From Candidatus Bathyarchaeia archaeon (lineage in GTDB: Archaea > Thermoproteota > Bathyarchaeia > Bathyarchaeales > Bathycorpusculaceae), in NCBI GenBank assembly GCA_049512935.1, contig JBEKWR010000030.1, forward strand, positions 1 to 19,714: 19,714 bases of DNA. Reading direction: 5' to 3'. The first letter of the stretch is position 1. Every line of letters starts with the position of its first letter. Positions 1 to 19,714 of the stretch are shown here, piece after piece. The position numbers and the translations under genes were made by a program. Under the pieces are notes generated by a model. The model searched no databases. It saw only the letters and a list, made by a program, of their open reading frames with translations, and was not told the origin of the DNA.

Positions 1-1880
1 AGCTTTTGCAAGATACAGTCACGCAGCCTTTCGTCGCATCCGTTGGTTTTCAAGTAGCCCGTTATGAAGGGACCCAGCAGCCAAGGCCAAACCGTCCCGT
101 TATGGTAAGCCTTATCCCTGCTGACGCGGTCGCCAACGTATCTGCCGACGAACCTTGGGTCGCTGACGGACAACGTTCGCAAACCGTACGGCGTCACAAA
201 CTCACGGTCAACAACATCCATAACCCGCTGGCACCTGGCTTTGTCAAGGATGGCGAAGTCAAGAGAGACAGCGAAAACCTGGTTCGGACGAAGCGAATCG
301 TCGCCGCCGTCGGGTCCCAAAACGTCGAAAAGGCTGCCTGCGCGCGGGTTCCAGAATTTCAGGTTGAAGCTTCTTCTTGCCATGTCAGCCATCGCAGAGT
401 ATTTTTCAGCTAAGGCTTTCTCCCCGAACCTGTCGGCTAGCAGCTGCATCGTCCGAAGTGCATTGTACCATAAGGCTTGGATTTCCACCGCTTTCCCAGC
501 CCTAGGCGTCACCGCCGCGCCGTTGACTTCGGCGTCCATCCACGTGAGCCCTGCGCCATGCGACAGCAAGCCGTCGCTATCCAAACGGATGCCAAAAGAC
601 GTGCCTTGCTCGTGGCTGCTGATTATGGCTTGCAGGTTGTTCCAGAGTTCAGCCTCGATGAACGCGTAGTCCCCTGTGTACTTGAGGTACTGAAGGACAG
701 CGTTAACGTACCAGAGGGTTCCATCAACGGTGTTGTAGGCTGCTTCACCCGTCTTGTCTGTGACGAAGTTCGGGATAAGTCCGCCGCGGCAGAACCGATT
801 GTAAACCCGCAGGATGTCTCTTGCCTCGCTGAACCTGTGAGTAACCAGCAGCAACCCAGGCAGCGAGATAAACGTGTCCCTGCCCCATGACTCAAACCAG
901 TGGTACCCAGCGATAACGGCACTCCCGCCCGCCATGCTTTGAACGATGAATGAGTCAGCCGCCGAAAGAACCCAACTTAGCCAGTCAGCTGCTGAAACTT
1001 CATGGTGCAAACCGTAAAATTCCGAGAGCAAATCGTCCAGCCGCGCAGATTCCCGCGTGAAAGAAGCGGCAACTTCATCGATTGTTTTGCCGGTGGAATC
1101 CAGAACTTCCCGCGCAATTCGGCTGTCAACGTCTACGGCAGCGTTTAACGCGAAATCTTTTTCCTCTTTAGCCTGCAGTGTTAACTCGAAAAAGCCAGGT
1201 TGAAATTGGTCATCGCTGCCGTCTTCGCCTCTTGCCGCCTCCGCGCGGTAACACAAACCGTCTACCCAGTTGATATGCTCATGAAATCTGCCGTCAGTTG
1301 CTCGGCACAGGATTGTTGCGGAAGGGTGCTGAAACGCGGTTTCAAACTCTTCGTCGCCGCTTTTCTGGGTGAGCTCCAACGGGTTCGCCGCTCGGTTGAT
1401 GACGGAGTGGAAGTGACGGCAGGTTAACATTGGGTAAATCCTAAGCGTAGCTTCTCCGCTGCCATGGTTGGCGACCCTGTAGATTGCGGAGACAGCGTTC
1501 TTCCTCTTCGGCATGAAAACCGTTTTGCGCAGTTCGACGCCGCCAGCACGGTAAATCCACGTGGGGAATGGGGCGACTGAAAACGCGTTGAGAAACATGT
1601 ACCCTTGCGGATAAATCGCGTCTGCAAACTCGTTAGCGCCCAACCTGAAAACCTTGTCGCCGACGAAGACGTCCTCGTCTAGCTTTGAAAGGCAAACGGT
1701 GCGGTCGCCAGGCGGATGCAGCGCGGCAACCAGCAGCCCATGATACTTCCTCGTGTTTATGCCCAAAATGGTGCTTGACGCGTAGCCGCCTAACCCGTTG
1801 GTTACGAGCCACTCCTTGCTTAAGGCCTCGCCGAAGCGGGAAAGCGCTTCCTGATTGAAGGCTATGGCGGGCAACTTCAT
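1..1880 (-). CDS. Amylo-alpha-1,6-glucosidase / glycogen debranching enzyme (archaeal GDE type), 3' end outside the window
   Basis: Missing from the ORF track because there is no stop in the window. Manual translation from ATG at 1880 gives MKLPAIAFNQEALSRFGEALSKEWLVTNGLGGYASSTILGINTRKYHGLLVAAL..., then IAGYHWFESWGRDTFISLPGLLL, GLIPN, YNTVDGTLWY, LTWMDA, TPRAGKAVEIQALWYNAL, LRPNQVFAVSL, TPYGLRTL, AYHNGTVWPWLLGPF. These are hallmark GDE motifs. The start lies 1 nt after the stop of the upstream gene. Confidence 0.95.
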   Translation of the reverse strand, partial: MKLPAIAFNQEALSRFGEALSKEWLVTNGLGGYASSTILGINTRKYHGLLVAALHPPGDRTVCLSKLDEDVFVGDKVFRLGANEFADAIYPQGYMFLNAFSVAPFPTWIYRAGGVELRKTVFMPKRKNAVSAIYRVANHGSGEATLRIYPMLTCRHFHSVINRAANPLELTQKSGDEEFETAFQHPSATILCRATDGRFHEHINWVDGLCYRAEAARGEDGSDDQFQPGFFELTLQAKEEKDFALNAAVDVDSRIAREVLDSTGKTIDEVAASFTRESARLDDLLSEFYGLHHEVSAADWLSWVLSAADSFIVQSMAGGSAVIAGYHWFESWGRDTFISLPGLLLVTHRFSEARDILRVYNRFCRGGLIPNFVTDKTGEAAYNTVDGTLWYVNAVLQYLKYTGDYAFIEAELWNNLQAIISSHEQGTSFGIRLDSDGLLSHGAGLTWMDAEVNGAAVTPRAGKAVEIQALWYNALRTMQLLADRFGEKALAEKYSAMADMARRSFNLKFWNPRAGSLFDVLGPDGGDDSLRPNQVFAVSLDFAILDKARCQRVMDVVDREFVTPYGLRTLSVSDPRFVGRYVGDRVSRDKAYHNGTVWPWLLGPFITGYLKTNGCDERLRDCILQK

Positions 1881-1881
1881 T

Positions 1882-2763
1882 TTACGGCATCAGCTTGGCG
1901 ATGTTTTTGTCTCTTGGAGCGCAGAAATAGTTAGCCACGGGTACACATTTGGTTCTGAACAGCAGCAGATGAGGCTTGGTCAACTTGTACTCGGTGAGGG
2001 TTTCAGCGTACCCCATGCCCTTAGCGAAAACCAATTCTGCAGCGTCGTAAACCTTGAGGAATTCAGGCGAAACCTCTTTCTTAAGCAAACCCACCGCGTC
2101 TGTCCCGGTGGTCAGCACGTCGTCTGCTATTGCGTCCATGCCTGAAAGCGCCACGTCCTCCATTGTTGCGTCGTTGATGACGGAGCCGCCTTTAACCACA
2201 TAAGTCACTTTTAAGCCCATGTTCTTCAGTTGCTCAACCAAAAGAGTGTCAAAAACGATTTCTCCCGCGTTATCCGCCAGGTAAAGAACGCTGTTCGCGT
2301 TTTTCGCTATCTCGTAGGCGCGGTCGATGTCGTCGATGAACAGGTCTTTAGAGGCTTCACGAATGCACGAGGCTAAACTGTTAAGGGTGAAGTTGTGCCC
2401 TGGAATGTCAAACTCCATGATGTTTCCGACGATGGCGCAGAGGCAAGCCTTCTTGAAACGCTCCTGCTGATTGTAGCTTTCCTCAACGAGTTTTCTCGCG
2501 TGAGGCAACAGTTTGAGCGCTTTTTCGTTAGCTGCCTTCTTAGTTCTGCTGTACGGGTCATTGTTGCCCGTTAACTCCTTGATTAAACGGTCTCTCTTCG
2601 TGCCTAAATCAGCAGCTACAGAAGACGATTTGAACTCGCGATTGAGTAGCCGAACAACCTCGGCGAGGCAGCGGAAACGAAGAGCGGGATTTGTCGTCGC
2701 CTGGTAAGTTTCCGTTTGCGCCCGCGAAAGCAGGCAAGATTCACATTCTGGTTCCACTTTCAA
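1882..2763 (-). CDS. DUF89 / ARMT1-like damage-control metal-dependent phosphatase
   Basis: N-terminal ECESC (CxxC), DPY..K, GNIMEF, YLADNAGEIVFD, INDAT and KGMGYAETL are characteristic of DUF89 subfamily I. TTG start. Confidence 0.9.
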   Translation of the reverse strand: MKVEPECESCLLSRAQTETYQATTNPALRFRCLAEVVRLLNREFKSSSVAADLGTKRDRLIKELTGNNDPYSRTKKAANEKALKLLPHARKLVEESYNQQERFKKACLCAIVGNIMEFDIPGHNFTLNSLASCIREASKDLFIDDIDRAYEIAKNANSVLYLADNAGEIVFDTLLVEQLKNMGLKVTYVVKGGSVINDATMEDVALSGMDAIADDVLTTGTDAVGLLKKEVSPEFLKVYDAAELVFAKGMGYAETLTEYKLTKPHLLLFRTKCVPVANYFCAPRDKNIAKLMP

Positions 2764-2780
2764 AGCTAATCACGTTAATG

Positions 2781-3491
<711 letters not shown>

Positions 3492-3544
3492 TCACTAATA
3501 TCGTTTGCCGTTCTATACGCCATTCAAAAACGAAGGTGAAAGCA

Positions 3545-5245
3545 TCATTTTTGCTGGGCGACTGATTTGACTTGGAGTGCAGCCGCTTTAGCCATTGATT
3601 CCGTCAGCATGCCGATAAGTTGACCGTTCTTAACCATGGCAGCCCGTGTGATGCCCTTCTCCCCCATCCGCTTCATGGCTGTAATCATCGTCTCGTCGCC
3701 TTCAAGAATTATCAACGGCGTGAAGTTCAGGTCGTTCGCCAGTGTTTTCTCAGGATCCATCTGCATGTCAACAATGTCCTTGAGAAGTTCACGGTCGTTG
3801 ATCACGCCGACGGGTTTACCGTGGTCAGTTATCAAAACTGAATTGACGCCGTTTTCAAACATCTTGCTGACAATCGCGGCGACGGCGTCACTGGTTGAAA
3901 CTGTGACGGCGGGAAGCTTCGTGCCTGCTTGGCTGCTTATTTCTTTGATGTCTATGCCTCGCTTCCAAATGTCGTTCAGCATCTCGCTTACTCTTTCGAT
4001 CTGACTGGAGTCGGAGGAGTAGAAAGTGTCAGCCAGGTAGAACGGGGCTTCAGATGCGAAGTCGCTCAGCGGAGGCATCTTAAACATGAACAGGTGCTTG
4101 TTGTCAACCAGCATCATAGTCATGTAGCTGATCGGAACATGCTTAATTTCAAAGCGGCTTGCGAGTTTCTGTGCTGGCTCAAGGTTGTCGAGGTCAATGG
4201 ACGCCATTATTCGGACTTTTAAGCCTTTCTTGAAGTAGTTTACCAGCGGGTTTACAGAAGGGTCATCTTCAGCGAGGACGTTGATGCTCTGAGATGAGGT
4301 GATAACCACGATGTCTTTTTTGGCGCCTTCCAAAACCTGGGTGACCTTGGACCATGCTTCATCCGCGTCTTTAATGACCATCGTTTCGCCTATGGGGATT
4401 CCAGTCTTCAACTCCTCTATCCTTTTTGAGGCTTCAATGCCTGTTTGCCACATCTGAACAAAGAAAGCCTTCAGAACAGAAATGAACATTTTGTCGTTAA
4501 TCCATAAGCCCTCGTCCTCCAGGTTCAGCACGGACGCTTCGTTGCCGTAGGGCGTGTACAGCATGGCTTCTTCCTCGTCTTTGATTAGGAACCGAGGGAA
4601 AAACTTGGAGGTCATTCCTACGTGGCGAAGTTTTATATTGAGTTTTTCGTCTGTGACGGTGCGGTCTAGCCTTTCCACGATTTTGAAGTTTTCATGGGAA
4701 ATGTCGGTTATTATCTGTAGCTGTATGTTGCGGTCTTGGGAGGAACTGACGGCTGAGTCGAAGACGCCAGCGATGTCTTCCTGGATTAAGCCCAGTGCGG
4801 TGGTTAAGATGGTGACTTTAGAGTTTGACTCTTCAATCATGGACAACATTTTTGAGTGAATCTTTTTCTTCCCCGTGATGATTGAGAACTTCGCCACTGG
4901 GTACTCAGATTCGGGAGCGCTGATTGACTGCCAAGCCGTCAGTAGGTTCTGTTTCTGGTCGGTCAGGTTGGTGACCTCGGTCTTTTTGGCGGTGATGAAC
5001 GTGTCAACTAGGTTTTCGAAAGCAACGATCGTGAACCTCGTCGGCCTCTCCAAAGTTGCTTCGATGAAGCCCTTCTCCTGCAGCTTCTTAAATGTACGAT
5101 AGGCTTGGACCCGTTCCATCTTGAGTCGCTTAGCTACGAAGCTTGTTGATTGAACCCCGCTTTTGGCTAGGAACATGTAAACTTGAATCTCTCTTTTCGA
5201 AAGCCCGAGCATCTGCAGAAACCGTGTAACGTCTTTTTCACTCAT
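3545..5245 (-). CDS. TrmB-family transcriptional regulator with two tandem effector (PLD-like) domains and a C-terminal CBS pair
   Basis: N-terminal winged HTH (LGLSKREIQVYMFL...RVQAYRTFKKLQEKGFIE...RPTRF), two homologous internal domains, then CBS repeats (VTVSTSDAVAAIVSKMFENGVNSVLITDHGKPVGVINDRELL; ETMITAMKRMGEKGITRAAMVKNGQLIGML). I prefer ATG 5245 (MSEKDV) over the track's GTG 5338 because a TATA box lies between them. Confidence 0.88.
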   Translation of the reverse strand: MSEKDVTRFLQMLGLSKREIQVYMFLAKSGVQSTSFVAKRLKMERVQAYRTFKKLQEKGFIEATLERPTRFTIVAFENLVDTFITAKKTEVTNLTDQKQNLLTAWQSISAPESEYPVAKFSIITGKKKIHSKMLSMIEESNSKVTILTTALGLIQEDIAGVFDSAVSSSQDRNIQLQIITDISHENFKIVERLDRTVTDEKLNIKLRHVGMTSKFFPRFLIKDEEEAMLYTPYGNEASVLNLEDEGLWINDKMFISVLKAFFVQMWQTGIEASKRIEELKTGIPIGETMVIKDADEAWSKVTQVLEGAKKDIVVITSSQSINVLAEDDPSVNPLVNYFKKGLKVRIMASIDLDNLEPAQKLASRFEIKHVPISYMTMMLVDNKHLFMFKMPPLSDFASEAPFYLADTFYSSDSSQIERVSEMLNDIWKRGIDIKEISSQAGTKLPAVTVSTSDAVAAIVSKMFENGVNSVLITDHGKPVGVINDRELLKDIVDMQMDPEKTLANDLNFTPLIILEGDETMITAMKRMGEKGITRAAMVKNGQLIGMLTESMAKAAALQVKSVAQQK

Positions 5246-5303
5246 AAGGCAGCCGCCGTCTAAAACCCGCACTCTTCTCCTACATTTAGGATGGGATTCG
5301 GCA

Positions 5304-5312
5304 TTTATATAA
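5304..5312 (-). promoter_or_regulatory. Putative TATA box of the trmB-CBS gene
   Basis: TTATATAAA on the minus strand with an A-rich stretch upstream, about 60 nt before ATG 5245. Confidence 0.5.
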
Positions 5313-5383
5313 CTAATGTTTTTTTGTAGACTTTTCACCTAGCAATTTGACTACAACTTAAGGCACGTTTGTGACTAAACAGT

Positions 5384-6061
5384 TTAAGTCAGCGTTTTTT
5401 GAATTGAGCCTTTCTCGCTTTTCGCCCTCTTCGCAGGCCTCCAAGACTTCCTCACAAAACTGGGGTATTCATCGTTTTTCTCCAGCAGCCGCCGCAGGAA
5501 AGCCATGGTTTTCTCGTCGGTTAAGTATCCGCTGCCGAAATCGCCGTGCTCCGCCCGCAAAGCCGCGACTTCCCTGTCCCGCTCCACCTTGGCGATGATG
5601 GATGCTGCTGAAACAACAGGGTAGATCCTGTCGGCTTTGTGACGTGAAACGATGCGGGTTTTGACGGTTAGGCATTCACGTATGTGGTTTGCGAAGCGGT
5701 GTTCAACCGTGTCTGCCGCGTCAACGAATACTTCGTCAGGCTTCAAAGCTTCGATGATTTGCGCCATCGTTTGCGCTTCGAGACGGTTTAGTTTGTGTAA
5801 TCGTCTTTCGCTTTCAACTACCTTGTCGATTTCGCTTGGAAGGATTTTTATGGTTTGGTACTTTTCGGTTAACTGCAGGATCGCTGGGTACAATAGCTCC
5901 CGTTTCTGGGGGGTAAGCAGTTTGGAGTCTTTCACGCCGAGCTCGGTAAGGATCGGCAGCGCCTCAGCGTTAACCATGACGCCAGCGACAACTAAAGGGC
6001 CAATAACGCATCCGCGCCCTGCCTCGTCCACGCCAGCAATCAAGGTTTTAGCCAAACGCAT
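5384..6061 (-). CDS. rnhB: Ribonuclease HII
   Basis: AGVDEAGRGCVIGPLVV, GVKDSKLL, VFVDAAD, HKAD..YPVVSAASIIAKVERD, DFGSGY, VRKSW. Start is ATG 6061 or GTG 6064. Confidence 0.97.
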   Translation of the reverse strand: MRLAKTLIAGVDEAGRGCVIGPLVVAGVMVNAEALPILTELGVKDSKLLTPQKRELLYPAILQLTEKYQTIKILPSEIDKVVESERRLHKLNRLEAQTMAQIIEALKPDEVFVDAADTVEHRFANHIRECLTVKTRIVSRHKADRIYPVVSAASIIAKVERDREVAALRAEHGDFGSGYLTDEKTMAFLRRLLEKNDEYPSFVRKSWRPAKRAKSEKGSIQKTLT

Positions 6062-6436
6062 CACTCAACGTTGAATGGCTTTCGTGAAACTAAGCTATAA
6101 CACTTTTCCAAAAGCCGCGCCTGACCCGAGAAAGCATCGCGTTGCTGAACCCCGCCTTTGTGAACCCATATTTGTGTTGGTTTTTTGATGTAAATAGTAG
6201 ACCCCCTCCCCCCTCCCTATCGGGTAGGTCAGGGCTTGATTCATGTTGATTTTTTAGTTTAGAGCCCAAATCAAGCTCAAAAGATTTCATTTTTCCGTGA
6301 AGAAAACAAAGAACTAGCCGAAAAAACAGGTATAAATCCATTGATACCTGAATCCAGATGCCCTATCAAACGGCAGTTCGCTTCAGGCAAGGCTTGTTTC
6401 GGGCTGCATTTTTGATTTGGGTTGTTTTCCTGCCTT

Positions 6437-7135
6437 TTACTTTTTCTGCGCCACAATCATCGCGTGCGCTTTGTCGAAGGGCTCCAAGTTCACAACCTCA
6501 ACTACGTCGAAGCCTCTTTTGCGCAGAATGTTGGCTTCCTGACGGTAAACCGCCTCGGGGTCCATGGTCACGTCGATGCTTTGCGCCTTCACCGCAATCA
6601 TAATCCAGCCTCCCGCCTTCAGGAAAAAGTCCGCGTTGTCAGCCAGCAACTTCGCCTGCTCAGGCTGCGCCACGTCACAGTAAATCGTGTCCACCTTCCC
6701 CGAGATGAACATTGCGTACCGTTCAGGCATGCGCGCGTCTTCAAGAAGCGGCGAAATGTTCGGGCGAAAAGCAGCTACGTTGTTGACTAAGTCGCGGATT
6801 GAACGCTGCGCAAACTCAACGCAGTAAACGTGCCCAGCTTCGCCGACGATGTCTGAAACGTGGCTCGGCGTCGTCCCCGAAGCAGCGCCCAAATAAAGCA
6901 CCTTGCTGCCTGGCTCAATAGGCACGTTCTGCAAGCCCTTGATGATGGCTCCCGCCAGCTTGCTGCGGAAAGCGTCCCAAACGCGGTACTCGACGCCCTT
7001 AAACTTGACCAGCCGTTCCCCGTAAACGTTCAAGCCCGGCGTCAGGTTCTTGGTGGCAAGCCGTTTCGCGCCGTCTTCAAGCGTGACCTCGTAGATTTCC
7101 CTGAACTTCAGGTGCGGCTTAACCCTGACCGGCAC
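6437..7135 (-). CDS. flpA: Fibrillarin-like rRNA/tRNA 2'-O-methyltransferase
   Basis: VYGE, EYRVWDAFRSKLAGAI, VLYLGAASGTTPSHVSDIV, LLEDARMP, CDVAQPEQA, KAQSIDVT, LEPFDKAH. GTG 7135 gives 232 aa (typical size), overlaps the nop5 3' end by 17 nt and has GGAGA just upstream. Confidence 0.96.
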   Translation of the reverse strand: MPVRVKPHLKFREIYEVTLEDGAKRLATKNLTPGLNVYGERLVKFKGVEYRVWDAFRSKLAGAIIKGLQNVPIEPGSKVLYLGAASGTTPSHVSDIVGEAGHVYCVEFAQRSIRDLVNNVAAFRPNISPLLEDARMPERYAMFISGKVDTIYCDVAQPEQAKLLADNADFFLKAGGWIMIAVKAQSIDVTMDPEAVYRQEANILRKRGFDVVEVVNLEPFDKAHAMIVAQKK

Positions 7136-8471
7136 GCCTGTCTCTCCACTGCTTACGCCTGCGCTTCCCTCCGTGAGGAGGTCGTTGATGCGGTTTTTCC
7201 CTGAGTGGATATTCTCCGCCTCCGCCCTCACGCGGCCTAGAAGGATGCTCTCCGCCTTCCCTGCGTTCCCTAAAAGGCTCCTCGCGCCTTTCCATTCTGG
7301 GTTTAGGCTCCTTAGGTGGCGGCGGCTCCTTGTACTTCTCGTGGATTTCGTCCAAGCGCTTGTTTATGTCCGCTTTTAACCTGTCGCCGATGAAGTTGCC
7401 GCCGAAAGCGTCAGCTCTAGCTGCAATGGCTAGTTTCCCAGCGATGACACGCGCGATTTTTCCCCGTTGCCAACGCTTAGCATCATGCAGCAATGTGTGT
7501 TGGAAGATTAACCCGTGTTTTGGCGGTCTCGCACCTGTTTTCAATGAGCGGAAGAGTGCTTTTTCTGCACCTAAAACTTGAATTGTGCTGGCTGGTCGCA
7601 TAGCAAGGTTTCGCAGGCTTCCAGCGATGGCGATCAATCGTGCCCCTAGAAGTGCTCCTGCGACGGCTCGGACGTTGGGCGCCAGCTCCTCCATTGTTCG
7701 GTCAACGTAATTCTCCATGTTCTTGCGCAACTCATAGAATTCGAGCACGTTTCTAGCTAATTCTTGGATCTGATTAAGGTCGAGTTCAGCGATGTCTGCA
7801 CCCATGCTTGATTCTGCTGCTTTCGCAACAAACTGCGCTCGCTCTTTAGGAATGTTCTCTTTCTCCAAAGCTTCGACAGTGTAGTTTTCCCTGTAACCCA
7901 AGTTCATGACTAAGCGTGAGTAGGTTTCGTGTTTCTCGATTAGGCGGTCAAGCTCGGGGAAGTAGACGCCATACCACTCGCGGAGCCTGCCCATGAACAG
8001 GTTGACCGTACGGTCCAGATCATCAAGCGTCTGAATGCCCTGAGCAACGATTAGGTCTCTCTTCTCGACGGCGCCTTTGATTCGCAGTTTTGTGAGTTCC
8101 AAGCTGACGTTTCGGCTCCAGAGGCTAAGCTCCTGCTCATCCCCGATAAAACCCGATTCAACAGCCACCTGGCTCATCAGCGAACGCAAATCTTCAACCT
8201 CAGCGCCCTTGGCAACTTCAACGGTGACATTCATTTTACGGTGGGTTTCATCTGCCACGCTGGCGTTTTCAAAAACAAACGCATCGTAACCCGCGTTTTT
8301 AAGCAGAGTCACCAAAGAGAAGACTTCGTCGGAAAGCTTTCCCGATTCTGTTTTCAGCAAACTTTTTGCGGCTGCCAGAGGTTTCTTCGGAAACAGAACT
8401 TTCTCAACCAAGCCTTTCTTGTCGTCGAAGGCTGCGACGCCGAATGGAAATTGAATTATGAATGCTTTCAT
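7119..8471 (-). CDS. nop5: Nop5 (Nop56/58) C/D box sRNP scaffold protein
   Basis: RDLIVAQGIQTLDDLDRTVNLFMGRLREWYGVYFPEL, SMGAD, APN..AVAGALLGARLIAIAG, PASTIQVLGAEKALFR, PPKHGLIFQH, RGKIAR; directly upstream of fibrillarin. Confidence 0.97.
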   Translation of the reverse strand: MKAFIIQFPFGVAAFDDKKGLVEKVLFPKKPLAAAKSLLKTESGKLSDEVFSLVTLLKNAGYDAFVFENASVADETHRKMNVTVEVAKGAEVEDLRSLMSQVAVESGFIGDEQELSLWSRNVSLELTKLRIKGAVEKRDLIVAQGIQTLDDLDRTVNLFMGRLREWYGVYFPELDRLIEKHETYSRLVMNLGYRENYTVEALEKENIPKERAQFVAKAAESSMGADIAELDLNQIQELARNVLEFYELRKNMENYVDRTMEELAPNVRAVAGALLGARLIAIAGSLRNLAMRPASTIQVLGAEKALFRSLKTGARPPKHGLIFQHTLLHDAKRWQRGKIARVIAGKLAIAARADAFGGNFIGDRLKADINKRLDEIHEKYKEPPPPKEPKPRMERREEPFRERREGGEHPSRPREGGGGEYPLREKPHQRPPHGGKRRRKQWRDRRAGQG

Positions 8472-8735
8472 GTCTTTAAAGCCCCAGTAAACTAAGTACT
8501 GTCAAGAGTTTAACCTAATAAATAATTGTTTTTCATGAAAAACATCTGTTGTACTATATATTGAAATCAAGCATCAGAAACCACTTAGGCGAATCTATTG
8601 ATGAGGAATTGTTTTGAGTAGAAATATCCAATGTTGACATTTGGATTTTGACATACTACGGTTTTAGAAATCTAGTTTATGTTGTTTCACAGCACATAAA
8701 ATTTGGAGCGGACCCACTAAAGAGGGCGCAGAAAA

Positions 8736-9344
8736 ATGCTCGACAAAAACCTGAAAAAACCAATTATTGCAGTGTTCATAGTAGTCTCCATTTTCCTAAC
8801 CCTGTTTTCAGCCAACTTTGTCTCTGCCAGTGGTGGGTCAATTGCGATGGCGAATGCCTATCCAGAAGACGGAGCAACATACGTGGTCGTCGACCATTTC
8901 ATTTATCAAGCCACGGCAGTTAACACTAACACGACTGTTTCAGTAAGCATTGATAATGGGCCACTCATACCTATGGCTTTTCAAGGCATAATAAATGAAG
9001 TGGTCAACAACGATACTGTCGCTCGCGACTGGTACACATGGCAGGTAACAATTCCAGCTATAACGAATCCGGGCAGACACACGTTCCAATTTTTCAGCCA
9101 TTACTATGTTTGGCAAGACACAGACTATTATTGGGAGGAATTTAACGCCCGTTCCACTGCTCAGTCATTCTCTATTGCAGATTCAACTCCGCCGAAATCA
9201 ACCCCGACAACAACACGCCCAGTTCCAGAGTTACAACCCGTTCCAGAGATGCAATCTTGGATGATTTTTCCAATTTTTGCAGTAGCAATAATATTATCAA
9301 TTATATTTTTCAGGAAGAGAATGCCCACCACTAATAAACCCTGA
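8736..9344 (+). CDS. Secreted/surface protein with signal peptide and PEF/PEP-CTERM-like C-terminal anchor
   Basis: Basic n-region plus hydrophobic helix (KKPIIAVFIVVSIFLTLFSANFVSA), beta-rich aromatic middle, Pro/Thr linker, VPELQPVPEMQSW, a TM helix, then RKR. Confidence 0.8.
   Translation: MLDKNLKKPIIAVFIVVSIFLTLFSANFVSASGGSIAMANAYPEDGATYVVVDHFIYQATAVNTNTTVSVSIDNGPLIPMAFQGIINEVVNNDTVARDWYTWQVTIPAITNPGRHTFQFFSHYYVWQDTDYYWEEFNARSTAQSFSIADSTPPKSTPTTTRPVPELQPVPEMQSWMIFPIFAVAIILSIIFFRKRMPTTNKP
9219..9254 (+). repeat. Imperfect 18-bp tandem duplication encoding PVPELQ/PVPEMQ
   Basis: ccagttccagagttacaa followed by cccgttccagagatgcaa. Confidence 0.75.
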
Positions 9345-9527
9345 GCCAACGCTATTTGGGTGGAGAATGTTATCTTCCCTATTTGTTATCATGCGAGGCA
9401 GACACTAGATGATATAAGGTGTAAGGTAGCAAATGAGATTTTTTCCCCGGCAATTCAGTTTGTTCTCATAGCTCGGGCGGACTTTTCATGGATGTGGCTT
9501 TTTGCTGAAGGTTCCGTGAGCCTTTCT

Positions 9528-9728
9528 CTATTTTATATATTCAACGGTGCGCTTGTGATATCTTTTGCATTCTTTGACGATTTTTCCCGTGAATTGTGGC
9601 GGAACGAATGTGCCTAGGCTTGCAAGCAAAGCAAGTTCCGATCTTTGATCCTGACGTACCTCAGTGTATTCAGGGCATCCAACGCACTGGTCGGGGAACT
9701 CATTGAAGCACGCATATTGTACTTCCAA
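9528..9728 (-). CDS. Small Cys-containing hypothetical protein (66 aa)
   Basis: TTG start preceded by GGGGGAAG and an upstream TTAAATA; four Cys including CVGC. No homology recognised. Confidence 0.45.
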   Translation of the reverse strand: MEVQYACFNEFPDQCVGCPEYTEVRQDQRSELALLASLGTFVPPQFTGKIVKECKRYHKRTVEYIK

Positions 9729-9870
9729 CTTACTTCCCCCATAATAACTAAACCTGTTTAAGTATTTAACAGATTTCTATATTCCATACAATACAATGTT
9801 AGCCATCAGCCGCATAACCACTTATTCTTTTCTCAAAGTTCATTAATCGCGCTTTTTCCTTACGACTGCG

Positions 9871-10272
9871 TTAACCTTGTTTCTGGGGGGTTACCTGCCC
9901 TTGAATGTTTTGCCCTCTGAGGTTAGTTGCACAGTAAGGACAGAAATTGTTCTCTGGGGAAGCTGGTTTGTTGCAAGAGGGGCAGTTTTTCGCTGCGGCG
10001 GCCGCGGGTTTTGTTTGGCTTGTTGTTTGCAGGTATCTTTTGCTGTCTCGGTACAGTTTCTTGTAGAAGCTTTGTTCCCGCTCACATTGGAGCCTGCACA
10101 GCCATGAGACTGGGAAAGCAAACATCAGCGTCGCAGTCAGCATCAAGTCTGGGGGCTGGTTGAACCACGAGAAGGCTAACATCATCAGTATTCCCATGGG
10201 CACGTACGGTAAACCCAGACAAGCCTTGGCTAACCAACCCGCCTTCCTAAATCCCTTAATCAACCTGTTCAT
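9871..10272 (-). CDS. Membrane protein with C-terminal zinc ribbon
   Basis: Two hydrophobic segments, then CPSC-x7-NFCPYC; ATGA overlap with the upstream ORF. Confidence 0.75.
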   Translation of the reverse strand: MNRLIKGFRKAGWLAKACLGLPYVPMGILMMLAFSWFNQPPDLMLTATLMFAFPVSWLCRLQCEREQSFYKKLYRDSKRYLQTTSQTKPAAAAAKNCPSCNKPASPENNFCPYCATNLRGQNIQGQVTPQKQG

Positions 10273-10538
10273 GGGCTTATGCCTCCCGTTGGGGTGCTTG
10301 CTTTTTCACTCTCGACGGCTCCTTCTTGCTTCTCGGGTTTATGCAGGGATATGAATATGCCCATGATGATTGTTCCGGCGCCTAAAATGAGGAATAGTGG
10401 TGGCGCGAGTCCACTGTTCATTGAGTAAACATTTACGACTAAGCCCCAGACAGCCGAGCCGCTGAGGAGAATTCCGAGCAGGATAATGGCTATTCCGCCG
10501 AGTATGTAGTCCTGACGCTCTTCCTTCCAATCTGACAT
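10269..10538 (-). CDS. Small two-TM membrane protein
   Basis: Two hydrophobic helices. ATG 10538 (MSDWKEE) follows a G-rich SD-like sequence. The 4-nt stop/start overlap with the downstream gene suggests translational coupling. Confidence 0.65.
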   Translation of the reverse strand: MSDWKEERQDYILGGIAIILLGILLSGSAVWGLVVNVYSMNSGLAPPLFLILGAGTIIMGIFISLHKPEKQEGAVESEKASTPTGGISP

Positions 10539-10759
10539 TCCCTTGGAATCCCCTTTCCCGCGCACTAAGTCAACTAAATGAGCAGATGAACATTTTAAAA
10601 TTTGCGTTTAATTAGAAATTCTTTTTGCATTCTGCGCGGCTTTACTGGCGGACGGTTGGCTCGTAGATTACTAATCCATTCTCCTCTTTCACTATTAAGT
10701 TATAGTCCTCGGATATTCGGCGTATTTTCTAAACGGTAACGGCACAAAAAAATGTTCTT

Positions 10760-11164
10760 TCAGCTGGACACATCGGTGCCGAGTTCTTTTTTGAGGCTTT
10801 TTTCAGAGAAAAAGAGCAGCGCAGCAACTACACCGAGCACCACGGCGGCTGCGACCGACAAGAATGGAATAATGTTGATCGATGTTGTGGCGTTTGAAGG
10901 AACCGTCGTTGGAGCCGCTATGGGCGGCGCAGCGGAGGTGGGGGCGGGCGTTGCCGTGGTGTATGACCCAGCTGAGGAGCTGGAAGTTCCTGGGGTAACG
11001 TTGGAGTATTTTTGAGACGGGGTTGGGGTTAACGCGGCTGAGGGCTTGTTTTGAAGCGCGACTTGGCTTGAAACGGGCAGGTAGCTTACGGCGGCTGCAA
11101 GCGACAGGACTAACGCGACTGCGAGAATGGGCGCTATCAACATTTTCTTGTTCAGTAAGCTCAC
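10760..11164 (-). CDS. Membrane-anchored Ser/Thr/Pro-rich protein
   Basis: N-terminal KK plus hydrophobic helix, about 65 aa of low-complexity S/T/P/A sequence with NVT and NAT sequons, C-terminal TM helix and charged tail. Confidence 0.75.
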   Translation of the reverse strand: MSLLNKKMLIAPILAVALVLSLAAAVSYLPVSSQVALQNKPSAALTPTPSQKYSNVTPGTSSSSAGSYTTATPAPTSAAPPIAAPTTVPSNATTSINIIPFLSVAAAVVLGVVAALLFFSEKSLKKELGTDVSS

Positions 11165-11192
11165 AACCGTAAACTGTACTTTTCTTTTCCCA

Positions 11193-11217
11193 AAATAAAC
11201 GGTGTGAACCGTTATTT
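11193..11217. promoter_or_regulatory. Imperfect palindrome in a divergent promoter region, candidate operator
   Basis: aaata-AACGGT-gtga-ACCGTT-attt, adjacent to AT-rich TATA-like sequence. Confidence 0.45.
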
Positions 11218-11321
11218 AATGTTATATTTTAGGCTGAGTGTTCTAACCTTTCGTACGGCGGTTTCAGCGTTTTTTGGGGTAGGTCTTAAATTGCAGCCTG
11301 TGCCTTTGTTTGGGTTTGTGG

Positions 11322-11750
11322 ATGGCTTTGGCTGCAGACGAACCCAAAGAAGTGCTGAGGGGAACAACACTTGAAGTTTACCGTTTCCTGCTGAAAAGCA
11401 ACAAGCCAGTCGGAACGCGGGAACTGCAGAGAGCACTCAACCTGAGCAGCCCGTCAGTGGCAACGTACCACCTCTCCAAGCTGGAAGATGCTGGATTGCT
11501 GAAGCGGGAGGGCGGCGGCTTCACAGTCAGCAAGTACCTCCTGGAAAACAGCGTCAAGGTCAACCGTTTCCTGATTCCAAGGTTCTTCTTCTACGCAGTA
11601 TTCGCAGTCGCAGCGCTCGCCGTGGAGTTGACGCTTATGATGCCCGCGGTTTTGACGCGTGAATACGCGTTCTCCGTGGCTGTGACAGCCGTGCTGGCGT
11701 TGTTCTGCACTTATGAAACAGTCAAAACATGGCTAAGAGGCAACCTGTAA
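11322..11750 (+). CDS. Membrane-anchored winged-HTH transcriptional regulator
   Basis: TLEVYRFLLKSNKPVGTRELQRALNLSSPSVATYHLSKLEDAGLL (wHTH) followed by two hydrophobic helices. Start uncertain (11310, 11322 or 11328). Confidence 0.85.
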   Translation: MALAADEPKEVLRGTTLEVYRFLLKSNKPVGTRELQRALNLSSPSVATYHLSKLEDAGLLKREGGGFTVSKYLLENSVKVNRFLIPRFFFYAVFAVAALAVELTLMMPAVLTREYAFSVAVTAVLALFCTYETVKTWLRGNL

Positions 11751-11785
11751 ATCCCCACTTTTGCCAAACGCAATTCTCGTCGAGG

Positions 11786-12304
11786 TCAGGTGCCTAAACT
11801 TGGGGCGGCTGCGTTACCCGACGTGAACGTTGAATCATCGATGTAAGGGTAAGCGTAAATTTTCCCCAAAAAGAAGCCGGAGCTGCAGTAGATCAATCGT
11901 TTGTTTTTTCTTTCCCACCGCCAATAAACCAGCGCTCTTGTCAAGAAAGCTGCTGCGGGAAATGGGTAAATGAAGTCGACGGCGATCGCGACTGTTTGAA
12001 GAGGCAAGGTTGAGACAGCCCAGATGACAAGCCCAATGCCGATAACTGCTAAGCCTATGATGGTAAGCAAGTAGCCAAGAGTCACCGAATAAACCCCCTT
12101 CTTTTCGATAATTCGAAGCGTTCCCTCCGCCCATTTACTGAACGCAAATACCCCAACGAAGATGCCTATAATCGTTGCGAAGCCCGCAAAAATGAGGTTG
12201 ATATGAAAAATTGACCGATAGTAATAAGTCAAATTGTACATGCCGAGTTGGAACAAGGCTAAAAGTGACCACAACACGCCCAAGAGGATGTCAAATGGGA
12301 TCAT
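11786..12304 (-). CDS. Hypothetical integral membrane protein (about 4 TM)
   Basis: Four hydrophobic segments followed by WRWERKNKR. ATG 12304 (MIPFD) is preferred to the longer track start. Confidence 0.7.
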   Translation of the reverse strand: MIPFDILLGVLWSLLALFQLGMYNLTYYYRSIFHINLIFAGFATIIGIFVGVFAFSKWAEGTLRIIEKKGVYSVTLGYLLTIIGLAVIGIGLVIWAVSTLPLQTVAIAVDFIYPFPAAAFLTRALVYWRWERKNKRLIYCSSGFFLGKIYAYPYIDDSTFTSGNAAAPSLGT

Positions 12305-12463
12305 TCTGTAATTCAAAGTTACCGGTAACCTGCAAACTGCATTTAGATGCGTTAGGGATTTATGTTTTTCCCATACAGACTCCGGGCTAAGAAGCAATCT
12401 GTAGGATGTACACAAGCGTATTATTCAAATGAACGCTTACACATAGTCGATATAGTGGTTAAT

Positions 12464-12679
12464 TTGGTTAAGACCATCAGAATTAAAGACGAAACATACA
12501 GAAAGCTTCTGTCCTTTAAAAGAAATGATGAAAGCTTCAGCGAACTTCTTGAGCGTCTAACCGAAAAGAATTCTACCGCGAAAATCCTGAAGAAAATCAG
12601 AGGAACCGTTGAATTCGGTGAGGGAGAAAAGGAAGATATTCTTTTTGAGATACGTTCCAAAAGGGCGATTAAGCTTTAA
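12464..12679 (+). CDS. Archaeal VapB-type antitoxin (DUF217/COG1753-like)
   Basis: KTIRIKDETYRKLLSFKRNDESFSELLERL matches the KTIxIxDExYxxL...ESFSxxxxRL pattern. Start is TTG 12464 or GTG 12455. Confidence 0.82.
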   Translation: MVKTIRIKDETYRKLLSFKRNDESFSELLERLTEKNSTAKILKKIRGTVEFGEGEKEDILFEIRSKRAIKL

Positions 12680-12910
12680 GGCTTATTTTTGAAAACGGAT
12701 AGGATTGTTACAAGCAACTGTTCCTTGCGCGAGATTAGGTTGAGACTCTTTCTTAGCTCCTACATTTTTACTTTTCCTGCTGCAACCACCCCGAATGAAA
12801 CTTGCGAAAGAAAACTCCGAAATCACCGATATTTTGAATCCTTAGTTAACTTTAAACGCTGGCGTTGACAATAAGAGTGGCACCGATTTGGGACTGTTGG
12901 GGAAGGGTTT

Positions 12911-15130
12911 ATGGTTAATCAGCCTCCGCTTCGCGCACGCGGCGTCAAAGTGCTTAAAGCTGTTTCTTCACCGCTTAGGCTGCAAATCCTTAACCTTCTC
13001 TTCGACCGAAGCGCCCTCAGCTACACGGAACTCATGAACGCCCTAAAAATGAACCCAAGCCGAGACGCAGGCAGATTTGCTTATCACCTAAAGTTCATGT
13101 TGAAGGCGGAGTTGGTGGAAGCGGATGTTGAAGCAAAAAAGTATTACCTTACCGACCTCGGCAAGATGGTTCTTGACGTGGCGGACCGCGTCGAGGCGAA
13201 GGCTGTTAAGCCCAGAGGCATGGTGGTTCGCACTTCGCATTTGACGCTGGAAGAATTCGACGCCAACAAAATCGCGAACTCGCTTATCAAGGAGGCTAAG
13301 GTGCCTGCTGAGTTGGCGCAGAAGGCGGCTAAGGAAGCTGAAAAACGCCTGGTTAAGTCTAAAACGAAGTATCTTACCGCCGCGTTGATCAGGGAGGTGG
13401 TGAACGGCATCCTGATTGAGAAGGGCTACGAGGAGTACCGTCACAAACTCACCCGCGTCGGCATGCCTGTTCACGAGGTCACCGCTCTGATCGAAGCGAA
13501 AGATCAGCCTGTAGACTCGGCAGCCATAGTGACGACGGCGGGGCAGACGTTGCTAGGCGAGTACACGCTGCTTAACATTTTCCCAAGAGACATCGCCGAC
13601 GCTCACCTTTCAGGCGCAATTCACATCGACGGTTTAGGCACATGGATAATAAAACCCAACGAGGTCAACCATGACCTAAGGTTTTTCCTGCAAAATGGGA
13701 TTAAACTTGAAAATCCAATGCAAGCCTCGATGGAGCCGCCCTGCGATTTTGAGTCAGCGTTAGCCGTCGCACTGAATGTTTTGTTGCACGCTGGCAAAGA
13801 AGTCAACAGAACCCAGACGTACGGTTACTTCAACGTTTTTTTGGCGCCGTACGCGAGGGGTGTTGAAGCGGCGCGGCTCAAGGAAAACCTGCGCTTATTC
13901 ATTTTAAGCGTCAATCAGCAAACTGAGGCTACGTTGACGCTTCAGCTTTCCCTTCCGAAGTCAGCCGCTGAAAAGGAAGCGGTGGGTCCCGGCGGAAAAG
14001 TCTGCGGCAGATACTTGGATTTCGCGGTGGAGTGCCAGCAGCTGGCCCAATTGGTGATTGAAGTTTTTATTGAGGAGTGCGCTAAGAAGCCGCTGCTTAA
14101 CCCCAAGCTGATTGTCAGAGTCAGCAAGGATACGTTTACGGATGAAGCCGCAAAGAGCCTGCTCTATAAAGCTCACCAGCTTGCAGCTGAAAAAGGAACG
14201 CCTTACTTCGCCGCGGCAACGGGGAAAGAGACTGAAAACGCCTTTTTCTCATCTACGGGAATGAGGCTTGCCGCTGACTTGACAGGCGAATGGGAGACTG
14301 ACACGTTGCGTACGGGCTGCCTCGGCTGCGTGAGTCTTAACTTGCCGAGAATCGTGTTGGAGTGCGAGAAGGACAAGAACAAGTTTTTCGACCTGATTCA
14401 GGAACGGTTCGAGCTTGCCGCCCGCGCCTTGGGAATAAAAAGCAGCGTGCTCAAGCAGTTTGGCAAAAACTCCCTGCCTTTTCTGTTGAGGAACGGCACT
14501 GGCGACGTTTACTTCAGGCTTGAAAACAGCTCGCGCATCATCAATTTGGCTGGGTTCCGAGAAGCCGTGGAAGCCTTCACTGAGAAAGATGTTAACTCTG
14601 AGGAGGCACGCGGCTTCAGCGAAGAAACCGTCAAAGCGGTTTTGTCGTTTAAGCAGAAGATCGGCAGAAAATACGGTAAACGCTTGTACCCCGTGGTTCT
14701 TGGCGACTTGGAAGCCGCTGAAAGGCTTGCGCAGCTTGACATCGACAAGTATGGTGTGGCTAAAGTCAAGTTTTCAGGGACAAGAGAGAAACCGTACTAT
14801 TCAGGCACGCGAAGGTTCCAGGTCAAGACCGCAGGTGAAATCCTGTCATTGCCGACGGAGCAGTTGGAGACTGCTAAGAAGATGAAGGGGTTAACCGCTG
14901 GGGGATCCTTAGACGTCTTCGAGTTGGAAGGCACCGACCTTAAGGCTGAAGCGTTGATGGATTTGACGAGGCGCGTGGTTGAAAATCAATCCTCCGAGTT
15001 CTTCACGTACAACCGCTCGGTCAGCTACTGCGACAACTGCAAGAAAAGCTGGTTCGGAACACTGCATAAATGCCCATGCTGCGGCTCAATGAGCGCACTG
15101 GCAACGTTCGACCGCTTCGCTTCAACGTAA
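12911..15130 (+). CDS. ArsR-type HTH / ATP-cone / NrdD-like fusion, predicted catalytically inactive class III RNR homologue
   Basis: Residues 1-100 are an ArsR-like wHTH (VLKAVSSPLRLQILNLL...LSYTELM...FAYHLKFM...YYLTDLG). Residues ~104-175 are an ATP-cone (VVRTS..LEEFDANKIANSLIKE...LTAALIREVVNGILIEKG). The NrdD core follows (IADAHLSGAIHI, HDLRFF, FNVFLAPY, PKL, KGTPYF, VSLNLPRI, PYYS, AGG) with a Zn site CDNC-x10-CPCC. There is no RxxGY motif. Confidence 0.88.
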   Translation: MVNQPPLRARGVKVLKAVSSPLRLQILNLLFDRSALSYTELMNALKMNPSRDAGRFAYHLKFMLKAELVEADVEAKKYYLTDLGKMVLDVADRVEAKAVKPRGMVVRTSHLTLEEFDANKIANSLIKEAKVPAELAQKAAKEAEKRLVKSKTKYLTAALIREVVNGILIEKGYEEYRHKLTRVGMPVHEVTALIEAKDQPVDSAAIVTTAGQTLLGEYTLLNIFPRDIADAHLSGAIHIDGLGTWIIKPNEVNHDLRFFLQNGIKLENPMQASMEPPCDFESALAVALNVLLHAGKEVNRTQTYGYFNVFLAPYARGVEAARLKENLRLFILSVNQQTEATLTLQLSLPKSAAEKEAVGPGGKVCGRYLDFAVECQQLAQLVIEVFIEECAKKPLLNPKLIVRVSKDTFTDEAAKSLLYKAHQLAAEKGTPYFAAATGKETENAFFSSTGMRLAADLTGEWETDTLRTGCLGCVSLNLPRIVLECEKDKNKFFDLIQERFELAARALGIKSSVLKQFGKNSLPFLLRNGTGDVYFRLENSSRIINLAGFREAVEAFTEKDVNSEEARGFSEETVKAVLSFKQKIGRKYGKRLYPVVLGDLEAAERLAQLDIDKYGVAKVKFSGTREKPYYSGTRRFQVKTAGEILSLPTEQLETAKKMKGLTAGGSLDVFELEGTDLKAEALMDLTRRVVENQSSEFFTYNRSVSYCDNCKKSWFGTLHKCPCCGSMSALATFDRFAST

Positions 15131-15134
15131 AAGC

Positions 15135-16055
<921 letters not shown>

Positions 16056-16196
16056 TTAATGGGCACACCTGAAACCAAGAGTGCTCTTTACTGCTAAATA
16101 TAATTTCCCTTTAGCGACGGGCTATTTTCACGCCGCGGGGTTTTGTCCCGAAATTAAATGTTCAAATAACCTGTCGGGCAGTAGCTCTTGGGATAA

Positions 16197-16530
16197 TTGT
16201 TGGTTGATTATCTGGTCGGGACAGGCGGATGGGCTTACTTTAACATCCCGAACAAGCCCGCGCTAAAAGCGTACAGTGAAATATTCAGTTTTATGGAAGT
16301 AAACAGTACTACAGGTACAGCGGCGAGGAATTGGATGGCTGGGTTCCGAAGGTTTTGGAAACGGCGAAAGATGAGAAGAAGGTCTACGGGTTCTTCAACA
16401 ATCACTATCGCGGTTACGCCCCAGAAAATTGTCTTCAGCTTATAGAAAGTTAGGGTTAATGACTGAAAAGCAGAAGAAAGCAAAAGTCAAAAACGCAGTT
16501 AAACAGTCTCAGTTAGGCACATTCTTTTAG
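16197..16530 (+). pseudogene. DUF72 (YecE-like) pseudogene with a large internal deletion and a frameshift
   Basis: The N-terminus (YLVGTGGWAY...LKAYSEIFSFMEVNST) is joined out of frame at about 16308 to the C-terminus (YRYSGEELDGWVPKV...VYGFFNNHYRGYAPENCLQLIE). After a second frameshift near 16447 it reads LGLMTEKQKKAKVKNAVKQSQLGTFF*. Confidence 0.88.
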
Positions 16531-16684
16531 GCGAAAAGACAAGAAAAATGCTTGCCGCTTACTCTTCTTCTGCTAGTTAGAGCTTATATGCTTTTGTTGT
16601 TGTACAATGATTGCAACACAGTTTTAATAGCAACAAGTTAGCACTACATATTCAAGCGAAAAATCAATTTTAAAGGCGTTTTTT

Positions 16685-16882
16685 ATGGAATCAATCTTGG
16701 AAAAAATAAATAAAAGAGAAAAGCCAAAAGAAATTTTCAGTACCCGAGATTACATGCCAAGAGTGTACGAGGTTAGGTCGCCGTGTCAGTGGCTGGAGCA
16801 TTGCTATGGTGGCAAGTGCCCCGCGTTCATGAAAATCAACGGGAATTTTTACTGCGCGCGAGCAAAACAAATCCATAGCTAA
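16685..16882 (+). CDS. Small Cys-rich hypothetical protein (65 aa)
   Basis: ATG start in an otherwise unoccupied AT-rich interval; C-x5-C-x4-C-x11-C pattern. Confidence 0.5.
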   Translation: MESILEKINKREKPKEIFSTRDYMPRVYEVRSPCQWLEHCYGGKCPAFMKINGNFYCARAKQIHS

Positions 16883-16957
16883 GACAGCCAACTCTCTTTT
16901 TCGGAACGGCAACAGCGGGTTTCTCTGCGCAAAAGAAAAATGCACAGGTAAGCAGCG

Positions 16958-17869
16958 TCAGCCTTTCAACATGGCTAATGCTTCTTTAACCACGGCAACC
17001 GACTTTCCGAAACGCTCCTTTGACCGAGCGGATAATTCAAGCTCAATTATCTTTTCCACGCCCCCTTTTCCTAGCACAACTGGCGCGCCGATTGAAACAT
17101 CGGAGGCTCCGTATTCCCCGTCAAGGCAAGTTGACACGCTCATTACCCTGTTTCTGCCCGTTAAAATCGCGTCAGCTGTTGTGGCGATTACGGCGCCGGG
17201 AGCGTAGATTGTTGAGCCTTTAAGCTTGATGACGTCTGCGCCGGAAGTCACGGTTAAATGGACGATTTTTTCAATCTGAGTTTCCGTCAGAAAGTTTGTT
17301 ATGGGGACGCCTGAAACGGCGGCATACTCAACCAGCGGAACCATCGAGTCGCCGTGTTCCCCAATCACCAAGGCACTGGTGTCTTCTCTGGATACGTTCA
17401 GTTCATCTGCTATGTAGGTTCTGAACCGCATCGTGTCAAGGATGTTGCCCATGCCGAAAAGCCGGGTGCGCGGGAAACTCGATTCTTGGAAGGCAACGTA
17501 GGTCATTATGTCAACGGGGTTTGTGACAATCATAAGTTTACAATCAGGCGCGTACCTGACAACTTCCCTGACGACCGACCGCATGACCCCTGCGTTCGTA
17601 TTCATCAAGTCAATACGGGTCATGTCAGGTCTTCTGCCGAGCCCAGCCGTCATGATGACAAGCTCGGAGCCACGCATCGCCGCATAATCGCTGGTTCCTG
17701 TGATTTTGCCGTCGAACTCGATGGCGGGCGCAGCCTGCATCATGTCCAACGCTTCCCCCTTCGCTTGGCTTTCGTTAGAGTCAATGAGGACTACGTCGCT
17801 GATTTTGTACCGTAAAATCTCAAACGCCGCTGTGCTTCCCACTTTCCCAGCGCCAATAACAGTTATCAT
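16958..17869 (-). CDS. mdh: Malate dehydrogenase (LDH-like family)
   Basis: VIGAGKVG Rossmann motif, GEALD, TAGLGRRPDMTRIDL (Arg at the specificity position, so MDH rather than LDH), VTNPVD, LDTMRF, GEHGDSM. Confidence 0.93.
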   Translation of the reverse strand: MITVIGAGKVGSTAAFEILRYKISDVVLIDSNESQAKGEALDMMQAAPAIEFDGKITGTSDYAAMRGSELVIMTAGLGRRPDMTRIDLMNTNAGVMRSVVREVVRYAPDCKLMIVTNPVDIMTYVAFQESSFPRTRLFGMGNILDTMRFRTYIADELNVSREDTSALVIGEHGDSMVPLVEYAAVSGVPITNFLTETQIEKIVHLTVTSGADVIKLKGSTIYAPGAVIATTADAILTGRNRVMSVSTCLDGEYGASDVSIGAPVVLGKGGVEKIIELELSARSKERFGKSVAVVKEALAMLKG

Positions 17870-17891
17870 ACTTTAAACATGATTAGAGGCT

Positions 17892-17900
17892 AAGATATAA
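17892..17900 (-). promoter_or_regulatory. Putative TATA box of mdh (probably a leaderless transcript)
   Basis: TTATATCTT on the minus strand, 23-31 nt upstream of ATG 17869; no SD sequence. Confidence 0.5.
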
Positions 17901-18010
17901 CCCGCACGCTCAAAAGAAAACTTGGCAAATTGTGCATTGAAAAATTTTCCGTTCTTAAGGGTGGCGGCTTCTTTCTTTGTGTTGTCAAAGCGAACGTGAA
18001 GTTTTTTGAT

Positions 18011-18466
18011 TTACTTCACTATTATTACTGTGCATGGTGCGGAGTGCGCCACTTGCGCGCTTACGCTGCCCAAGAAACGTTCGCTCATCCTGCCTAACCC
18101 GCGGTGCCCGACAACAATGACGTTGAAACCCTCCTTAGCGGTGTCAACAATTTCAATAGCGGCATCCCCCTCCTTAGTCAGAGCGGAAACCTTCACGCGA
18201 GGATTAACCTCTCTTGCGTGAGCAACGTACCTGTTTATCATCTCTTTTTGAATTATCATCAAATCCTTAGCAACCACGGCGGTACTGCTGCCTCCCGTCG
18301 GATACGTAACCGTTTCAGGAGGCACCGCTCCCATCACCACCGATTCAGCAACATTCAGGATGGCGAGAGATGCGCCGAATTTTTCCGCGAAATCCAACGC
18401 GAAATCAAGCGCTCGTTCAGAGTTTTCAGATCCGTCCACACCGACCAAAACATTAGTGATTGACAT
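18011..18466 (-). CDS. Universal stress protein (UspA family)
   Basis: NVLVGVDGSENSERAL, GDAAIEIV, IVVGHRGLG...FLGSVSAQVAHSAPCTVIIVK (ATP-binding G-2x-G-9x-GS type). GAGGT precedes ATG 18466. Confidence 0.95.
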   Translation of the reverse strand: MSITNVLVGVDGSENSERALDFALDFAEKFGASLAILNVAESVVMGAVPPETVTYPTGGSSTAVVAKDLMIIQKEMINRYVAHAREVNPRVKVSALTKEGDAAIEIVDTAKEGFNVIVVGHRGLGRMSERFLGSVSAQVAHSAPCTVIIVK

Positions 18467-18649
18467 GGGAAACCTCAAAAGCTAATTCTTTAAATAGCCA
18501 TTAAACCTTTCCCCGACGAAAAACGGCGCGGCACCAAAAGTTCAGTTCGCTCGGAGGAAAATTTCCGTCTGTTTCCACCGATTTATTTAAGAAATATAAG
18601 CATAAAGTGCTAATTAATACGTTAGAGCATTACGCGGAGGGGATCGCCA

Positions 18650-19714
18650 ATAAATAAGCATCTAAAAGTCACAGTAGCCATGCTTATTGTGGCAGTGATG
18701 GTTTTGCCAGCCCTCTACTTGCCGCGTGCTCAAGCCCAAGGAAGCCAAAACCAAAACTCGTGGACTTCACTGGCGTCCATGCCTACCGCTCGGGGCGGAC
18801 TCGGCGTCGTTGCGGTCAACGGGAGAATCTACGCGATCGGAGGCTTAAGCGGCAATTCACCTCTTAACGTTAACGAAATGTACACGCCAGGCACGAACCA
18901 GTGGGCAACCGAGGCGCCGATGCCGACGGCTAGAAGCGGCTTCGCAATTGCGGTTTATAACGGCAAGATTTACTGCATAGGCGGTACCGTTGGCACCAAC
19001 GAGTACGTTGGAAACAACGAGGTTTATGACCCAGCGTCGAACACTTGGCAAACGATGGCTTCCATGCCTACGCCCAGAGCCGACTTGAGCGCGTTCGTGG
19101 TTAACGGCAAAATCTACCTGATCGGCGGAATGCAGTATTCGGGTGCAAGTCCATTTTACGTTGAGACGGGCGTAAACGAGGTTTATGACCCATCCACGAA
19201 CAGTTGGAGCACCGCCGCGTCCATGCCGGCGGCTGCTTACGGCTACGCTTCGGCGATAATGAACGGGGAAATCTACGTTGTCGGAGGCTCCAAGAGCCCT
19301 GGAACCGAGGGAACCGGGGACTTTATCAATTCAAATCAAGTGTACAACCCCCAAACCAACAGTTGGGTTTTCGCCGCGAATTTTCCCTCTTTCGCATCTT
19401 ACGGAGCCGCAGGGGCAACAGACGGGTTTATGGCTCCTCCGCTGCTGTATTTCGTCGGCGGATTCTACCTCGATTCCTTCAGCAACACCATGGAAGTGTA
19501 CAACGCGGGCAACAACTCATGGAGCAAAGGAGCGTCAATGCCTACTGCACGGGCGTACCTAGGCGTAGCCGTTGTAAACGATGTTTTGTACGCGATCGGC
19601 GGGTTTGACGGCACAAACTGGCTGAGCACAGTTGAGCAGTACACGCCTATCGGTTATGGCACGGCTCCGCCGCTGATTCAAGTTACCTCGCCTGGCAACC
19701 AGACTTACGCTAAG
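18650..19714 (+). CDS. Secreted Kelch-repeat beta-propeller protein, 3' end outside the window
   Basis: Missing from the ORF track because there is no stop. Manual translation gives a signal peptide ending AQA, then six Kelch repeats (SWTSLASMPTARGGLGVVAVNGRIYAIGG ... NEVYDP..N.W ... SMPTARAYLGVAVVNDVLYAIGG), then PPLIQVTSPGNQTY, probably the start of an Ig-like domain. Start is ATA 18650 or ATG 18680. Confidence 0.92.
   Translation, partial: MNKHLKVTVAMLIVAVMVLPALYLPRAQAQGSQNQNSWTSLASMPTARGGLGVVAVNGRIYAIGGLSGNSPLNVNEMYTPGTNQWATEAPMPTARSGFAIAVYNGKIYCIGGTVGTNEYVGNNEVYDPASNTWQTMASMPTPRADLSAFVVNGKIYLIGGMQYSGASPFYVETGVNEVYDPSTNSWSTAASMPAAAYGYASAIMNGEIYVVGGSKSPGTEGTGDFINSNQVYNPQTNSWVFAANFPSFASYGAAGATDGFMAPPLLYFVGGFYLDSFSNTMEVYNAGNNSWSKGASMPTARAYLGVAVVNDVLYAIGGFDGTNWLSTVEQYTPIGYGTAPPLIQVTSPGNQTYAK

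Follow-up and report, generated by a model that had tools for sequence, protein, structure and literature searches.

The window, a 19,714-nt stretch of DNA from a Candidatus Bathyarchaeia archaeon (assembly GCA_049512935.1, contig JBEKWR010000030.1), codes for an NrdD paralogue that has lost the radical machinery of class III ribonucleotide reductase (RNR), as a family trait and not by decay. The protein carries an N-terminal ArsR-like winged helix-turn-helix (wHTH) and an ATP-cone. All of its domains are under purifying selection, and in other lineages the gene is conserved beside RNR genes of two classes, nrdD (class III) or nrdJ (class II). We consider it likely (probability roughly 0.65) that the protein is a dimeric nucleotide-sensing transcription factor for RNR genes, NrdR-like in action; DNA binding, ligand and operator are inferred. 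A sequence-only reading had already proposed a maintained non-catalytic NrdD paralogue that acts as a DNA-binding regulator of nucleotide metabolism. This core inference is supported because the losses are family-wide, selection is purifying, the wHTH-bearing forms are one clade, RNR genes of two classes adjoin the gene in other lineages and NrdR was not found where the family is common; sensing and DNA binding are still inferred. The features are listed in Table 1.

Table 1. Features of the gene and its surroundings (positions refer to the window; residues to the 739-aa protein).
Feature	Position	Strand	Basis
Conserved promoter element TTAGTTAACTTTAAAC, putative BRE/TATA	12842..12857	+	about 55 nt upstream of ATG; promoter role inferred
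Whole gene (P0001): wHTH, ATP-cone, NrdD-like barrel, Zn ribbon	12911..15130	+	739 aa; open ORF and translation
ArsR-like wHTH, residues 14-89	12950..13177	+	Pfam DUF7347 31.9 bits, HTH_5 28.1 bits, both over cut-off
ATP-cone, residues 104-176	13220..13438	+	Pfam PF03477, 30.0 bits (cut-off 25.8)
NrdD-like alpha/beta barrel, residues 213-731	13547..15103	+	Pfam NRDD 207.5 bits, E 4.9e-61; Foldseek
Codon of E251, at the position of T4 NrdD Cys79	13661..13663	+	HMMER alignment to 1h78
Helices of the predicted symmetric homodimer interface, residues 264-293 and 325-337	13700..13921	+	complex prediction
Finger-loop tip S447-S-T-G-M-R-L453, replacing the SCCR/MGCR thiyl-radical motif	14249..14269	+	
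Cys4 Zn ribbon: C707, C710, C721, C724	15029..15082	+	translation
15-residue tail (GSMSALATFDRFAST) and stop, where canonical NrdDs have the glycyl-radical domain	15083..15130	+	alignment
pyrB (aspartate carbamoyltransferase), convergent	15135..16055	-	TIGR00670 385 bits (cut-off 237)

An NrdD-like protein without radical machinery

The sequence-only reading had described an intact ORF with an ArsR-like wHTH, an ATP-cone, an NrdD barrel and a Cys4 Zn site. The ORF is open, the domain calls are upheld by Pfam, AF2 and Foldseek, and all residue numbers given (E251, M451, C707/C710/C721/C724, and the R735-F-A-S-T end) are correct. The HTH_5 score exceeds its cut-off of 22 bits, and thus a wHTH of ArsR type is present; the N-terminal 90 residues also match HTH_20, besides HTH_5 and DUF7347. 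The NCBIfam ArsR subfamily model NF033788 scores 31.1, which is under its cut-off of 55, and sequence matches in the PDB are weak (the ArsR/SmtB members PagR and HlyU, E about 0.006). The putative recognition helix of the wHTH has the family motif DAG[KR]FAYHL[KR]. L30, H59, Y78 and G84 of the wHTH are invariant in 62 representatives; in the ATP-cone, V106, R107, I121, L125, E128, I160, R161 and L168 are invariant. Cone and wHTH are the best-conserved parts of the protein, the cone being the most conserved domain of the family (mean column conservation 0.665, compared to 0.37 in the barrel). It is, however, a divergent cone, with 30 bits versus 93 and 76 for those of the genome's own NrdD and NrdR. 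Just before the conserved Arg of the cone, there is a Val where the genome's own NrdD has the Lys of K-R. The consensus cone motif has a Lys ahead of this Arg.

The homologous 10-stranded alpha/beta barrel is present (Pfam NRDD; Foldseek TM-score per target length up to 0.76). The top Foldseek matches of the AF2 model (pLDDT 91.8, pTM 0.83) are class III RNRs (9d3x at E 3.6e-26), and T4 1hk8 and Thermotoga maritima 4con have TM-scores (per target length) of 0.76. The NCBIfam equivalog model for NrdD (TIGR02487) assigns 225.8 bits, under its cut-off of 326.35; for comparison, the genome's own NrdD reaches 571 and the NrdD encoded next to the homologue at locus L129 reaches 556 bits. The four cysteines of the Zn ribbon are found in 119 of 120 close-set sequences, the sole exception being truncated. 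In some sub-lineages, the ribbon is absent (12 of 82 clade leaves, manual count).

Catalytic parts are lost at three sites. E251, in PNEVNHDL, is aligned by HMMER to C79 of T4 NrdD, the Cys of the reductive half-reaction (PMC4493059). None of the 62 wHTH representatives used for distant comparison (24-43% identity) has a Cys at 250-252. At the finger loop, which bears the thiyl-radical Cys conserved in RNRs (PMC4493059), MAFFT aligns STGMRL with SMCCRL and IMGCRT, the corresponding motifs of the canonical NrdDs encoded by this genome. The tip is hypervariable, with 57 different four-residue words in the 62 representatives, five of which have any Cys near it. According to an alignment with the genome's own NrdDs, the protein stops 15 residues past the last Zn cysteine, whereas these canonical paralogues continue for about 45 more residues, through RVVGY or RVSGY. 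Of 119 relatives at 73-87% identity, 118 end in the same way, and the remaining one is truncated. A positional RxxGY motif was not found in the 120 close-set sequences; among the distant representatives, 2 of 62 have RxxGY after the Zn ribbon, both without a Cys at the aligned finger-loop tip. No frame of 15040-15400 contains RxxG[YFW] without a stop, the stop codon of pyrB starts 4 nt past that of the ORF, and there is no NrdG-like match on the window's contig.

Most of what had been claimed about these losses held. This applies to the three lost sites (glycine motif, finger-loop Cys and E251), to the statements that no alternative frame restores RxxGY and that the pyrB stop is only 4 nt away, and to the lack of an nrdG activase in the window, which extends to the whole contig. 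Close wHTH homologues with RxxGY, which would have counted as a refutation, do not occur among the 119 close relatives (one truncated). The view that the glycine motif now reads RFAST held only in part: the glycyl-radical domain is cut off, not mutated in place. A caveat that Thermotoga-type NrdDs lack the finger-loop Cys, making the missing Gly the decisive loss, failed on both counts. The T. maritima enzyme has SCCR in its sequence, and the Cys is merely not pre-positioned in the crystal (PMC4493059). Because this enzyme keeps SCCR, the lost Cys pair weighs as much as the lost Gly.

The same losses are found in all 119 close relatives (73-87% identity), and 598 matching stretches are present in the species-genome collection. 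Over 18 pairs, NG86 dN/dS lies at 0.08-0.29 in the whole gene; the ranges for wHTH, cone and barrel are 0.015-0.20, 0.04-0.20 and 0.11-0.31, respectively. Purifying selection and conserved Gly/Cys loss among homologues, for which the sequence-only reading had proposed a check, were thus both found.

Family, gene order and coexistence with NrdR

The wHTH-bearing forms are one clade. The common ancestor of the 64 wHTH rows has 82 leaves, none of which is canonical, and the node that also takes in P0236 has a support of 98. The nearest canonical relatives in the tree include the neighbouring nrdD of locus L129. Short family forms keep wHTH and cone and have lost much of the barrel. A wHTH-bearing form occurs in at least 115 of 201 sampled genomes of the phylum (manual count of listed rows). 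In 24 of the 26 genomes of one family (f9), it is the only NrdD-family match.

At seven other Bathyarchaeia loci (L127, L129, L130, L133, L134, L135 and L136), the homologue immediately precedes a canonical nrdD, with a convergent pyrB after the latter. These nrdDs have RITGY or RVTGY, the SQCCR finger-loop motif was found in four of the seven, and an nrdH-like ORF lies between the genes at two of the loci. At L138, the order is regulator, NrdD-like gene, nrdG and convergent pyrB. Nitrososphaeria have nrdJ (class II RNR; TIGR02504 695 bits) after the regulator, followed by convergent pyrB, in 17 of 34 loci. Where at least 800 nt are available downstream, nrdJ is directly downstream in 17 of 22 loci and not adjacent in five. 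In complete f9 genomes, which are devoid of another NrdD homologue, the gene adjoins the single PF02867 gene (nrdJ) in five of five cases. Where the locus includes an RNR gene, this gene directly adjoins the regulator, in co-directional or divergent orientation. None of the 80 close loci in the window's lineage has an RNR gene beside the homologue: its place is vacant there, and pyrB directly adjoins the regulator gene. Convergent pyrB is directly downstream in 75 of 80 Bathyarchaeia loci, while in other lineages it is behind the RNR gene, as the outer neighbour of a [regulator]-[RNR]-[pyrB] triad. Due to this loss of the adjacent RNR gene, the present target in the window's lineage must act in trans; its identity is not known.

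NrdR is rare in archaea (PMC9110341, PMC12176259). It is over the cut-off in only 9 of 201 sampled genomes, all from the window's own family, and was not found where the wHTH-NrdD-like family is common; the two proteins are nearly complementary in the phylum sample. All nine genomes of the window's family, that of the window included, have both. The genome itself has an nrdR-nrdD-nrdG operon, with a genuine NrdR (TIGR00244 score 152.9), and a second nrdG-nrdD pair, so that the search for a separate active-type nrdD-nrdG, suggested earlier, had a positive outcome. Because of this operon, the protein is not simply a replacement for an absent NrdR, and the earlier term "convergent NrdR analogue" held only in part: here, it is not simply a stand-in for a missing NrdR.

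TTTAAA is found in 64 of 74 orthologue upstream regions, which, when anchored on it, share TAGTTAA[GC]TTTAAAC-like flanks. The extended motif occurs once in the genome. K-mers common to the upstream regions of the regulator and nrdJ show no excess over shuffled controls, and no operator was found. For an element conserved ahead of nrdD at six Bathyarchaeia loci, the closest sequence in the window's genome, with 4 mismatches in 18 positions, is not a good match; the element does not score in the upstream regions of nrdJ in Nitrososphaeria either.

Proposed mechanism and alternative explanations

We propose that a non-catalytic NrdD paralogue was rebuilt into a transcription factor. It may have originated by duplication of a neighbouring nrdD with the same unusual "VRTS" cone. 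The barrel would keep the NrdD homodimer and thereby bring two N-terminal ArsR-like wHTH domains together, so that they bind DNA as a pair. For residues 203-700, a two-copy complex prediction scored 0.58, while the best of three controls scored 0.00. In calibration, 20 of 30 solved homo-pairs attained this mark, compared with 1 of 23 single chains. The homodimer runs share at least 66% of contacts, with a partner pLDDT of at least 86. The NrdD dimer interface of the barrel appears kept according to this model, but with NrdD dimers among the solved structures, the pass may reflect nothing more than likeness to them. The cone between wHTH and barrel would bind ATP/dATP or dNTPs, for which the old effector site at the dimer interface is a possible further binding site. 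ATP and dATP place NrdD cones in different positions (PMC12662201). As in active NrdDs, the ligand would shift the cone, and the attached wHTH would move with it, which would switch DNA binding at RNR promoters and probably also at the gene's own promoter. The dNTP/NTP pool would thus be coupled to RNR expression by the logic of bacterial NrdR, with other parts. It is possible that the barrel does more than dimerise, since it is under purifying selection.

Several points speak against this interpretation: no operator was found, the window's lineage has no adjacent RNR gene and has NrdR beside nrdD-nrdG, nrdJ is not adjacent in five of the 22 Nitrososphaeria loci with sufficient flank, some sub-lineages are without the Zn ribbon, and the cone is divergent, so that ligand binding is inferred and unproven. 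A bolder version, to which we give slightly less than even odds, sees the family as a master regulator native to much of the Thermoproteota, controlling deoxyribonucleotide synthesis in Bathyarchaeia and in Nitrososphaeria, the ammonia oxidisers among them. It could read the ATP/dATP ratio via the cone and dNTP balance via the retained effector site, and would have stayed at the RNR locus while the neighbouring enzyme changed from class III to class II.

The most serious rival, although unlikely, is a DNA-binding regulator that has a non-RNR target or is not nucleotide-controlled, with the dead barrel as a mere dimerisation scaffold. Targets might be pyrimidine synthesis (pyrB/pyrI) or a broad regulation of nucleotide metabolism or replication. 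In its favour, pyrB is the most constant neighbour (directly in 75 of 80 loci, and also beyond the RNR gene elsewhere), the gene is still under purifying selection in the window's lineage despite the lack of an adjacent RNR gene, and motif searches showed no RNR-linked operator. However, pyrB is always convergent, so it has no promoter in common with the regulator, and an RNR gene, if the locus has one, is the direct neighbour in co-directional or divergent orientation. Lack of nucleotide control is hard to square with the ATP-cone being the most conserved domain.

We regard it as very unlikely that the protein regulates or scaffolds an active RNR as its partner, through protein contacts such as those in NrdD heterodimers, with the wHTH being secondary. 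This would be consistent with the apparent (predicted) retention of the NrdD dimer interface and with the tandem with a closely related nrdD at seven Bathyarchaeia loci. There are also other NrdD-like sequences without wHTH, aligned finger-loop Cys and RxxGY (with two ATP-cone matches in seven of eight). In contrast, 24 of 26 f9 genomes have no other NrdD-family match, the adjoining RNR is class II in the five tested, and wHTH residues are among the most conserved. The partner role, which the sequence-only reading had kept as an alternative, does not fit as a general one, given the f9 genomes. Similarly improbable is a protein that is still an enzyme or processes nucleotides, using the former active site for non-radical chemistry while the wHTH tethers it to DNA. 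The dN/dS of the barrel (0.11-0.31) could be taken to support it, as could N477 of the NLPR motif, which is invariant in all 100 aligned sequences, and D230, H232 and G235, which are nearly so. Yet neither of the catalytic cysteines nor the radical site survives, the finger-loop tip is free to vary, no known chemistry fits, and short forms drop much of the barrel while keeping wHTH and cone. Strain-specific decay of nrdD, or an assembly or gene-calling artefact, can be all but excluded. Nothing was found in its favour (the relative P0105 alone is cut, probably at a contig end), and it is refuted by the length and C-terminus shared by 118 of 119 relatives from many assemblies, the 598 matching stretches and dN/dS values well under 1.

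Significance and comparison with known systems

The transcriptional control of ribonucleotide reductase in archaea is largely unknown, and this family is a concrete and widespread candidate. It adjoins the only RNR gene of Nitrososphaeria, a class with cultured ammonia oxidisers, and is thus directly testable. If our main reading is true, the family would clearly exemplify the reuse of an entire essential radical enzyme as a sensor, and would offer a natural experiment on the role of RNR barrel, cone and effector site once catalysis is removed. NCBI records of the relatives are widely named "anaerobic ribonucleoside-triphosphate reductase", some "ArsR family transcriptional regulator". The former name wrongly implies that aerobic ammonia oxidisers have class III RNR capacity and, with it, can make DNA precursors anaerobically.

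NrdR (TIGR00244), which represses RNR operons in bacteria, likewise joins a DNA-binding module to an ATP-cone. Its gene is usually beside RNR genes, a link seen for the wHTH-NrdD-like family in other lineages but not in the window, and the presumed common logic is that ATP/dATP sensing controls RNR transcription. NrdR has an N-terminal Zn ribbon, whereas the protein described here has an ArsR-like wHTH, no TIGR00244 match, about 740 residues, a whole dead RNR barrel and its own C-terminal Zn ribbon. There is no homology outside the cone, and NrdR boxes are not known for it.

Active NrdDs (T4, T. maritima, P. copri and S. thermophilus) share the homologous barrel, ATP-cone, Zn ribbon and predicted dimer interface, and the closest canonical NrdDs have the same "VRTS" cone type and are encoded next door in some genomes. 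Unlike them, the protein has an added N-terminal wHTH, no glycyl-radical domain (it is cut off here, and the RxxGY glycine motif is missing in 60 of 62 distant representatives), and neither the SCCR/MGCR Cys nor the Cys79 equivalent. It also occurs in Nitrososphaeria genomes without any other NrdD homologue.

ArsR/SmtB regulators have a similar N-terminus (HTH_5/HTH_20/DUF7347) and a recognition helix of the ...YHL[KR]xL type. ArsR proteins are stand-alone dimers of about 100-120 residues that sense metals or redox state; here, the wHTH heads a 739-aa multidomain nucleotide-enzyme scaffold. We found no report of an RNR catalytic subunit reused as a regulator in the literature searched. ROK-family repressors, PutA, BirA and PyrR are ligand-sensing regulators derived from enzymes, and the principle they would have in common with this family is that an enzyme fold is reused as a sensor regulating its own pathway.

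Catalytic losses in the reductase-like protein and its family

The protein under study, referred to here as the regulator after its proposed role, combines a winged helix-turn-helix (wHTH), an ATP-cone, an NrdD-like barrel and a Zn ribbon, and is encoded by an uninterrupted ORF (see table). Its score against the NCBIfam NrdD equivalog model (225.8 bits) is below the cut-off of 326.35. AlphaFold2, run with 62 family members, yielded a model (pLDDT 91.8, pTM 0.83) whose top Foldseek matches were the solved class III ribonucleotide reductases (RNRs) of S. thermophilus, P. copri, T. maritima and phage T4.

The sequence-only reading had claimed that the radical machinery is gone at three sites, and all of its residue numbers are correct. 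Two of these claims held: HMMER alignment places E251 at the position of T4 Cys79, and STGMRL falls under the finger-loop motifs SMCCRL and IMGCRT of the genome's two canonical NrdDs. The third, that the terminal R-F-A-S-T is an altered glycyl-radical motif, held only in part. RxxGY is indeed absent, but the protein ends 15 residues past the last Zn cysteine, with the canonical paralogues running on through RVVGY or RVSGY; therefore, the radical domain is truncated and not mutated in place. It also held that no other frame offers RxxGY, that the pyrB stop lies 4 nt past that of the regulator ORF and that no NrdG-like gene is found on the window's contig. Overall, the observation is confirmed, and its interpretation is supported, with corrections.

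Features of the regulator, its surroundings and related loci
Feature	Location	Position	Strand	Basis or remark
Regulator ORF	window	12911-15130	+	739 codons
ArsR-type wHTH	regulator	residues 14-89		Pfam DUF7347 and HTH_5
ATP-cone	regulator	residues 104-176		Pfam
NRDD barrel	regulator	residues 213-731		Pfam, E 4.9e-61
Putative promoter element	window	12842-12857		contains TTTAAA
Small ORF	window	12362-12679	+	between upstream membrane-protein gene and regulator promoter
ArsR/Lrs14-like protein	window	11310-11750	+	146 aa
nrdR	L001, contig 14	3585-4028	-	bacterial-style operon
nrdD	L001, contig 14	1459-3585	-	bacterial-style operon
nrdG	L001, contig 14	765-1442	-	bacterial-style operon
nrdG	L002, contig 2	3185-3631	-	second pair
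nrdD	L002, contig 2	1471-3210	-	second pair
ATP-cone protein	L087, contig 5	1492-2334	+	280 aa
tRNA-Pro(CGG)	L078	5801-5877	-	divergent from regulator

A search of 5.8 billion proteins returned 119 other clusters at 73-87% identity to the query, nearly all with a length of 737-739 aa. All four Pfam domains were found in 116 of these; three lack a match to HTH_5, and one of the three also lacks DUF7347. The ending CPxCGSMSxLxTFDRFxST is common to 118 of the 119, the remaining one being cut short. The sole RxxG[YFW] string within the last 60 residues of any close relative is located before the Zn ribbon.

More distantly, 1639 proteins match at E <= 0.001 in a library clustered at 50% identity. 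From the 150 representatives considered for alignment, 53 were left out because of their length (below 560 aa or above 800 aa). The subset analyzed for motifs comprises the query and 61 near-full-length representatives with 24-43% identity to it; rows were included only if the wHTH columns held 70 residues or more and the Zn site was complete, and two-cone rows were removed. The Zn cysteines are invariant in this subset because of that selection; by manual count, a complete Zn site is missing from 12 of the 82 leaves in the wHTH clade (see below). A cysteine at the Cys79 position occurs in none of the 62 sequences; within the seven finger-loop residues, any Cys at all is found in only five. 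The four-residue loop tip takes 57 different forms. A radical-domain-like tail of 30-59 residues is kept in 30 of the 62, and 28 of these tails are devoid of RxxGY. Mean column conservation is highest in the ATP-cone (0.665) and the wHTH (0.546), compared to 0.37 in the barrel.

A referee may object that the losses reflect strain-specific decay or an assembly error, in which case close homologues with the HTH should retain RxxGY. Upon inspection, no member of the close set has it in position. Among the 62 more distant sequences, RxxGY follows the Zn ribbon in two (P0143 and P0169, the latter being one of the two exceptions with a tail), neither of which has Cys at the aligned finger-loop tip. 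Purifying selection, a test also proposed from the sequence, was assessed for orthologues from species genomes: Nei-Gojobori dN/dS lies at 0.08-0.29 for the whole gene and stays under 0.31 in each domain, and the losses are family-wide. These values rest on 18 pairs of 374 with unsaturated dS (3081 pairs in all). The barrel is more constrained than a mere scaffold might require. Decay and assembly error are thus ruled out by the losses shared among relatives, the many matching species stretches and the low dN/dS, and the catalytic losses are a trait of the family, not an accident.

Eight further NrdD-like representatives (P0194, P0199, P0233, P0271, P0269, P0211, P0252 and P0218) have ATP-cone matches (one stretch in P0233, two in each of the other seven) and no wHTH. 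In the alignment, neither the finger-loop Cys nor RxxGY is present in them, and the tree places them with canonical enzymes. These could be non-catalytic NrdDs of a second kind or simply incomplete sequences.

Gene order beside RNR genes and pyrB

A convergent pyrB is found directly 3' of the regulator in 75 of the 80 closest loci; the other neighbours vary. In seven loci from other Bathyarchaeia (L127, L129, L130, L133, L134, L135 and L136), an nrdD on the regulator's strand is placed between the regulator and the convergent pyrB. All seven nrdD genes code for RITGY or RVTGY, and a pattern search detected the finger-loop motif SQCCR in four (L129, L130, L133 and L134); the nrdD of L129 scores above cut-off to TIGR02487 (556 bits). 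At L138, the place between regulator and pyrB is occupied by an NrdD-like gene followed by nrdG, and at L137 by a second Gly-less NrdD-like gene.

In Nitrososphaeria, the same place can be taken by nrdJ, which encodes the class II RNR. At L101, the regulator is followed by nrdJ (TIGR02504, 695 bits) and a convergent pyrB, which is divergent to a 152-aa ORF that we tentatively take to be pyrI. A same-strand nrdJ is found 3' of the regulator in 17 of 34 Nitrososphaeria loci. Downstream sequence of 800 nt or more is available for 22 loci, which include all 17; nrdJ is missing from the other five, and the remaining 12 loci end within 600 nt. In a Nitrososphaeria family (f9) from our phylum sample of 201 genomes, a single PF02867 gene adjoins the regulator in all five complete genomes (four downstream on the same strand, one divergent), and the regulator is the only match to the NrdD-family profile in 24 of the 26 genomes.

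This gene order shows one and the same putatively DNA-binding pseudo-reductase ahead of an RNR gene of either class, a position that is typical of a dedicated regulator. Linkage to RNR genes is found in other lineages; the window itself has no adjacent RNR gene. Loss of the RNR gene from the triad would explain why pyrB adjoins the regulator there. The window's family shares the lack of nrdD at the old locus with some other Bathyarchaeia lines.

L135 and L136 have, by sequence reading only, a small CxxC glutaredoxin/NrdH-like ORF between regulator and nrdD; their NrdDs may use a thiol reductant, as inferred from sequence alone. Eight Nitrososphaeraceae contigs from different assemblies (L107, L109-L113, L115 and L116) end 325-542 nt downstream of the regulator. 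It is likely that sequence which is hard to assemble follows; an RNR gene that is repeated or bears an intein is one possibility.

Two other genes are close to the regulator in the window. The small ORF upstream of its promoter has only a weak match (33 bits, under cut-off) to PRK13696 "hypothetical protein" models, and its N-terminus, KTIRIKDETYRKLL, resembles by eye ribbon-helix-helix antitoxin-like proteins. The 146-aa protein, by weak matches, starts with a wHTH of ArsR/Lrs14-like type, continues with hydrophobic stretches and might be a membrane-anchored regulator; conservation of its gene beside the regulator is limited to the three closest loci (L004, L041 and L046).

RNR genes of the genome, distribution and origin

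A class I or II RNR large subunit was not found in the window's own genome assembly, which is 93% complete. The check for a separate active-type nrdD-nrdG in this genome revealed two canonical nrdD genes with activases. One set is a bacterial-style operon (L001), of which NrdR matches TIGR00244 with 152.9 bits (cut-off 124.65) and NrdG2 scores 181 bits. NrdR has been called rare in archaea (PMC9110341, PMC12176259). In agreement with this, in the phylum sample it scores over cut-off in nine of the 201 genomes, which are all nine genomes of the window's family, and in none of the other 192, including the 26 of f9. This confinement to one family suggests a recent acquisition of nrdR-nrdD-nrdG. 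We infer that the window's family gained this set and retained the older regulator, with a target as yet unidentified.

Upstream of the L001 operon are TATAGTGT / CACTATA half-sites that resemble the NrdR-box consensus. The nrdD of the second pair (L002) is short (579 aa), without an ATP-cone match in a genome-wide scan; it has IMGCRT and RVSGY and its own small activase. The ORF that follows the pair has, by eye only, a P-loop-like GMDGVGKTT motif. A mobile or viral origin of this pair is conceivable. A fourth ATP-cone of the genome heads the protein encoded at L087, the rest of which is faintly YraN-like (nuclease-like); this may be another ATP-cone joined to a non-RNR partner.

The family is widespread in Bathyarchaeia and Nitrososphaeria. 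Names attached to the relatives are Bathyarchaeia/Bathyarchaeota and Nitrososphaerales. With one genome per species, at least 598 matching stretches were obtained; of the top 80, nearly all bear the label Bathyarchaeia, three Nitrososphaerota and one Methanocella. A distant member as query retrieved 34 loci, one labelled Bathyarchaeia and 33 labelled Nitrososphaerales, Nitrosopumilales, Nitrososphaeraceae, Nitrososphaera sp., Thaumarchaeota or, less exactly, Thermoproteota or "archaeon". In the even phylum sample, 164 of the 201 genomes match the family profile at E <= 1e-20. The full-length form is present in at least 91 genomes (matches starting within the wHTH) and a shorter form (wHTH, cone and start of the barrel) in at least 24 more. 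No match came from several families of this sample whose genomes are complete and about 2 Mb in size. For most f9 matches, one to three internal stop codons were reported, yet the frames are open for about 700 aa, and the related ORFs of L097-L101 are unbroken; the likely cause is a profile that extends beyond a shorter C-terminus.

A FastTree tree was computed from cone and barrel only (103 rows), and no formal topology test is behind the grouping. All 64 wHTH rows fall into one group of 82 leaves that contains no canonical sequence, the other 18 leaves being further wHTH forms or N-terminally shorter sequences. Support is 98 at the node adding one N-terminally short sequence and 26 at the common-ancestor node itself. 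Among the nearest canonical enzymes, in which both Cys residues and RITGY are kept, is the one encoded by the nrdD beside a family member in L129; it has an unusual V-R-T-S cone start in common with the family. Canonical relatives with a long N-terminus have a second ATP-cone there, not a wHTH.

Promoter searches, proposed mechanism and comparison with known systems

TTTAAA, from the promoter element upstream of the regulator, is present in 64 of 74 orthologue upstream regions, with similar flanks when these are anchored on it. The motif of the window's promoter has a single occurrence in its genome; therefore, no regulon can be read from it. Only weak pairs of inverted or direct repeats were detected in window positions 12400-12920. 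An operator common to the regulator and nrdJ promoters was rejected as evidence, with shared 6-, 7- and 8-mers at 10 Nitrososphaeria loci being no better than in 200 shuffles. Upstream of nrdD or nrdH-nrdD, TACAGAATTTTATACAG...CTAAAAA occurs once per locus in six Bathyarchaeia tandem loci (loose pattern). The best match to its two-half-site version in the window's genome has 4 mismatches in 18 positions, and a PWM derived from it failed to single out the regions ahead of nrdJ at 16 Nitrososphaeria loci. It remains a tentative candidate site; a 38-nt stretch that is conserved ahead of nrdD at six Bathyarchaeia loci may merely be core promoter. Altogether, these searches yielded no operator. The conserved GCTAGCCGACAGCCCC upstream of the regulator in L065-L083 was ruled out as a regulatory site: in L078, the locus of this Bathyarchaeia sub-lineage that was checked, it is the end of a divergent tRNA-Pro gene.

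NrdDs are dimers, and the interface between the subunits is where class III RNRs bind their specificity effector. When residues 203-700 were modelled as two copies, the prediction had a symmetric interface via helices 264-293 and 325-337, with a dimer score of 0.58 (best of three controls 0.00), contacts that agree by at least 66% between runs and pLDDT of at least 86. Of 30 solved homo-pairs, 20 attain this score mark, as does one of 23 single chains. Because NrdD dimers have already been solved, the prediction shows likeness and is not proof. The cone residues R107, E114, K120, T156 and I160, at positions that are known nucleotide contacts, are kept in the regulator, where such a role is inferred. 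The Lys that precedes the conserved cone Arg is replaced by Val, as is also the case in the active neighbour enzyme of L129. The cones of S. thermophilus NrdD adopt markedly different positions depending on whether ATP or dATP is bound (PMC12662201). A dimer with a wHTH on each cone might turn such a cone movement into promoter binding or release. We consider it more probable than its negation, at roughly 0.65, that the protein regulates RNR genes; its binding to DNA and to nucleotides is inferred.

Neither a fusion of a wHTH to NrdD nor an NrdD without catalytic function is described in the open-access literature searched, two papers on RNR evolution included (subscription papers and supplements being outside its scope). 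The terms HTH, helix-turn-helix, DNA-binding, transcription and inactive do not occur in PMC9669993, and PMC6593220 mentions only ribonucleotide reductase abundance. In databases, the proteins go by the name of "anaerobic ribonucleoside-triphosphate reductase" or "ArsR family transcriptional regulator". The protein is homologous to NrdD, yet fails four defining features, and its head is of the ArsR type, but it is not a stand-alone ArsR. It would work like NrdR, but a wHTH replaces the N-terminal Zn ribbon, and there is no match to TIGR00244. On balance, we favour the view, with function inferred, that it represents a type of ATP-cone-based regulator of RNR genes that is built from a whole dead reductase.
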